The notes below the pieces were generated by a model, which saw nothing but the letters and a program-made list of their open reading frames with translations, did not search any database and was not told the DNA's origin. A DNA stretch of 64,000 bases from IMG/VR virus record IMGVR_UViG_3300037804_000366; one strand, 5' to 3'. Positions 1 through 64,000 of this stretch are shown piece after piece; positions within the stretch are counted from its first letter, which is position 1; the number at the start of each line of letters is the position of its first letter. The position numbers and the translations under genes are program-made. The DNA comes from an uncultured virus (IMG/VR IMGVR_UViG_3300037804_000366) (taxonomy: Duplodnaviria > Heunggongvirae > Uroviricota > Caudoviricetes).

Positions 1-2
1 TG

Positions 3-611
3 GATGATATATTCGATAGGGCTGAAAAAACATATGGGCTAAAGTTTCAAAACAGATATCCATACAAGCTATGCGACCTTAAGTCATTCTATGGTAAAAT
101 CTTTGAGGATGAACTTAAGGATTATGAATATTGGGGATATGGTGATTCTGACGTCGTATATGGCAGGCTACCCATATTCGGAAACCTAGAGCTGTACTGC
201 GCGAAACATGAGCGACCAGACATGGCGCTCGTACAAAGTGTGAAGCCAGTTGGCAGATGGTTCATACCCGGACATTTCGTGATGATGAAAAATGATGATC
301 GCGGAAGGGGGATATTTGAACACTTACCGACTGCTAAGGCCCTGCTTGAAGAAGACACGAATAACTATATAGATGAATGGCTAGTCCCTACGGTATTGAT
401 TCACGAATATGGGCTGGGAGCTGGGGGAATCAAGGCGCAGGACTATGAGTATATTAAGGATCATTTTATAGGATGGAGTCACGGAGACTTACGTGTGGAC
501 GATCAAGAGTTTAACTATATTCATTGGTATAAACACAAAGACAGAGTAAAGACCCCCAAGTGGCATGATATACCAAGCACTTTTAATGTTAAGGATTACA
601 TACTGGTATAA
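3..611 (+). CDS. DUF6625-like putative glycosyltransferase, C-terminal part (5' truncated; N-terminus at window end)
   Basis: Frame is open from base 3 into the 222..611 ORF: YKLCDLKSFYGKIFEDELKDYEYWGYGDSDVVYG, typical of DUF6625-like proteins (DxD motif). Confidence 0.7.
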   Translation, partial: DDIFDRAEKTYGLKFQNRYPYKLCDLKSFYGKIFEDELKDYEYWGYGDSDVVYGRLPIFGNLELYCAKHERPDMALVQSVKPVGRWFIPGHFVMMKNDDRGRGIFEHLPTAKALLEEDTNNYIDEWLVPTVLIHEYGLGAGGIKAQDYEYIKDHFIGWSHGDLRVDDQEFNYIHWYKHKDRVKTPKWHDIPSTFNVKDYILV

Positions 612-631
612 TTTCAAGCTAACCGAATACT

Positions 632-1228
632 ATGAGAGTACATAAATACAATAACGGGATTGAGTGCTATGAGGGAGGTATATTTCAGCCCGCGCTATCT
701 CGATATGAAGAATTTATAAACCTTCATGAGCCATTTGAGGAGGTTGTTTTTGATCATATTTTAAAAAACTTTGACATACAAAACTTTATAGACATCGGCT
801 CTGCGTGGGGCTACTACAGTATTTTAGTTAAGAGAGCAAATGCCAACGCCCTCGTGATTGGCTTTGATCCAGATGATAACATGATCAAAAGGGCTACGGA
901 AAATGTGATTTTAAATAATTTATCTAACATAGAGTTTCGCAAACAGTCAATTCCTCGTGATACCTCTCTTTTTAATGTTGTTACAGAAGTTGGGATAATA
1001 AATTTATTGAAAATTGATATACAGGGAGAGGGAACAGAAGCACTGAAGAGTGCTGAAAAGGGTATTAGAAAAATCAGGCATTTAGTGCTAGGGACACATG
1101 GTCGAGAGCATGATGATTGCCTTTTGTTACTTGAGGATAATGGGTTTACGATAAAAATGAACTTCAAGGCCCATCAAATTCCCATACAACCCGATGGTTT
1201 AATCTGGGCATACAATGAAAACTGTTAG
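632..1228 (+). CDS. FkbM-family SAM-dependent methyltransferase
   Basis: FIDIGSAWGYYS motif I, GFDPD, LLKIDIQGEG. Confidence 0.85.
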   Translation: MRVHKYNNGIECYEGGIFQPALSRYEEFINLHEPFEEVVFDHILKNFDIQNFIDIGSAWGYYSILVKRANANALVIGFDPDDNMIKRATENVILNNLSNIEFRKQSIPRDTSLFNVVTEVGIINLLKIDIQGEGTEALKSAEKGIRKIRHLVLGTHGREHDDCLLLLEDNGFTIKMNFKAHQIPIQPDGLIWAYNENC

Positions 1229-1880
1229 TCTTAGCTGGGGTTGGGGCAATCGTCTCAATTTGATTATGTTTTGGAATAGGCACTCGGATATACATTTCAA
1301 GTGGGATATTGCTGATAAAAAGGAAGGAACAAAAGTTGATACACTAACCTCCACTTATGAGGGATATATAGATTTCGCGGATTGTGATATTAGTATTTCA
1401 ACAGAGTGTACCGGCAATCCACTTGAGCTGAAAAAAAATTCACCAATCCCCATCAAGGAAATAGGAAGCCCTTGGCACTTAAGAAAATATACTATGGGTT
1501 TAATGGATTTATCAATAATCGACAAAATTAAGCCGGGGCCAAAAGTAATACCCCACCTAGTGGATATTCCAGAGGGGTGCGCGGGCTATCAGGTTCGCAG
1601 AAGATTCCCAGATGCGGTAGTTCATAGCATACCTAGTGACAAGCCATGCTTCTTGGCGACTGATTGGGTCGAACAAAGACAGGTAGCTCCCCATGCCATA
1701 CAAACGAGCGATGCTGGGACAACTGATATTTTAGATGATCACGGAAATGCCGTTCCCTTTGAGATTGCGATGGCTGATTGGTTCGCGCTTCGTGATTGTG
1801 AAAGTATAGTAAGGCTAGGAGTGCCCACAAGTTTCACGGAGGGACTACAGGTTAAAAAAGCTATAGAGGCACAAAGATGA
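1215..1880 (+). CDS. Putative fucosyltransferase-like (GT11/NodZ-type GT-B) protein
   Basis: GWGNRL at the N-terminus, GYQVRR, FLATD, DWFALRDCESIV..TSF resemble fucosyltransferase motifs; degenerate. Confidence 0.5.
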   Translation: MKTVSLSWGWGNRLNLIMFWNRHSDIHFKWDIADKKEGTKVDTLTSTYEGYIDFADCDISISTECTGNPLELKKNSPIPIKEIGSPWHLRKYTMGLMDLSIIDKIKPGPKVIPHLVDIPEGCAGYQVRRRFPDAVVHSIPSDKPCFLATDWVEQRQVAPHAIQTSDAGTTDILDDHGNAVPFEIAMADWFALRDCESIVRLGVPTSFTEGLQVKKAIEAQR

Positions 1881-2545
1881 TCGGCTTAATCTCATATCCC
1901 CGCAGTGGTCAACATCTCACGGAGAGCGTTTTAAAATATTATCACGAAGAAATGGATGTGCCGTTCACATACTGCGAATATTATGGATGCTGTAAAACGC
2001 TTCCATGCAGCAAGGACAGCAAGTTTCAAAAGAATCATGACTTTTGGCTTATAAATAATTGGGGCAATGCAGAACCCGAAAAACTCCAGATACTAGACGA
2101 GAATAAATATATAGTCCTGTATCGAGGGGATATGATATCCCAACTGGAAGCTCACTATAGATTTGATACAAATAAAGACTGGGATTTTTACCGATGTATG
2201 AAATTCATACAAAATAACAGGCAATATTATAAAAGTTTCGTGAGAAAGTGGGTAACTCCCGAAAAAGATAATATTCTAAGTTTTCAGTTTGAGGATTTGG
2301 TAAAGAACCCAAATCAGGAATATCAAAAGATGATGAGATTCATTTATCCAGACTTCACGACCAATGGTGATCTTAATGAAGTTGAATTATTCGTGGACAA
2401 CGGATCAAGGAAGCGAGTAAAAAGGAAGATTGAGTACAAAAGCTCACTCTCCAAAGAAATGTATAAAAAAATAAAAGAGACCTTGGATACTCTTGGTCTC
2501 AAACTCGATATGGGGGAACCCATGTACAAACTACGCGATGAGTGA
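1877..2545 (+). CDS. Sulfotransferase domain protein
   Basis: SYPRSGQH 5'-PSB loop, VLYR..S 3'-PB-like, FEDLVKNP. Confidence 0.8.
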   Translation: MIGLISYPRSGQHLTESVLKYYHEEMDVPFTYCEYYGCCKTLPCSKDSKFQKNHDFWLINNWGNAEPEKLQILDENKYIVLYRGDMISQLEAHYRFDTNKDWDFYRCMKFIQNNRQYYKSFVRKWVTPEKDNILSFQFEDLVKNPNQEYQKMMRFIYPDFTTNGDLNEVELFVDNGSRKRVKRKIEYKSSLSKEMYKKIKETLDTLGLKLDMGEPMYKLRDE

Positions 2546-2720
2546 CGAAGATGACCAAGTAGCCGTAAACCAAATACGAACAAGAGTTGTTCAGCTACTT
2601 AGGCAGTTTGAGTCTGAGTCTGACTTGGATAAGCTTACGATCATCTACGCGGCAACGGTTGCACAGTTGGAGTTCATGGAAGACATCGACATGGACTTTG
2701 ACTCGGATATTGATTTATAG
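2538..2720 (+). CDS. Small acidic hypothetical protein
   Basis: ATG 2538 overlaps the end of the sulfotransferase; 60 aa MSDEDDQ... Confidence 0.6.
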   Translation: MSDEDDQVAVNQIRTRVVQLLRQFESESDLDKLTIIYAATVAQLEFMEDIDMDFDSDIDL

Positions 2721-2732
2721 ACTTAGATTCTA

Positions 2733-2894
2733 TTAATCGTCGCTCGACGGTTTATTGTTTTTGTGCTTGAGCTTCCTGTCCAATACCTTGTCTTTTCTTT
2801 TATGCTTACGCGTAGGGGGGAATGGTATTTTAGACCTGATCCTCAAGGTGTGTTCCTCGGCGATATATTTTAGATAATTCCGATCCTTAGACAT
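2733..2894 (-). CDS. Small basic hypothetical protein (53 aa, not in ORF track)
   Basis: MSKDRNYLKYIAEEHTLRIRSKIPFPPTRKHKRKDKVLDRKLKHKNNKPSSDD fills the gap. Confidence 0.5.
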   Translation of the reverse strand: MSKDRNYLKYIAEEHTLRIRSKIPFPPTRKHKRKDKVLDRKLKHKNNKPSSDD

Positions 2895-2908
2895 CTTCTG
2901 TAAAAAAG

Positions 2909-2929
2909 TTACTCAACGAAGTTGAGTAA
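2909..2929. promoter_or_regulatory. Perfect 9-bp inverted repeat with GAA loop between divergent genes
   Basis: TTACTCAAC-GAA-GTTGAGTAA. Confidence 0.55.
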
Positions 2930-3001
2930 ATAAAATAAAGCTTGGCAAGTCAATGGTTTTTTGCTTTTTATTTGGGCTTCAACAATAACCCATATAACTA
3001 A

Positions 3002-3757
3002 ATGAAAAATCAAATAACTACAACGGAAGAGGGGGCAAACCAACTCCCACCACAAGAACCGGGCGCGGTATTCAATGATCTAAACACGCAGATGAACGCT
3101 ATTGAAGCCTTTGGCAACATCATAGCTAAGTCTGGGTTTAATGGATGTAGCAAAGTGGAGCAAGGCGTAATAATTGCGTTTACCTGCATGGCTGAAAAGA
3201 TCACCCCATTGGATTTCGCTCAAAAATACGACATCATACAAGGTCGCCCAACGAAGAAAGCCGCAGTCATGCTCGCTGAGTTCAGGCAAGTGTATGGTGG
3301 AGATTTTGACTGGACTAACGATGGAGAGGATGGAAAGAAGGCTACTATAGTTCTTCACTTCAGAGGCAAGAAAAAGTCTCCAGTTAGCTTTACCATAGAA
3401 CAGGCGAGCAAGCTTGGGCTAACAAGTAAGGACAACTGGAAAAAACAACCGGGTGCGATGTTGCGAGCAAGGTGTGCTACGAAAGCATTGAGAATGTATG
3501 TTCCAGAAATAGCTGCGGGGATTTATGACCCAGACGAGATTCCACATGAAGAGGCAAAGGATTTGGACACCCGTACGTTCCCTGCCCAGTTCGCCGCACT
3601 TGTTAATGAAAGGTCGGAGCTTGAGAAAGAAAAGATCCAACAATTCATAACTGATAAATGGCCAAAAGGCATGCCACCTGCGACTATTAAGAAAGCCGTT
3701 GAAAACTTTGACACCTTTTTGCTTACGGCTATGAAGGCTACTGGAGGGCTTGACTAA
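3002..3757 (+). CDS. RecT/Redbeta-like single-strand annealing protein
   Basis: WKKQPGAMLRARC..ALR..VPE..AGIYDPDEI motif; adjacent nuclease and SSB. Confidence 0.7.
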   Translation: MKNQITTTEEGANQLPPQEPGAVFNDLNTQMNAIEAFGNIIAKSGFNGCSKVEQGVIIAFTCMAEKITPLDFAQKYDIIQGRPTKKAAVMLAEFRQVYGGDFDWTNDGEDGKKATIVLHFRGKKKSPVSFTIEQASKLGLTSKDNWKKQPGAMLRARCATKALRMYVPEIAAGIYDPDEIPHEEAKDLDTRTFPAQFAALVNERSELEKEKIQQFITDKWPKGMPPATIKKAVENFDTFLLTAMKATGGLD

Positions 3758-4737
3758 TGGAGCATCACAAGGAAAACTCTCCAAGCTCTTTTCCAGCCAA
3801 AGACAAATGTCCTGCATTTAAGAGTGGCCCCGCAGGAGAAGCCGCGGAAAAGGGGAGGCAACTCCATGAGTTGTTTGAAAAAAAGATCAATGGCGACGAA
3901 GTCACGGACTTTGAGTTTAGTGAATATGAAGTCGGTGGAATTGATTGGGCTGTTGATATCGTAAATATTAACGTAGACGCCCAAATTGATATTAATACTG
4001 AAATGAAGGTTTCTTATGGAGACCATTACTTTGGTACTGCCGACGTAGTTAATGGCAACAGGCTGTTCGATCTCAAGACTGGTGAGGAGAGACCATACTA
4101 TATGCAAATATGCGCGTATGCCTTGGCTATAATGGACATGAACTTCGACATAGATGAAGTTGAATGCCATATCCTCTATTCAAAGTACAGGAAGCACGTG
4201 CGCTATACCATAGACAGGGTACAGGCTAAGACATTAATTGATAATCTTCTTATAAGGTCTGGTCAGCCCAGCCCACCTCGTCAGCCCAATGAATATTGCG
4301 GTTGGTGTGAGAAGCTATTGAGCTGTCCAGACGTGATTGAGCATGCAAGTACTCTGTGCAAAGAGGAACTGAACCCAGACGACTTCGTGCTTTCAGGAGA
4401 AATCAATGAAGAGCAAGCTGAAAGAATTTCCACCCTCATTCCATTGGCTAAAGCGATGGAGAAATGGGGTAAGGAAATAATGAATCGCACGAAGGACTTT
4501 GAGGAAATTCCAAACTACAAATGGAAGGAACAAAACGGACAACGCTTTGTAACCGACGTCAGCCAAGCTTACCATACGCTTGACATGGCTTCGGGAGAAG
4601 GTAGCATTGAGCGTTTTCTGGAATGCGTGAGCCTATCAATATCAAAACTCGAAAATGTTTATGGCAAGGCTATCGTAGACCTTTTACCCATCGACAAGAA
4701 ACCCAACATAAAAAAGCTAATACAAGACAATGACTAG
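3757..4737 (+). CDS. PD-(D/E)XK Cas4-like exonuclease
   Basis: SPSS..CP, G..LHE, E, GTAD..DLKTG, Q..Y, CGWC..C Fe-S-type cysteines. Confidence 0.8.
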   Translation: MEHHKENSPSSFPAKDKCPAFKSGPAGEAAEKGRQLHELFEKKINGDEVTDFEFSEYEVGGIDWAVDIVNINVDAQIDINTEMKVSYGDHYFGTADVVNGNRLFDLKTGEERPYYMQICAYALAIMDMNFDIDEVECHILYSKYRKHVRYTIDRVQAKTLIDNLLIRSGQPSPPRQPNEYCGWCEKLLSCPDVIEHASTLCKEELNPDDFVLSGEINEEQAERISTLIPLAKAMEKWGKEIMNRTKDFEEIPNYKWKEQNGQRFVTDVSQAYHTLDMASGEGSIERFLECVSLSISKLENVYGKAIVDLLPIDKKPNIKKLIQDND

Positions 4738-5200
4738 TATAAATTACACATACAATGACTCTGAGGGAGCGCCCTCACTCGTAGAACCCGGTGAATACGC
4801 TGTAAAGGCGCTAAGGTATGAAACTGGATTCACTTCACAAAATAACGATAAGATCGTGCTACAGTTGCAGATCAAGGATGGCCCAATTGCTTTTGAGCAT
4901 ATTGTCTTCGCCGAGAAGTCCATGTGGAAAATGGATTTAATCGTCAAGGCTTTCAGCATCTCCAAGAAAGAGCCACTTCCCAAGAAGGGTGAGTCGATCA
5001 AGATTGACGAAGAGTTCATGCAGAAGTACATCATCGGTGGTTATGCCAAAGCCGAAATAAAGGTACATACGTATGAGGACAAGAAGAGCAATCAGGTTGC
5101 GAAGTTCATTGTTCCAAAGGAGCTTCCGCCTGAGAAAGAGCCAGAGGCAACTTTTGAGCTTACCTCAGAATCGGACGAGGGTGAGGATGTTCCCTTTTAA
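4730..5200 (+). CDS. DUF669-like single-stranded DNA-binding protein
   Basis: LVEPGEYAV N-terminus, acidic tail ending EDVPF. Confidence 0.75.
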   Translation: MTSINYTYNDSEGAPSLVEPGEYAVKALRYETGFTSQNNDKIVLQLQIKDGPIAFEHIVFAEKSMWKMDLIVKAFSISKKEPLPKKGESIKIDEEFMQKYIIGGYAKAEIKVHTYEDKKSNQVAKFIVPKELPPEKEPEATFELTSESDEGEDVPF

Positions 5201-5300
5201 CCTCCACACTACACTTTCGGGGGGAGACATGGCGCTAGTCGCCATGTTTCTTCTCGTGGGACTATTTCTACTAATAAATTCATTCAAAAATTAAAAAATC

Positions 5301-5570
5301 ATGACAGAAGCACTTAATATTATTTACGACATATTCGCGGGCATGGGTATGTTCGTCGTCTTACTTGTATGTATAGCCTTTATCTATGGGCTTATAGCAT
5401 CTAGCAGGGCAAAGAAAGCAATGCAGAAAGAAACCGAGGATCTACTAGGAAAACTTAATCCAGAGATGAAGAAAGTTTATCTAAACAAGTTGATGAAGGA
5501 ACTAGAGATAGAATCACAAGAAATCGCGGAGGGAATTAAAAATGACGAATCCAAGACAGAAGGGAGCTGA
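5301..5570 (+). CDS. Hypothetical membrane protein
   Basis: One N-terminal hydrophobic helix then coiled-coil-like region. Confidence 0.6.
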   Translation: MTEALNIIYDIFAGMGMFVVLLVCIAFIYGLIASSRAKKAMQKETEDLLGKLNPEMKKVYLNKLMKELEIESQEIAEGIKNDESKTEGS

Positions 5571-5907
5571 CTTTGAAAGGGAGGTGGTTAATGAACTCAA
5601 AGAGTTGGGACTGGACGCAAAAAAAGTTCCCCTTTCTGGCGCAGTGGCAGACTTTGAAGGGGATATTTGGATCGCACCTTCCCCCGACTCGCCACATCGG
5701 AAAAACTATCCCATTCCAAGGTTGGTACTGGAAGCGAAAAGGAGGAAGCGGGGGTTCAAAACCATATACGACGCGTTAGAGCAGGGAGGTGGAAATGACA
5801 TTGTTGTCGCGAGAGATGACAGAAAAGAAACCTTTTTCGTTCTTCCGAAGAAAACCTTTTACTACTTTTTGGAGGTGGCTCAATGGCTCAAGCAGAAAGA
5901 AGAATAG
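5542..5907 (+). CDS. Holliday junction resolvase (Hjc-like PD-(D/E)XK)
   Basis: KGADFEREV...PLSGA...GDI...LEAKRRK. Confidence 0.8.
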   Translation: MTNPRQKGADFEREVVNELKELGLDAKKVPLSGAVADFEGDIWIAPSPDSPHRKNYPIPRLVLEAKRRKRGFKTIYDALEQGGGNDIVVARDDRKETFFVLPKKTFYYFLEVAQWLKQKEE

Positions 5908-7925
5908 TAGAGAGTCTCGGCAGGGTAAAAGGAGATTTTCTGATTCCAACACGTACCCTAGAATACTTAAGAAATGGAGCGAGTGAAGGAACTAGAAATG
6001 ATGAGTTACTAGCTGCGGCAATTCAACTTAGGGACGCACAAATCCCAGAGGCGGAAGTATATCAATTATGTTCGGCGCGGGCGTCTATGGATGGGCTTTC
6101 CGAAACCGAGGCTAGGGCTACGATAAGGTCTTGCTATAGTAGACCCCGAAGAGACCCTATAGAGCCAAGTACGAATGGAGGCTTTGGCATGCCTACCTTG
6201 AAAAATGGGAATAGAACTCATGATTTTCAAGAAGAAAAGCCGAAGCTTCGCGAGAGGATATATACCCTTGATGAGAGCGATGAGCTTCCACCACCATTCC
6301 CTACGGAAGAGGCGGGACATAGCGTACAGTTTCTTGTACAGAATTATGCGCCTGATGATAATCTGTGTATCGTCAGAGCCGATCTGGGGGATGATGGGGA
6401 AGAGAGACCAATAGGAAGGGGTCTGACCCTCACGAGAGATAAGTGGATAGAAAAAATAGGAGATGGAGAGATAGGAGATATCTTTACCATCGTGGATGAG
6501 GATGGCCCAAAGCAGGTTGGGGTTTTCATTTCTATTAATCCATTAATTGATTCAAAGGCTGGTAGAGTAAAAAAGAACGTAAAGCAATACAAGTACGCTT
6601 TGATTGAGTTTGATACCATCTCTCTCAAGCAACAATGGCAACTGCTTAAGGAATCAAAGCTTCCTTGTTCTACGATTTGTTACTCTGGTAATAGAAGTCT
6701 CCATGCTATGGTTCGGGTGGACGCTCGAAATGAACAGGAGTACACGGAGAGGGTCGGCATGCTTATGGATCACTTCTCAGCCTATGAGGTAGATGAGAAG
6801 AATAAAGATCCATCTAGGCTTACGAGGCTTCCCGGTTGTACTAGGGGAGATACTGGCAAGGGACAGATACTCCTACACTTGGACAGCGGTTCTAATAGCT
6901 GGGATACTTGGGTAGATTATATAAATGACGACTTCCCACCGATAATGACTCAGGTGGACTTGGAGAGTGCGGAATTGTATGAGCCACCCGTTATCGTGGA
7001 GGGACTTCTCAATAGGCAACTCTCTATGGTCTTAGGTGGAGGTAGTAAGACATTTAAAAGTTTTACGCTTTTAGACCTAGCTATCTCAGTTGCAAATGGC
7101 GTACCCTTTTGGGGGCAAAACACACAGGCGGGTAAGGTTTTATATATCAACTTTGAGATACATGACTTCTTCTTTAGGGAGAGGATAAACATGATATGCG
7201 ATAAGAAGGATTTAAAGCTACCTAGTGAGAACTTGATGATATGGAATCTTCGTGGTAAAGCGCAAGCACTTGAAGCTATTGCGCCAAAGTTTATAAAGCT
7301 TATGGCGAATGGTAACTTTAGTTTGGTTATATTAGATCCTATATATAAAACATTAGGGAATCGCGATGAGAATGCGGCAGGTGATATTAATTCCTTGATG
7401 AATGAAATGGAAGAAATAGCAATCAAAACAGGTGCTGCAGTTGTATTCGCCGCACACTTCTCAAAGGGTAATCAGGCCGCGAAAAGTTCAATTGATCGTA
7501 TATCGGGTTCAGGCGTTTTTGCACGTAGTCCCGATACGATATTAGTTATGACTGAGCATGAGGATGATGATTGTTTTACGGTGGAAAGTACCGTAAGAAA
7601 TTACATGAGTCCTGAGCCATTCGTAGTAGAGATGGACTTTCCCTTATTCGTAAGAAAGGGAGGGGCTGATCCTAAAAAACTAAAGGGAGCGGGGGGTCGT
7701 AAAAAGGATGACCTCACTCCTTATATAATGGGCTATCTGAAAGAGGCGAAAGCCCCCATCGACCAGAAGGATATGATCAACAATCTGAAAGAAGATGGGT
7801 TCTCTGTTTCCACTATCAGGAGGAGAATTAGGGAGCTTGTAGAGCAAAAAAAGGTAGTTAAGACGAAAGCTACTGGAAATCGTTGTCTATTAGAAGCTTG
7901 CGCTGATATTTACTATCAACCTTGA
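5883..7925 (+). CDS. Primase-helicase (PriCT-like + AEP-type primase + RepA/AAA_25 helicase + C-terminal wHTH)
   Basis: EGTRNDEL..EARATIRS; IEFD, SGNRSLH, RLTRLPG; Walker A GGSKTFKS, Walker B ILDP, HFSKG. Confidence 0.85.
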   Translation: MAQAERRIVESLGRVKGDFLIPTRTLEYLRNGASEGTRNDELLAAAIQLRDAQIPEAEVYQLCSARASMDGLSETEARATIRSCYSRPRRDPIEPSTNGGFGMPTLKNGNRTHDFQEEKPKLRERIYTLDESDELPPPFPTEEAGHSVQFLVQNYAPDDNLCIVRADLGDDGEERPIGRGLTLTRDKWIEKIGDGEIGDIFTIVDEDGPKQVGVFISINPLIDSKAGRVKKNVKQYKYALIEFDTISLKQQWQLLKESKLPCSTICYSGNRSLHAMVRVDARNEQEYTERVGMLMDHFSAYEVDEKNKDPSRLTRLPGCTRGDTGKGQILLHLDSGSNSWDTWVDYINDDFPPIMTQVDLESAELYEPPVIVEGLLNRQLSMVLGGGSKTFKSFTLLDLAISVANGVPFWGQNTQAGKVLYINFEIHDFFFRERINMICDKKDLKLPSENLMIWNLRGKAQALEAIAPKFIKLMANGNFSLVILDPIYKTLGNRDENAAGDINSLMNEMEEIAIKTGAAVVFAAHFSKGNQAAKSSIDRISGSGVFARSPDTILVMTEHEDDDCFTVESTVRNYMSPEPFVVEMDFPLFVRKGGADPKKLKGAGGRKKDDLTPYIMGYLKEAKAPIDQKDMINNLKEDGFSVSTIRRRIRELVEQKKVVKTKATGNRCLLEACADIYYQP

Positions 7926-7958
7926 CTTGGTCAAAACCCTTATATAGGAATTGAATAA

Positions 7959-8309
7959 GTGATCAACAGGATGACACCACAAGATGGAAGGGGGAGCGAA
8001 GCTCTCCCCCCTTCCTCTTATGTGTGGATGTCAGTAAGCGAATGGATGAGTATGGAGATAGCCTCAAAAGGTCTTAGAGTAATATTTAGAAACCCAGATA
8101 CAAAAAGAACGTGCGAAATAACTTACAAGTACACGAGTGATAAGTGGCATGTGAAATGCTTTATAACAGAAAGTATGACAACGGAGTTTTCAGATTTACA
8201 ACCATGGCCTCATGGGGAAGAGCCAGACACCTGCGGCGGATTACCAATGCTCAATACATATGACTCGTTAATCGACGCACTTAATAATTTTAAAACTTGG
8301 GCGAAATGA
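7959..8309 (+). CDS. Hypothetical protein (true start probably ATG 8046/8052)
   Basis: ORF; stop overlaps next ATG (ATGA). Confidence 0.5.
   Translation: MINRMTPQDGRGSEALPPSSYVWMSVSEWMSMEIASKGLRVIFRNPDTKRTCEITYKYTSDKWHVKCFITESMTTEFSDLQPWPHGEEPDTCGGLPMLNTYDSLIDALNNFKTWAK
7986..8015. promoter_or_regulatory. G/C hairpin with cGAAg loop directly after primase-helicase
   Basis: GGAAGGGGGAGC-GAA-GCTCTCCCCCCTTCC (bulged stem). Confidence 0.45.
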
Positions 8310-8614
8310 ATATAGGACAAGTATATGAAGACTCGCTCTTCATGGAAGAAGGCACGATAGATGGAATTTATTTTCTAAAGTTAGCGGATGAGTTTACGTT
8401 TTGGCCAAAAGGCGAAGGAGTTATATCAAAAGCGCATTTAGTGAGCGCGAAAAATAATGGAGCTAAACAAATACTTATTAATTGCTTGCAATCAGGTAAT
8501 CTATTTATTACACCACTTGAAGAAGCATTAAGAGGAGGAACACAAGACCACGCGGTCTTTTTGAGACACAACATGAAGAAGGCAGAAGATAGTGATTTGC
8601 ATAAACAGGAATGA
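8306..8614 (+). CDS. Hypothetical protein
   Basis: ATGA-coupled ORF. Confidence 0.55.
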   Translation: MNIGQVYEDSLFMEEGTIDGIYFLKLADEFTFWPKGEGVISKAHLVSAKNNGAKQILINCLQSGNLFITPLEEALRGGTQDHAVFLRHNMKKAEDSDLHKQE

Positions 8615-8906
8615 TCCACCCGAAGAATATACCTTTGAAGAAAACTTAGGACTGTTTCACGGTCTATCCGATCAATTAAAAAATTGCGACGTACCCGATC
8701 CAGAAATAATACTACTCATACATAAATGGGTAATGGGAGGGTTAGAACACGCAGTACATAAGCTTGAACTAGATGCGGTTGAAGCTATGGCTGGACAAAC
8801 CAAGCTCAGGATTATGGCGAAGTCTGGAGAAAATTGGGTTACCATAGACATAACCTTTGGAAATAAACTACTTCAAAGATTACACCTCAATTTCAATCAA
8901 GTATAA
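8592..8906 (+). CDS. Hypothetical protein
   Basis: Overlapping ORF in operon. Confidence 0.55.
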   Translation: MICINRNDPPEEYTFEENLGLFHGLSDQLKNCDVPDPEIILLIHKWVMGGLEHAVHKLELDAVEAMAGQTKLRIMAKSGENWVTIDITFGNKLLQRLHLNFNQV

Positions 8907-8925
8907 CAACACAACCAACACACAC

Positions 8926-10587
8926 ATGACATGGATAATACCAACAAAACGATTAATGCGATTAGTTTGTTCGCCGGCTTCGGAGGACTCGAAACAGGCG
9001 TCAGAGCTGCGATCCCAAATTTGCGAGTCGTCGCTTACGTGGAACGGGAAGCATACGCTCTCGCGCTATTGGCTCAAAAAGTTAAAGACGGTGTACTGGA
9101 TGAAGCCCTTCTTTGGCCAGATATCACTACCTTCCCAGCAAAAAAACTTGCTGAAGAAATACCGATCCACGTTGTCCTCGCAGGTTATCCCTGTCAAGAC
9201 TTTAGCTGTGCCGGAAAGCGAGCGGGTCTGGGAGGGGATAAAGGAAAAATGTGGGGATACACAAGGTCAGTGCTTAATGGATGCAATGCTCCCGCCTTTA
9301 TCGGAGAAAACGTCGGAGGACACCTCTCGCTTGGATTCGACACAGTCATCAGCGATCTGGCAGAGGATGGTTACCGCGTTGACGCAGGAATTCAAAGCGC
9401 TGAAGCTGTGGGACTCCCTCATCTTAGGAAGCGAGTATTTTCTTTCGCGATCAAGACCGATATTCGGGAATGGGGAATCAGGGAGCCTGATGAACTCATC
9501 CAAGCCTGTAGAGACTCAAACAGACAGCACGAACTTCGCGACCCCACAAGCCAGAGACTGGAAGGGGCCGCAAGGAAGGAGCTTCAAGGGAACGGCAATG
9601 GATCTTCCCGCAATGACGGAGAAGGGCTGGTCGGAGACGAAGCTAGAGAGTCACGCGGTGAAGGAAGAAATGAAGGAGCAAGCGAGAGCGGGACAATTGG
9701 AGATAATGTTCGACTACGAGGAGACTCCACCGAATATGTACCCAACTCCGAGAGTGGCAGACAAAGCGGGGAGCTTACAGAACCCAGCCGAGATGACGAG
9801 CGGAGGGTTCAGGACGACAAGGGAGAGGTCGGGTCTAACGTTCGGGGCGATGTTGAGCCAAGCGGTGTCAGCGATAGAGGAGAAGAAATGGTCAACCCCA
9901 TGCGTGGGGGATCAGACGGACGAGAACTTGGAGAGGTGGGAAGAGAGACAGGAGAGGAAGAAGAAGGAGGGGATAAACCTGCACGAGAAACTGGACATAC
10001 AGGTGAAGAAGATAGAGAGGGAGCAGACTACGCCCTCACCCTCGCCAAACTCTACGATGAAGGATACCCATCCACAATCTATGGAGAAGACGGAAGACCA
10101 TACATCCAATTCGGAGATGTGGGGAACTCCGAACACGATGGATCATCTACCGAGCAGAAGCTACGAAGCGATGAAGGAGACGGCACAGAACGGGGGGAGG
10201 AAGAACAGGAGCAAGCCATCGAATCTGAGGGAGCAGATAGATCCATTGATGTGCCAAGCGTACGTGGATGCGAAGAAGGAGGCGAGCGAGAAGAAGTGGG
10301 GAACTCCAAACACGATGGACTACTTGCCACCGAAGGAGGGGGAAGCCTTGGAGCGCAACAAAAAGAAGGGGGGATGCAAGAACTTGAGGGAAGATGTGAA
10401 CTCCATCCAGTTAGAGCACCAGCACGACCCGGACAGAATAGATATGACTGGGAAGTCTCCAGAACCGAAAAAGCAAGTTCTAAACCCTTCGTGGGTCGAG
10501 GGATTGATGATGCTACCCACGGGTTACACCCTAATCAAATCAGACAAGATAGAATTAGATTGTGCGGAAATGGAGTCGTATGGCTGA
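8926..10587 (+). CDS. Overlapping-frame partner (beta) of the C5 MTase carrying TRD-like xxTP repeats and motif IX
   Basis: Starts MTWIIP at ATG 8926; FATPQARDWKG, YPTP, WSTP, 2x WGTPNTMD; LNPSWVEGLMMLPTGYT. Confidence 0.7.
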   Translation: MTWIIPTKRLMRLVCSPASEDSKQASELRSQICESSLTWNGKHTLSRYWLKKLKTVYWMKPFFGQISLPSQQKNLLKKYRSTLSSQVIPVKTLAVPESERVWEGIKEKCGDTQGQCLMDAMLPPLSEKTSEDTSRLDSTQSSAIWQRMVTALTQEFKALKLWDSLILGSEYFLSRSRPIFGNGESGSLMNSSKPVETQTDSTNFATPQARDWKGPQGRSFKGTAMDLPAMTEKGWSETKLESHAVKEEMKEQARAGQLEIMFDYEETPPNMYPTPRVADKAGSLQNPAEMTSGGFRTTRERSGLTFGAMLSQAVSAIEEKKWSTPCVGDQTDENLERWEERQERKKKEGINLHEKLDIQVKKIEREQTTPSPSPNSTMKDTHPQSMEKTEDHTSNSEMWGTPNTMDHLPSRSYEAMKETAQNGGRKNRSKPSNLREQIDPLMCQAYVDAKKEASEKKWGTPNTMDYLPPKEGEALERNKKKGGCKNLREDVNSIQLEHQHDPDRIDMTGKSPEPKKQVLNPSWVEGLMMLPTGYTLIKSDKIELDCAEMESYG

Positions 10588-10676
10588 CCGCGGCTAGGGC
10601 TATTTCAGAGATATACGTTAAGCATAAAAAATGGTTGACTGAGTTTCTTAATTCTGATCAAAAGGAGGTGCAATGA
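8931..10676 (+). CDS. C5-cytosine DNA methyltransferase, catalytic (alpha) frame
   Basis: Motif I LFAGFGG, IV GYPCQ, VI ENV, VIII RKRVF, X RIRLCGNGVV. Confidence 0.85.
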   Translation: MDNTNKTINAISLFAGFGGLETGVRAAIPNLRVVAYVEREAYALALLAQKVKDGVLDEALLWPDITTFPAKKLAEEIPIHVVLAGYPCQDFSCAGKRAGLGGDKGKMWGYTRSVLNGCNAPAFIGENVGGHLSLGFDTVISDLAEDGYRVDAGIQSAEAVGLPHLRKRVFSFAIKTDIREWGIREPDELIQACRDSNRQHELRDPTSQRLEGAARKELQGNGNGSSRNDGEGLVGDEARESRGEGRNEGASESGTIGDNVRLRGDSTEYVPNSESGRQSGELTEPSRDDERRVQDDKGEVGSNVRGDVEPSGVSDRGEEMVNPMRGGSDGRELGEVGRETGEEEEGGDKPARETGHTGEEDREGADYALTLAKLYDEGYPSTIYGEDGRPYIQFGDVGNSEHDGSSTEQKLRSDEGDGTERGEEEQEQAIESEGADRSIDVPSVRGCEEGGEREEVGNSKHDGLLATEGGGSLGAQQKEGGMQELEGRCELHPVRAPARPGQNRYDWEVSRTEKASSKPFVGRGIDDATHGLHPNQIRQDRIRLCGNGVVWLTAARAISEIYVKHKKWLTEFLNSDQKEVQ

Positions 10677-11065
10677 GTAAGTTAGCCAAGACTAAAAAAG
10701 CACAGGTCGCCTCAAAAGCTTCAACCATTGAAGGGATGGTAAGACAGTCTACTGAAACCCCACTACCAGAAAAGGAAAAGATTAAGGTAGAGCCTGAAGA
10801 GAAGACGTCCAAAGGAAAGGAACAAACCCTTATCAGGTGTATGGGTATATATGACCCTCACACCTCATTATATACGATCAGGATAGATGATGGCACGTAT
10901 AACGGATCACCTATTGGGTTCAGATTGGCTAAGAAAGATCCATTACCAGAATTTGTAACTGAAACAGCAAACGAAAGCGATGTACCAGAATTGGTAATCG
11001 CATGGCAAGATTATATAAACAAACAAAACGAAGGTATCAAAAGATACTACACAAAGAGTAAATAG
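10673..11065 (+). CDS. Hypothetical protein
   Basis: ATGA-coupled, AAGGAGGT upstream. Confidence 0.65.
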   Translation: MSKLAKTKKAQVASKASTIEGMVRQSTETPLPEKEKIKVEPEEKTSKGKEQTLIRCMGIYDPHTSLYTIRIDDGTYNGSPIGFRLAKKDPLPEFVTETANESDVPELVIAWQDYINKQNEGIKRYYTKSK

Positions 11066-11111
11066 TTTTCTTCTGTATAGCGGTTGGGTATTGCCGCGCC
11101 TCATGTGTGTG

Positions 11112-11151
11112 AGAGGGGGGTCTGCGTTAGTTCGTAGCCCCCCTCTTTTTT
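11112..11151 (+). terminator. Intrinsic terminator
   Basis: AGAGGGGGG...CCCCCTCT followed by T-run. Confidence 0.65.
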
Positions 11152-11158
11152 GTAATGG

Positions 11159-11182
11159 TTGACATTTCATACATTACTTATG
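11159..11182 (+). promoter_or_regulatory. TTGACA-N15-ATG element (first of 9 copies)
   Basis: TTGACA also at 15656, 19443, 34667, 35566, 39137, 44537, 46648, 48013, each 14-15 nt before an ATG. Confidence 0.7.
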
Positions 11183-11575
11183 AATCCATACGAACTAGGA
11201 GCAAACCAATTACTTATAGCTTTTGACGCAGTCTCTGACTTCAACAAAGCATCTAGCGGATCATACAAGGATGCCAAAAAGTATGACCAAGCCAAGGACT
11301 TTAGAAACAAGAAAGCCGCATTTGATGCCCAGAGGCAAGGTAAGGTCGTTAAGCAAATTCAGGCTAAAAGAGACAAGCTAAATAGAAGACAAGCATTTCA
11401 GGACTTGAAGAAACCCCTGCCACAATCTTCCGCACCTAAGCCAGCCGCAGTTAAAGTCAAAAAGGTAAAGAAACCTAAGACTGTGGGTAGAAAAGCTATG
11501 AAGTTTCTTAAGAGAAATAAAGTTGGAATGGGACTCGCTGGTGCTGGGGTTCTCGGCGCCGCAATGCTGAACTAG
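11180..11575 (+). CDS. Basic protein, putative virion-internal family (variant tag AVSDF)
   Basis: K/R-rich, C-terminal GMGLAGAGVLGAAML. Confidence 0.7.
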   Translation: MNPYELGANQLLIAFDAVSDFNKASSGSYKDAKKYDQAKDFRNKKAAFDAQRQGKVVKQIQAKRDKLNRRQAFQDLKKPLPQSSAPKPAAVKVKKVKKPKTVGRKAMKFLKRNKVGMGLAGAGVLGAAMLN

Positions 11576-11579
11576 TGCG

Positions 11580-12413
11580 GTGGGTAATAAAAAGGACAAG
11601 AAAAAGAGCTTCGTTAATAAGGCTCGTAGGCTAAACGCGAGTCCTACCCTAATAACCGCGTCCATAGCTCCTTTTGCGGCTATGGCTTTGAAATACAGGC
11701 TAGATAAAAGGGCTGAAGAGAACAGAAGAACCCTTGATGATAAGAAAAGAAGGGATCAGCAAAAGAGAATCGAGAGTATCCTCAATAAAAAGGGTAAGGT
11801 AGATTTACACAATTTTGGATCTGGTGGAAGTTCGGCCATACTGAGGAGAATAGACAAGCTTCGCACATATTTAGGCGTTATTAAAAGAAGTAACGCGAAA
11901 GGGGTAAACGTCGGTGGTAAATCAATGGACACACAGAGAATCAAGATGGACATTGCCAAGCTCCAAAAAAGATACAATCAACGAAGAGAGCAAAGAATGG
12001 CTTTGGAAGCTGGTGATGTCGATAAGGTGATTGAGTTCATCACACCGGCGTTGAATGCGAGAATAGCGCGCTTTATAAAAGATAAATACGGAAAAGCAAA
12101 ATCAAGCGTACGAAGAAAAATAAAGAAGGCAGGAAAGGATTTCGGAGAAGGTTATGGAGAGGGTGTAGCCAGCAAGATAGATAAGAATAAGATAAATAAG
12201 GTCGTACAAGAGGCCGCGGAAAAGGCGGGTGAGAAATTTCAGCAGGGCAGTATAAACGTAAAAGACCCTAAAAGAGCTTTGAAGATCGCGGGCTTAGTCG
12301 CTGGGGGTGCTACACTAGCTGGAGCAGGTGGCGCAATTGGTATTAAGTATGGGAAAAAGGCAACTAAAGCTTTAGGATTAGACGAAGATGAGCGCACTAA
12401 AAAACGCAGGTAA
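11580..12413 (+). CDS. Basic EF-tag family protein
   Basis: LHNF-GSGG and LEAGDVDKVIEF; Gly-rich hydrophobic segment. Confidence 0.7.
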   Translation: MGNKKDKKKSFVNKARRLNASPTLITASIAPFAAMALKYRLDKRAEENRRTLDDKKRRDQQKRIESILNKKGKVDLHNFGSGGSSAILRRIDKLRTYLGVIKRSNAKGVNVGGKSMDTQRIKMDIAKLQKRYNQRREQRMALEAGDVDKVIEFITPALNARIARFIKDKYGKAKSSVRRKIKKAGKDFGEGYGEGVASKIDKNKINKVVQEAAEKAGEKFQQGSINVKDPKRALKIAGLVAGGATLAGAGGAIGIKYGKKATKALGLDEDERTKKRR

Positions 12414-13110
12414 ACGATATTTAAATCTCTTAACTGGTAAAGGTTATAGAGATGCTTCTTCCAAAGTAGATGAAGCCGTAAAGTCTGGAAGTCGCGTGGT
12501 TGGAAGCGCAAGGCGCAAGGCTAAAAGCGAAGCGCAGTATTTGAAAAGACTTAAAGACACGCTTGGCGAGCGAAAAAAACTAGGTCAGAAAGGGTACAAG
12601 CAAGCCCATCCAATTTTTGGTGAGTCTTCAAGGTGGAGTTTTTTGACTGAAAACTTAAGACAAGGCAAAGCCATTCGCAAACAGCGACAAAAGGTCGTTA
12701 AGAGTAATAAGACTCTAAAAGATGCGAGAAGGACAAGAAGAAGCGAAGTTGGTGGCGCAAAAGATGCAGCCCAGACTGAAGGTTATAAGACTGGAGCGAC
12801 AATAGCGGGTACAGTCGCGGCCCCAGTATATGCGACCAATAAATATAACGAGCACAAAAGAAATACCAGCACTAGGTATTACAGGTATTCAGCGGTTGGC
12901 GAACTAATGGAGTTTGCCAAGGGGGATGGCAGTGTAAGTGTTGATCGTGGACATTTGGCTGATCTTAGAAAGAGAGCTATGGCTTCTGGAGAAGCTGGAG
13001 GCGGGAAGAATCTTACAAAAAAACAGAGATACTTAGCCCTGTTGGCCGGTTTGGTTACTGGAGTAGGTGGCACAATAGGAACTCAGAAGCTGTTGGCAAA
13101 GGAAAAATGA
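12388..13110 (+). CDS. Basic EF-tag family protein
   Basis: SAVGELMEF; LALLAGLVTGVGGTIG. Confidence 0.7.
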   Translation: MSALKNAGKRYLNLLTGKGYRDASSKVDEAVKSGSRVVGSARRKAKSEAQYLKRLKDTLGERKKLGQKGYKQAHPIFGESSRWSFLTENLRQGKAIRKQRQKVVKSNKTLKDARRTRRSEVGGAKDAAQTEGYKTGATIAGTVAAPVYATNKYNEHKRNTSTRYYRYSAVGELMEFAKGDGSVSVDRGHLADLRKRAMASGEAGGGKNLTKKQRYLALLAGLVTGVGGTIGTQKLLAKEK

Positions 13111-13379
13111 CCACACTACGAGAATTTAGTGCGCTTGAAGAACTGTTTGAGTTTGCCCAAATGAAACTACCATTTGGTAGAGACATGAGACCCGTACTTG
13201 TGAAGCAGGGTGACAGAGTGCAAAGGTTTCGCAAGCTGGCTAAGGCACAAGGTCATAAAAACTGGGAGAAGAAGGGCGAAGAGTACTATTACAATTTCTT
13301 GAAAAAACACAAAATAAAGCATCATACTGGAGGCTTTCGTAAATACACAGACGAATGGAAAACGGGAGAGACAGCTTAG
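13107..13379 (+). CDS. Basic EF-tag family protein
   Basis: MTTLREFSALEELFEF. Confidence 0.7.
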   Translation: MTTLREFSALEELFEFAQMKLPFGRDMRPVLVKQGDRVQRFRKLAKAQGHKNWEKKGEEYYYNFLKKHKIKHHTGGFRKYTDEWKTGETA

Positions 13380-14086
13380 AGTTTGGAATAGCTCGTGAGC
13401 TTAGAAGAATAAAAGCTCAAGGTTATCGTGCCGTCAACAGGAAGATGGGGCCACTTGATGGCCCAATGGCACATCCTGCAAGATTGACCGCAAGCAGAGA
13501 TAATCTAGTAGAGAGATTGCCAGCTAGGTTTAGGAGCAAAGTTGAAGCTTCTAATAAGCGTTTAAAAGAAAGACAAAAGTCGACGCTTAAGCATGAACAT
13601 GATCGTGGGCCAGCTAAGAGGCGTGAAAGAAGTAAGAGAAGAGTAAAGCGCGCACCAAGGCGTGTGGCTTTACAACTTGAATCACTAGAGGAACTGTTTG
13701 AGTTTGCTGTTATGCCTAAAGATCAAGCAGGGCTGTTGCGATTGATGAACAGGATAAGAGATAGAGTGAAAGCTTTAGGGTATGGGCCAAAGCACGAGAG
13801 AAGGCGAGATGAATTAATGAACTGGGCGCAGGATGTGTCTAACAGGAGAGATAAGCTTCTTGGTGTTAAGCATGAGCCTACGGGATATCTCGGTGGTAAG
13901 GTTATGGATGGAAACTCTAATCGCAAGCTACATAAGAGCCGTAAGAAAGAGTACGAATATAAAAGAGATTTGGAAAAGCTAAACAGGGCAACCAACAAGG
14001 CTGATCCAAGAGGCAAAGACCCAAAGAAGGTGGCAAAGATTCAGGCAAGCAGAAAGAAACTACTTAAAAAGTTAGGATGGGAGTGA
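13355..14086 (+). CDS. Basic EF-tag family protein (two modules)
   Basis: DSLEF-GIAR and LESLEELFEF. Confidence 0.7.
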   Translation: MENGRDSLEFGIARELRRIKAQGYRAVNRKMGPLDGPMAHPARLTASRDNLVERLPARFRSKVEASNKRLKERQKSTLKHEHDRGPAKRRERSKRRVKRAPRRVALQLESLEELFEFAVMPKDQAGLLRLMNRIRDRVKALGYGPKHERRRDELMNWAQDVSNRRDKLLGVKHEPTGYLGGKVMDGNSNRKLHKSRKKEYEYKRDLEKLNRATNKADPRGKDPKKVAKIQASRKKLLKKLGWE

Positions 14087-14435
14087 TGTACGAAGCGCTA
14101 GACGAGATCTTTGAGTTCATCTCAAAGAAAGAAGCAAATGAAATAAGAAGGCAAGCCATAGATGTCTATAGCGCAGACGACCCAAGGCTGGCTGTTACGC
14201 GGTCACCTTTACATGAAAGAATACCCGGAGATGAAAACAGGTACATGACTCGCAATGATAGGTTAGCGTATCACAAGAAACATGCTCGAAAGGCTCGCAG
14301 AGGAAGGGCGGGAAGGCGATTAGCTGGTGGCGCGCTTGGACTAGCTACACTCGTTGGGGCAAGCGCCTTAATTAATGCTAAGAATAAGAAGGATAAGTGA
14401 GTGATGTACGAAGCATTAGACGAGATCTTTGAGTT
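14081..14435 (+). repeat. Dispersed 37-bp direct repeat (14081-14117, 14399-14435) encoding MYEALDEIFEF
   Basis: GAGTGATGTACGAAGC(GC/AT)TAGACGAGATCTTTGAGTT, 35/37 identical. Confidence 0.9.
14086..14400 (+). CDS. Basic EF-tag family protein
   Basis: MYEALDEIFEF; TGATG coupling; Gly-rich C-terminal helix. Confidence 0.7.
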   Translation: MYEALDEIFEFISKKEANEIRRQAIDVYSADDPRLAVTRSPLHERIPGDENRYMTRNDRLAYHKKHARKARRGRAGRRLAGGALGLATLVGASALINAKNKKDK

Positions 14436-15219
14436 TAAAGAGCGTAAGAAGAAGCGTAAGGACTCAGACAAATACACAAAGCCTGCGCTCGCCGCAGCTC
14501 AGTTGTATGCAGGTAAGCGAGCATTAGAAGCTGGGGCGGAAAGGGTTCTGGGGGTTCAGAGATTCGTGCATGGCTCGTCAAAAGAAGGTGCTAAAAGCAT
14601 ACTAAAGGAGGGATTAAAAGGGTCACACGGAGGTTCAGCCAAGGGGTCTTCAGCGGGGTTGGCTGGCGACAAGGCTATAGATGATCTGGTTGGGGGCAAA
14701 GGGGCTTCCGATGCGCAAGCAAAGTTCCTGCAGGAAAATAGCAAAGGCAGGGCATATGTGTTTAAGGACACGCCATTGCGAAGGAGACTCGCGAGCGCAC
14801 ACGCATCGTTAGCTGAAGAGAAGAAAGGCATGAAATCAATGATAAAGGGAGCATTGGGTGTCGGAGGAGGCAAGAAGGTGTATGGCGAGATGAGCGTGGA
14901 TGACTTTAAGAAAAGAATGGAGCTAGACCCAGACTATGGCGGAGGCGAGTCAGCGAAGAAAGCTGGAGCTTATCGTACTAAGCGCCAAGACCTCCTTGGT
15001 ACCCCAGACACCATAAAGCCCATGAGTAAGAGGCGAGGTAGTTTGGTTCGCTTATACAAGGCTAGATCTAAAAACATACCGAACTACATGCGAAACAATA
15101 AGGGCAGGGCTTTGCTTGGGTTAGCCTCAATACTAGGCTCAGGCGCACTGGGCACAGCCGCATACAAAAATGTCAAGAAGAGTAGAGAAGCATGGAAGGA
15201 TGAGAAGAAAGCCAAGTGA
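14404..15219 (+). CDS. EF-tag family protein with ADP-ribosyltransferase-like core
   Basis: MYEALDEIFEF; FVHGSSKEGAKSILKEGL...RAYVF...LASAHA. Confidence 0.6.
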   Translation: MYEALDEIFEFKERKKKRKDSDKYTKPALAAAQLYAGKRALEAGAERVLGVQRFVHGSSKEGAKSILKEGLKGSHGGSAKGSSAGLAGDKAIDDLVGGKGASDAQAKFLQENSKGRAYVFKDTPLRRRLASAHASLAEEKKGMKSMIKGALGVGGGKKVYGEMSVDDFKKRMELDPDYGGGESAKKAGAYRTKRQDLLGTPDTIKPMSKRRGSLVRLYKARSKNIPNYMRNNKGRALLGLASILGSGALGTAAYKNVKKSREAWKDEKKAK

Positions 15220-15441
15220 TATACCCAGCATCCATGCTCTATGAGTACGACATACGCGAGACATACCCACACACTATGGGTGAGTACATGCTCATGGTTC
15301 AGTACCTCATGATATGTATAACACACAGCACATAAACATATCGCGACAAGGAATCTATTAGAGTCATGGTTACAAACGAAGGTCCCAGCGATGGCGCAGA
15401 AAAAGAGAATTTTGATTTTTTGTTAATGTCTCACTCGACTT

Positions 15442-15675
15442 ATGGAAATAAATAGTAACAGCTTGTCGGTATTTGAGGGTGAGATTTATATTTTCCTCGC
15501 AGACTGCTCCAGAATCTTAACTTCCTCTAAGGGAGCATCTTGCGGCGATAAAATGAAGACTTCTTTGTCAGGAAAAAATGGCAGTGAACAAGAAATGGAA
15601 AATCTAGTTCCACAAACAGAGACGCGCGACGACAACATTGTCGCGTTCCCCACAGTTGACATGAGAGGGAAATAG
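15442..15675 (+). CDS. Possible small hypothetical protein (true start uncertain)
   Basis: ORF only; ends DNIVAFPTVDMRGK. Confidence 0.3.
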   Translation: MEINSNSLSVFEGEIYIFLADCSRILTSSKGASCGDKMKTSLSGKNGSEQEMENLVPQTETRDDNIVAFPTVDMRGK

Positions 15676-15676
15676 T

Positions 15677-16681
15677 ATGCAAAGTAAAGGAGGAGGGATA
15701 ATTAAACAGCCATTGAAAAAGGGCATATCAAAAGTCTTCAAAAAGATCACGAGAAGGCGTAATGCGGCAAACCCTACGGGCTTAAGACTTAAGAACCCAA
15801 ATGTGCGTACTAAGCGTCCAGCGTCCAGCGGTCACAAAAACAGAATGCACAACATCAGTCAGAGGGCATCTGGTGGTTTAAAGAAATTTAACAAGTCGAT
15901 GGGCAGTCAAGACCTTAGCAAGCTAAAACCTACGACCTCAAAATGGGGTGGCGATAAAGCCGGCGGGGGCTTTATCAACAAAGCAATGCGTAACCCTGCG
16001 GTTGCAAGAAAATATCAACTTGAAGGCTTTGCTAATGTTCCTTTGGCAAAAATGGCAAAGGACGGAATACAAAATGTTGGCGCAGGTAGAAAGATTTCGA
16101 CAACTCAAGCGGAAGCCAGAAAAGGAGCTTTTGCGAAAAAGCCATTACCTATGCCTTTCCCCATGATGGCTGGAGGAGGAAACATAGCCGCGCGAGCTGG
16201 TCAATACATGGGAGCGTTAATGGACGACTCCATAGAGTTCGGATCCGGTGGTATCGCTCGCTTGGGCAGAAAAGCGAAGGGGCTTCTCAAGAAGCAACAA
16301 CGTAAGCTAAAAGAGACGGACCGATATACCCATGATGGCAAATACAAGCCTGATGTGGGCATCCCGACTGCTTATGGAAGCAAGCCCAAGCGCATAGCAT
16401 CTGCGGCAAAAGCAAGCGCTGATCGCGCCGAAGCCCTAGCTCGGCGAAAAAGCAGGATCATTAAAAATCTAGGCAGAAAAGATCGTTACGGGAGAAAGCC
16501 CCAGATGAAAAAGAAACCAAAACCCGGAAGTGAGCTTGATGCGTTCAGGGAATCACACGCTCGCGCAGGAACGAGAGTTGCCACACGAAAAAGATTGCGA
16601 AAGGGGCCTTCGGCTGGAAGTGACCCCAATGCACATTTACTAAGGCGTGACCCCAATGCACATTTACTAAGGCGTCGATAA
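15677..16681 (+). CDS. Basic EF-tag family protein (multi-module)
   Basis: QLEGF; LMDDSIEF-GSGG; preceded by TTGACA-N15. Confidence 0.7.
   Translation: MQSKGGGIIKQPLKKGISKVFKKITRRRNAANPTGLRLKNPNVRTKRPASSGHKNRMHNISQRASGGLKKFNKSMGSQDLSKLKPTTSKWGGDKAGGGFINKAMRNPAVARKYQLEGFANVPLAKMAKDGIQNVGAGRKISTTQAEARKGAFAKKPLPMPFPMMAGGGNIAARAGQYMGALMDDSIEFGSGGIARLGRKAKGLLKKQQRKLKETDRYTHDGKYKPDVGIPTAYGSKPKRIASAAKASADRAEALARRKSRIIKNLGRKDRYGRKPQMKKKPKPGSELDAFRESHARAGTRVATRKRLRKGPSAGSDPNAHLLRRDPNAHLLRRR
16621..16674 (+). repeat. Perfect 27-bp tandem duplication (DPNAHLLRR x2)
   Basis: TGACCCCAATGCACATTTACTAAGGCG twice. Confidence 0.95.
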
Positions 16682-17614
16682 GTGGCTAAAGACAAAGACA
16701 AAGACTCAGCCGCGCGGAAAACCGCACGGTACACGGGTGCGGCTTTGACTGCAGCTGGAGTACTTGGTGCGATCAAGGGTCGTCCATTTCTTAAGATGAC
16801 AGCGCGTCGAGCGACTGGAAAAAAAGACCCACAAAAAGATTTAAGTGATTATATAGCCGGAAGCCAGACTGCGATGAATGAAGGAATTACTGGTAAACTA
16901 TATGGAGCTAAACTCAAAAGAGAAGCAAAGAGATATCCCAGACAATCGCGCGTAACTGGCGGAGGACAGGTACACTCTAAAAGATCGCTAAAGTACGAAA
17001 ACGAGAAAATAGCTAAAGCGATTCGCAAAGCAAAGGCAGAGGGTAAAAGTACTAAGGGCATTGCTAAAAAAATAAGAGATGACATAGGAATGGAGAGTTT
17101 TCAAAACTCCCACTATCGTAGATTTCGATCTGGCCATAAAGAAGCATTAAAGCATTACGACTGGGAAGCGTCTTCCAGCATTAGGCATAGGCAAAAAACA
17201 TCGGGTATGGATGGTCGCATGACGCAAGATCCTAAAACTGGCAAGAAAAAGTTTGCCCCGCAAAAGGGAAAAGCCTCTCTTAATAGAATCTCTACGGGAC
17301 GAAAAAAGCTCTTGGGCAGGAACGGGTTGATACAAAGACATTTGAACGAAGGCTTGAATGAAAAGGAAGCCGTTGCCAAAGCTTTGACCGCGAAAGACCC
17401 AGACATCAGAAATTACGCAAAAGCACTAGTTGCGTCAAAGAGTGGTGGCAAAAAGAAATTAGGCCTTAACCCATTAAATGTTTTAGCTGATCAGAATGCA
17501 TATCGTAAATATCAAGCAATCGCAGGAACAGCTTCATCGGGCATTTTGGCAGGCGGTGCGTTGACAGGAGCTTCTTATTTGAAAGCTAAAGATAAGAAAA
17601 AGAAAAAGAAGTGA
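16682..17614 (+). CDS. Very basic protein with two Gly-rich hydrophobic segments (no clear EF tag)
   Basis: TGAALTAAGVLGAI; GILAGGALTGASYL. Confidence 0.7.
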   Translation: MAKDKDKDSAARKTARYTGAALTAAGVLGAIKGRPFLKMTARRATGKKDPQKDLSDYIAGSQTAMNEGITGKLYGAKLKREAKRYPRQSRVTGGGQVHSKRSLKYENEKIAKAIRKAKAEGKSTKGIAKKIRDDIGMESFQNSHYRRFRSGHKEALKHYDWEASSSIRHRQKTSGMDGRMTQDPKTGKKKFAPQKGKASLNRISTGRKKLLGRNGLIQRHLNEGLNEKEAVAKALTAKDPDIRNYAKALVASKSGGKKKLGLNPLNVLADQNAYRKYQAIAGTASSGILAGGALTGASYLKAKDKKKKKK

Positions 17615-18051
17615 AACTAACGCAAAGAGAAAAAATTTTACTCAAATACGTTCTTCCCAAAAAGAAGTTACGAGTTAAGAAAAGACCAAAATCCATAGGC
17701 GAAGCACTAGGAGATTCAAAGCCCTTACATAGTCCAGTATCATTAAGGCATCAAAAGTTTGAAGAAATGAAACACTTAATACAATTAGAAGAGAAGCTTG
17801 ACGACTCGATTGAGTTCGCCATGCTTGGGCCGAATGTAGACAGGCAGGGGCGGAACAAATGGGATCGCGCCGGATTAAAAACTCCGGGTTCAGGCAAGAA
17901 AGCTAAAGCTCGTTCAAGATTTAAGCACAAGGGAACCCATATGCAGGTGACGACAGCATCTGGCAAGAGGATTGTTTTGCCTATGCCGGGCTTACCCCAT
18001 ATGGCTATTTCAGCTCAAATAAAAGCTGCGAAGCATAACGCGAAGAGATAA
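17611..18051 (+). CDS. Basic EF-tag family protein (possible internal start 17767)
   Basis: MKHLIQLEEKLDDSIEF. Confidence 0.7.
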   Translation: MKLTQREKILLKYVLPKKKLRVKKRPKSIGEALGDSKPLHSPVSLRHQKFEEMKHLIQLEEKLDDSIEFAMLGPNVDRQGRNKWDRAGLKTPGSGKKAKARSRFKHKGTHMQVTTASGKRIVLPMPGLPHMAISAQIKAAKHNAKR

Positions 18052-18053
18052 AT

Positions 18054-18443
18054 ATGAACCACTTAATACAGCTAGAAGAAAAGCTCGACGAGGTTGAGTT
18101 CGGCATTGCTAGGTCGTTCCGAAAAATAAATAGCGAGCTTAAGTCGGGCAAGCGCAAAGATTTGGCCCAAACTGTTAAAGATAGGCACGAATCCCTCCGA
18201 CACAGGACTCGCAGGAAAAAGCACTTACAGGGCAAGCCAACGGCTGTATCTAAAAGAGAAGGTGGACTCCAAATGGCCGCCTTAAAATCCAACCCCCAAG
18301 TATGGCGACAGTTTCGTAATGCACCCAAAGATGTACAAGACGACATATTAAAGAAGATGACTACAGCCATCGGTAACCAACGGTTTGTCAATAAAGGATA
18401 TAAATATCCGAAGGCTCCCACCCGTCGTCCAGACATAACATGA
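18054..18443 (+). CDS. Basic EF-tag family protein
   Basis: MNHLIQLEEKLDEVEF-GIAR. Confidence 0.75.
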   Translation: MNHLIQLEEKLDEVEFGIARSFRKINSELKSGKRKDLAQTVKDRHESLRHRTRRKKHLQGKPTAVSKREGGLQMAALKSNPQVWRQFRNAPKDVQDDILKKMTTAIGNQRFVNKGYKYPKAPTRRPDIT

Positions 18444-19078
18444 ATCATTTAATACAGCTAGAGGAGAAGCTCGATTCGATTGAGTTTTCGATGTCGCGTG
18501 AGATCAACAGAAATCTTCCGGCTATATTGCGAGGTCTGCCCGTAGTTCATCGAAGAGACGGTAGTGACATACGATTATATGGGGAGGGCTTGCGTTCTAT
18601 TTTTGAAAAAGCGTTGAAGCGGAAGAAACCGGCACTCGGCGCACCACTCGGCCCGCCCGCCCGAAGAAAACCTCGCAAAACCTCAAGAAAAGAGGATAAC
18701 CCACCGGTTCGCAAATCTAAGCGCGATAAGAATGTAAATTACCATGATGGAAGCGATCGGAGGATTGATCGGCTTGGCTCTCGCGGGCATCGAAAGGGTT
18801 ACGTGAAGAAAAAGCATGATCGAAAAACGATCCGAAAAGAGCATTTAGAGGCGACTTTAGATGAAGCGATCGAGTTTCAGGAACAACAAGGTGGGGGCGT
18901 AGATCCTGCGGTCATTCAACAAGTCGTGAATGATGCCCAAAGCATGGGGCATGAAGGGGAAACAAGAGTAGCTATTTCCCAGCAATTGTTTCAAAAGCTC
19001 AATTTAGCACTACAAGAGTTCTACGCGAACAAGAATCAAGTTGATGGACAGATAGTTCAGCAAGCCCTTAAGCAATGA
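18440..19078 (+). CDS. EF-tag family protein (two modules)
   Basis: MNHLIQLEEKLDSIEF; LEATLDEAIEF. Confidence 0.75.
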   Translation: MNHLIQLEEKLDSIEFSMSREINRNLPAILRGLPVVHRRDGSDIRLYGEGLRSIFEKALKRKKPALGAPLGPPARRKPRKTSRKEDNPPVRKSKRDKNVNYHDGSDRRIDRLGSRGHRKGYVKKKHDRKTIRKEHLEATLDEAIEFQEQQGGGVDPAVIQQVVNDAQSMGHEGETRVAISQQLFQKLNLALQEFYANKNQVDGQIVQQALKQ

Positions 19079-19446
19079 GCAAACAACCAGCGAAGCCGGG
19101 GGGCGTAGCAGTACCGGCCGCACTAATAGCTGCGGCTCTTGGTACAATGCTGGTTACTGGTACTTTAGGGAGTAGTATACGAAAAAGGAAGAAAGAAAAA
19201 AGGAATCACGATCTATCAAAAAGGATATTGATGTCCGAATACCCAAACCTAGCGCCATACCTTATCATGCTTGACATGAGGGAAGCGAAAAAATACAACT
19301 ATAGAAGTGAGAGAAAGAGCGCCCTACGAGTCTGTGGAAACTGCCAGCACTTTTTTGGTGGACAATGTAGGCAATTCGATATTAACGTACCAAATTCAGG
19401 AAAAACAAACATATGCGACGTTCATGAAATAAGATCGCGTAGTTGA
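19075..19446 (+). CDS. Membrane-anchored protein with 4-Cys HiPIP-like C-terminal motif
   Basis: Hydrophobic N-terminus; Y..CGNCQHF....CRQF...V......C. Confidence 0.5.
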   Translation: MSKQPAKPGGVAVPAALIAAALGTMLVTGTLGSSIRKRKKEKRNHDLSKRILMSEYPNLAPYLIMLDMREAKKYNYRSERKSALRVCGNCQHFFGGQCRQFDINVPNSGKTNICDVHEIRSRS

Positions 19447-19463
19447 CAACAAATTATATTATT

Positions 19464-21158
19464 ATGACAGCACCTATCAATATTGAGAAGATATTTCCTA
19501 GTTTCGAGCTTTTGACGGCTGGTACTAATCCAGACGCCGACACCGGAGCTGACGAAACAAACGCCAGCCTAGACCCGACGCAAGGGGCGGGTACGGCTAC
19601 TTTAGCATCAGGAGCGGTAAGTGCCGTTGGTGTAGATAATGCTGGGACTTTTTATACGACTTCTCCAGTAGTTACATTAAGCGCGCCGGCTGGTGGAGCT
19701 TCCGTAGCTCAAGTAAACTCAAGCGTGGCAATCACGGTTACCGGCACACCCGTCAATGGCAAGAAGCTTTCCGTTGACGGGACTGACATTACATTTGGAG
19801 ACGTCGCAACTGGTGGTAATGTTTTAACCGATATCGTTGGAACGAGTGCGGTTCTTGAAGACACCGCAACAGGGACGATTTCGATTGCCGCATCTCCCAA
19901 TTCACTTCTCGCTGGTGTGTCAATTACCATTGATGGCGTTACGTTTGAAGAAGGCGGATCGAATGGGGGTGGAACTGATTGGGGAAGGAATGGCACTAAT
20001 GCTGATGCCGCGACAGCCTTAGCCGCGGCTATTGACGCACAAGCCAATTATATTGCTTCAGCCGTGGGGTCTGATATTACCGTAACCTATGCTTCCGCAG
20101 GGTCTGCTGGAAATGTAGCTATAACTTATAGTTCTGGTTACACTACGGGTTCGGCGGCGCTTGCAGGAGGACAGGATGCAGTAGCCGCCGGAGATGAAAA
20201 AGACGATCTGGCCGCTTCTATCGCTCAATACATTCGTGCAACAGGTGGCGGGTTGGCTAACTTTAGCGCTGAAGCCGCATCGAACATCGTTACTATTTCT
20301 TACACCGGATCCAATGGCACTGATCCAGCGTCACCTGTAGGTGACACGAAGAGCGTTACTACGGACGCCGCGGCCATTACCGGCGCTGGATCACTCATAT
20401 CTGGAGCGGTTGAGTTCCGCACCGCAACTGCAACTGCCACGCTTTTTGCAGAGACTGACGCCACAAATCGTGGAACTATTGAAACCATTTCCGTGGTTGA
20501 TGCAGGTAGTGGGTATTCAGGAGCGCCAACAGTTACTATTCCAGTCGCACATGGTAATGTGATCGAAAAGATTGGTAAGCTTGGAGCTGACATGGTATCT
20601 GGAGGCGGAAGTTTTGATTACGCCAAAGATTATATCGCTATCGCTCTTGAAGACTTTAACATCAACAACGCGCAAGGCGTTTTGAAAAATCCTCTTTCTT
20701 CCAGCGAAGCAAGCGAGAATAGCGGAGACTATCGCAAGTTGGTATATCACATACTTCGTACGGTTGAAACCTATCTTTCCGAGCAGGAATCCGTAGCAAG
20801 TGTTGCCGTAAGCACAGCCGGAACTTTATATGATGCCGCAGACACGGTTGCAATAACCGGTGGTGGAGGATCTGGAGCTACCGCAACCCTTACTGTAGAT
20901 GGCGGAACGGGTGCGATCACCGGCGTTACCGTGGACACTCCCGGTTCTGGATATACATCCACACCGAGTGCTGTTATTACTACGAGTACTGGATCGAGTG
21001 CCGTTCTTGACGTCACCCTCTCCACTAACGTTCCGGCTAAGTTTACTTGCTCAAAAGGCTTTCTTTCTGAGAATACCGCAACCGATGAAGTTTCACGTGA
21101 CTATACTACTAGCTTCACGTTTGACGAGTCGGGTCTGGAAATGTCTGCAGAATCTTAA
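19464..21158 (+). CDS. Ala/Gly/Thr-rich virion structural protein (decoration/fibre-like)
   Basis: Repeated GSGYxxxPxV beta-sandwich motifs; own TTGACA element and terminator. Confidence 0.65.
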   Translation: MTAPINIEKIFPSFELLTAGTNPDADTGADETNASLDPTQGAGTATLASGAVSAVGVDNAGTFYTTSPVVTLSAPAGGASVAQVNSSVAITVTGTPVNGKKLSVDGTDITFGDVATGGNVLTDIVGTSAVLEDTATGTISIAASPNSLLAGVSITIDGVTFEEGGSNGGGTDWGRNGTNADAATALAAAIDAQANYIASAVGSDITVTYASAGSAGNVAITYSSGYTTGSAALAGGQDAVAAGDEKDDLAASIAQYIRATGGGLANFSAEAASNIVTISYTGSNGTDPASPVGDTKSVTTDAAAITGAGSLISGAVEFRTATATATLFAETDATNRGTIETISVVDAGSGYSGAPTVTIPVAHGNVIEKIGKLGADMVSGGGSFDYAKDYIAIALEDFNINNAQGVLKNPLSSSEASENSGDYRKLVYHILRTVETYLSEQESVASVAVSTAGTLYDAADTVAITGGGGSGATATLTVDGGTGAITGVTVDTPGSGYTSTPSAVITTSTGSSAVLDVTLSTNVPAKFTCSKGFLSENTATDEVSRDYTTSFTFDESGLEMSAES

Positions 21159-21201
21159 TTTGGTTATACTCATTGTTGTATTATTCTTGATCATAGAAAA
21201 T

Positions 21202-21238
21202 AGGGGGCGAGGGTTTGGGGTAGCTCTCGCCCCTTTTC
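21202..21238 (+). terminator. Intrinsic terminator
   Basis: AGGGGGCGAG...CTCGCCCCTTTT. Confidence 0.65.
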
Positions 21239-21248
21239 TATTAACAAT

Positions 21249-21428
21249 ATGAAACAAAACAAAGACACGGTTCACACGCTCTGCTGCGGTAAGAATAAGT
21301 GCCCGCAGGTAACTATTGATAAGAAGACTGGTGACGCGAAGCTTACGGATGATTTTGGTGGTAAGGTCATTCTTGAAAAAGTACAGTTCGACCTATTGAA
21401 GAAAAAAATAAAGGATGGAAGTATCTAA
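21249..21428 (+). CDS. Small Cys-containing protein (59 aa, not in ORF track)
   Basis: MKQNKDTVHTLCCGKNKCPQVTIDKKTGDAKLTDDFGGKV... Confidence 0.6.
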   Translation: MKQNKDTVHTLCCGKNKCPQVTIDKKTGDAKLTDDFGGKVILEKVQFDLLKKKIKDGSI

Positions 21429-21669
21429 TGTATTGGCTGGAGTAGGGCTAACGATCCTTTTCGTCTATGCTACTCCGCTTAGGCCATTACGTAGTTTACT
21501 ATCCTTTTCCAAGTTCACTAAAGAACTCGTAACCTGCACCCTTTGCGTTGGCTTTTGGGTAGGAGTTGGGCTTTCCATAATACATATGGAGTGGACATAT
21601 GCTCCAATAGTACCAATAGTAGCGTGGATGTACGACGCTATACACGGAAGGCTAATAGGTGAATACTAG
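21415..21669 (+). CDS. DUF1360-like small membrane protein
   Basis: ELVTCTLCVGFWVG motif between TM segments. Confidence 0.6.
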   Translation: MEVSNVLAGVGLTILFVYATPLRPLRSLLSFSKFTKELVTCTLCVGFWVGVGLSIIHMEWTYAPIVPIVAWMYDAIHGRLIGEY

Positions 21670-22081
21670 AGAAAGATTAAACAAATCCCTGCGGTTAATG
21701 GAGTTTTCTAGAACTTCTGGTAATTACGGGAGAAATAAGAGCGATGGCCCAATGCAACAGGCCGCGCTCAACTTAAAGCGGGAAAAGGCGGAGCTTGCCG
21801 AACTTGAGGAAGCTCTGGCGAACACTCACAGCAAAATGAAGTCAAGAATCGCAGGCCTGAAAGATGCGATTAAAAAGAAAAAAGCCCGCATCAAGATATA
21901 CCAAGATGCCTACGACAAGCTTGAAGAAAAAGAAAAGAACAAGAACCAATCGCGCCACAACCGAGAAAGGCTTAGTAAGGTATTTAATGATGACGACTGG
22001 ACGAGCTGGGGCAGAATGAGTGGAGCGCCTATGGGTAAACAAGTTATGGTCACATACGTTCCTCCGGGATATTTTACGTGA
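21659..22081 (+). CDS. EF-tag family coiled-coil protein
   Basis: RLNKSLRLMEF. Confidence 0.6.
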   Translation: MNTRERLNKSLRLMEFSRTSGNYGRNKSDGPMQQAALNLKREKAELAELEEALANTHSKMKSRIAGLKDAIKKKKARIKIYQDAYDKLEEKEKNKNQSRHNRERLSKVFNDDDWTSWGRMSGAPMGKQVMVTYVPPGYFT

Positions 22082-22998
22082 TGGCTGTTGGAACTAACAA
22101 TCTGAATCCCGAAATAACGGGAGAAATCATCATTGGAGGCGGGCTGGGCAAAGCCGCATCCAAGGGGTTTCAGTCTGCGGGCAGTACAAAAAAAACTTTT
22201 GGTTTAGACAGTAATAACCCCAATAGTTTAAAAAAAATTTCAAAAGCAGAACAAGCAACTAAAATTGCACAACCCGATCGCGCAAACTATAAAGGTCCGC
22301 GGGGAGTCCCGCAAAATTACACTAACAGCAATGGCAGGGACGGCCACAAGCTGGGACAATTACCCCCGGACACTAGTCGAAAAAGACGCGCGGCCCAAAA
22401 TGCGCTAAATGAAGGTCGTACAGGGGAGGCACAGGGGCATTTAGCTAACCTTGCCTTTCTTCAAAAGCCTCCGCGAGTATCTTCCGAAACAATAATACCG
22501 AGCGAATATATGCCTCCCGCTGGTTCAGAAGTTATCGATGCAGCGACTGGTCATCGAATGAAAAACATTGATGAACAGCAAACGTCTGTCGCGGCGAGTA
22601 CTGTAGCTAAAGATAGAGCTGAACAAGAAGAAAAGAAGGCAAGTAAAAAAGAAGATTTTGAAAGAACAAAAGAACGTCTTGACTTTCAATATGCGCAATA
22701 CAAAGAGAAAAAAGCAGAACACGATGCTTACAAGGAAGAATACAACGAGTACATAACGCGAACACACGAATGTGGCCAAAGTTTTGGCGGGCAGTACGCG
22801 CATTCAGACGCATGCAGGGTAGAGCTTCCAAAAATGAGAAATGCGGTAAGTCGTAACAAGGGTAAATTGAGAAAAGCAATGAATGAAAAATACAACGCGA
22901 TCACCGGCGTCAATAAAGAGATTGGTAGATTGGGCCAGCCAGACATGGCGGATTTTGGTGGCAAATCGCATTGGCAGACATTGTATCCCACAACATAA
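22078..22998 (+). CDS. Hypothetical protein
   Basis: 306-aa ORF, coupled overlaps. Confidence 0.65.
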   Translation: MMAVGTNNLNPEITGEIIIGGGLGKAASKGFQSAGSTKKTFGLDSNNPNSLKKISKAEQATKIAQPDRANYKGPRGVPQNYTNSNGRDGHKLGQLPPDTSRKRRAAQNALNEGRTGEAQGHLANLAFLQKPPRVSSETIIPSEYMPPAGSEVIDAATGHRMKNIDEQQTSVAASTVAKDRAEQEEKKASKKEDFERTKERLDFQYAQYKEKKAEHDAYKEEYNEYITRTHECGQSFGGQYAHSDACRVELPKMRNAVSRNKGKLRKAMNEKYNAITGVNKEIGRLGQPDMADFGGKSHWQTLYPTT

Positions 22999-24113
22999 TG
23001 TACCTATTCAAAGAAGTCGAAAGTTCGGAAGATTCAAACTATTTCAAAAAATGGGATTGTTGGCACATTGATAGTGTAAACTTTCGTGAACATGAATCCG
23101 CAATTGATGCGGCAGGCTTTACAACTACACTTCCAGAACAGTCACGATATTTAACACTTTATGAAGAGTGGTTGCGGAACAACGCGAGTGATATTGTAGA
23201 AGTTAGAGAAAAAAATGGCTTATGTACATACAGAAACACATTACATAAAGACAATTCTTTATCGTTCATGCCCTACTGCGTTCCGGTAAATAGGAAACAA
23301 GAACGTAGAAGGGTTAATGTCAATATAGGAAGGGATGCCATCACGAAGGAGAAAATTCTTCCGATAGTCGTGCAAAGAACAGATGCGATAACACAAACTA
23401 CTGGAGAGATTGTTAGTGAATTCGGAGAGCTACAGGGAGATGATCTAATCCTAAACGCAACTAACAATCGTTGGGGTTGGGATACCGCGCGCGATGGGTA
23501 TTTAGTAGGGGATAATGTACATGGAGGTACAATTATAGAATACCTCACGTCTCCATTCACGATGGTATTTAGCGATTTTCATGACTACGACACTCCGCAA
23601 GCGGGCGTTGGCGTGACCACGCAAAAATGTGGCCAAAACGTAAAAATACCAACAAATGCGGTAATACACTCAGGAATTACGATAGACGGCCGAGTATATT
23701 GGCAAACTTCAAAAAACTTTCGTCCTCTTCTGGAGGAAGATTTTATTTACGATTTTAGGCAAGAAATCGTATATATCCATAAAAATGGCGCGGCAGAGCC
23801 TTACTCGCAAATGAGCCTTAAGGTGTTTGAGGGGATGACCACATACATCTGTATGGATGACGACTTAGAACCCACTTATGGATTGAGGTATGGAATAGTT
23901 GATAGAATGACACATGATGCATTATCTAAAGTGTCTGACGACATACTATCCAAATTTACAAAGATGGAAAGCATAAGTGGAAGTGTATATTACAAGCTTA
24001 CGGGTAGTCTTAATGCTCAGGAGCAAAAAGAATTTATACTATTGACGGATCAAATGATGGACGACATATCAGAAAGCGAAGGCGAGTGGGCGATTAGTAT
24101 GTCTACGTTCTAG
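22998..24113 (+). CDS. Hypothetical protein
   Basis: TAATG coupling suggests ATG 22998. Confidence 0.65.
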   Translation: MYLFKEVESSEDSNYFKKWDCWHIDSVNFREHESAIDAAGFTTTLPEQSRYLTLYEEWLRNNASDIVEVREKNGLCTYRNTLHKDNSLSFMPYCVPVNRKQERRRVNVNIGRDAITKEKILPIVVQRTDAITQTTGEIVSEFGELQGDDLILNATNNRWGWDTARDGYLVGDNVHGGTIIEYLTSPFTMVFSDFHDYDTPQAGVGVTTQKCGQNVKIPTNAVIHSGITIDGRVYWQTSKNFRPLLEEDFIYDFRQEIVYIHKNGAAEPYSQMSLKVFEGMTTYICMDDDLEPTYGLRYGIVDRMTHDALSKVSDDILSKFTKMESISGSVYYKLTGSLNAQEQKEFILLTDQMMDDISESEGEWAISMSTF

Positions 24114-24139
24114 CCGTTATTTTTGGTAAAAGTGGCAAA

Positions 24140-24350
24140 TATGCAAGATCCTCGTGAAATTTTTATGTTTTTCGTGCTAATTGCATTTGCTACGATTGCA
24201 AGCGCAATCGTTATGCTTATGAGCGTAAGTTGCGCACACAATACGTCTCCGCAAAAATGCAATGGGGATGAAATACGCGTTCATGTATGCCCCAAAAAAG
24301 GACATGGACCATGTTACTTGTGTGACGCTGACGTTATTCATAATCCCTAA
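24140..24350 (+). CDS. Small membrane/lipoprotein-like Cys-rich protein
   Basis: Hydrophobic helix ending VSC; CPKKGHGPCYLC. Confidence 0.45.
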
Positions 24351-24780
24351 ATTCGCCTAGATCGGGAACATATGGGCGATCTGGACGGTCGAAGACAATG
24401 CCAGAAGACTCCATGCATTGCTTTACGACCTCCGCGAGATTGCGACGCTCACTCTCTTCTATTTCTTCGGATTCCGTACTCGGCCACGCAGGTCTGCGTG
24501 ATTTGATGCTTCCCTTTATGTGGCGAACTTCCGTGGCAATACTGAAGGCAAGTGTCGTTTCCTCATCTGGGCGTTTTGCGTATATTGAACACACAGGCGC
24601 GCAATTAGGGAATGCCCATTTTGACTCCTCGCATTCTGTGATAAAATCCCAATGCGAATGCTTTAATTTTTTGGAAATCCCAGACGCGGACGTTATGCCA
24701 TATCCGCAATCCTGATGAAGCTCGCCATTTTCTTCCCATTCCATTAGGTGCTTGCAATCATAGCAACATTCATAGCTCAT
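24334..24780 (-). CDS. Cys-rich hypothetical protein
   Basis: CCYDCKH...C...C...CAPVC. Confidence 0.6.
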   Translation of the reverse strand: MSYECCYDCKHLMEWEENGELHQDCGYGITSASGISKKLKHSHWDFITECEESKWAFPNCAPVCSIYAKRPDEETTLAFSIATEVRHIKGSIKSRRPAWPSTESEEIEESERRNLAEVVKQCMESSGIVFDRPDRPYVPDLGEFRDYE

Positions 24781-25054
24781 TTTTCAATCCTTTCACCACG
24801 GCATTACGCGCGACGTTACCCAAAGGTGAGCAACAGCCCGCTCCTGCGTATATTTCATTTTTTGATATTTTACCATCTTCCACGAGACCGCACGCGTATG
24901 CGCCCGGCGCGTCTCCACGCAAGAAATCGCATCCACCAGAAACCTTGGAGCCATGTGCGACTCCAAGGTAACAGGTGAACTTCTTGCAACAGAATCCCGA
25001 ACGCACGCAAGGGGATATGGGAATCCCATCGAGTACGCCCGGACTCGCGGGCAT
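24770..25054 (-). CDS. Cys-cluster (YkgJ/CxxCxxCC-like) protein
   Basis: CVRSGFCCKKFTC...CDFL...C...CCSP. Confidence 0.55.
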   Translation of the reverse strand: MPASPGVLDGIPISPCVRSGFCCKKFTCYLGVAHGSKVSGGCDFLRGDAPGAYACGLVEDGKISKNEIYAGAGCCSPLGNVARNAVVKGLKNEL

Positions 25055-25059
25055 GGACG

Positions 25060-25146
25060 TTATTTGTCTTTTCTTCTCCATACGCGTATCTCCTGTATTA
25101 CAATGTATACGAGTAGCCCTATGCAGGCGATTACTGTTTTACTCAT
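25060..25146 (-). CDS. 28-aa hydrophobic peptide (not in ORF track)
   Basis: MSKTVIACIGLLVYIVIQEIRVWRRKDK; ATGA overlap with upstream stop. Confidence 0.45.
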   Translation of the reverse strand: MSKTVIACIGLLVYIVIQEIRVWRRKDK

Positions 25147-25535
25147 GTGTATTCGTTGTCTTTCAGCCACTTTTCTACGTTCGTGCCCTTGGGAAGGAAG
25201 CCTTCGCCATCTGCGATAGTTGGCTCATCCACGTGTGTGTTACTGTATAGTTTATTATTGCATTCCATGCAGTATATACCATCATCATGTACAACGGCGA
25301 GCGTTACGTCTGAATCGCTGTATTCGGATTTATCCACTAACTCGCCATCTTCATCCTGCCTGCAGCATTGCGATATGTGTGGGCGTGGCGTAACCGTTAC
25401 CTTTGACGTTTTGGAATTTACGGCTTTCTCTATGACGTCACACGCCCAACGCACCTTGTCAGGGTGCGCGGGCGTGTGTTTGTTAAGAGAGCATTTAGCC
25501 GCATTTAGTACGATGTCTAATGCTACTTCAATCAT
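25143..25535 (-). CDS. Hypothetical protein with Zn-ribbon-like cysteines
   Basis: SQCC...YCMEC; ATGA overlap. Confidence 0.6.
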   Translation of the reverse strand: MIEVALDIVLNAAKCSLNKHTPAHPDKVRWACDVIEKAVNSKTSKVTVTPRPHISQCCRQDEDGELVDKSEYSDSDVTLAVVHDDGIYCMECNNKLYSNTHVDEPTIADGEGFLPKGTNVEKWLKDNEYT

Positions 25536-25834
25536 GTGCCTTGCCTTTTGTGCCACCTTAACGCTTCAAACGTAACATCCAAGTACAGCGTTACGGGTTC
25601 ATCCTCATCTATCATTTTCACAAGCCATTGCGTGCGCATGTGATCACCGTTGTGCACGAATGACAGCCCAAGTATGTGCGTGCCATCGGGGTCGATGTTT
25701 TTCTCAATCAGGGGCGTTTCGCATTGCCTGTTGAAGTTGTTTACTTCAGCATTCTTGCATAACGCGATGAAGCTATCAGAATCAACGTATTCATATTTCG
25801 CCTTAAGGGGCGGATATCCTTCTGGGTGCGCCAT
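25532..25834 (-). CDS. Hypothetical protein
   Basis: Start MAHPEG follows previous stop. Confidence 0.6.
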   Translation of the reverse strand: MAHPEGYPPLKAKYEYVDSDSFIALCKNAEVNNFNRQCETPLIEKNIDPDGTHILGLSFVHNGDHMRTQWLVKMIDEDEPVTLYLDVTFEALRWHKRQGT

Positions 25835-25835
25835 G

Positions 25836-26033
25836 TTATTTGCCCTCCTTTTGCTTACGACGCATGCGAGCGTGTACCTTGTCCGTGGCGTCCATTGGGC
25901 ATTCCGCGGATAGTATGACCTCCTTCTTGACTCCATCCTCGATGTACTTAACGACGTGTGGAACGTAGCGCATTGAGTCTGTTAGAGATGAGTTAGATTG
26001 CGCCGTGTAAGCGCATATTATTGAGTATTCCAT
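25836..26033 (-). CDS. Hypothetical protein
   Basis: Tiles operon; AATAACA leader. Confidence 0.55.
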   Translation of the reverse strand: MEYSIICAYTAQSNSSLTDSMRYVPHVVKYIEDGVKKEVILSAECPMDATDKVHARMRRKQKEGK

Positions 26034-26035
26034 TG

Positions 26036-26281
26036 TTATTTATCCTCCTTGTGTTCTATGTTCTTGTGCGCGCCCGTTGCTTGGTCGAGCAAGAATTGTG
26101 AGAATCCGCCTACAGAGTCATGTAGGAATTTCGTCACGTCTACCTGTGCATTCAGATTTGAGAAGTGAATCTCAATCATGCGCACGAGTGGACGCGAGTC
26201 CATTTTTCCGGATGCATCATTTGCGTTTATGTAATTGGTCACCTCCGTGGTGACCGCGTGTTTGAGTTGGTTTATATCCAT
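26036..26281 (-). CDS. Hypothetical protein
   Basis: Tiles operon; A/C-rich leader. Confidence 0.6.
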   Translation of the reverse strand: MDINQLKHAVTTEVTNYINANDASGKMDSRPLVRMIEIHFSNLNAQVDVTKFLHDSVGGFSQFLLDQATGAHKNIEHKEDK

Positions 26282-26347
26282 TGTATTTTGTGTTGTTGTA
26301 TTGCGTGTCGCGCCGAGCGCATTGACAGGGGAAGTTCACGAAGAAAG

Positions 26348-26443
26348 TGGTACACCTCTGGTCTTCGACCAGAGCTGTACCAGATGGATCGTGGTTTCGA
26401 CCCCCTACTACCCTGACTAAAGTCAGGGTAGCAGGGGTTTTTT
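26348..26443. promoter_or_regulatory. Intergenic double hairpin (terminator or structured RNA/DNA element)
   Basis: TGGTACAcCTCTGGTC-TTC-GACCAGAGcTGTACCA and CCCCTACTACCCTGACT-AA-AGTCAGGGTAGCAGGGG-TTTTTT. Confidence 0.6.
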
Positions 26444-26453
26444 CTGCGAAACA

Positions 26454-26963
26454 TCAGAACGGTTCCTTACGCGCCGGTATGCCATCGCGCTTGCGAAACT
26501 CGTCGAAGCATACGCCCATACGACCATAGGTGTTTAAGACTTCTTGCATAAGCAACGCGTGTTCCTCATCTACGACGTTTACGTGAGCGCAGTCTCCCCA
26601 GTCCCGAAACCAATATTGACAAGCTTTGCGACCCATTTTATCTGTCGCATTGTAGTCAAAGTAGTACATTCCTAGATCGTTTTCATACGTGAACACGTGG
26701 TCGTTAAAAGGAAACATGAACTCATCCGATGGACCACCCCATGAGAGTTGCCATCTGAAGCATGCATACTTGTTTCCTAATTCGCCCGATAATACGTAAT
26801 CGAGAGAGAGTGAGTAGTTTTTCAACTTATCATATTGCTCGTGGATTTCGTCGTCGCTTCCCGATCTGCACAGGTCTATGCGTACCATATCTCTAATTTC
26901 CGAAATGGTATTTGCGTAACGTGTGCATATTAGGTCGGCGCACTTCGCGTCACCCATTCGCAT
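26454..26963 (-). CDS. Hypothetical phage protein
   Basis: RWQLSWGGPSDEF...YWFRDWGD. Confidence 0.65.
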   Translation of the reverse strand: MRMGDAKCADLICTRYANTISEIRDMVRIDLCRSGSDDEIHEQYDKLKNYSLSLDYVLSGELGNKYACFRWQLSWGGPSDEFMFPFNDHVFTYENDLGMYYFDYNATDKMGRKACQYWFRDWGDCAHVNVVDEEHALLMQEVLNTYGRMGVCFDEFRKRDGIPARKEPF

Positions 26964-27537
26964 CCTCTCTTTCCTGTTTGGGTTCTACGTCGCATTCTTG
27001 CGCTCCCGTGACGGGGTCTCTTCCAGCGTGTACGTTCTTCAGCATGTTTATGAATTGGATGGTACGCGTTAAGCGTGATTCCAATTCTGCGTCTCTGCCC
27101 AGCCCGCCCGGATCCGTGTCAGGCGCATGATCAAGAGCCACGAGCCGCATACATAGCGACTCGTATACTGTCTCTATATGCTCACTCATCCGAGCAAACA
27201 CATTTGCGAAGTCCCGAAGGAGTGCAAACTCACGTTCGTGTTGCATTGACGCTATTGTCAGCTCATGCCTGCACTCACGTTCCTCTTCGGAGTCTCCACC
27301 GAACACGTTGCGCTTGCACATTTCAACAGCTACCTTGATATTTCGGAATGCGCGATCGGGGCGATTCTCTATGTCCGCATCTAAGTACGGCATTGAGAGA
27401 ATGCCTTTCAGCTCCTCACTTATCTGTGCGCCCGTGAAAGGCTCATGCGTGAATCCATCAGTCTCAATTTCAGATGATGGGTTGAATGGGGGTACGTTGT
27501 ATGCGTCCCCCGCTTTGTATGGGTCTGTATTTTTCAT
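26950..27537 (-). CDS. Hypothetical protein
   Basis: 195-aa ORF, ATAACACA leader. Confidence 0.6.
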   Translation of the reverse strand: MKNTDPYKAGDAYNVPPFNPSSEIETDGFTHEPFTGAQISEELKGILSMPYLDADIENRPDRAFRNIKVAVEMCKRNVFGGDSEEERECRHELTIASMQHEREFALLRDFANVFARMSEHIETVYESLCMRLVALDHAPDTDPGGLGRDAELESRLTRTIQFINMLKNVHAGRDPVTGAQECDVEPKQEREDANG

Positions 27538-27541
27538 TGTG

Positions 27542-28267
27542 TTATATTAGCTTGATTAGTTGTGACGCGAGTAATTCTTTGTTGCTCGCGGCGAGTGTGT
27601 GGTCGAACCACTTGCTCATTTGTTTGCGTTGCTTATCAGCACCTATGTATGCGCCTATGCACGTAAGGCCTTCCCTGCGCCATAGTGATGGAGATATATC
27701 ACCATCAGTTATCGCGCCATCCGTATAGCATATGAACGTACTAGCCGTTTTCCATATATGCTTGTACTTGGGAAGGTTGAACGCAAAGGACTCACATCCT
27801 GCGCGACATTCCATAAGCCCCCACAATCCACGCGCAACAGGCTTGGACTTGTTCCACCAAGATTTCTCATTCCCCGTGAGTACGAAGTCAAAGCGAATCT
27901 TGTTTTGGTAGGCAAGCTCGTTGAACGCAGCCATTATGGGCAATCCATGAACGAAGTGACCTCCACCCATTGAACCTGACGCATCCATCATTACGAATAC
28001 GTGAGGCTTCCCACCATGCTTGCGCTTAGATCGGAAGTACCCTTCGGATGCGTTGCACCTTGCGATGTTGTTGATGTGGAGTCCTCCCCCGCCCCAATGC
28101 CCTTTGCGAGCTTGTGAGGTTTGCTTCCCCACAAGTACTCGCTGAAACACCTTAGACGTCGCATTTATGAATGCACCTTCGGATTCCCAGAAGTCAGCCT
28201 TTACGTATGGCGTGGTTTCGCCAGCTACGTATATCTGCCCGTTGCGTATTTCTATGCGGTAACCCAT
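27542..28267 (-). CDS. von Willebrand factor A (vWA) domain protein
   Basis: MIDAS MMDASGSM...YTDG; TGATG-coupled to upstream gene. Confidence 0.8.
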   Translation of the reverse strand: MGYRIEIRNGQIYVAGETTPYVKADFWESEGAFINATSKVFQRVLVGKQTSQARKGHWGGGGLHINNIARCNASEGYFRSKRKHGGKPHVFVMMDASGSMGGGHFVHGLPIMAAFNELAYQNKIRFDFVLTGNEKSWWNKSKPVARGLWGLMECRAGCESFAFNLPKYKHIWKTASTFICYTDGAITDGDISPSLWRREGLTCIGAYIGADKQRKQMSKWFDHTLAASNKELLASQLIKLI

Positions 28268-29616
28268 CAGAAGAAATCCGCAGGAAGTTTCTCGTTAGAC
28301 GAACCGAACTCACTATCGCGCTTGGCGAAGTCATTCACCCACGCGGGAAGATCCACCACGATAGGTGCGTCAACAACGTGCGTCTCGTGAGTTAGCTCAT
28401 TACTAGCTCCATCTCCCAAGCCTACGTCTTGCGCATCATGTGAGGTTTCACCAGCTTCTTTCCCATTGTCTTCGGGTGCTTCATGCTCCTTTATGGGTTC
28501 AGCTTCTTCAGGCGCTTCATGCTCGGAAGGCTCTTCGGAAGGCTCTTCGCGCTCCTTCGGGTCACCTTTGCCCGCGGGTCGTGGCTCTTCGGGTTTTTCG
28601 GGTTCTTCCCCGCCTTCACCCCCACCTGTAGGCATTGGGTTCACGGGTGTAGCTCCAATATCTTCGGGGTTGATATCGTGCCCATGTGGACACGTTAATC
28701 CAGTACCTCCCGTAAGGATGTTGATTATCACGTCTTTACCGCCGGGATGCGCAACGCCTTCGGGTGGTGTCGGGAAGTACTTTTTCCATCGCATCATAAG
28801 CGGAATAAGAGACTCCGTAGTCGTGTACTTTTTCCACTTACGACATTGCATGAACATGGAATACACGAAGTTAAACAAGTGCTTAGGTGAGCGCTTGCCC
28901 CATATCGCAGGGTCGGGTGTGTGTGACGCACCAGATGGTCTCATGTACATATCCTTCCATTGAGCTATGATTACAGTCTCAAGCCCGCGAATCTTCTCAG
29001 CCCACACAAACGCACTGAGCAGATGTTCGGGTGAGTCAGTGCAATTAGGCATAAGGTTATACTTGTGCCAGTATGCTTTGCGCCAACCGTAATCACCCCC
29101 ATGTGACTTCGTGGGTATGGTTACTGTTGCGCCGTGGTGATTGATCCACCTCCCCATGCTCTTCGTGTCAGATGGACGCTTAGCACTAAGTGCAGCCTCG
29201 ATACGCGCATCCTCCATGATGTTGAGGAGTTCGGGGTGTATGCGATTCTTGTTGCACCACTCTCCCATCGCGGGGAGTTCCCTAGTGGACAGCGCGCCAT
29301 GACCCTTGACTTCATGTACAAGCATGGCGTCCGCATAGGCTTCGATCATTTTACGTCTCGCTGAAAAGCCACTAGTGACGAACTTTGCGGAGTCCATAGT
29401 GTGTGCGAAGTCATATAGCGTGACCGTATGACCAGACGTTTTGTTCCACCCCCATGACGCAGTTCCCTTTTCGGGACTTACGACAAAATGATACCGCAAG
29501 GCGTCATTAGGAACAGTTAGGCTGTATTGCGCGACATTCGCCGATAAGGCGCTGTGAATTGGATGCCCCGATACGAGGCATGGCAATACGGGATTAGATG
29601 TTGGTATTTTACTCAT
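28267..29616 (-). CDS. MoxR-associated metallopeptidase-like protein with Pro/Glu-rich linker
   Basis: LVHEVKGH...LNIMEDARIE (CobT-N-like), low-complexity acidic C-terminus. Confidence 0.65.
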   Translation of the reverse strand: MSKIPTSNPVLPCLVSGHPIHSALSANVAQYSLTVPNDALRYHFVVSPEKGTASWGWNKTSGHTVTLYDFAHTMDSAKFVTSGFSARRKMIEAYADAMLVHEVKGHGALSTRELPAMGEWCNKNRIHPELLNIMEDARIEAALSAKRPSDTKSMGRWINHHGATVTIPTKSHGGDYGWRKAYWHKYNLMPNCTDSPEHLLSAFVWAEKIRGLETVIIAQWKDMYMRPSGASHTPDPAIWGKRSPKHLFNFVYSMFMQCRKWKKYTTTESLIPLMMRWKKYFPTPPEGVAHPGGKDVIINILTGGTGLTCPHGHDINPEDIGATPVNPMPTGGGEGGEEPEKPEEPRPAGKGDPKEREEPSEEPSEHEAPEEAEPIKEHEAPEDNGKEAGETSHDAQDVGLGDGASNELTHETHVVDAPIVVDLPAWVNDFAKRDSEFGSSNEKLPADFF

Positions 29617-29635
29617 TGTATTATGTATTGTGTTA

Positions 29636-30922
29636 TTAGTCTCCGATAATTACGTGACGCAACAAAGCGTCGAACCTTGATTTGTCGTCATCCGACCTAG
29701 CGTCTTCATTCTTGAACGCCTTAGCCTTTGACTTCATGGAATCGCCTAGCGCCTTGTATTTCGCCTTCTGATCGGGGTTGGGCTGACCGAAGTCATCTAC
29801 CGCGACGAAGTACGGACGCTCGCAGAGGACTGAGCGCTCATCGAATACATTCAGTATCTCGGCTGGATGCTCAAGTTGCGTCAGGATTCCCATCAGCTCA
29901 CGAGTGCCGGCGTATGCCTCAAGCTCATGGTTGTTGGCGAACCTTTTCGTATCCGTATGTATTGACGTGAGTGCGCTGAGTAGCCAAGTACTTGCTTCCT
30001 CAGACCACCCATATGCATCTTGGCGTTGCTTGATTATGGGCTTAATCACACGCTTGATGTCCGTGATCTTGCAATCCATGTGAACGATCTTCAGCCTTGA
30101 GCGCATAGCGTCATCAATGTCTCTGACCTCATATCGACCACCGACGTTTGACGTCATGATGAACCCGATGTCCGTGATTGGGCACGAGAGCTTTTCAACC
30201 CCTCTCGCGGAGCCTACCGCGCCTGTGGGCTTGCCTGTGGTGCATATGTAGTTATCACCCAATCCACCAAGCAACGACTTGAGCGCGTTGAGCGATGTGC
30301 TAGGTAGCTGAAGGAACTCATCGAATATGACGACCTGCGGAACACCTTCTTCGATTTGTCGGCGGAACGCTTCAGTTACGCTACCATCGCGCCAACCGAG
30401 TGCTGGAGTTCCATCACCCTCCGCGCATGGATGCCCGAACAGTTGCTCAGGCATTATGTCAGCATGACAGTCGATGAGCGTTACGTTTTCCTTACCTGCA
30501 TACAACGCCACGGATTCATGATAAGCCTCATGGGTCTTACCTGAACCTTTGTCGCCGAATAGCGCCACAGCACGCTTGCCTTCCAGCTTCGATTGTCCGG
30601 GACGTGCATACGTGTTGATTGCTTTCGCGGCTGCACTACCACGTAGCTTTCTTGATATCGTACCCTTGAGCGCAGGAAGCGAGATGCCTGCGGTACGAGC
30701 TTTACTGACCACAAGGTCTGCAAAGGCTTGGATGAAATCGCTACCAAGTAGCGTCTTCTGTACCTCCTCGTGCATTGTATCACCTGATACATGCTTCAGC
30801 TTCTCGGATACCTCTTTAACTTGCTCGATAGCGTATGCCTTACAGCGAGCCTCGATGTCCGTGTGTACCTGCTTGAATGCGTCTGAGCGCACGAGCGTGG
30901 TTGGGTCTAGTTCAATCTTCAT
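29636..30922 (-). CDS. MoxR/CbbQ/CobS-like AAA+ ATPase
   Basis: Walker A GDKGSGKT, Walker B VIFDEF, TSN, DDAMRSRL. Confidence 0.85.
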   Translation of the reverse strand: MKIELDPTTLVRSDAFKQVHTDIEARCKAYAIEQVKEVSEKLKHVSGDTMHEEVQKTLLGSDFIQAFADLVVSKARTAGISLPALKGTISRKLRGSAAAKAINTYARPGQSKLEGKRAVALFGDKGSGKTHEAYHESVALYAGKENVTLIDCHADIMPEQLFGHPCAEGDGTPALGWRDGSVTEAFRRQIEEGVPQVVIFDEFLQLPSTSLNALKSLLGGLGDNYICTTGKPTGAVGSARGVEKLSCPITDIGFIMTSNVGGRYEVRDIDDAMRSRLKIVHMDCKITDIKRVIKPIIKQRQDAYGWSEEASTWLLSALTSIHTDTKRFANNHELEAYAGTRELMGILTQLEHPAEILNVFDERSVLCERPYFVAVDDFGQPNPDQKAKYKALGDSMKSKAKAFKNEDARSDDDKSRFDALLRHVIIGD

Positions 30923-31157
30923 TTTGTGTTATTTCCTCTATGTTGTAATTTGGGTGCTCAGGCGTAAAACACATACGCTCCAAGCAATTATTTATGTTTT
31001 GGGTCTCGTTATCGCGTAGCTCTCGGTCTATTACGACCTCGGCGTCGCGGGGTTCATGTTGTGTGAGAAGCCCCTTACGAAGCTCCTCCTCCAACTCCTG
31101 CTCATACAATGTGTACAAGTCGAGTCTTTTTCTTATTCTGTGTTGTCGTTTACTCAT
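30912..31157 (-). CDS. Hypothetical protein
   Basis: Start MSKRQ overlaps upstream stop. Confidence 0.55.
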   Translation of the reverse strand: MSKRQHRIRKRLDLYTLYEQELEEELRKGLLTQHEPRDAEVVIDRELRDNETQNINNCLERMCFTPEHPNYNIEEITQNED

Positions 31158-32377
31158 GTTGCACCCCTCCTTGGTGCGTTTGGTTTTGGTTTTCTCACTT
31201 TGTACACAGCTGCGGGGATTTCCCCATTGGGGCCACGCACTGGTGCGATAAATTGCCATGTTCCCTGAAGTCCACTTGCGGCAAAGCGTTCGTGCTTGTA
31301 CTTCCGCAGGTGACCACGTCTACCCTTGAACTCATGCTTACCACCACCCTCTACGCTTATGCGTTCGGTTGAGATTTCGGGTAAGTACACAACGCGAACG
31401 CTATCGGTTCGGGGTCTGTTGCGTATGCCGGGCTTGCCTCCCAATGGGAAGTGTTTTCCTTTCGTACCCACTATTTCCGTGGTGTGGTGCGGAATGCTCG
31501 CATACACGAGTACCTTGATACACATCTGAAACAGGGGTTGTACCTGCGCCCACTCCTCATCTGAGAATGCGACGCTACCCTTGAGCGCCGGAATCTCATC
31601 ATTGTTCGCATACAAGAGCGAGTTCCAGTTGGAGTCATTGGCGCGGAACGAGAATCCCGCACCACTCTTCGTCTCCACCCAGAAGTTCAGCGAATCACGC
31701 GTTCCCGTGTCTGCACTGAATATGTTCTCAATGCCGAGCTTTTCACTCATGGACGCGAGGTTGCCCCTATACACGAGTACCGTGGGTAGCAACGGGTCTG
31801 CGAAGTAGAACTCCATGCTATCTGCGGGGAACGGAATCTCTTCGATCTTCACTTCTGCGAGGTCTGTGAGCGCGAGGTCATTCGTGACCTCGTTTTCCAC
31901 TACGAGCTGCGACCCCCACCTTACGTGATACCACTTCATCAGAAGCTCCAGAATCGCGCTTATTCCACGCAACTGGAAGTTCTCATGCAAGAACGCGGTG
32001 AACTCCTTTTTGTTGAACTTGAGCTTGCGCACTTCCTCCTGCATGGCATGACCAAGGTCATAGTCGGGGTTGTCCGTGCATGCCTCTACGATGTCATCCC
32101 TCCCTACGGACATATAAATGCGTCCATCAGAAGTATCCACAGGATAAGTTGGGTTCATGTGCGCGTGCGCTGGGCGACGCGTGAACAAAGTCCACATGGG
32201 ATGTAGCCCAAGCTCGATCAGTTCGCGTTCGTTCACACCTGTGGGCAAGCCCATCGTGAAGTCTGAACCCATGCGAATGCGTCCAGATGACGTGACGCCC
32301 GGCTCCTCATGGAGCTTGTCGGCGTCCGTGGATGGGAGCTTAATTTCCTCCCCATCTGCGTTTACGTGAGTATTCAT
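31154..32377 (-). CDS. Hypothetical phage protein
   Basis: 407 aa; C-terminal RRGHLR...FIAPV motif. Confidence 0.7.
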   Translation of the reverse strand: MNTHVNADGEEIKLPSTDADKLHEEPGVTSSGRIRMGSDFTMGLPTGVNERELIELGLHPMWTLFTRRPAHAHMNPTYPVDTSDGRIYMSVGRDDIVEACTDNPDYDLGHAMQEEVRKLKFNKKEFTAFLHENFQLRGISAILELLMKWYHVRWGSQLVVENEVTNDLALTDLAEVKIEEIPFPADSMEFYFADPLLPTVLVYRGNLASMSEKLGIENIFSADTGTRDSLNFWVETKSGAGFSFRANDSNWNSLLYANNDEIPALKGSVAFSDEEWAQVQPLFQMCIKVLVYASIPHHTTEIVGTKGKHFPLGGKPGIRNRPRTDSVRVVYLPEISTERISVEGGGKHEFKGRRGHLRKYKHERFAASGLQGTWQFIAPVRGPNGEIPAAVYKVRKPKPNAPRRGAT

Positions 32378-32379
32378 GC

Positions 32380-32604
32380 TTATTCTTCCTCCTCGTGTAT
32401 TATGTTGATGCTGCGGGCTTCGGAGTCGAGAATCACTAGGTGACCCTGCATTAGCTGCATGACGGTCGCTTTGACCATCGTATTTAACAGCTCATGCTTC
32501 TCATCCGACATTTCATCCTCCGTGCCGTCAAACGACATGAGGATAATTTCACGGATTCTGGCGTCGCACTCCTTTAGGAGCTTCGCGATTGCGTTTGCAT
32601 TCAC
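32380..32604 (-). CDS. Hypothetical protein
   Basis: Tiles operon. Confidence 0.55.
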   Translation of the reverse strand: MNANAIAKLLKECDARIREIILMSFDGTEDEMSDEKHELLNTMVKATVMQLMQGHLVILDSEARSINIIHEEEE

Positions 32605-32789
32605 TCTTCTTCCCCCTCGTCTGGAAACGTAACGGATACGTTATGAGGATAGAAGTACGTGCGGAGTTTTTCCCTCGCTTCATCCTCGTCTTTTGCGGGC
32701 ACGTAGCACTCAAGCTCACCTGATGCGATGAGCTTGTCCTTTTTCGTGCTTAGGTACACGAGGCAATATATGATATTAATTGGTGGCAT
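32601..32789 (-). CDS. Hypothetical protein
   Basis: GGAGA upstream; overlaps next. Confidence 0.55.
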   Translation of the reverse strand: MPPINIIYCLVYLSTKKDKLIASGELECYVPAKDEDEAREKLRTYFYPHNVSVTFPDEGEEE

Positions 32790-32904
32790 TGTCGTTTATT
32801 CTCCTTATGGTTAGGCGCATGAGATTTCGTGCGCGACGTTGTTGTGCTTTTCCCTTCGCGCGCCGAAGCACACGAGAGAATGGTGTTGATGTTTTGGTAT
32901 TCAT
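32776..32904 (-). CDS. Small basic hypothetical protein
   Basis: MNTKTSTPFSRVLRRAKG... Confidence 0.4.
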   Translation of the reverse strand: MNTKTSTPFSRVLRRAKGKAQQRRARNLMRLTIRRINDNATN

Positions 32905-33023
32905 GTTGAAATAATATGGAGTAATGGCAACACGCCCGTCATGGCAACAGACCAAGATGACGCGCATGTAAGGTAAAAAAAGTTGTTAAAAATGAGCTTC
33001 ACGTCGCGTATGGATACGTAAAG

Positions 33024-33066
33024 AAAAAAGGGGGGGGAGGTCACGCGTGGATGCGTGACCCCCCCT
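33024..33066 (-). terminator. Intrinsic terminator (minus strand)
   Basis: GGTCACGC..GCGTGACC stem with G/C extensions, followed by T-run on minus strand. Confidence 0.65.
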
Positions 33067-33087
33067 GCGGGCGTGAGCGCCTAGCGC

Positions 33088-33621
33088 TTAGCGAGGATCG
33101 CCATAGCGCTCGTTGAGCGAGCGCGTGTAACCCCCGAAGGTGAACAGGCTGACAAGGTTCTCGCCCAAGCCCCCGTGGGCACGTCCGACGCATTCCGCGC
33201 GCTCTGCACGAGAAGCCTTGGAACGCTCGCGCCTGTCCTTGCGAAGAGCGTCGATCTCATCACCCACGAGGCGCGCGTCCGAGACCTTCTCATCGGTTCG
33301 GCTCACGTCTGCGCCCTCATGGGCGTCTTTGCGCATGTCCACGAGGGCGTCCACAACCTCGGCGTCGAAGTTGAATTCGCCGGCGAGCGCGACGAGCGTG
33401 GTGAGCGCGTCCGAGAGGACGTACGATCCGATACTGATCAGATCCTTCGCAGGGGCGACTGCGCCTGCAGGCGTGACGGATGCGCACAGCTTGCGCGCGT
33501 CGGCGACTGTGATGTCCTCAAGGATCGCACATTTGCCAGCGTCGGTGCGCAGGGATGCAGACGCAAGGGCGTCTGCGAGCGTGATGGTCTTTTTGGTTTT
33601 TGTTGTTTGGGTTGCACTCAT
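33088..33621 (-). CDS. Hypothetical protein, first gene of reverse-strand island
   Basis: 177 aa, GC-rich, ATACACA leader, own terminator. Confidence 0.65.
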   Translation of the reverse strand: MSATQTTKTKKTITLADALASASLRTDAGKCAILEDITVADARKLCASVTPAGAVAPAKDLISIGSYVLSDALTTLVALAGEFNFDAEVVDALVDMRKDAHEGADVSRTDEKVSDARLVGDEIDALRKDRRERSKASRAERAECVGRAHGGLGENLVSLFTFGGYTRSLNERYGDPR

Positions 33622-34103
33622 TGTGTATGCATGCGCGCCCGCTTATGTGTTCACGGGCGCACGTTATGTGTTCTGGGTTGTGCCTCACACGCGTGAGCGT
33701 GGGAAGCGAAATGTTCTGTGTTCCTCACAGGCGGGCACATATGATGTGCGCACACACAGGTACGTAACCTAAAAAGGTTGGTGGTCTAGTGATCACACGC
33801 TCGCACAGGTTCGTACACCTGCGCTCGCGCGCTCCCGATTGCTCGTCGGTTGGATCGGACTCATGTGCATGTGCGCGCTACGCGCTCGTGCACAGGGTCG
33901 CCCTTGGGCACACCTCTCCCAAGGAAAGACAATATTCAAGACTAGATTCGCCACGATGTCGATCTTTTTTTCTAAAGCTTTGATATTCAACGACTTAGGA
34001 GACTTAAATTTAATAAGTTTATCTATGTTTCGCCCCATGCCACGAGTTGCAAAAAAGCGCGCATTAGGCTTGATTATGTTGCCCAAAAAATTAATAAATA
34101 ATT

Positions 34104-34670
34104 ATGAGTATAAAGTGGGCCACGAGCGTGATGGAGCAAATTGACGCCGGGAAGAACGTGTCTGAAGAGGATATGGAAAAGGCACATCAAATTCTTGCCG
34201 ATCAATATATTAAGGTACAGAAGCACGACAAGTATGCGAAAAACCAAACTGAGCTGGCTAGTGTTTTAGGAGTCGATAGAAAGACGATACAAAGGTGGAG
34301 AAAGGAAACTGGATTTCCACCACCCTTATCAAATGGTAAGTGGGATATATCCGCGACTAAAGCTTGGCTAAAAGCACAGCAAAAAAAGGACGTGGATGAG
34401 GAGCTTGACCTGCATGACCTAAAGATTCGCCACCTAAAACTGATGTGCGAAAAGATCGAGTTTGAGATAAAAACAAAGCGTGGAGACTATACTTTGAACG
34501 AAGATGTTGTCAGATGGGTTGGAGACATGGTAACGGAATCAAAAACGATGCTTCTCGCAATACCTGCGAAACTTGCTCCGATTGTGATAGCGGTGGACGC
34601 GGCTGAAGCGGAGGCACGACTGAAGGAATCTATAGATGAAGCTTTGAACTCTCTACACACGGAGAGTTGA
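34104..34670 (+). CDS. terS: Terminase small subunit (Nu1-like wHTH)
   Basis: NQTELASVLGVDRKTIQRWRKETGFP..GKWD + coiled coil + LLAIPAKLAP. Confidence 0.8.
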   Translation: MSIKWATSVMEQIDAGKNVSEEDMEKAHQILADQYIKVQKHDKYAKNQTELASVLGVDRKTIQRWRKETGFPPPLSNGKWDISATKAWLKAQQKKDVDEELDLHDLKIRHLKLMCEKIEFEIKTKRGDYTLNEDVVRWVGDMVTESKTMLLAIPAKLAPIVIAVDAAEAEARLKESIDEALNSLHTES

Positions 34671-34686
34671 CATACGTATATATTAC

Positions 34687-35565
34687 ATGGATTTTCCAGC
34701 CCTTAAGGACACGGCTAGTTTTAGAAGGTGCGCTTACTGTAAAAGTAAAGTCGCATGCATGAGTAAGGGCAAGTGTCTGCTCAAGAAAGAAGCGAGAGAG
34801 TTTTCTGAAACGTTCAATGCGAATGATGGTATTCTTGGTAGGCTTATTGAGCTAAATAGGAAACTAGAATTTGCTAAACCACCAAAACCCATGTCAAGTG
34901 ATGAGCGGTCGCGCTTTGATGGCAGAAGAAAAGCTAAGTTTATACCGGAGGGTTTAACAACTGCTCCACTTGAAAAGCAAGGGCCACAGCTTCCTCCCGG
35001 CGCTCACAGCGTCCGCAAAACGAGTTACGCGAATAAATTACTAGACGAAAAAGAAGAGCGTGAAGGTATTAAGAAAGCTAAGTCAAAAGGCAGAAAAAGA
35101 GATAGGCCAAAAAAGGTTAGCCCATTGCACGGAAAGAGGAAAGGGGAGTCCGGCAAAAGAAAACAAGCTGATGCGAAGAAACAAGGCACGGCAGTAGGGG
35201 GAAGTAATCCAGCTTTAAAAAGAAAAGAACAGGTAGAAGTAGAGAATACAAAACCCCAAAAGGGAACGCGTAACTCACGGGTAACAGGCGCGACTTCAGC
35301 TCCTCTTCGTCCGGGAGCGAAGCCGGGCAGGGTACATGGAAAAGAAAAACTAAATATACCAGAGCTAGATCCATCAAAAAAAGTAAAAACCCTTTCAAAA
35401 GACGCGCAAAGAGAACTGGGAAAAAGGCTACGAAGTAGAATGGACAATGCGGGGGTAAAGCGCGGCCTTGGCAGGTCTATTAAAATAGTACAAGGAATGC
35501 GCATAGGATCTGTACTGAAATCACTCGGCATGACAGCCGCGCAACTCACTAGATTTTTGAAATAG
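34687..35565 (+). CDS. Basic EF-tag family protein with N-terminal Cys motif
   Basis: CAYC..C..GKC; RLIELNRKLEF; TTGACA-N14. Confidence 0.7.
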   Translation: MDFPALKDTASFRRCAYCKSKVACMSKGKCLLKKEAREFSETFNANDGILGRLIELNRKLEFAKPPKPMSSDERSRFDGRRKAKFIPEGLTTAPLEKQGPQLPPGAHSVRKTSYANKLLDEKEEREGIKKAKSKGRKRDRPKKVSPLHGKRKGESGKRKQADAKKQGTAVGGSNPALKRKEQVEVENTKPQKGTRNSRVTGATSAPLRPGAKPGRVHGKEKLNIPELDPSKKVKTLSKDAQRELGKRLRSRMDNAGVKRGLGRSIKIVQGMRIGSVLKSLGMTAAQLTRFLK

Positions 35566-35586
35566 TTGACAAAACCAAATATAGAT

Positions 35587-35928
35587 ATGAACCTACAAAG
35601 ACTTATAGAGCTTGATGATATGCTTGATGACGTAATCACAATGCGTGGAGAAAGACTCGCTGAAGAATTACAATTTGCCAACACTACCGAATCCTCGCGA
35701 TCCGTTGCTAGAGATATTGGGATGCTTGGAGGCGGAGCCGCCATCGGGGGTTCTTTGGTAGGACTTTTAACTAGGGGACGCAGGAGCGGAGGAGCGGCGA
35801 AAGCTTTGTCACCACGAGCGCAAAAAAAGGCTCAAAACAAACGTGACCACAAGAACGACCAGCGTCGCGCAAAGGGGAAACGTCGCTTTGACCGCGCAAC
35901 CGCGCAGAAAGAAAAAGGTTATAATTAA
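35587..35928 (+). CDS. Basic EF-tag family protein
   Basis: RLIELDDMLDD..LAEELQF; Gly zipper; TTGACA-N15. Confidence 0.7.
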   Translation: MNLQRLIELDDMLDDVITMRGERLAEELQFANTTESSRSVARDIGMLGGGAAIGGSLVGLLTRGRRSGGAAKALSPRAQKKAQNKRDHKNDQRRAKGKRRFDRATAQKEKGYN

Positions 35929-35944
35929 AGCTGAAGGAGACATC

Positions 35945-36484
35945 ATGCCGCAAATAGGTAAAAAGAAGTATCCTTACACCAAGGAGGGTCTTGCCAAATA
36001 TAAGCACGACCTGAGCAAGCTATCTGCGAAAAAGAAGAAAATTCAAAAACAATATGGTATGAATGACATTGAACGACTAATTTCACTTGAAGCCAAAATG
36101 GATGATAGCTTTGAGTTCTACGCTCAACAACCCTACCCGCAGCAAAAGAAAGAGGGTTCGGCGTTGGGCACGGCCGCGAAAGTTGGCGCAGGTGCAGCCG
36201 CACTGGGTGGGGCCGCATATGGTGGGTCTTTACTGATGCGAGGCGACAAGCTTAAAGGTGGTGGAGTACTTCAAGATGGTGCAATGGCAAGAAAAGGAAT
36301 TGGTGGTAAGCTAGGCGCTGTAAAAGATAACTTTAAGAAAACGGGTGGCTTTGGCGGAGCGATGAAAAGAGCCGGCGGTGTATTTAAAAGAGACAAGGCA
36401 AAGCTCGCGGGCGGCATAGCAAAGCAAGGTGGCGGAGTCGGTGGCTTTGGTAAGGTTTTGAAAAAAGCCATTTTTAGACGCTGA
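35945..36484 (+). CDS. Basic EF-tag family protein
   Basis: RLISLEAKMDDSFEF; AAKVGAGAAALGGAAYGG; GAAGGAG RBS. Confidence 0.7.
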   Translation: MPQIGKKKYPYTKEGLAKYKHDLSKLSAKKKKIQKQYGMNDIERLISLEAKMDDSFEFYAQQPYPQQKKEGSALGTAAKVGAGAAALGGAAYGGSLLMRGDKLKGGGVLQDGAMARKGIGGKLGAVKDNFKKTGGFGGAMKRAGGVFKRDKAKLAGGIAKQGGGVGGFGKVLKKAIFRR

Positions 36485-38202
36485 ACATAGTAGAAAAAAC
36501 TTTCAGACAGGCATGGAAGCCTGCTGATCGCAGAACTCCGTGGGAATGGGCTGAAGACAACTTTAGAGTTGCTGTCTCACCTTTCCCCGGAAATTGGAGA
36601 TCGGATAATTCTCCTTGGGTTCGTAAGTTTATGGAGGATTTCGCTGACAATAAAATAAAGCAAATCTCTATTATGTGTTCGGCGCAAAGCGCTAAAACCG
36701 AGACGATGCTCGCGCTTCTTAGTTGGTTGATATCGGAAGACCCCGGACCATGTATGTGGGTTACCTCAAATGAAGATGAGGCTTTAAAATTCGCGACTGA
36801 AAGATTAATGCCATCTATGCGCGCATGCAAACCAGTCGCGGAAAGGATTCCTAAATCTAATCGACTGGCAAAAAGTAGAGAAATTTATTTCCCCGGAATG
36901 ACTTTGGAAGTCGTGGGGTCGAATGCTCCATCTAAATTGCAGTCAAAACCTCGTAGGTGGCTATTGTTGGATGAGGTTAGAAACTGGCCAGCCGGCGCTC
37001 TGCCTATGGTTTTAAAGCGTACGCGAACTTTTTGGAACGCCCGGCAGGTTATTGTTTCTACTCCCGGCCATGAACATGACGCCGTGCATCAACAATACTT
37101 AATGGGCAACCAATACGTTTGGAACATAGATTGCGCGAAGTGCGGAAAACAACATCCCTTAAGTTGGGAGTACATGAAGTGGGATGTAAATGAAGACACA
37201 AAGCCTGATGGACAGTATAATTTTGATAAGCTGGCTACGAGTATAAGACTGGAATGTCCATTTTGTAATCACTCAACGCATGATTCGCCATTTGAAAGAA
37301 GAAAGCTTACAAAGGGTGAATGGGTTTCGATGAATCCATCCGCTCCTAAATCTAAAAAGTCTTACACATGGAATGCGTTGCTTCCAACTTGGGTGAGGTG
37401 GAGGGACTTAGTTGAGGAGTTTCTGTCTTCAAAAAAAGCTTTGAGCTGGGGAGATCCAGAACCTCTGAAAACTTTTATTACGGAAAGTTTGGGCCAACCT
37501 TGGGAAGATAGGTTAAAGTATAACGACAAGGATTGGTTACAGCAAAGAAAAGGAGAGTACGACCTTTTAGATAGACCTCCTCCAGACTATCGTAAGTTCT
37601 TATCTGCGGATGTGCAGAAAGATCGGCTATATTATGTATGTCGAGCTTTTGGGCCAAACGGAGCATCGCGCTTATTCGATTGCGGAGAAGTTCCAGATTT
37701 TGAAGACCTACGAGAAAAATGTAAAGAACTTGGTGTAGATCCAGATGACGTTATAATTGACTCTGGGTATAAGACTTCCGCGGTTTACCACGAAGTCATG
37801 CGTATGGATTACGCATGGAAACCAGCAAAAGGCGAAGACAGAGACAATGGCTACATGGTGGATGGGCTAAAGCAAGTATGGAAAGATAGTGATATTGATC
37901 CCGCTTTAGGAACTGTAGACCAAGGAAAGCTTAGACCTATAAAACTTTTTCTGTATTCCAACCCAAACATCAAGGATTTACTAAGCGAATATGTAAAAGG
38001 TATAGGGCCAGACTGGACAATACCTTCTAATATCGTACAGGACTACATCGCACAGATGAAGGCTGAGAGGAGGGAAGAGATTGTAAACGCCTATGGCGAA
38101 GTAAGATACAAGTGGGTCAATAAGCCTAGAAGACCCAACCACTATTACGACTGCGAATGCATGCTCGTAATGGGGGGCTTAGTTACTGGATGCTTAGGAT
38201 AA
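36481..38202 (+). CDS. terL: Terminase large subunit (lambda GpA family), non-canonical start
   Basis: SAQSAKTE Walker A variant, LLLDEV, VSTP, CxxC..CPFC, DVQ, DSG, NHYYDC; conserved EWA..PG.W..SPW lies upstream of ATG 36631. Confidence 0.9.
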   Translation: MNIVEKTFRQAWKPADRRTPWEWAEDNFRVAVSPFPGNWRSDNSPWVRKFMEDFADNKIKQISIMCSAQSAKTETMLALLSWLISEDPGPCMWVTSNEDEALKFATERLMPSMRACKPVAERIPKSNRLAKSREIYFPGMTLEVVGSNAPSKLQSKPRRWLLLDEVRNWPAGALPMVLKRTRTFWNARQVIVSTPGHEHDAVHQQYLMGNQYVWNIDCAKCGKQHPLSWEYMKWDVNEDTKPDGQYNFDKLATSIRLECPFCNHSTHDSPFERRKLTKGEWVSMNPSAPKSKKSYTWNALLPTWVRWRDLVEEFLSSKKALSWGDPEPLKTFITESLGQPWEDRLKYNDKDWLQQRKGEYDLLDRPPPDYRKFLSADVQKDRLYYVCRAFGPNGASRLFDCGEVPDFEDLREKCKELGVDPDDVIIDSGYKTSAVYHEVMRMDYAWKPAKGEDRDNGYMVDGLKQVWKDSDIDPALGTVDQGKLRPIKLFLYSNPNIKDLLSEYVKGIGPDWTIPSNIVQDYIAQMKAERREEIVNAYGEVRYKWVNKPRRPNHYYDCECMLVMGGLVTGCLG

Positions 38203-38706
38203 GACGTTTTCTAAGCTACGCTTTCTGGTTAAAAGACTTTCAAGCGCGCGAATAATAGCTCGTACTTGATCATCTCCCCAAGAATCAACCGGACTTTTTT
38301 CTGCGGCATCATCTAAAGCTTTTTCTATTTTCATACATAAGCCCGGAATGCTTTCTACTCTTTTATCTTTCGGTCTTTCCTTCTCCTCAAGCTCTCCCTT
38401 CTCATTGGTCTTTAAGGTAAGAAGAGCCTGACGAACGGAGTCAAAGTCTTCTAAATTAAGACCAGCCTCTACAAGCCCTGCCATCTTAATGTACTTATAG
38501 GCTGTCTTTCTCGTAAAAGGTAGGTTTTCTTCTACCCATTTATTAAAGCTCCCCTTTCGGGCGTCTCTTTCGTCTCTTAGTAAAAACCCAGCTTGCGCTA
38601 CGTCTTTGATTGAGTCGGTCATGGAATTCACCGCGCTCTCGTGGTAAGCCAAGATCCTGTTTACGTTGTTATTTATAATGGTGGCGTCTACGGTTATTGT
38701 TGTCAT
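38194..38706 (-). CDS. DUF3102-like protein
   Basis: GFLL....KGSFNKWVEENLPFTRKTAYKYIKMA. Confidence 0.7.
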   Translation of the reverse strand: MTTITVDATIINNNVNRILAYHESAVNSMTDSIKDVAQAGFLLRDERDARKGSFNKWVEENLPFTRKTAYKYIKMAGLVEAGLNLEDFDSVRQALLTLKTNEKGELEEKERPKDKRVESIPGLCMKIEKALDDAAEKSPVDSWGDDQVRAIIRALESLLTRKRSLENVLS

Positions 38707-38708
38707 GG

Positions 38709-39143
38709 TTATGTATTCTTTTTATTTAGTTGGATCTGTCGATACTTTTCGCATGCCGTTTTGCTTTTTTGACCACGAGTTGGCTCTAGCTGAAAAAGCT
38801 TTTGCATTTTTTTAATGGACTTACTAAGGGCTTGTTTCGTAACTCCATGTATTTGGGCGACTTGAGTTTGTGACTTACCCATAAACATAGGCAAGTCAAA
38901 AGCCATAACGAGTGTGGCTATCTTCAGCCTGTAATCAGTAGAGTCATATATTATTGAGATGATCTTACTGAGAGTGTCTTGAATTTCGTTTTGTATTTTA
39001 ACCCGAACGTAGTACTGGAGCATGGGGGGTAATTCTTCTAGTATATTATCACCATCTAGCTTGTCGTAGTCAAAGTCCAACTTGTCGTACGGAAAGTCTT
39101 CACTTGGCTCAAAGAATGAGTCGATATCATAATGCGTTGACAT
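38709..39143 (-). CDS. HTH DNA-binding protein
   Basis: KSQTQVAQIHGVTKQALSK. Confidence 0.7.
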   Translation of the reverse strand: MSTHYDIDSFFEPSEDFPYDKLDFDYDKLDGDNILEELPPMLQYYVRVKIQNEIQDTLSKIISIIYDSTDYRLKIATLVMAFDLPMFMGKSQTQVAQIHGVTKQALSKSIKKMQKLFQLEPTRGQKSKTACEKYRQIQLNKKNT

Positions 39144-39156
39144 CACATAGTATTGT

Positions 39157-39450
39157 ATGCCGACGTATAACTGGAAAATAATATACAGAGACTATACATC
39201 TGAAGAATTGGTTGCCGAGAAAGATTTTTTGAAAAAAGAATCACAAAATATTTTCTTATCACAAGCTGTGGGGTCTAAAAATTACCAAAGGTCAATCACG
39301 ACGATAGAGGAGCGGTTGAGGGCGATAACGGAAATTCTACGAGAGCGTGGAAACAAGGATTATCAGGAGTCAAGTTATGTTGACTTCTCAGGCACGGGTG
39401 ATTCATTAAATATATTCGCAAACAGAAATAGTAATGATGGAATCGAATAA
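39157..39450 (+). CDS. gpW-like head completion protein
   Basis: Small helix-hairpin-helix pattern between terL and portal. Confidence 0.55.
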   Translation: MPTYNWKIIYRDYTSEELVAEKDFLKKESQNIFLSQAVGSKNYQRSITTIEERLRAITEILRERGNKDYQESSYVDFSGTGDSLNIFANRNSNDGIE

Positions 39451-41011
39451 AAAGACAACGTTTTTTGAAAAAGCCATAGGATTTATATCTCCTGAGTATG
39501 CATTAAAAAGAGCGCATTATAAAGACCTATTGGAGTTCTCATATGATGCCGCGAATCCGGGTCGTACGGGAAAAAGCCTGCCATCAATAACGACAAACTC
39601 ATCATCGGAGTCTCTTTCTAATCAAAGAGATAGAATTAAGTTGATGAGTGAGGCTCGTAATCTTGTTCAAAACTATAGTTTTTTTAAAAGCATTTTGAAT
39701 AAAGAGTCAATGTATGTTTGCGGCCAAGTTAAATATCAGGCTGGGACTGGTGATCCATATACGGACAATGTTTATGAGCAGTACTGGAATGCTTGGACTA
39801 AGAAATGTGACATTACTGGAAGACATAGCTTTCGTCAATTGGTTCAGCTTGCCCATATGAGCATGCGAAGAGATGGTGATTTTGCCTTTCTTTTGGTTAA
39901 CGTAAAAGACCAGCTCAAGCTACAATCTATTGAAGCTGACAGAATTGGACATCCCCACGAAGCCAGCAAGCCTAAGGAGAATTATATATCTGGAGTAAAG
40001 CTTGATGACTATGGAGCGCCAGTTTCATACAAAGTGTTTCGCAGATCTATACATGGTCAATATACGAATGGAACTGATATTCCATCTAAAGTATTTATAC
40101 ATTACTTCGATCCACTCAGAGCTGATCAATATAGAGGCGTAACGGCATTTGAAACAGCTATCCCGCATGCGCGAGACTTGTATGAACTTCTCGCGATGGA
40201 GAAGCAAGCCGTAAAATGGGCGGCCTCACACGCAGGTGTTATTACTAAAACGGATCAAGGGCCAGACAAATGGGCGTCTAAGGTAAGTAGAGATACTGAA
40301 AATAAAAAGTTGGAAAAGGTTGACCCCGGAAAAATCGTAAGGTTGCAACCCGGCGAGTCTATCACGCCATTTCAAACTATGAATCGCCCAAGTCCCACTT
40401 TCAACGGGTTTGTCGCGACACTCGTAAGAGAAATGGCTAATGGATTAAATTTGCCATATGCATTCGTTTGGGATATGACTCAGTTTGGCGGAGTTACTGC
40501 GAGGCTAGAGGTTGAACAAGCCAGAAGAGCATTTGACAAGCATCAGCAAAATTTAATTGAAAGAGTATTAGACCCAATCAAAAATGCGGTAATCCGACGA
40601 GCAATCGCGCGTGGCGAATTGCCAATGACTCCAAACAAGCCCAATGCATACAAAAATGGTCGCTGGCAATTTGGGTCATACATAACTGCGGATTTGGGTA
40701 ATGAAGTTAATGCTAATATTTCTCTCATTCAAAATGGTTTAAAAACACATCAAGCTTGCTATGGTGAGCTTGGCTTGGACTTTGAAGAAGAGGCTACGAA
40801 AATAGCTAAAGAGGTGCAATTCCTAAACGGGCTTGCGGCACAGTATGGAATACCTATTGAGCTAATCAATAATAGGCTACAAAATGGCACGCAGATGATT
40901 TCGCAGTATCAGCAAATGATTGCACAGCAACAACAAGCCGAGCAACAACAAACTGCGCAAGGTGGCGAGATGCAGCAACAGCAACAAGCTCAACAGCAAC
41001 AAGCTCAATAA
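39434..41011 (+). CDS. Portal protein, lambda family (Gln-rich tail)
   Basis: YDAA, R.L..N, DGD, IEADRI, QYRGV, LQPGESI; LLEF near the N-terminus. Confidence 0.9.
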   Translation: MMESNKKTTFFEKAIGFISPEYALKRAHYKDLLEFSYDAANPGRTGKSLPSITTNSSSESLSNQRDRIKLMSEARNLVQNYSFFKSILNKESMYVCGQVKYQAGTGDPYTDNVYEQYWNAWTKKCDITGRHSFRQLVQLAHMSMRRDGDFAFLLVNVKDQLKLQSIEADRIGHPHEASKPKENYISGVKLDDYGAPVSYKVFRRSIHGQYTNGTDIPSKVFIHYFDPLRADQYRGVTAFETAIPHARDLYELLAMEKQAVKWAASHAGVITKTDQGPDKWASKVSRDTENKKLEKVDPGKIVRLQPGESITPFQTMNRPSPTFNGFVATLVREMANGLNLPYAFVWDMTQFGGVTARLEVEQARRAFDKHQQNLIERVLDPIKNAVIRRAIARGELPMTPNKPNAYKNGRWQFGSYITADLGNEVNANISLIQNGLKTHQACYGELGLDFEEEATKIAKEVQFLNGLAAQYGIPIELINNRLQNGTQMISQYQQMIAQQQQAEQQQTAQGGEMQQQQQAQQQQAQ

Positions 41012-42694
41012 ATGAAGGGCATGTCAAAATACATTCGTGATTTTTTCACGAAGAAAGGCCGAATGGGTCAACTGTCAGATAAGGGTTTGGAAAAGTATCC
41101 ATTGCATCCTTACTACACGGGTGGCGGAGGAGCTACTGGATTGCCCGGCGCATTAGCAGTGGGAGGAGGCTTTGCGGTTGGTAAAGTAGCTTTTAACAAG
41201 GATGATGATGAGGCTACGATTAGGGAAAAATGGAAACAGTTGGGCAATAAGAAAAATCAATCAGGAGAATATACGCATCCCGATATTGCTCAATTATACA
41301 AGCAAGATGTAGATAACAAAATAAAGACTTCTGAGATTATTAAACAATCGCAAAAAGAAAGCGCGCGTTTAGAGGCTCAAAAAGACCCCGGCTTTACGGA
41401 GTCAGAAATTGAGCAAGAACAAAGAAAGGATACAGGAACTACTGGACACAGAGGTACAGAAAAAGACTTAAGCACTACAAGAAAAGCACGAATAGATAGA
41501 AAATTCGGAAAGTTTGCCAGCACTAAGAAACTTCAAGATTTTAAAGAAAGTATAGATGACAAATTTCGCGTATATTACCACAATGGAAAAGTAGAGAAAA
41601 TATATGATGACAGCGAAGAGGATGAAAATGGAAACCCAGCCGAAGCACCCAAGTGGATAGTTAAAAGGTATAGAACTGCAGTTAATATGCAGAACAGCAG
41701 AGATAAAAGTGGAGTTGGTGACGTTTCAGGTTCTACAGACTCTAAAGGCGCATGGGGGGGTTTTACTCATTCGGAAAAAGCTCAAGTTACAAGACTTGTA
41801 GATGCCGCATTAGGGCCAAAGGCTAGTGCGAAAGATAGAGAGTTGGCTGCGAAAAGGTTTGGGCCTTCCGTAAAACAAATGATAGAGAATGGGAATTCTC
41901 CAGAAGACATTGATAGAGCCATTGGCAATATGGTAGAGCGGGAAGACCTTGATCGTAATAGACGAGAAACTGCAGCCAAGTCGGCTTTAACTAAGAAAAA
42001 AACTAAGGCTGGCAAAAGAGAAAATCGTAATGCTGGATTAGTACAAACAGGAGTTGATGCTGATGGAAATCCAACAAGAACGAATGTATCGGATCAAGAA
42101 GCAGAAGCGGATGCAAAAGCAGAAGCGGTAAACAAAAACAGTATTGCCGTGGAGCAAGCTAGAAGACAAAGAGAAGCTGGCATACAAGGAGTCGTGCAGG
42201 GAGGTGGAGGAAGTCCCACCGTAAAGCAATTAAAAGAAGAGTTAAAAGCGAAAGGTTTGCGAGTATCTGGGAAGAAAGAAGACTTAGTAGAGCGACTGAG
42301 AAAAGCACAGGGTGGTCAAGGTGGTCAAGGTACGGACGATAAAGATCCTACAGGGGGTAAGCCAATAAAAATGGGATTGCCGTACTTGAATGAAATATTT
42401 GAATTTGATAAAAAAGAAAAGAAAAGAAAGATAATAGGGACAACTGCTGGCGCGACCATAGGGGGCTTGGCTGCGGCAAGTAGGCATAGAGATTGGCGCT
42501 TATATGATGCTCTTGAAAAGCTTGAAGGTAGACAACTCGCGCCTAAGCATAAGTTAAAAGCAAATTTAAGATTACATGGAGGAAGTCTAGCAAGATTGGG
42601 TGGAGGAGCTTTAATTGGTTATGGGATAGCCCATGCGATTAATAAAAAGAAAAGAAAAGATGCAATACGATCAATACAGAGAAGCAAGAGCTAA
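41012..42694 (+). CDS. EF-tag family protein with SAP domain and Gly zippers
   Basis: TVKQLKEELKAKGLRVSGKKEDLVERL; YLNEIFEF. Confidence 0.7.
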   Translation: MKGMSKYIRDFFTKKGRMGQLSDKGLEKYPLHPYYTGGGGATGLPGALAVGGGFAVGKVAFNKDDDEATIREKWKQLGNKKNQSGEYTHPDIAQLYKQDVDNKIKTSEIIKQSQKESARLEAQKDPGFTESEIEQEQRKDTGTTGHRGTEKDLSTTRKARIDRKFGKFASTKKLQDFKESIDDKFRVYYHNGKVEKIYDDSEEDENGNPAEAPKWIVKRYRTAVNMQNSRDKSGVGDVSGSTDSKGAWGGFTHSEKAQVTRLVDAALGPKASAKDRELAAKRFGPSVKQMIENGNSPEDIDRAIGNMVEREDLDRNRRETAAKSALTKKKTKAGKRENRNAGLVQTGVDADGNPTRTNVSDQEAEADAKAEAVNKNSIAVEQARRQREAGIQGVVQGGGGSPTVKQLKEELKAKGLRVSGKKEDLVERLRKAQGGQGGQGTDDKDPTGGKPIKMGLPYLNEIFEFDKKEKKRKIIGTTAGATIGGLAAASRHRDWRLYDALEKLEGRQLAPKHKLKANLRLHGGSLARLGGGALIGYGIAHAINKKKRKDAIRSIQRSKS

Positions 42695-43349
42695 TTACAA
42701 TAAAGCTAAGTTAATCGTAGCAAAAGCCCGAAAGGGCGGGGAGGCTGCGAAGGATGTAGCTGAAGCTGTAAAAGGTGTTAGGGACAACAAGCGCAAAAAG
42801 CGTTTCTGGGAAAAGAAGCCATTTCAAAACGCAGTCGCGGCTGCGGCAATAATGGCGGGAACTGGCGCGACTCTTAAATATGGCCCGAAGCTTGCGGAAA
42901 AAGTTCTTTTAGCAAATAGAGCTAGAAACATACACTTGCGTAAAATGGGTCATAATATAATTGATCTTGATGATTTTAACGTAGATATAGAGCTAGATGA
43001 GTTAGATGATGCTCGTGAAGCTGGATGGCAGGTACGCAATCCTACGAGTAGTAGCATTAAAATACAGAGAAGCGGTAGGCGCAAACGAGAACGCAGGAAG
43101 AAAACTACTTCAGAAACCGTAGGCTTTAAAAATAAACTAATCGCTGGCTTGGGGGCTGGATTAGTAGGTACTGCAGGCTTGGGAGCGTATTTAGCTATGC
43201 TGACTAGAAAGCGTGGAAAGCTCCTGAAAGCTTCTGGAACAAAAACTAACCTTAAACCAACTTTGACAAAAGGGGAAAAAGCACTTCTTGAGCAAGCTGA
43301 AGGCAGGGGTAAATTTGTCCCCTTCAAGAAAGATGGAACAGACGACTAA
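42660..43349 (+). CDS. Basic protein of same family (acidic linker IIDLDDF..IELDELDD)
   Basis: K/R-rich with two Gly/Ala-rich helices. Confidence 0.65.
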   Translation: MQYDQYREARANYNKAKLIVAKARKGGEAAKDVAEAVKGVRDNKRKKRFWEKKPFQNAVAAAAIMAGTGATLKYGPKLAEKVLLANRARNIHLRKMGHNIIDLDDFNVDIELDELDDAREAGWQVRNPTSSSIKIQRSGRRKRERRKKTTSETVGFKNKLIAGLGAGLVGTAGLGAYLAMLTRKRGKLLKASGTKTNLKPTLTKGEKALLEQAEGRGKFVPFKKDGTDD

Positions 43350-44056
43350 TGAGCCGCAAACCTACAGATAAAGAAAGAAAAGAGATACGCAATATCGCTA
43401 TTGGCGGAACTGCGGCTGCAACACTCGGCGCTGGTGGAGCGTATGTAACGTCTGCAAGAAATAAGCAAAAAGAAATCGCGGCTGATAAAATGGTAAAAGA
43501 ATACCACCGCAGATTGCAGACTGGTCATGATAGTTCAGAGTTTAAGCCACCAAAGCACATACAGGGAAAACGCAAGGGGCAACCATATGGAAAGGATTCA
43601 GATACGTATAAAAATGCACATGAAGCATGGAAGCGTGGAAAGTTTACGAGAGATGGTAAAATAAAAAAAGTCATGGAAGTTCCGGGCTTAAAAAAGAAGT
43701 ATTCAAGGTATGCGAAAAAAGTAGCCAAGCTCACGGGTACTAAATGGGTAGAAAAGCCGAGAATGGGTATAGATGAAAAGACCTTGGAAAAAGTACAAGT
43801 AGGACAAAGAGGAAGACAGTTTAAAGCTAAAGGACTTGTGAGCCTATTAGGACTTTTCCCACGAGCGAGCTTGCGTAATAAGAATTTAATAGGTAAATTG
43901 GCTTTGAAGTCTCAAAAATATACTGGAAAGAGTCGAGGGGGTAGAGGGACAGTTGGTGGACTAACTTATTCTGGAAAAAAACAAAATCTTAGTAAAAAAG
44001 ATCGCGTAGGCGACCCCACGGGTAAATGGAAAGAGTGGGAAGGAAATAGGAACTAA
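43349..44056 (+). CDS. Basic protein with Gly-rich helix
   Basis: IAIGGTAAATLGAGGAYV. Confidence 0.65.
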   Translation: MSRKPTDKERKEIRNIAIGGTAAATLGAGGAYVTSARNKQKEIAADKMVKEYHRRLQTGHDSSEFKPPKHIQGKRKGQPYGKDSDTYKNAHEAWKRGKFTRDGKIKKVMEVPGLKKKYSRYAKKVAKLTGTKWVEKPRMGIDEKTLEKVQVGQRGRQFKAKGLVSLLGLFPRASLRNKNLIGKLALKSQKYTGKSRGGRGTVGGLTYSGKKQNLSKKDRVGDPTGKWKEWEGNRN

Positions 44057-44058
44057 TA

Positions 44059-45162
44059 ATGGAAGCAGTAACATATTTTAATAGCTTTAATAAAGGCCAG
44101 TTCGATACGGAGTCTGGTCTAATTAAAGGAGTCAGCTTAATAACGAAAGGCACTGCCAAAGGTCACGACTTAGTTGTAGATGATACGACGCTCAGTCAAT
44201 TGGAGGCTTCGCTAAATAATGCGAAAGAACCGGGAGTAAAGGCAAAGCTTAACCACAGGACTGGCGTGGAGGCTATATTTGGTCACGTAAATAATATACA
44301 CAGGTGTGGAGAGAAGCTTAAAGGTGACCTGCATTTGTTAAAAACGCATAAGGATTATGACCACACGATAGAATTGCTTGAAACTATGCCAAGTCAAATT
44401 GGTCTTTCAGTAGCATTTCAGGGAGACAAAGAAGTCGGTGCGGATGGAAGAGTGTTTGCGAGATGTAAAAACATAGTCTCAGTAGATTTAGTAACCGATC
44501 CAGCGGCCAATCCCGATGGATTATTTGAAGCAAAAGTTGACAACATTAACTTAGATATGGACGACGAAAATAACGAATCGAACATCGAAGACCGCTTGGC
44601 GGAAATCGAAGGGTTTCAAAGCGACCTCGCAGAAGCCATAGAAGAAGCCGCAGCTTTGGATGAGATGGAAGAAGCTGGTGGCGAGGACTATGACTACGAA
44701 GACGAGGACTATTCCGAGGAGTATGACGACTCTGGTGAGTATGACGACTCAGAAGAGCTGGTAGGAGCGGAGGCAATGGAGTACTCTGAGCCATCCAGCG
44801 TCGAAGAAGTCATGCAGTATTTTGAAGAAAAAGCACAAGGCGCACTAGAGGCCGAGCGAAACATTCGTGAAGAGCATCAGTTTAGTCGTGTGAACGACAA
44901 AGTTGATGGACTTATCGAGTTTGCTAAGGAGCTTGAAGAAGAAAACGAACTTCTTCGTGAAGCACTAGAAGAGTCTGGTGTCGCACCACTTACGCCGGGT
45001 AAGGGTGAGCTTTTCGGATTTGAAGCAAATGAAGGTACTTTTGAGTTTCAGGTGCAGAACGCTGATGCCAAGAACAAGCCTGATGCTATTCGTAACGCCA
45101 TCGAGACTGACCCACGTGGTCATCGTGAGTGGCTTATTCAGCAAGGAGTTTTCTCTAACTAA
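44059..45162 (+). CDS. Prohead protease with C-terminal acidic scaffold
   Basis: LNH, GLSV, SVDLVTDPAANPDGLF (herpes/HK97-fold serine protease-like); acidic coiled-coil tail. Confidence 0.8.
   Translation: MEAVTYFNSFNKGQFDTESGLIKGVSLITKGTAKGHDLVVDDTTLSQLEASLNNAKEPGVKAKLNHRTGVEAIFGHVNNIHRCGEKLKGDLHLLKTHKDYDHTIELLETMPSQIGLSVAFQGDKEVGADGRVFARCKNIVSVDLVTDPAANPDGLFEAKVDNINLDMDDENNESNIEDRLAEIEGFQSDLAEAIEEAAALDEMEEAGGEDYDYEDEDYSEEYDDSGEYDDSEELVGAEAMEYSEPSSVEEVMQYFEEKAQGALEAERNIREEHQFSRVNDKVDGLIEFAKELEEENELLREALEESGVAPLTPGKGELFGFEANEGTFEFQVQNADAKNKPDAIRNAIETDPRGHREWLIQQGVFSN
44557..45162 (+). CDS. Nested in-frame scaffold protein (Nu3-like)
   Basis: Internal ATG 14 nt after TTGACA (44537), immediately after the protease domain. 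Confidence 0.6.
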   Translation: MDDENNESNIEDRLAEIEGFQSDLAEAIEEAAALDEMEEAGGEDYDYEDEDYSEEYDDSGEYDDSEELVGAEAMEYSEPSSVEEVMQYFEEKAQGALEAERNIREEHQFSRVNDKVDGLIEFAKELEEENELLREALEESGVAPLTPGKGELFGFEANEGTFEFQVQNADAKNKPDAIRNAIETDPRGHREWLIQQGVFSN

Positions 45163-45178
45163 AGGAGTTTAAAATATT

Positions 45179-45556
45179 ATGAATCATAACGGAGTAATTT
45201 CTTTACCATTAAAGACGGGAGAAACTTTGGTAGCTGGTGAAGCTATTGAAATTCACAACAACTCTCAAGTCCCTGAAGCTAAGTCAAACACTAATATTGA
45301 TAAAGCCATTGGCGTCATACTACAAGATGCCAAACAAGCTGATTCTAATTTGCCTGCAGCTGTTCAACTATATAGTGCTGGTGGTTGTGCCCTTGCTCTT
45401 ATGGTTGGCGCTTGTAACGTGGGTGATGTGATTTACGTCGGTACGTCTGGAAAGCATACTGCTTCCAAGGGGTCAAACAAAGCCATCGGGGTCGCCTTAG
45501 AAGAATCTACCGGCGCAGACGATGTCGTTCGTGTAGCTCTAGGGTTTGCCGTTTAA
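45179..45556 (+). CDS. Capsid cement/decoration protein (DUF2190-like)
   Basis: AIGV..., GDVIY, IGVALE...DDVVRV; between scaffold and MCP. Confidence 0.7.
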   Translation: MNHNGVISLPLKTGETLVAGEAIEIHNNSQVPEAKSNTNIDKAIGVILQDAKQADSNLPAAVQLYSAGGCALALMVGACNVGDVIYVGTSGKHTASKGSNKAIGVALEESTGADDVVRVALGFAV

Positions 45557-45575
45557 TTTGAAAGGATAATTTATC

Positions 45576-46583
45576 ATGTATCAAAACACTGCAGCTATCA
45601 TTCGCCACGACTTAAATGCTTTCGTTGAGGAAGCGGCCAAGTCCGATGAGCATCTTTTTGGAAACAAAATTTTGCCGACGTATTCTACAAACGCTCGCGC
45701 CGGAATTTATCCAAGGATTGAAATCGCTTCTGGCGAACTTCTTAAAAAGGATTCGACTCTTCGCGCTCCAACCGGTACTTACAACGAAACGACTCGTAAG
45801 TTCAAGACAGCAACTTATGAGTGCTTGGATCGTGGTCTTGAGGAACGTATTGATGACGTCCTCGTAAAAGACTATGACAAGTTCTTCGACGTTGAGGTTC
45901 TTACTTCAAAGCTCATCATGCGTACTTTGAAGATGGATTACGAATCACGCGTATTTGGAGTACTTCAAGGTTCCGGAAACACTTCCACAATTACGGCAAG
46001 GGCTGCGGACTACAGGAGTACCGCTCTTGGTACTACTCAATGGGGTCAAGAAGCTGAGATCGCCGAATGGGATTTCGCAAAGGTTCTTATGGATGCCATT
46101 AAGTCCATGACCAAGCTTGGTGAAACTCCAAACACCTTGGTTTTGTCTTCCACTCAATGGAACTACATTCGTCGACTCTCTAAGCTTAACACCTTCCTTT
46201 ATGGTAACCTTGGTTCCGGAGTTGGGTACAAGCTCATCAACGATACCGACATTGGAAAAGCATTTGGAATTAAGAATGTTTACATCACGCATTCCTATGT
46301 TGATGGCGCAGGTCGTATGTCCAGTTCCACTAGCCTCTCAGCTATGTGGGATAAACAAAAAGCTTGGCTTGGTAACGTCCAAGGAGGCGAGATCAGCGGA
46401 GGCGGATTTGGTAGAACTTTCGTATGGTCGAAAGACGGCGGATTGTTCAACACCGAAACCTATCGTTCTGAGCCACGTCGAGGAGACATGATCCGAGTAC
46501 GTCATCACACATCCGAGCTTGTCGTAAATGGCAATGCTGGATGCTTGATCGACTTTGGTTCTGGCAACACTTGGACAGACTAA
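45576..46583 (+). CDS. Major capsid protein (lambda gpE-like)
   Basis: 335 aa, LRAPTG, PNTLVLS, synteny, downstream terminator. Confidence 0.8.
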   Translation: MYQNTAAIIRHDLNAFVEEAAKSDEHLFGNKILPTYSTNARAGIYPRIEIASGELLKKDSTLRAPTGTYNETTRKFKTATYECLDRGLEERIDDVLVKDYDKFFDVEVLTSKLIMRTLKMDYESRVFGVLQGSGNTSTITARAADYRSTALGTTQWGQEAEIAEWDFAKVLMDAIKSMTKLGETPNTLVLSSTQWNYIRRLSKLNTFLYGNLGSGVGYKLINDTDIGKAFGIKNVYITHSYVDGAGRMSSSTSLSAMWDKQKAWLGNVQGGEISGGGFGRTFVWSKDGGLFNTETYRSEPRRGDMIRVRHHTSELVVNGNAGCLIDFGSGNTWTD

Positions 46584-46607
46584 GATTTCTACACCACACT
46601 TCTATCA

Positions 46608-46637
46608 AAGAGGGTCACTCATCGAGTGGCCCTTTTT
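46608..46637 (+). terminator. Intrinsic terminator after MCP
   Basis: AGAGGGTCACTC-ATC-GAGTGGCCCT-TTTT. Confidence 0.75.
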
Positions 46638-46667
46638 GTTGTGTAAATTGACAGCTAGACTATATGT

Positions 46668-46739
46668 ATGGAAGGTATATCAATAAGGTGTGTAACTCAC
46701 GGGGTACATTGCGCGTCTAAAACAGGCTCTTGTGTATGA
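46668..46739 (+). CDS. 23-aa Cys/His peptide ORF
   Basis: MEGISIRCVTHGVHCASKTGSCV; ATG 14 nt after TTGACA; TGA overlaps next ATG. Confidence 0.45.
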   Translation: MEGISIRCVTHGVHCASKTGSCV

Positions 46740-47068
46740 ATAATTTCAACAAGTGTATGGATCTCGCTAATGGTTCGGCGTTTACGCAAATGGGAGAAAC
46801 CATTGTAATCAACGATACGGAGTACCCTGCGATCTATGATCCAATAGAGAGAGATGAAAAAAGAATACTTGGTGGCAGGGATAATAAGCTTGCCACGAAT
46901 GTATTTCTACTCAAGACGGATATAATACCCAAGATTGGAGACCGACTAGAGTTCACTCAAAACTCCATAGTCTTCAAGGGGCGCATCTTAAATATCATTG
47001 ATGACGATACCGATTTATTAACCCTACAGGTCTCAGGACTTCTAACAGGAGTAGTGCCACGTGTTTAG
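46736..47068 (+). CDS. Head-tail joining protein (gpFII-like)
   Basis: PKIGDRL..; position after MCP. Confidence 0.6.
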   Translation: MNNFNKCMDLANGSAFTQMGETIVINDTEYPAIYDPIERDEKRILGGRDNKLATNVFLLKTDIIPKIGDRLEFTQNSIVFKGRILNIIDDDTDLLTLQVSGLLTGVVPRV

Positions 47069-47339
47069 TGTAAACTTACAGCAATATAAAAACGAAGTTA
47101 ATAAAGACATTAACGGCATATTGGCTGAGTATGAGAAGCAGGTGAAAATCTCAAAAAAGAAAATCAAAGAGATCGAAGCCAGCAAAAAGACTATAGCCGC
47201 GACACAGGATCAAGCTACCAACGAAAACCAAAAGGCATTGCGTAAGGTTATTGGAAAAGATACGAAAAGCGAAGCTATTGACCTTGTTAAGAAAAATATG
47301 GAGAAAATTCAAAAGATAGAGGTAGGCGATGACGGCTGA
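47061..47339 (+). CDS. Hypothetical neck-region protein
   Basis: Coiled-coil ORF in neck position. Confidence 0.5.
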   Translation: MFSVNLQQYKNEVNKDINGILAEYEKQVKISKKKIKEIEASKKTIAATQDQATNENQKALRKVIGKDTKSEAIDLVKKNMEKIQKIEVGDDG

Positions 47340-48012
47340 AATTAATGACCCATATCATACCGACCCAAGGCGGATGACTGAACAGATACTTTGCGAGGTA
47401 TTAAACAACTATGCAAAGGGGGCTGTGTTTCACCCATCAAATGCGGATACCCAACAAGAGCTTCCATTTGGATCTGTGTATGTGGAAGAATCTTTGCCTA
47501 CCATTGGAGATAGATCTCCGCGAGCATACTTGATGAGCATTAAGGTCGTTTACGTTAGTCATATAAATGAGGTTGGCTCGCAGCTCCATTCTGAGAACGT
47601 TTCAAGAATACAGGATGGGCTAAACACGGTTGCAAATAAACAGTACACGGAATCATACTTGCGCCAATATGATCTTCATAGTGGCAAGTGTAAAGTAATG
47701 GCAAGAACAGGACATTTGTATTTTGAGGACTTAGATGTCACGAGAGTCGCGAAGGGAGACTATTGCGAACTTACTATAAATAAAGATTTGAAAGAAGTAG
47801 CTAGAGTTGACCATATAAGCAAAACCCCAAGCAAGAAGTATTTAGCAACCGACAAAACATACAGTCGAGCGAAGAATAACGTGCCGTGTAGAATATACAG
47901 AGACATCCTAAAAATTGACGGAATTCACGTAGAAAGCATAGGCTCTTCGCAAGAAGATTTTTCATATGGTGATGTATTCAGTATAAGGGCTGGAGTCATT
48001 ACTTGCTTATAG
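47329..48012 (+). CDS. Tail terminator/completion-like protein
   Basis: LPFGSVYVEE pattern, position before tube genes. Confidence 0.45.
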   Translation: MTAEINDPYHTDPRRMTEQILCEVLNNYAKGAVFHPSNADTQQELPFGSVYVEESLPTIGDRSPRAYLMSIKVVYVSHINEVGSQLHSENVSRIQDGLNTVANKQYTESYLRQYDLHSGKCKVMARTGHLYFEDLDVTRVAKGDYCELTINKDLKEVARVDHISKTPSKKYLATDKTYSRAKNNVPCRIYRDILKIDGIHVESIGSSQEDFSYGDVFSIRAGVITCL

Positions 48013-48032
48013 TTGACAAGGAAAACATAGAT

Positions 48033-48425
48033 ATGCCATTAACTAAACTTACAGGAGACCCGGATTACGTATTCGGAATTGATGACGAGAGCCAAGAAGT
48101 GGAGGCTATAATCGTAGAATCCTACTCTAAGGAGACTACGGTAGAGTTTGAAGCCGAAGCTAAGGATGACACGGGAAACACGGCATGTGTTGTTCGTGGG
48201 CCACTAAAGCACACTTTTAATTTCTCAGGCTATTGTAAGTCTGGAAAGTTGCTTACCGCTTTTAGTGGTAGTAATTGCAAGGTGTCCTTTAAGGATGCGG
48301 AGCTTGGTAATATAGACGAAGCTTTTGTAGAAAAGTTCGGAATCAATGCTTCTAATACGGACTTTAAAAAAGCAGAACTAACCGCTGTGTTTTACCCAGA
48401 CGGTAAGGTTTGTTGCGCAGATTAA
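48033..48425 (+). CDS. Tail tube-like protein 1
   Basis: YVFGID..AEAKD..G..SGY..SNTDFKK; TTGACA-N14. Confidence 0.6.
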   Translation: MPLTKLTGDPDYVFGIDDESQEVEAIIVESYSKETTVEFEAEAKDDTGNTACVVRGPLKHTFNFSGYCKSGKLLTAFSGSNCKVSFKDAELGNIDEAFVEKFGINASNTDFKKAELTAVFYPDGKVCCAD

Positions 48426-48443
48426 TACACGGAGGAATTTAAA

Positions 48444-48791
48444 ATGGCTAGTACTTGTAATGGATATATATATGGGGTTGATGGAAACATCAGCGGTATT
48501 AAGGTAGAAACCCAAAACGCTGACACCGGACCGCAGTATGTCGCGGAAGCGAAAGACGCGTGTGGTCGCACGAAGGCTATTAAGCTTGGTAAGCACACGG
48601 GTACTTGTACTGTAGGTGGTTACTTTTTTAAGCAGTTGCCCACGGTAAACTCAAAGGTTATTATTTCGGGTCGTACATTTTTTATCGACAAAGTTAGCAA
48701 GAGCCAGAGCAACACCGAATTTCAAAAATGTGAAATGACTGGAAAGTTCTGGGAAGGCGTTGATACAATAGGCCAGACTAATAACTGTTAA
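48444..48791 (+). CDS. Tail tube-like protein 2 (paralogue)
   Basis: YIYGVD..AEAKD..G..GGY..SNTEFQK. Confidence 0.6.
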   Translation: MASTCNGYIYGVDGNISGIKVETQNADTGPQYVAEAKDACGRTKAIKLGKHTGTCTVGGYFFKQLPTVNSKVIISGRTFFIDKVSKSQSNTEFQKCEMTGKFWEGVDTIGQTNNC

Positions 48792-48795
48792 TGAT

Positions 48796-49407
48796 GTGGC
48801 TCTTGATGAAAAGTTCGCAGAGGCTTTTGTTAATCTTGAGAGTCATCGAGTATTAGGATACAAGCTACAGCCATTTTCTATATGGCATAGGTTTTTATTG
48901 GAGTTTTTTGATTCTCCAATAATTACAGAAACAAACGACTCAGGCGGAATCGAGGACGTATTAAAGGCAATACAGATATGTCGCGTCACATACCCCCACT
49001 ACCCAAAGAAACAAGGGCTTTTAAGTAAGCTTGCGATTCTTTGTCGCAGCTGGCAAATAGAAATCCAAGCAAATCGGTTTATGGCGTATATTGAAGACTA
49101 TGCGTCGTTTCCAGAATTGTGGGACAAAGAAGATTCTGATGGGAAAACCTCTTCTGCTCCTGAATCTCTATCAATGGCTGTACAGCTAATGGAGTTAGGG
49201 TTTTCTGAAAAAGAAGCATGGGACATGCCTATAGGTAAAGCTTTTTGGTATTCCTCAATCTCCGCTTTGTTGAAGGGAGCTGAAATAGACTTCGTTACGG
49301 CAGAAGAACGTCAAATGCAGGAAAATAAAGACCAGATCCTTAAGGACATGGCTGAAGCGGAAAAAGCAATGAAAGCAAAAATGGCAGGACAAGCAAATGG
49401 CGTTTGA
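48796..49407 (+). CDS. Tail assembly chaperone-like protein
   Basis: LGFSEKEAWDMPIGKAFWY; precedes tape measure. Confidence 0.55.
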   Translation: MALDEKFAEAFVNLESHRVLGYKLQPFSIWHRFLLEFFDSPIITETNDSGGIEDVLKAIQICRVTYPHYPKKQGLLSKLAILCRSWQIEIQANRFMAYIEDYASFPELWDKEDSDGKTSSAPESLSMAVQLMELGFSEKEAWDMPIGKAFWYSSISALLKGAEIDFVTAEERQMQENKDQILKDMAEAEKAMKAKMAGQANGV

Positions 49408-52400
49408 TTTTAAAACAGTATTTTCAACCGCAGGAGCGGATAAACTAAAGGCCGCGTTTGCTGGTGCGCTAGAGCCAGCTATGATATTTGCTTCAACCGG
49501 AAGTAAGTCAGCCGCGATATGGGGCGGTATGAAGTCAGTTATATTAAATAACGTACTAGGCCCCATGGCCTTGCTTTCTGGAGCTGTATTAGGAGTAATA
49601 GGTGCGGTAAAACTTTTGGTTGGAAATACTGAAATGCTTCGCAAGGGGATGCAGAAGCTCAAGCAAATTGAATTTACTGAAGCTCAATTCAAAGGCTTAT
49701 TAGGAGGAGTGGAGGTCGCGCGTGAGCGCGTGGAGTCTTTATATAAGTTTGCGAATGAAACTCCATTTCAAATGGGGCAGGTAGCGGAAGCTTCTCGTAT
49801 GTTAGAGGTTTTGACGAAAGGAGCATTATCCACTACTGAAAATTTAAAGAAAATAGGTGATGCCGCAGCAACCGCAGGCGCTGATTTTAGTAATGTTTCT
49901 ATGCACGTTGGTCGTATGTATGACGGCTTACAAAGTGGAAGACCAGTAGGAGAGTCGGCCGCGAGGCTTCAAGAGCTTGGGCTTATGAGCGGTCAAGCAA
50001 GAGCCAAGATAGAGGATATGACTAAGGCAGGAAATAGCTTTAGTGAAATATGGAAAGTTGTTTCTGATGAACTTGAAAAGAATGAAGGCGGGATGAAAAC
50101 GATGTCCCAGACCATCCAAGGTCTGGAGACGACCCTTGCCGACGCGCAAGATAAAATGCAGGCAGGATTCGCGGAAGGCTTCATGGAGGCAGAAAAGGAA
50201 TCACTTGAGCGAGCAAGATCCGTAGCTATCGCACTACAAGAGCCTTTAGAGAAGCTAGGAGAATTATTTGGAGCAGTAGCTAAAGTCGGTAGTTGGGTCG
50301 CTGGTATATTTTTACGAATAGCTGGTGGGGCAAAAGGGTTAAGTACCGCCATTAACTTCGCCATTGATGCGTTTTTAATGTTCGCCGCAGCAGTCATGGC
50401 CGCACAGGTATACACTATGGTGGCTGGGCTTCTCTCATTGAAAAGCGCGTTCTTAGCTTCTTCGCAGGGGGCGATAATGGCTTCCTCTTGGAATATGGTT
50501 CATACAAAAGGTGTATGGGCTTCGATTGTTGCACTTAAAGGACAATCATTAGCAAATAAGATGGCTGGTGCATCCGCGATACTCGCGGGGGGAGCTTATA
50601 AGTTGGCTTCCGTTTTAGTTAAAAGCTTTACGGGTGCTATTGCCGCATCTTTTAAAGTAATGCTGGCAAATCCAATAACCGCAGTTATTGCTGGCTTGGC
50701 TGCGCTTGCTGTTGGGATTTGGCAAGTCGTGAGCGCATATAACAAGGAGCAAGAAGCTGGAGCTAAAGTGCGTAAAGCCACCCAAGAGATTACTGATAAA
50801 TACAAAGAGCAGGCTGCGGCAGTAACAACCGCGGCTGAAAAACTCTCTTTACTATCTTCTATGTATGAAGGGTTATCAAGTGCGTCAAAAGATTATGAAG
50901 CAGCATTAAAGGACGTCGAGGCGGGCGCGTTGTCTGGCTTACTAGGGACCGATTTCAATGAAGGTTTACAGGCTGTGCAGGGGATGGAAGACCGCATGTA
51001 TGCTATTGTTGCTCAGATGAGCAAGTTAAACCAAATGGAGAAATCGAGACTGAGGCTTTCGGAAGCTCGCCTAGCTTTAATGCAAAAGGAAGTTGAACTA
51101 AGTAAAGATTTAGCGAAGCAAGGATGGGATCAAAAAATGGCGAAGGCTAATCAAGCTGAACAAGTTTCTCTTCTCATACAAAGACAAAATGAACTTAATG
51201 AAAAAATAGCAAAGTCTTCCGTTGATAGAGAACATGAAGTAGCAAGCAAGGAGTATGACGATGAAATTGGGGGCGACAAAGAAGTTAGAAAAGCCGAGAT
51301 TGAAATAGAATTCGGCAAAAAAATAGCCGAACAGCGTGCGCTATCTGATCAAATGAGAGAGGGTAAAGATCCGGCAAACGTTGTTGAAGACTGGATGGCT
51401 ACCGATGCTGGGCGTCAGGCCATGAGCGCAGCTGCGAAGGAAGACCCTGACCGGTATGTTCGTGGGAACTTGGAACGGTACGGCAATGCGCTTTTAACGA
51501 ACATGACCGGTGGCTTAAATGTGGCGTGGAGCGACACGGAAAGTACCGGAATGGATGTTTTCAAACATGATCAATTTTTACAGGATACGCTGAAAAATGA
51601 CAAACGCTTTAAGGGTGGTGGCTACAACAATGAAGCGGATTTGATTCAGCAAAAGGCCGATGCTATGGCCGCGATGGAGCGCGAATATGCTGAAGAAAAG
51701 GAACGGAAAACAGGTCTTGTAACTATAAAAAATGGACAGGTAGATTACGATACTGGAAGAACCAACCGACAAAAGGAAATGGGGCAGATCGCGGCCCTTG
51801 AAAGTACCCTACAAGCTGCGGCTCGCGGAGAGGATGAGGGTGGGATTTCAATGACTAAAAGAGATGTAAGTATTTTAGAAGACGCTAAAAAGCAATTAAA
51901 AGAAATGGTTAAAGATCATGAAGCCAATGTTAAAGAAGCCGACAATCTAGCTAATGCTATAGAAACAATTCAGGACAACCTCATGGCTGCGGCAAATTTG
52001 CGTATAATTGATACGAATGAAATAGAGGAGTTGCGAAAAGTAACTAAGGAAACCTTAAATGCTGAGAAGGAAAAAGCGGCCATTATGATGAACGCAAATA
52101 AGGCGCGAATTGAAGCTCACAACCGCTCGTACGATAAGGGCGCCGGAAAGAGCAGGCAAAGAGCGGGGGATGACTTACGCGATAAGCAAGACAGGGCTGG
52201 CTTATTACAGGCAAAAATAGATGCTGGCGGGATGAGTCCAGATGACCTAGAGGACGCCTCAAGAGAACTAAGCCAGCTTAACAGGGATATCATGACCCTA
52301 GAGGGAGTTCTAAAAACATTTGATGAAGCTGAAAAGAAAACAAAGAAGTGGATAGACGCTAATAAAAAGCTAGAAGATTCCGTGGCAAAAATGGAAAGGC

Positions 52401-53083
52401 AAGCGATCAAAACATTCAACAGGCTTAAAGAAGATCTGGAAATACTTGCCGCGAGTAATGAAATAGATTTTCGCTTTGACATAGGCGACTTAGCAGGAGC
52501 TATGGACATGATGGAAGCACTTGGTAATATGGAGGATAAGAAGTTCTTGGAGCGTAGAACTGAAACTCTTTCCAAAAAAATGGGGGACAAAGAAGCTGCA
52601 GAAATGGCGCAAAAGGAGTTGATAGAAAAGAAAAGAGCTAGAAGCGAACAGGTGCAGGGCAACGCGGCAAAAGCAAGGCGTAAACAGGACATTGCGGAGC
52701 TTGATTTAGCTGCGAGGATGGGCGATCCTAATGCCAAAAAAAAAGCCACGGCTATGAAGGATCGAGACTTCTTAGAGGCTTCATTCAGGAAGAACTTAGG
52801 AGATTCTAAAGACCCAATGGACATAAGCACAGCCAAGAGTGCGGCCTTATCCGAACTAATGACGAAAAAGGTTGGTGAAGTACCAGAGGTTAAAACAATA
52901 AGTGATAGCTTTAGAAAAATAGGAGCAGGGGGAGGCGCGTCTAGTACTGACCCGCAGATCATTCTTGCGAGGAAAAGAACTGAAGCGTTAAAAGCGCTTG
53001 CTGACCTTACGAGAGATATGAAAGCCATTCAGCTCGACACGAAGGAAGTTATTGATAATAGATTAAACTTTGACGTAAAATAA
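49397..53083 (+). CDS. Tape measure protein
   Basis: FANETPFQ..IGDAAA motif, hydrophobic middle, long helical protein. Confidence 0.9.
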   Translation: MAFDFKTVFSTAGADKLKAAFAGALEPAMIFASTGSKSAAIWGGMKSVILNNVLGPMALLSGAVLGVIGAVKLLVGNTEMLRKGMQKLKQIEFTEAQFKGLLGGVEVARERVESLYKFANETPFQMGQVAEASRMLEVLTKGALSTTENLKKIGDAAATAGADFSNVSMHVGRMYDGLQSGRPVGESAARLQELGLMSGQARAKIEDMTKAGNSFSEIWKVVSDELEKNEGGMKTMSQTIQGLETTLADAQDKMQAGFAEGFMEAEKESLERARSVAIALQEPLEKLGELFGAVAKVGSWVAGIFLRIAGGAKGLSTAINFAIDAFLMFAAAVMAAQVYTMVAGLLSLKSAFLASSQGAIMASSWNMVHTKGVWASIVALKGQSLANKMAGASAILAGGAYKLASVLVKSFTGAIAASFKVMLANPITAVIAGLAALAVGIWQVVSAYNKEQEAGAKVRKATQEITDKYKEQAAAVTTAAEKLSLLSSMYEGLSSASKDYEAALKDVEAGALSGLLGTDFNEGLQAVQGMEDRMYAIVAQMSKLNQMEKSRLRLSEARLALMQKEVELSKDLAKQGWDQKMAKANQAEQVSLLIQRQNELNEKIAKSSVDREHEVASKEYDDEIGGDKEVRKAEIEIEFGKKIAEQRALSDQMREGKDPANVVEDWMATDAGRQAMSAAAKEDPDRYVRGNLERYGNALLTNMTGGLNVAWSDTESTGMDVFKHDQFLQDTLKNDKRFKGGGYNNEADLIQQKADAMAAMEREYAEEKERKTGLVTIKNGQVDYDTGRTNRQKEMGQIAALESTLQAAARGEDEGGISMTKRDVSILEDAKKQLKEMVKDHEANVKEADNLANAIETIQDNLMAAANLRIIDTNEIEELRKVTKETLNAEKEKAAIMMNANKARIEAHNRSYDKGAGKSRQRAGDDLRDKQDRAGLLQAKIDAGGMSPDDLEDASRELSQLNRDIMTLEGVLKTFDEAEKKTKKWIDANKKLEDSVAKMERQAIKTFNRLKEDLEILAASNEIDFRFDIGDLAGAMDMMEALGNMEDKKFLERRTETLSKKMGDKEAAEMAQKELIEKKRARSEQVQGNAAKARRKQDIAELDLAARMGDPNAKKKATAMKDRDFLEASFRKNLGDSKDPMDISTAKSAALSELMTKKVGEVPEVKTISDSFRKIGAGGGASSTDPQIILARKRTEALKALADLTRDMKAIQLDTKEVIDNRLNFDVK

Positions 53084-53085
53084 TT

Positions 53086-53928
53086 ATGGGCTGTTTAAAT
53101 TACTTACTAGAACAACCGGGTGCTACTATTACCATGAATCCTCATGGTATGGCAGGTGGCACTCTTTCGTATAAATGTGACCGCAGGGCTTCTTGCATGC
53201 TTGCAAGTAGTAAAATGATAGGTCCGGGTCATGTTCATCCTAGAGAACGTTGGTTGTATTGCAGTAATGTAGTACACACGAATGATGGAGCATATGATAT
53301 TATAAACGCCACCTACGAAGGACTGTCTCAAGACGCTATGCCAACTGGTGGATATTCATTGGGTACTATACAGACGGCAATCCCACTACACGTAAACTAT
53401 AAGGATAATCGTCCGGGCAGTTTTGCCGGCCCGATTGGAGAGGGTACTAGCCCCAATACGTACGGCAGGCTCTTGGATGAAGATGGCGCGTTTAAGGCAT
53501 TCGGCCCACTCCCTGATGGTTTAATGAATCGTCCGCAGCCTGCCCCAGATGATGGAGCTGCAGAGTTAGAGGGAGTAGAGAATTTTCTACAAGCTGGTCA
53601 GTTGACTTTTAAATATGGCGCTCTACATAAAGAGAAATTACATGCGAGGTGTGGCCCAAAAAAAGAACAAGCGCAGTCTGGGCGTTTAGCCAAGCAACAC
53701 ATTAGTAGTGTTGGGTATGTTTCTACCCCAATATCACAATCAATCCCTTATCTTGACCCGCCTTATGAAGAAGCAAATTGGTTGTTTGTTGCTCTTAATG
53801 AAGATGTTAGAACACAAAATGGTGGGAACGTTAGATTTTTTACGACTCAACTGGAGTTTTTAGCTAGTGGGCCGGGCGGATGGAATCCATTACTTTATAA
53901 AGACGTAGGCGCTACAAGGCTTCCGTGA
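53086..53928 (+). CDS. Tail tip/distal tail-like protein
   Basis: Position after TMP; IPLHVNY, GPGGWNPLLY. Confidence 0.5.
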   Translation: MGCLNYLLEQPGATITMNPHGMAGGTLSYKCDRRASCMLASSKMIGPGHVHPRERWLYCSNVVHTNDGAYDIINATYEGLSQDAMPTGGYSLGTIQTAIPLHVNYKDNRPGSFAGPIGEGTSPNTYGRLLDEDGAFKAFGPLPDGLMNRPQPAPDDGAAELEGVENFLQAGQLTFKYGALHKEKLHARCGPKKEQAQSGRLAKQHISSVGYVSTPISQSIPYLDPPYEEANWLFVALNEDVRTQNGGNVRFFTTQLEFLASGPGGWNPLLYKDVGATRLP

Positions 53929-56435
53929 ATATAAACTTGCAGAAGCTGGACACTATTCGCACAGGTGCGAATATTTTTAATACCCTTACGGCGGATCGTA
54001 TAAATGCCATACAGGACGCTATTAAAGAGCTTTCTCGTGGTCGCAATGTAGTAGCGGGAGACAATGTACGGGTAACCCATGCAGGTGGAGCGGTCAATAT
54101 ATCAGCTACTCAAAAAAAAGACACGACGCAGTTTAGGGCAATACAAGAATATGCGTATTGCGCTAAAGACATGCAGCGACAATGCTCATATAATGGGAGA
54201 CCAGACTATCAGCCATACAGAGACTTAAAAGGCATAGAGATACCACTTCCACGACCGAATAACATATTCGACTTAAACTGCGAACCCTACCCAAACCCCC
54301 CGCTAAACGTATGGGAAAAATTAGAAAATACATACAACGTCGGTGCGGAGTTTATGGAGGACAAGGGGGATCATTTTGTTTTCACGAAGCCGGGGGTTTA
54401 TGAAATAGAATTTGAATACACGGCAATGCACAAAGCGGATGCTTGTGAATGGAATAAGAATACCCATAGTTTTGATTGTCTATTCTTTCCCGCATTGGGT
54501 AACAAGGGCACAACACCCGTATGGCTACAAGGACTTCAGCGGTGGGACTGGATACAAGGACGATATGAATGCGATGGTAAAGAACTCAGAGTTATTCATC
54601 CTGCGAATGCATATGTACAGTATTCAATACATGGAAAGCAACGCATACCTAATGACAATAATGTCTTACTAGAGTTTTATGATAAAGAGAAGAAAGTAGG
54701 ACTACGAGGAGATGCGGGAATAAAGTACAAAGGAGATTGTAGTTATATCCCAACCACGCCTGATTCTTGTGCGTTCGTGCGAGATGAGGGAACACCAGAA
54801 GGTGGAGGTTGTTCAGCTAGTTCGGTCGTAATTCAATACTGTTCTTTGTCTTCATCAGATAAACACATAAATTTCAATACTTATAAATACAGTTTAACAT
54901 CCGTACCGCACATCTGCTCATCTTCATACACTTGGGATTCACTATATGACCCCTGTGACACTACCTCTATTCAAGACTGGGATATCGACACGATCTACAA
55001 TCCCGGCGACTGGGTAAATCGCAATGGTGAGTTTTTCATAAATACCCAGACTACCAATACGACTGAGCCATTACCAGATGATGATATATTTTGGAGTAAG
55101 CAAGACCCATGCGCTAACAATTACGATGTGGCTGTTTGCTCTGGGTCTTCTGTTACTACTCTTTATTTGGATGGTAACGTTGAAGCAGATGTTACTGGAT
55201 CTATAAACGTACCAACTTGTAAGCTAAAAGGATACAAGACTTGTCCCGGCGCTACTGTTTGGTCGTTCACTCAATTTAACAATCAAAGGGTACACTACGA
55301 TCAGAATAAAATTACTAAGATAGGTGACAATGAAACCGTCATTCATGGCGAGCTAGAGTTTGATGTTCCAGTCTCACTCACGAAGACTACAGCGAGTTGC
55401 GTCCATATAGTTAATGATTATGTGATAAAAAGCTCTATTGACAGCCAGATTTCATTTGCTAATAATTTGTCGGAAACACCATATAATTGTGGCGGATATG
55501 AAGGTAAGATTGACGTAGATATAACGATACCCACGGCTCTAGTTCCTACGACCAAAACCGTACACTATCAGTACCCACGTTTTTCGACCACAACAGTAAG
55601 CTGCGGTGGTGCAACGGTAGATGTTGATATCGAAGATCCTACGATTAATATTCCAACTACAATAGCGAGCACACAACGTGATACTGTTAAGAAGTGGACG
55701 GCGGGAACTGATACGGTTAACTATGACACGGTAAATAACGATGGCAACGTAGTCATACAAAAGTACTCGCAGTCTACTAATACGTGCGCTGGTGGTACTT
55801 TGTCTGGACTCGCTTTTGAAGCGACTCTTGATATTCCCGTTGATGTTAAGGAAGGCGTGAAGCAGATCATCGGTCAGGTATATATGCCTGAGTACACGAC
55901 TGAATCAGAAAGCGTCATAACCGCTTGTCCTACGTTTTCTAGTGGAGACGTACTTTATAGCGTTACCCCAGTTAAGGGAACGGTTACGGATGCCGCGACT
56001 GGTACTATTAATCTTAATGTTCCGACTTCACTTGCCCCAACGACTACGACCGAAAATATTACTATTGCAGTACCAAGGATACAAAAGACCACTATTACTG
56101 TGCCACAAGTCCATAGCACCATAACTGAAAGCGTAACTACGGGGATAACGGAATCTGCCGCGAGCGCCCTTACTGGTCTTGACGTCACGACGTCAACTCA
56201 AGAAGAAGCGTTCGGTGGTACTATCTCTGTAAATGTTCCAACATCGCTTGATGTAGGAGAAACTGTAGTAGACGTAGAAATTGCTACGGATAAGATCACC
56301 ACGGAAAGTGTCGTATTGGTAACGAATGTTACTGGAACTAATACGACTCTCAGCATTCCTACGATAACCTCCGGCATGACTAGCGCGAGTGATTGTTGCT
56401 ACTGTGACTGTGATGAAGAGGAGAGTGGAGATTAA
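53925..56435 (+). CDS. Tail fibre/spike chain A (Thr/Val/Cys-rich, CBM5/12-like insert)
   Basis: LTADRINAIQDAI anchor; WDIDTIYNPGDWVNRNG..EP..W; long beta-strand-like shaft. Confidence 0.7.
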   Translation: MNINLQKLDTIRTGANIFNTLTADRINAIQDAIKELSRGRNVVAGDNVRVTHAGGAVNISATQKKDTTQFRAIQEYAYCAKDMQRQCSYNGRPDYQPYRDLKGIEIPLPRPNNIFDLNCEPYPNPPLNVWEKLENTYNVGAEFMEDKGDHFVFTKPGVYEIEFEYTAMHKADACEWNKNTHSFDCLFFPALGNKGTTPVWLQGLQRWDWIQGRYECDGKELRVIHPANAYVQYSIHGKQRIPNDNNVLLEFYDKEKKVGLRGDAGIKYKGDCSYIPTTPDSCAFVRDEGTPEGGGCSASSVVIQYCSLSSSDKHINFNTYKYSLTSVPHICSSSYTWDSLYDPCDTTSIQDWDIDTIYNPGDWVNRNGEFFINTQTTNTTEPLPDDDIFWSKQDPCANNYDVAVCSGSSVTTLYLDGNVEADVTGSINVPTCKLKGYKTCPGATVWSFTQFNNQRVHYDQNKITKIGDNETVIHGELEFDVPVSLTKTTASCVHIVNDYVIKSSIDSQISFANNLSETPYNCGGYEGKIDVDITIPTALVPTTKTVHYQYPRFSTTTVSCGGATVDVDIEDPTINIPTTIASTQRDTVKKWTAGTDTVNYDTVNNDGNVVIQKYSQSTNTCAGGTLSGLAFEATLDIPVDVKEGVKQIIGQVYMPEYTTESESVITACPTFSSGDVLYSVTPVKGTVTDAATGTINLNVPTSLAPTTTTENITIAVPRIQKTTITVPQVHSTITESVTTGITESAASALTGLDVTTSTQEEAFGGTISVNVPTSLDVGETVVDVEIATDKITTESVVLVTNVTGTNTTLSIPTITSGMTSASDCCYCDCDEEESGD

Positions 56436-56437
56436 TT

Positions 56438-58390
56438 ATGGCTGACCCATGTTGCATTACAATTTCCGTACCTACTTATTCAGTAGTAGGTAGTTCGCAG
56501 ACTGCTCTTGGCGACATTGAACTTACTACAGAAACTAAGTATTTAGCGGTAGTAGATGGTACGGAATCACAAACCGTTCAAGTTACAATACCCACATACG
56601 ATCTTGCGTTTGGGCCACCACAAACGTTTGATTTTACTGGCACGATAGACGTCAATACGGTTACTGGGGTAACGGCAACTACTGGTACATTTCTTACTGA
56701 TGTCGGGGTTACCAATAAAACAATAAATATTCCTGTATTAGGGACGCAAAATTTAGATATAGCGCAAGTATATGGTACGACCAATCAGACGGTAGCAATA
56801 TCACATACCGAATACGAGATTGCCACTTCCCCAATCGACATAGATTGGTCTACTGACATAAACATTGAATGCGTAACGGATATAACGCCAGCAACGCAAT
56901 CAGTTCTAACAGGGATAAAAGCACCTTGCGAATCTAAAACCCTTAACTATTTAAGCTCCACGGGTAGCGTGCTACCACAAGATATCACTTTAGATGTTCC
57001 TACTTACACTTTAGAAACAGAAGCAAAAGTAATTAAAGGAGCTATTGATTCGGTCACGATACCTCCATGCAATATTCCCGTTTTGTTACCTGATGGAAAT
57101 TATACGGTACCATCATACTCTCCCGTCACTTCTAGCTTTAGCTATGCGAGCCTGCAGGATGCTGGCAATGCGACCCTATACGACTACACCCTTAGCGGTA
57201 ATACTCCAATTACCATAGAAGGCGCTACAGCCACTATACCCCCCTGCGACATACAGGTTCTAAGGTTTTGGTATAATCAACAAGGGAGCATACAAGTTCC
57301 CTCTTTTGATATAACTACATCCACGCAGACAGTTGAAGCGGATATAGTTATTCCTAGTTGTACCGTATACTCATATTCGTGGGAGACCGACTATGCTTAC
57401 CTGAAGGATTACTGGATTAAGTCTACTCCACGCGCCCTTGTATGTAAGTTTAATGACTATGACTTAGAGACCGAAAACAAGAAGCTGGATTATACGGCCA
57501 AGATAAAAGTACCGATTTATAAGACCGACGTAGAAAATAAACACTTTGATTACAACGTTCCAAATTTTGAAAAAATCGTAATACAAGATTGCCAAGTTCC
57601 AATAATAGAAGAAGTTAATGCATACGCGAAAATTGCAGGAAAGATTAAGGTTAATCTTGGTAAGATTGATGAAACAATAACCACGCCCCTGATCAGTTGC
57701 TCTACTATTCCAGTGCCAATTTATAGTACGGCAACACACACTATCGACTTTTCTTGCTCTACCAATAGTTACAGTTTGTCTGAAACAGTAGTACCAAACT
57801 CGATTACAGTTCCATCATATTCGCAAAGCTGTAGTTCTGTGTCATTAAAGAGCTATGCGAAAGCATATTACAGTTCGTCTTCTATACCGTCTCGTACGCT
57901 TGTTCCTTGTAGTCCGGGAGGATATCAAAAACAGCCACCTACACCAACTTGGACAAATACAGGGAGGGCTAAACTTCGGCTTGATGTAGCTTATAGGAAA
58001 GGTGTAGCCAAGAAACTTGAGAAAGAGGGAAAAAATGTACCTGATGGATGGCACATGGATGATCCGGGATGTCAGTTGTGTATATTCGTACGCGATTATG
58101 ATACTGGCGCTATACTGGAAGAGCTAGACAACTCAATAGACCTGTGGGGCTGGGTAACTGCAAAAGATGCGGAAAATTCTTTTAATGACAAATTTGATCC
58201 GTTTGGCAATAAGGTTCGTGGAGATTCAAGATATGAACAAAATCCAATTGATCTTATAAAAGCCAATTTACGGATTGAGCGACACCATCAATTGGAAAAC
58301 GTGAAGTTTATTGACACCCCGCTTAAGTCAGGACACTTGAGCTACGAACAATTGAAACCGCATATGCCTTATCACAAGATTAAGTACTAG
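56438..58390 (+). CDS. Tail fibre/spike chain B (Thr/Ile/Cys-rich)
   Basis: Cys spacing mirrors chain A; globular-looking C-terminus. Confidence 0.65.
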   Translation: MADPCCITISVPTYSVVGSSQTALGDIELTTETKYLAVVDGTESQTVQVTIPTYDLAFGPPQTFDFTGTIDVNTVTGVTATTGTFLTDVGVTNKTINIPVLGTQNLDIAQVYGTTNQTVAISHTEYEIATSPIDIDWSTDINIECVTDITPATQSVLTGIKAPCESKTLNYLSSTGSVLPQDITLDVPTYTLETEAKVIKGAIDSVTIPPCNIPVLLPDGNYTVPSYSPVTSSFSYASLQDAGNATLYDYTLSGNTPITIEGATATIPPCDIQVLRFWYNQQGSIQVPSFDITTSTQTVEADIVIPSCTVYSYSWETDYAYLKDYWIKSTPRALVCKFNDYDLETENKKLDYTAKIKVPIYKTDVENKHFDYNVPNFEKIVIQDCQVPIIEEVNAYAKIAGKIKVNLGKIDETITTPLISCSTIPVPIYSTATHTIDFSCSTNSYSLSETVVPNSITVPSYSQSCSSVSLKSYAKAYYSSSSIPSRTLVPCSPGGYQKQPPTPTWTNTGRAKLRLDVAYRKGVAKKLEKEGKNVPDGWHMDDPGCQLCIFVRDYDTGAILEELDNSIDLWGWVTAKDAENSFNDKFDPFGNKVRGDSRYEQNPIDLIKANLRIERHHQLENVKFIDTPLKSGHLSYEQLKPHMPYHKIKY

Positions 58391-58653
58391 TATGTTACGG
58401 TCTCAGGATCTATTCCATCCTTTTTACAAATTAGCATTAATTGGTTTCTTATTTTCTTGAGAGCTTTCCATTCTATTTGCCTTATCCTTTCTCTGGTGAG
58501 ACCGGCGATGTTGGATATCTCTTCAAGAGTCCACTCTTTTTGAGGACAGTTTTCTTCCGTCCATAGCACGGCCGCTCTTATCCGTTCGTCGGCATCAGGG
58601 TACTGCGATTTTATGTCTGGGACGTCAGGGCAATCTATTGATGTCGCGTTCAA
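58387..58653 (-). CDS. Stand-alone sigma70 region 4 HTH protein
   Basis: WTLEEISNIAGLTRERIRQIEWKALKKIR vs RpoD 4.2 TLEEVG....VTRERIRQIEAKALRKLR. Confidence 0.85.
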   Translation of the reverse strand: MNATSIDCPDVPDIKSQYPDADERIRAAVLWTEENCPQKEWTLEEISNIAGLTRERIRQIEWKALKKIRNQLMLICKKDGIDPETVTY

Positions 58654-59332
58654 CTTTCCTGAAGACCCTTTCTTTTACTTCTTCTTCCACGATAGATTTA
58701 ACTTCATCTCCGTGTTGTTCTATTAGCCCAGTCGCATGCAGCCCCATGACTAGCACATAATAACCAGACTGCGTGATTTGTAAATCAAGATTGCCGATGT
58801 ACCTTACATATTCATCCACGATGGATGAATTATTGACCATTGAAAGAGTCAACCCCTCTCCGTGGTTTCCCTTGAAAAAGGTTGGAAACTTTAACTTCCC
58901 GCCACTTATAAAGCAGATTAAGCTTTGCCCTCCCTTATCGCTGGTTTTTATTTCTTTCGTAGGCTCAAGAAACCCACCCTGCATTGGATTGCATTCTGAC
59001 AAAAAGCGTCCGTCATCTATGGCAATGTTCATAAATGCCATCTTGCCTTCAAACTGAATTAGGTGATTTTTGATCCCTTCATTAAAAAGAACCCCCTCCA
59101 TTGCGAAAACAAAAGGATCTTCGGCATGCTTGGCTATAAAGTCCAGCTTTCCTTCGTATCCACTTTCAAAATGAAAACTACAAAAGCCGGCATAGCTTTC
59201 CAAGAGTCGGGCTTCTTGTTGAAATGGGTCGCTTGTACCTATTATTATCTCACAACCCTCTATGCAGTCTCTCGCGGAGTTTGCGGTTGACCAGACTCTT
59301 TCGCGATTCTCTCCCCATATTAAAACTTTCAC
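58625..59332 (-). CDS. Hypothetical protein, possibly degenerate GT-A glycosyltransferase
   Basis: GTG start just after upstream stop; weak GT2-like pattern. Confidence 0.4.
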   Translation of the reverse strand: MKVLIWGENRERVWSTANSARDCIEGCEIIIGTSDPFQQEARLLESYAGFCSFHFESGYEGKLDFIAKHAEDPFVFAMEGVLFNEGIKNHLIQFEGKMAFMNIAIDDGRFLSECNPMQGGFLEPTKEIKTSDKGGQSLICFISGGKLKFPTFFKGNHGEGLTLSMVNNSSIVDEYVRYIGNLDLQITQSGYYVLVMGLHATGLIEQHGDEVKSIVEEEVKERVFRKVERDINRLP

Positions 59333-59333
59333 T

Positions 59334-59879
59334 TTAGCTTTCCTCCTCAAGTTTCTGCAGTTCCAGTCTGAGTGCTGCCATTTTCTTTGCTCTCTCTGGG
59401 TCTTCTGGCGCAGGGATTGCGCCCACTTGCTGATCAACGATATGGGATTTTTTAATTTCTTTACCGAACTTAAATACAACATGATGATAGTCTTCTACTA
59501 GGTTTTGCTCGATAACTAATTCGTTATCTTTCGACTCGAAAATTATAAGATGAGACTCCTTGGGGTAAATCCTACCAACGGTATAGTTTGCGATACCACC
59601 CAAAGCTGGCGCTAGTTTCGGAGTATAAATTCCAATTATGCCATCATACTTAAGGGTCGCGGCTTGCCCTTTTGGAACTTTAACTGCTGTGCATTCCGCA
59701 TCACCGAAGGGTAGGGCGTTGTTCATTTCATAAAGAGGAGCTTCCATGTAAGTCTCATACTTCCCCCACGCGTCGAGCCTTTCAAGTATAGGTGGGGTAA
59801 TGCTCACAAGCCCCTGTGCGAAAAATGGGCTGTAATTGAAAAAATTGAAATCAATTATTTTCTCAAAACTGTCATTCAT
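59334..59879 (-). CDS. Hypothetical protein
   Basis: 181-aa ORF in operon. Confidence 0.6.
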   Translation of the reverse strand: MNDSFEKIIDFNFFNYSPFFAQGLVSITPPILERLDAWGKYETYMEAPLYEMNNALPFGDAECTAVKVPKGQAATLKYDGIIGIYTPKLAPALGGIANYTVGRIYPKESHLIIFESKDNELVIEQNLVEDYHHVVFKFGKEIKKSHIVDQQVGAIPAPEDPERAKKMAALRLELQKLEEES

Positions 59880-60852
59880 ATCTGTTCTTGGTTATGTTTT
59901 CGATTATTTGTATTACTTCTTTTGGCGTAGTGTCTTCCATACACCTAGATATAAGAAGATTTGAATCTCCACTAGGAGAACTAATTTTGCGACCAAGGTC
60001 AACCCTATCTTCACAAATAGCTAACTCGTCTAGCTTTTTTCCTTCTTCTATTTCTTGCTCGCAAAAAGTCTCCGTAGATTTTGTTTTCCAGCAAGCACCC
60101 ATAGAACAACATTTATACATTCCCACTTTGCTTAAATAAAAGTGATTGTCATAACCCTCCCAGCTAGTCTGCTCACGACCACCAGCTAAAACAATTGCGG
60201 GTATTAGCCCACCGCGTGATCCCATCATGTTTCCAGTTAAATGCATCAAGAAGCTAACTGGCGTAATTACGCCCATTGCTTTTTTTGCTAACAACATCAA
60301 ATGCCTTAGAGTGGTCTTCCCTACTAAATTCGTAACACCCTTGAGGTCAGGATGGTAATGCCCCGCACCACCGACTTGTAAAAACTTTATTGCACCCGCA
60401 AAATGATCTACTACTTTTTGATAGTGATGGGGATTCCACCATTTAGCCGTGAAGTCGTGTTTCCCTCCCGCATTCAACAACCAATAGTCACCATGTCCTG
60501 TGTCCCATTTCTGCTCTACATCTGAAAAGTAAATATCAGGCCCATGTCCAGATATTGGTATATCTATCCCTATTGACTCGCCTATATGATCCGTAAATGC
60601 TCTGGAAAAATGAAACTTACGTTGGTGGCTCTTGTTTACCTCATGTTTGTAGTCCGAATCTATTACGAAATCAGCATACTCTTCTTTAACTGATGGGCTT
60701 AAGTTAATATTGTTCTCCCATAACTCTGGGCAACTCGTATGAACGTTGATCTTCCAGCTAGGCTTGAAGGTCTTTAGGTCACGAACCGCGGCCGTTAGCA
60801 TTAATATATCGCCGGGGCTTTGAAACTGCTTAAGTAGGACACTCGTTGACAT
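59872..60852 (-). CDS. GT9 (ADP-heptose:LPS heptosyltransferase-like) glycosyltransferase
   Basis: PGDILMLTAAVRDLK, KWW, NLVGKTTLR, SFLMHL. Confidence 0.8.
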   Translation of the reverse strand: MSTSVLLKQFQSPGDILMLTAAVRDLKTFKPSWKINVHTSCPELWENNINLSPSVKEEYADFVIDSDYKHEVNKSHQRKFHFSRAFTDHIGESIGIDIPISGHGPDIYFSDVEQKWDTGHGDYWLLNAGGKHDFTAKWWNPHHYQKVVDHFAGAIKFLQVGGAGHYHPDLKGVTNLVGKTTLRHLMLLAKKAMGVITPVSFLMHLTGNMMGSRGGLIPAIVLAGGREQTSWEGYDNHFYLSKVGMYKCCSMGACWKTKSTETFCEQEIEEGKKLDELAICEDRVDLGRKISSPSGDSNLLISRCMEDTTPKEVIQIIENITKNRYE

Positions 60853-60904
60853 CGCGTTGTTTAATGTACATATGAATAATTTTTAAATAAACAGAGGTCA
60901 ATCT

Positions 60905-61120
60905 ATGAATTATGATGGCTATGTATTAATAGGGATCGGGGTTGCTCTTTCGGTTTTAGGTTTTTTCTTAAAAAGAATAAAGGAAGAAATAGACGTACTG
61001 AAAGCAAAGCATAGCAGAATTGAGATAAATCAGGCGCGAAACTTTGAGAGGCTGACCAATATTGACAAGCTCCTTGAGGATCGCAGGCAAGACATTAAAA
61101 AACTCTTTGAGAAAAAATGA
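60905..61120 (+). CDS. Small membrane protein (lysis-module-like)
   Basis: N-terminal TM + coiled coil. Confidence 0.55.
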   Translation: MNYDGYVLIGIGVALSVLGFFLKRIKEEIDVLKAKHSRIEINQARNFERLTNIDKLLEDRRQDIKKLFEKK

Positions 61121-61443
61121 AAACGGAAATTAATGAAGGCATGCAAGTAAAGGCTAACCTTGCATTTATGGTTAAAACCATAGCTCTCGTAGGAACTGCG
61201 GTTTGGGGGTATTCCGTCATATGGAACAAGATTAGCACTATTGAGAATGATATAATTCGCATGAATCATGCCATGCAGCTAAACAACGAGTTTCGCATTA
61301 AGTGGCCGCGAGGGGAGATTGGGGCTTTGCCTGCGGATGCCACTCAAGATATGAACATAGAACACCTTAAGAATCGAGTTAATAAACTAGATGAGCATGT
61401 AGATAGCCTGCGTTATAAAGGTACAGATAGGATTGACCCATAA
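61117..61443 (+). CDS. Membrane-anchored hypothetical protein
   Basis: TM helix + coiled coil, WPRGEIGALPAD. Confidence 0.6.
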   Translation: MKTEINEGMQVKANLAFMVKTIALVGTAVWGYSVIWNKISTIENDIIRMNHAMQLNNEFRIKWPRGEIGALPADATQDMNIEHLKNRVNKLDEHVDSLRYKGTDRIDP

Positions 61444-61907
61444 TGTTTGAGCTTTTAACTTTGTTTTTAACGGGGGGAGGCTCTGCCGCGATGGGGAGCA
61501 TCCTTAAGGGCGTGTTTGGGTCGCTAAACGATGCTCGCCAACATAAATACGAACTAGAGATGGCGCGGGAGGCCAGAAATAATGAATCAGCAGTTAAATT
61601 TCAAGAAGCCCTCAATAGTGGAGATGGTGGTGCATTTACTCGCGCTACTCGTCGTATGCTCGCTCTCATCGGGATGTCTACGCTCTCGTTCACAACCTGC
61701 CTCACAGCCATCTATCCAAGCGTTCCAATCCTCAGTACAACGAACCTTACAGGAGAGGGCAGAAAAGAGTTCCTTTTCGGACTCATCAGTTTTCCAGCAG
61801 AGCAAGCCAGTATGGTTATTACAACGGGACATATCTGCATCTTCCAATGCAGCGTCGTCCTCCCAATGATAGTTGGATTTTATTTTACGCCGGGTGGCAG
61901 GAGATGA
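61443..61907 (+). CDS. Holin-like membrane protein
   Basis: Amphipathic N-terminus, TRR + TM, C-terminal IVGFYF. Confidence 0.55.
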   Translation: MFELLTLFLTGGGSAAMGSILKGVFGSLNDARQHKYELEMAREARNNESAVKFQEALNSGDGGAFTRATRRMLALIGMSTLSFTTCLTAIYPSVPILSTTNLTGEGRKEFLFGLISFPAEQASMVITTGHICIFQCSVVLPMIVGFYFTPGGRR

Positions 61908-62104
61908 TATTTATGAATATTGAATCACAATGGAGTTTAGCTGCGGCCGGTACTGGTGGCACATTTTTTCTTAATGAAGTAAACCCTGTTCTGGGGTTTT
62001 TATGTGGTGTGTTGACACTTACTCACGTAAGTATAGCGCTATACAGGCAGAACAAGACAAAAAAAGAAAAAGAAAAAGAACCCCCTAAGCGCCCTTTCCT
62101 ATAA
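61904..62104 (+). CDS. Small holin-like membrane protein
   Basis: Two hydrophobic segments and basic tail. Confidence 0.45.
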   Translation: MIFMNIESQWSLAAAGTGGTFFLNEVNPVLGFLCGVLTLTHVSIALYRQNKTKKEKEKEPPKRPFL

Positions 62105-62106
62105 CC

Positions 62107-62841
62107 ATGAAAAAGTTTGTTTTCGCGACCGATCTACATGGTGACATGCAAGATCCGGTCGTTGTTTCGGCTCTATATGAATTTGTTAAACTTTATAAGC
62201 CTGACATAAAAATATTTGGTGGTGATCTTTTTGATTTTAGAAACTTTCGCAAAGGTGCTTCTCCAGAAGAAAGGGAAATGTCACTCAGGGGTGACATCGA
62301 AATGGGTTTGGAGTTTTTGAAAGTATATAAGCCCCATGTTTTTTTACGAGGCAACCATGATGAAAGACTTTGGGATAGCGCTAGGCATGGCAAGGGAGTC
62401 ATTAAAGATTGGTGCGAAATCGCCGTTAATCAAATAACGAAAAAAGTAAATGCCATCAAATGCAAGATGTACCCATATGATAAGCGTAAAGGCATTTATA
62501 GCTTAGGCAGGTTGCGGTTTATTCATGGATTTAACGCAGGAGTTCATGCTTCTAGGGCGACCGCTTTAGTTTACGCCCCAGAAGGTGGAGCAGTGCTACA
62601 TGGACACAACCATGCGTTTCAAAGTGCTACAATAAGTAAACTTCGCAGGACTGAGGGGTATGGCGTTGGAGCATTGGTACAGGTGGACATGGAGTACAAT
62701 CGCAGTAAGCCCGGCGGTTTGATGCATGGAAATGGGTGGGCTTATGGCTTTGTGGATGGGGATGAGTGGGAAGTGTATTTAGCTAAACAAGGAGATGATA
62801 AAAAATGGCGCGTAGCGACAAACATAAAGAAGATTGGATAG
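62107..62841 (+). CDS. Calcineurin-like metallophosphoesterase
   Basis: DLH, GDLFD, GNHD, HG, GHNH. Confidence 0.9.
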   Translation: MKKFVFATDLHGDMQDPVVVSALYEFVKLYKPDIKIFGGDLFDFRNFRKGASPEEREMSLRGDIEMGLEFLKVYKPHVFLRGNHDERLWDSARHGKGVIKDWCEIAVNQITKKVNAIKCKMYPYDKRKGIYSLGRLRFIHGFNAGVHASRATALVYAPEGGAVLHGHNHAFQSATISKLRRTEGYGVGALVQVDMEYNRSKPGGLMHGNGWAYGFVDGDEWEVYLAKQGDDKKWRVATNIKKIG

Positions 62842-63059
62842 AAGCTTATAACAGCGCCCAAAAAAAGGGAGCGCTTATGCCCCCCGGCACTGGCTGGAGA
62901 AAGTTCGTGGAGCTAAAAAGCGATCTTAAGCTAGGTAGTTGTAAGCTTCGTGAACTAATTAAGACTTTACAAGATGAGGAAAAAATTGAAGTATACGTTG
63001 GCAGTGAACCTGACATAACAGGAGTGCTTAAAAAAAGAGTATGGTATCGTATAAAATAG
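62805..63059 (+). CDS. Small wHTH-like hypothetical protein
   Basis: ORF overlapping phosphoesterase end. Confidence 0.55.
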   Translation: MARSDKHKEDWIEAYNSAQKKGALMPPGTGWRKFVELKSDLKLGSCKLRELIKTLQDEEKIEVYVGSEPDITGVLKKRVWYRIK

Positions 63060-63065
63060 CTTCAA

Positions 63066-63887
63066 ATGATCAAAAGTTTTTCTCTCGTAGGGACTCACGA
63101 GCTTAAGGAAGAGTGCCTACTATGTATATTGTCTATCAGGAGGCTGTATCCTGATGTTCCAATATTACTATTTACCGACAAAATAACACAAGATTACCTT
63201 GATCCGAGGACGGATAATGTAGTATTTGACCCATTCTGCGAACCAGAAAACCTAAAAGTCTTACTTGAGCAGTATAGTTCCGTAAGCGTATCCAATAGAT
63301 TCCATAGAGTAGATTGCATTGCAGCTAAAATGCACTGCCTGAGAAAAGCCATAGAGCTGTTTGGTAACACGATGTTCGTGGATAGCGACATAGTGTTCCT
63401 TGAGAAGATAGATGACGCCTTACGATCAGATGTGGTTCTGTCGCCGCACTATCATGGAGACAACAGGCTGGGGCAGTGTGATAAGTATGGCGTATATAAC
63501 GCTGGGTACGTTTATACCGACAACAACAATGCGGCCGATGTTTGGGATATTATATATCGCGAAAGGTCATCATTTTTTGAGCAACAAGGCATGATGCATT
63601 TCCATGAATACATGGATACTTATAATTTTGACAGGACGCATAACATTGGATTTTGGAGATGCAGGGTTTACTATAAAGAGTTTCCTAAACATCATGGGCC
63701 ATTTATTGAAGTTCCTGATGGCTTGTTTGATGGAGCGAAGTCCTTACACGTTCACATGACGAAGTTTTATGAAGCCAGAGCGGATTCTGGACTAACCGCA
63801 GTGTATGATCAATGGATGGCCGAGTGCGATAAAGTCATAAAGAAGGAAGCCAAAGGCCTTATTGAAAAGTGGGAGAAGGTAAAGTGA
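63066..63887 (+). CDS. GT-A glycosyltransferase (GT8/GT77-like)
   Basis: FVDSDIVF DxD, YNAGYV, EQ. Confidence 0.75.
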   Translation: MIKSFSLVGTHELKEECLLCILSIRRLYPDVPILLFTDKITQDYLDPRTDNVVFDPFCEPENLKVLLEQYSSVSVSNRFHRVDCIAAKMHCLRKAIELFGNTMFVDSDIVFLEKIDDALRSDVVLSPHYHGDNRLGQCDKYGVYNAGYVYTDNNNAADVWDIIYRERSSFFEQQGMMHFHEYMDTYNFDRTHNIGFWRCRVYYKEFPKHHGPFIEVPDGLFDGAKSLHVHMTKFYEARADSGLTAVYDQWMAECDKVIKKEAKGLIEKWEKVK

Positions 63888-64000
63888 ACAACGCGGCTCT
63901 AGTTATAGCTCAGTTTGGAAATGGCTGGCCATATTTGGACTTATGGCTCTCTACCGTAGCTAGGCAAAATATGGATGTTTTGTTTTTTACGAATTATGAT
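63884..64000 (+). CDS. DUF6625-like protein N-terminus (3' truncated)
   Basis: GTGA overlap; AQFGNGWPYLDLWLSTVARQNMDVLFFTN. Confidence 0.65.
   Translation, partial: MNNAALVIAQFGNGWPYLDLWLSTVARQNMDVLFFTNYD

Follow-up and report, generated by a model that had tools for sequence, protein, structure and literature searches.

Two adjacent tail genes with mirrored cysteine spacing in a marine siphophage-like genome probably encode a fold-back, two-chain fibre

Do two adjacent phage genes whose cysteines are spaced in mirror image encode two separate fibres, or the outgoing and returning strands of a single one? The question is raised by genes A and B of an uncultured virus (IMG/VR record IMGVR_UViG_3300037804_000366), considered here within a window of 64,000 nucleotides, that is, the whole stretch of DNA that was analysed; all features described below lie on the + strand. 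An earlier note on this DNA had proposed, from hand counts, that A runs out and B runs back as one antiparallel structure that is split at its tip and stapled by cysteines. This core proposal has held up, as the spacing beats shuffled controls and the shafts of homologues change length together, and the complete explanation of a fold-back, two-chain fibre, in which A runs out, B returns and cysteines lock the pair, is now judged probable.

The virus is a tailed phage, with family matches to a terminase, a lambda-type portal and a major head protein upstream of the tail genes (Pfam, PHROGs). The window is a marine siphophage-like genome, and A and B close its tail module; at least half of the window's words are present in 9 of the 22 runs listed, and the eight that are left once the possible source is set aside, from seven studies, are all seawater or marine metagenomes. 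The module comprises, in order, two small cysteine-rich tube-like genes (3.6–4.3% Cys), a chaperone-like gene and a 1228-aa tape-measure-like gene (together 48003..53083), a 280-aa gene for a probable distal-tail or hub protein (53086..53928), and then A and B. The names tube, chaperone, tape measure and hub are drawn from gene order and composition, and none of these genes has a family match in Pfam or PHROGs. The hub-like gene is conserved in the loci L001, L002 and L004, and is 33% identical to its counterpart in L009. As no sheath gene was recognised in the window, the tail is likely non-contractile. The search for a host found none; the terminase relatives are all below 60% identity, with the best at about 27%. 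The sole host lead is a match to the anchor segment of A only, in a contig of an Oceaniferula MAG.

Gene A (53925..56435; 836 aa) encodes a tail anchor, a globular base domain and the putative outgoing fibre strand, and its homologues are 40–92% identical. No whole-protein family for A is found in Pfam or PHROGs, and a profile of A matches PDB sequences only with E values above 1. The N-terminal segment of residues 1–65 (53925..54119) is common to otherwise different tail-tip proteins encoded after the hub gene; it occurs alone in L005, L009 and L010, and matches the L009 protein with hhalign at 98% and an E value of 1e-13. Its position in the gene order points to an anchoring role. Residues 66–281 (54120..54767) form a conserved, beta-rich base domain with three cysteines (C119, C174 and C272) that are invariant in the alignment. 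This domain is possibly a C1q/BclA-like, trimer-type jelly roll, a lead that comes from ESM Atlas feature matches of 0.86–0.88, under 0.9, which include BclA_C and C1q clusters, and from a Pfam C1q match with an E value of 0.13 in only one of eight members. AlphaFold2 models of the globular domains of A and B were uninformative, with mean pLDDT values of 37 and 41 and fold-search Z scores of at most 3.1 and 2.6, respectively.

The rest of A is a shaft interrupted by one insert. The proximal outgoing shaft (residues 282–343; 54768..54953) carries C282, C306 and C331, which are assigned to the cysteine register described below, and C296, which is invariant although B offers it no partner. The distal outgoing shaft (residues 397–823; 55113..56393) carries the register cysteines C405, C440, C492, C522, C560, C621 and C668, and C432, which is unmatched and not conserved. 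The protein ends in a tip (56394..56435) of two adjacent cysteines and a short acidic tail, in which C824 and C825 are conserved and C827 and C829 are not. Between the two shaft segments, residues 344–396 (54954..55112) constitute a looped-out insert of 53 residues between two cysteines. The insert resembles carbohydrate-binding modules of the CBM5/12 type, and matches the start of the Pfam profile CBM_5_12 (PF02839) at 13.3 bits and an E value of 0.086, but below the cut-off of 26.2. The E value is 0.021 in P0006, and a like module in a B homologue, P0008, which also matches the start of the profile, exceeds the cut-off at 29.5 bits and 7.5e-07. The insert is absent from P0007 and P0016, in which the sums of paired cysteine positions run on without a jump; to judge from these sequences, it acts as a module at the side of the shaft, with two cysteines of its own to close it.

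Gene B (56438..58390; 650 aa) encodes the putative returning strand and a C-terminal base domain. It has no N-terminal anchor domain and starts at once with two adjacent cysteines; the tip and the returning shaft span residues 5–491 (56450..57910), with register cysteines at positions 6, 164, 211, 270, 308, 336, 385, 421, 440, 465 and 491, and C145 is unmatched and not conserved. Residues 492–650 (57911..58387) form a conserved C-terminal globular domain, as delimited by the alignment and a low-confidence model, and the register would be expected to place it at the base of the fibre beside the domain of A. No family for B is found in Pfam or PHROGs or against annotated phages, no usable match in the ESM Atlas, and no relative in genome contigs. 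Duplication of one gene into the other is not evident (A against B, best BLASTP E 0.52).

The two genes are separated by 2 nt in the window, as had been counted earlier. The same arrangement of stop and restart is seen in L001 (gap of 2 nt) and L002 (1 nt), and contigs in three of four runs span the A/B junction without a gap; the split between A and B is real. Programmed frameshifting as a means of joining A and B was rejected, as a slippery site is lacking and the length of the gap is not constant across loci; the frame of B is open for only seven codons upstream of its start. A search of 1.84 billion representatives with the B profile gave eight matches, none of them a fused A+B protein; one, at 6907 aa, is a fish AHNAK, a repeat look-alike that was dropped. 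No population indels were listed in four runs with patchy coverage. The last codons of A hold a purine-rich, Shine–Dalgarno-like run just upstream of B, which may serve B as a ribosome site in translational coupling and would, in that case, give equal amounts of both chains.

The cysteine intervals of the earlier note proved exact when computed. Read backwards from C824, those of A are 156, 47, 61, 38, 30, 52, 35, 22, 25 and 24 (skipping C432 at the 35, the DPC...DPC stretch 344–396 at the 22, which is 9+13 residues, and C296 at the 24), and those of B, read forwards from C6, are 158, 47, 59, 38, 28, 49, 36, 19, 25 and 26 (skipping C145 at the 158). The two unmatched shaft cysteines in A and the one in B that had been left over by eye are C432, C296 and C145. 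Eleven rungs result. The eight distal rungs (A/B 824/6, 668/164, 621/211, 560/270, 522/308, 492/336, 440/385 and 405/421) have position sums of 830, 832, 832, 830, 830, 828, 825 and 826, and the three proximal rungs beyond the insert of A (331/440, 306/465 and 282/491) have sums of 771, 771 and 773. Both shafts are rich in T/V/I and beta-like, as had been described, with a hydrophobic periodicity of about 2.0–2.4.

The mirror order beats shuffled spacings, the check that the earlier note had named. When skips were free, a lenient setting, the observed chain of nine was reached by 4 of 600 interval shuffles; when skips were penalised and the insert was kept, the observed score of 6 was reached by 1 of 3000, and the parallel orientation scored 2, at chance. 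When the coordinates of the insert were taken out, a step decided on once the data had been seen, the score of 8 was reached by none of 2000 shuffles. Cysteine-independent signs of the register were sparse: cross-strand hydrophobic correlation was flat, and the offset of proline motifs was marginal in the window (5 of 11, reached by 42 of 1000 shuffles) and in the short pair P0016/P0010 (2 of 2; 15 of 1000), and at chance level in L002 and in P0007/P0023.

Homologues provide the stronger test. The family is small, with six A clusters, seven B-like representatives plus one false match, and one further B obtained through a cluster look-up; its loci are L001, L002 and the truncated L004. L001 is about 90% identical to the window and adds little. 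L002, which is 42–47% identical and carries both genes on one contig, is the decisive case as judged from sequence. Relative to the window, it is longer by 36 residues in A and by 36 residues in B within the same inter-rung segment, while the other eight segments (A/B) differ by +1/+2, 0/0, −1/+1, 0/0, 0/0, 0/0, 0/0 and 0/−1. The lengthened segment holds the rungs 371/447, 335/483 and 322/496 at the single sum of 818. L002 lacks both partners of rung A306/B465 as well as the unmatched cysteines A432 and B145, and its eight consecutive rungs without skips were reached by none of 3000 shuffles.

A natural short version shows the same relation. P0016 (448 aa) and P0010 (345 aa) were each traced to a single Logan contig 7125 bases long, and the identical contig size, the only link joining them, is the reason that they are taken as neighbours; they are probably a co-located pair. 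Their shafts measure 153 and 156 residues, all five shaft rungs fall at sums of 472, 473, 473, 473 and 474, with a second CC/CC at 473, and the observed score was reached by 11 of 2000 shuffles. Two further pairs were assembled from separate records that were paired because they match, so that the pairing is inferred. The truncated A of L004 and the orphan P0008 share deletions of −34/−34 and −11/−10, and rung 440/385 is gone in both (none of 2000 shuffles); P0007 and the orphan P0023 form 12 rungs with sums of 809–816 (none of 2000), which run without a jump because P0007, the A member, lacks the insert. The fragments P0009, P0012 and P0013 were left out of pairing, and P0009 matched no A well. 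Adjacency on DNA is established for two distinct pairs only, window/L001 and L002. The pairs are not independent, because distal rungs are shared by descent, and the A of the window scores 9 with the B of L002 against 8 with its own B; on these sequences, the argument is carried by the matched indels and not by the repeated rungs. Only one change in length has no match, namely the looped-out, CBM-like insert in A. The compensating changes in homologues that the earlier note had asked about are thus found in the 36 residues of L002 and in the near-equal shafts of the short pair.

Taken together, these comparisons make antiparallel physical pairing of A and B very likely. If A and B were instead independent homotrimeric fibres whose lengths are matched otherwise, for example by the same reach, and the cysteines joined identical chains, the reverse order of the intervals, the segment-by-segment equality of indels and the paired gain and loss of cysteines would be left unexplained. 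B, moreover, has no N-terminal anchor domain and opens directly with CC, and the parallel orientation does no better than chance. Most phage fibres are homotrimers, as the main text of a fibre atlas describes (PMC12143355), and three cysteines without a cross partner, A296 and the non-conserved A432 and B145, would fit this alternative; its probability is nonetheless very small. The canonical homotrimer carries an N-terminal anchor and a C-terminal receptor head on one chain, and neither protein does so, as the C terminus of A consists of CC and a few acidic residues, and the end of B that holds its globular domain is the one placed at the base by the register. The contrast with canonical parallel homotrimers that had been drawn at first stands in so far as there is no chain with both an anchor and a head; at the base, the fibre need not differ from a trimer, because its base may well be trimeric.

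The locus L009 offers a possible single-gene counterpart of the paired strands. The module of L009/L013 is syntenic, with a tube gene at 41% identity (E 4e-28), the hub at 33% (E 2e-25) and downstream genes that are alike by reading of gene order, and in L009 a single gene for a 2043-aa protein fills the A/B slot. This protein carries the anchor of A (E 1e-13), and one motif is weakly alike to the base of A (E 6.5e-4, probability 27%); likeness to the domain of B is not significant. Its Gly and T/V/I profiles mirror about residue 1100–1110 (r 0.93 and 0.65), where a 166-residue Gly-rich arm with 36 acidic residues leads into a CGPPC turn, followed by a 147-residue arm with 28 basic residues, acidic on the way out and basic on the way back. 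A strict cysteine mirror test gave a score of 3, typical of shuffles, and the charge mirror over the whole length has its peak elsewhere. The 2043-aa gene is possibly the unsplit form of A+B, and by analogy the protein would support the fold-back topology.

Structure prediction bears on the pairing as well. A 3+3 complex model of A665–830 and B3–167 scored 0.34 against 0.00 for the best of three controls, with a partner pLDDT of at least 60 and runs that agree in at least 72% of contacts. Of 157 solved complexes, 116 attained the pass mark, as did 2 of 215 mismatches, but passes scoring at most 0.60 comprise only 18 solved complexes and both mismatches, and the 3+3 job differs from the calibration. 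On replacement of the partner, the pLDDT of A fell from 60–65 to 26–29 and that of B from 61–65 to 35, as mutual folding would give. The modelled segment has cysteines only near its ends and at B145, and 3:3 was the only stoichiometry tried. The model weakly supports A:B pairing and is not specific to register or stoichiometry; of the complex prediction that the earlier note had recommended, association thus comes through as a weak pass, with no contacts to show the register.

How many chains share the shaft is a separate matter. For a 3:3 stoichiometry the chances are about even; a rope of three ribbons is suggested by the alternating hydrophobic residues and the possibly trimeric base. A smaller but substantial chance goes to a unit in which the same antiparallel A:B pairing yields a two-stranded 1:1 ribbon, stapled by disulfides, either as three thin, curly ribbons from a trimeric base or as one. 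The Thr content of the two shafts, 18% and 14%, is what exposed strands would be expected to have, and with a single cysteine from each strand at a rung, two chains suffice. Against such ribbons, large hydrophobic residues alternate with a period of about 2, which leaves a face to bury, and the 3+3 model passed, weakly, though it does not distinguish a rope from three ribbons.

The chemistry of the rungs is likewise a matter of likelihood, and inter-chain disulfides are the likely form. Inter-subunit disulfides have been described in the virions of Agrobacterium phage Milano (PMC10811340), of phage 7-7-1 (PMC12796354) and in the siphovirus tube protein gp39 (PMC13576161), and, as such disulfide-cross-linked tails exist, phages can form virion disulfides. 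In the accounts available of these three systems, the bonds either join globular subunits to one another or belong to a homotrimeric fibre with parallel chains, and no ladder between two different antiparallel chains is described. Another arrangement keeps the same pairing and makes the rungs metal sites, in a 2A:2B rope with four thiolates per level for Zn or Fe. Virions assemble in the reducing cytoplasm, and a Pfam scan of the window, covering 61 ORFs, revealed no thiol oxidase. Such sites would be the cysteine counterpart of the axial His–iron sites reported for the needle of phage T4 (PMC12609058, PMC6957217). This arrangement is unlikely. The insert has a cysteine pair of its own that closes it, in the manner of a disulfide; cysteine is also abundant in the tube-like genes (3.6–4.3%), as in disulfide-linked tails; and the only oligomer lead is a trimer.

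Under the preferred reading, a disulfide-locked pair of chains, the N-terminal segment of A would hold it at the tail tip, from where A would reach outward in an extended beta-strand some 490 residues long. From the far end, B would return along A in antiparallel register, and, because it runs back along A, its C-terminal domain would end beside the base domain of A. The meeting of the globular parts may be read from the register, which reaches A282/B491, beside the conserved ends of the two globular domains, and from the pair A216/B545: both cysteines are present in window/L001 and in L004/P0008 and both are absent in L002 and the short pair, a small sequence hint of a base-to-base link. The 11 cross-strand cysteine pairs would fix the register and would most likely oxidise to inter-chain disulfides after lysis. 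Three A:B ribbons might wrap into a six-stranded rope (3A:3B) of up to about 160 nm, given 485 pairs at a rise of 0.33 nm per residue, and less if coiled. The tip, in which CC stands against CC with short, often acidic tails, has no head. The fibre would act as a long probe without a globular tip head, and its shaft or the CBM5/12-like side module would make first contact with a host glycan or surface filament; such a receptor role is somewhat more probable than not.

The closest parallel is the needle of T4 gp37 (domain D11), in which the chain runs out and back so that six antiparallel strands form in the trimer, with HxH–iron sites; the fibres of Bas63 have tips like it (PMC12609058, PMC6957217, PMC9659904). 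The likeness lies in the out-and-back antiparallel strands, read here from sequence register and covariation, and in cross-link sites at intervals. In contrast to the needle as there described, two genes are involved here instead of one chain that turns at a head domain, and there is no tip domain; each way spans about 485 residues, compared with about 128 in all that separate the two parts of D10 (882–1009, from the D10 limits, PMC6957217), or about eight times the length, and single cysteines take the place of HxH–iron, with no HxH motif in either shaft. No sequence match to gp37 or the D10 collar was found in Pfam, PHROGs, PDB sequences (A profile) or annotated phages (B). The fibre works like the T4 gp37 needle but is not a member of that group, and fold-back topology itself is already known. 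Podophage A1002 has a two-protein fibre of eleven small dimers strung on a rope protein (PMC13730344), and shares with A and B a fibre made from more than one gene product and extended strand pairing with other proteins; it differs in that the available text of that paper contains no occurrence of the word disulfide and no mirrored two-strand register. The words disulfide, antiparallel and heterotrimer are absent from the main text of the RBPseg atlas (PMC12143355), the CASP15 highlights, in the text available, hold nothing relevant (PMC10792529), and no two-gene, antiparallel, cysteine-laddered fibre was found in the full-text literature searched, which included few subscription papers. The two-gene, cysteine-laddered build appears new in the literature searched, as a variant of the fold-back fibre.

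The fullest picture, which stands about an even chance of being right in every part, is an as yet undescribed class of virion fibre, a headless, heteromeric beta-filament of two separate gene products zipped head to tail and covalently laddered by inter-chain disulfides, adjustable in length between about 150 and 525 strand pairs (about 50–175 nm), evolving like an RNA stem across two genes, with swappable side modules on either strand and a single-chain relative that carries a Gly-rich acidic/basic hairpin extension. The two genes must hold about 490 residues in register, and insertions and deletions are therefore equal in A and B. The register provides residue-level predictions in the form of 11 named cross-links. 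At 448 + 345 aa, the short pair that occurs in nature is of a size suited to structure work, and a protein rod locked by disulfides and adjustable in length would also be attractive as a nanomaterial. Among the long phage fibres known, most are parallel homotrimers, and a needle that folds back has been described only on the scale of a short tip. With the A/B fibre, atlases would gain an architecture that is heteromeric and covalently closed; as they model single chains as homotrimers, they would miss such a fibre.

The 2043-aa tail-tip protein that fills the slot of fibre genes A and B in a syntenic tail module (L009:5989-12120) has halves built as mirror images. At its Gly-rich centre, an acidic Gly-X-Y arm leads through a CGPPC turn into a basic Gly-Gly-X arm, T/V/I shafts flank this centre on both sides, and two hub-like genes precede the gene. 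The profile of B also matched fish AHNAK repeats (P0011, a 6907-aa protein) in 16 stretches with an E value of 5e-20; this protein was set aside as a look-alike sharing a hydrophobic-x-hydrophobic-Pro strand pattern.

Two neighbouring tube-like genes (window:48003-48791) are Cys-rich, with cysteine contents of 3.6% and 4.3%, and may encode a disulfide-linked tube of two proteins. The pairing of tube-like genes recurs in three related loci (L002, L005, and L013); in L002, which carries relatives of A and B, the tape-measure-like gene (L002:2868-6388) is split over several gene calls, reflecting either assembly error or real breaks. Remote from the tail module, a 571-aa ORF (window:19443-21158) matches virion structural, baseplate, and fibre proteins (PHROG) over residues ~436-530.

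About 12 ORFs (window:11159-18443, 41012-44056) are very Lys/Arg-rich, lack cysteine, and have no family matches; they possibly encode internal virion or DNA-condensing proteins. One ORF of this run contains a SAP domain, and several (17611, 18054, 18440) share a similar starting stretch.

Close to the tail genes and window ends lie methyltransferase and sulfotransferase family matches, DUF6625, and ORFs judged by eye to be glycosyltransferase-like (window:3-2545, 58625-60852, 63066-63887). The products encoded there are candidate modifiers of the virion or of host glycans.

An Oceaniferula MAG contig ends with a relative of only the N-terminal anchor of A (residues 1-65; L010:6001-6331), which follows a tape-measure-like gene and two hub-like genes. 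This match weakly hints at verrucomicrobial hosts, as Oceaniferula is a verrucomicrobial taxon.
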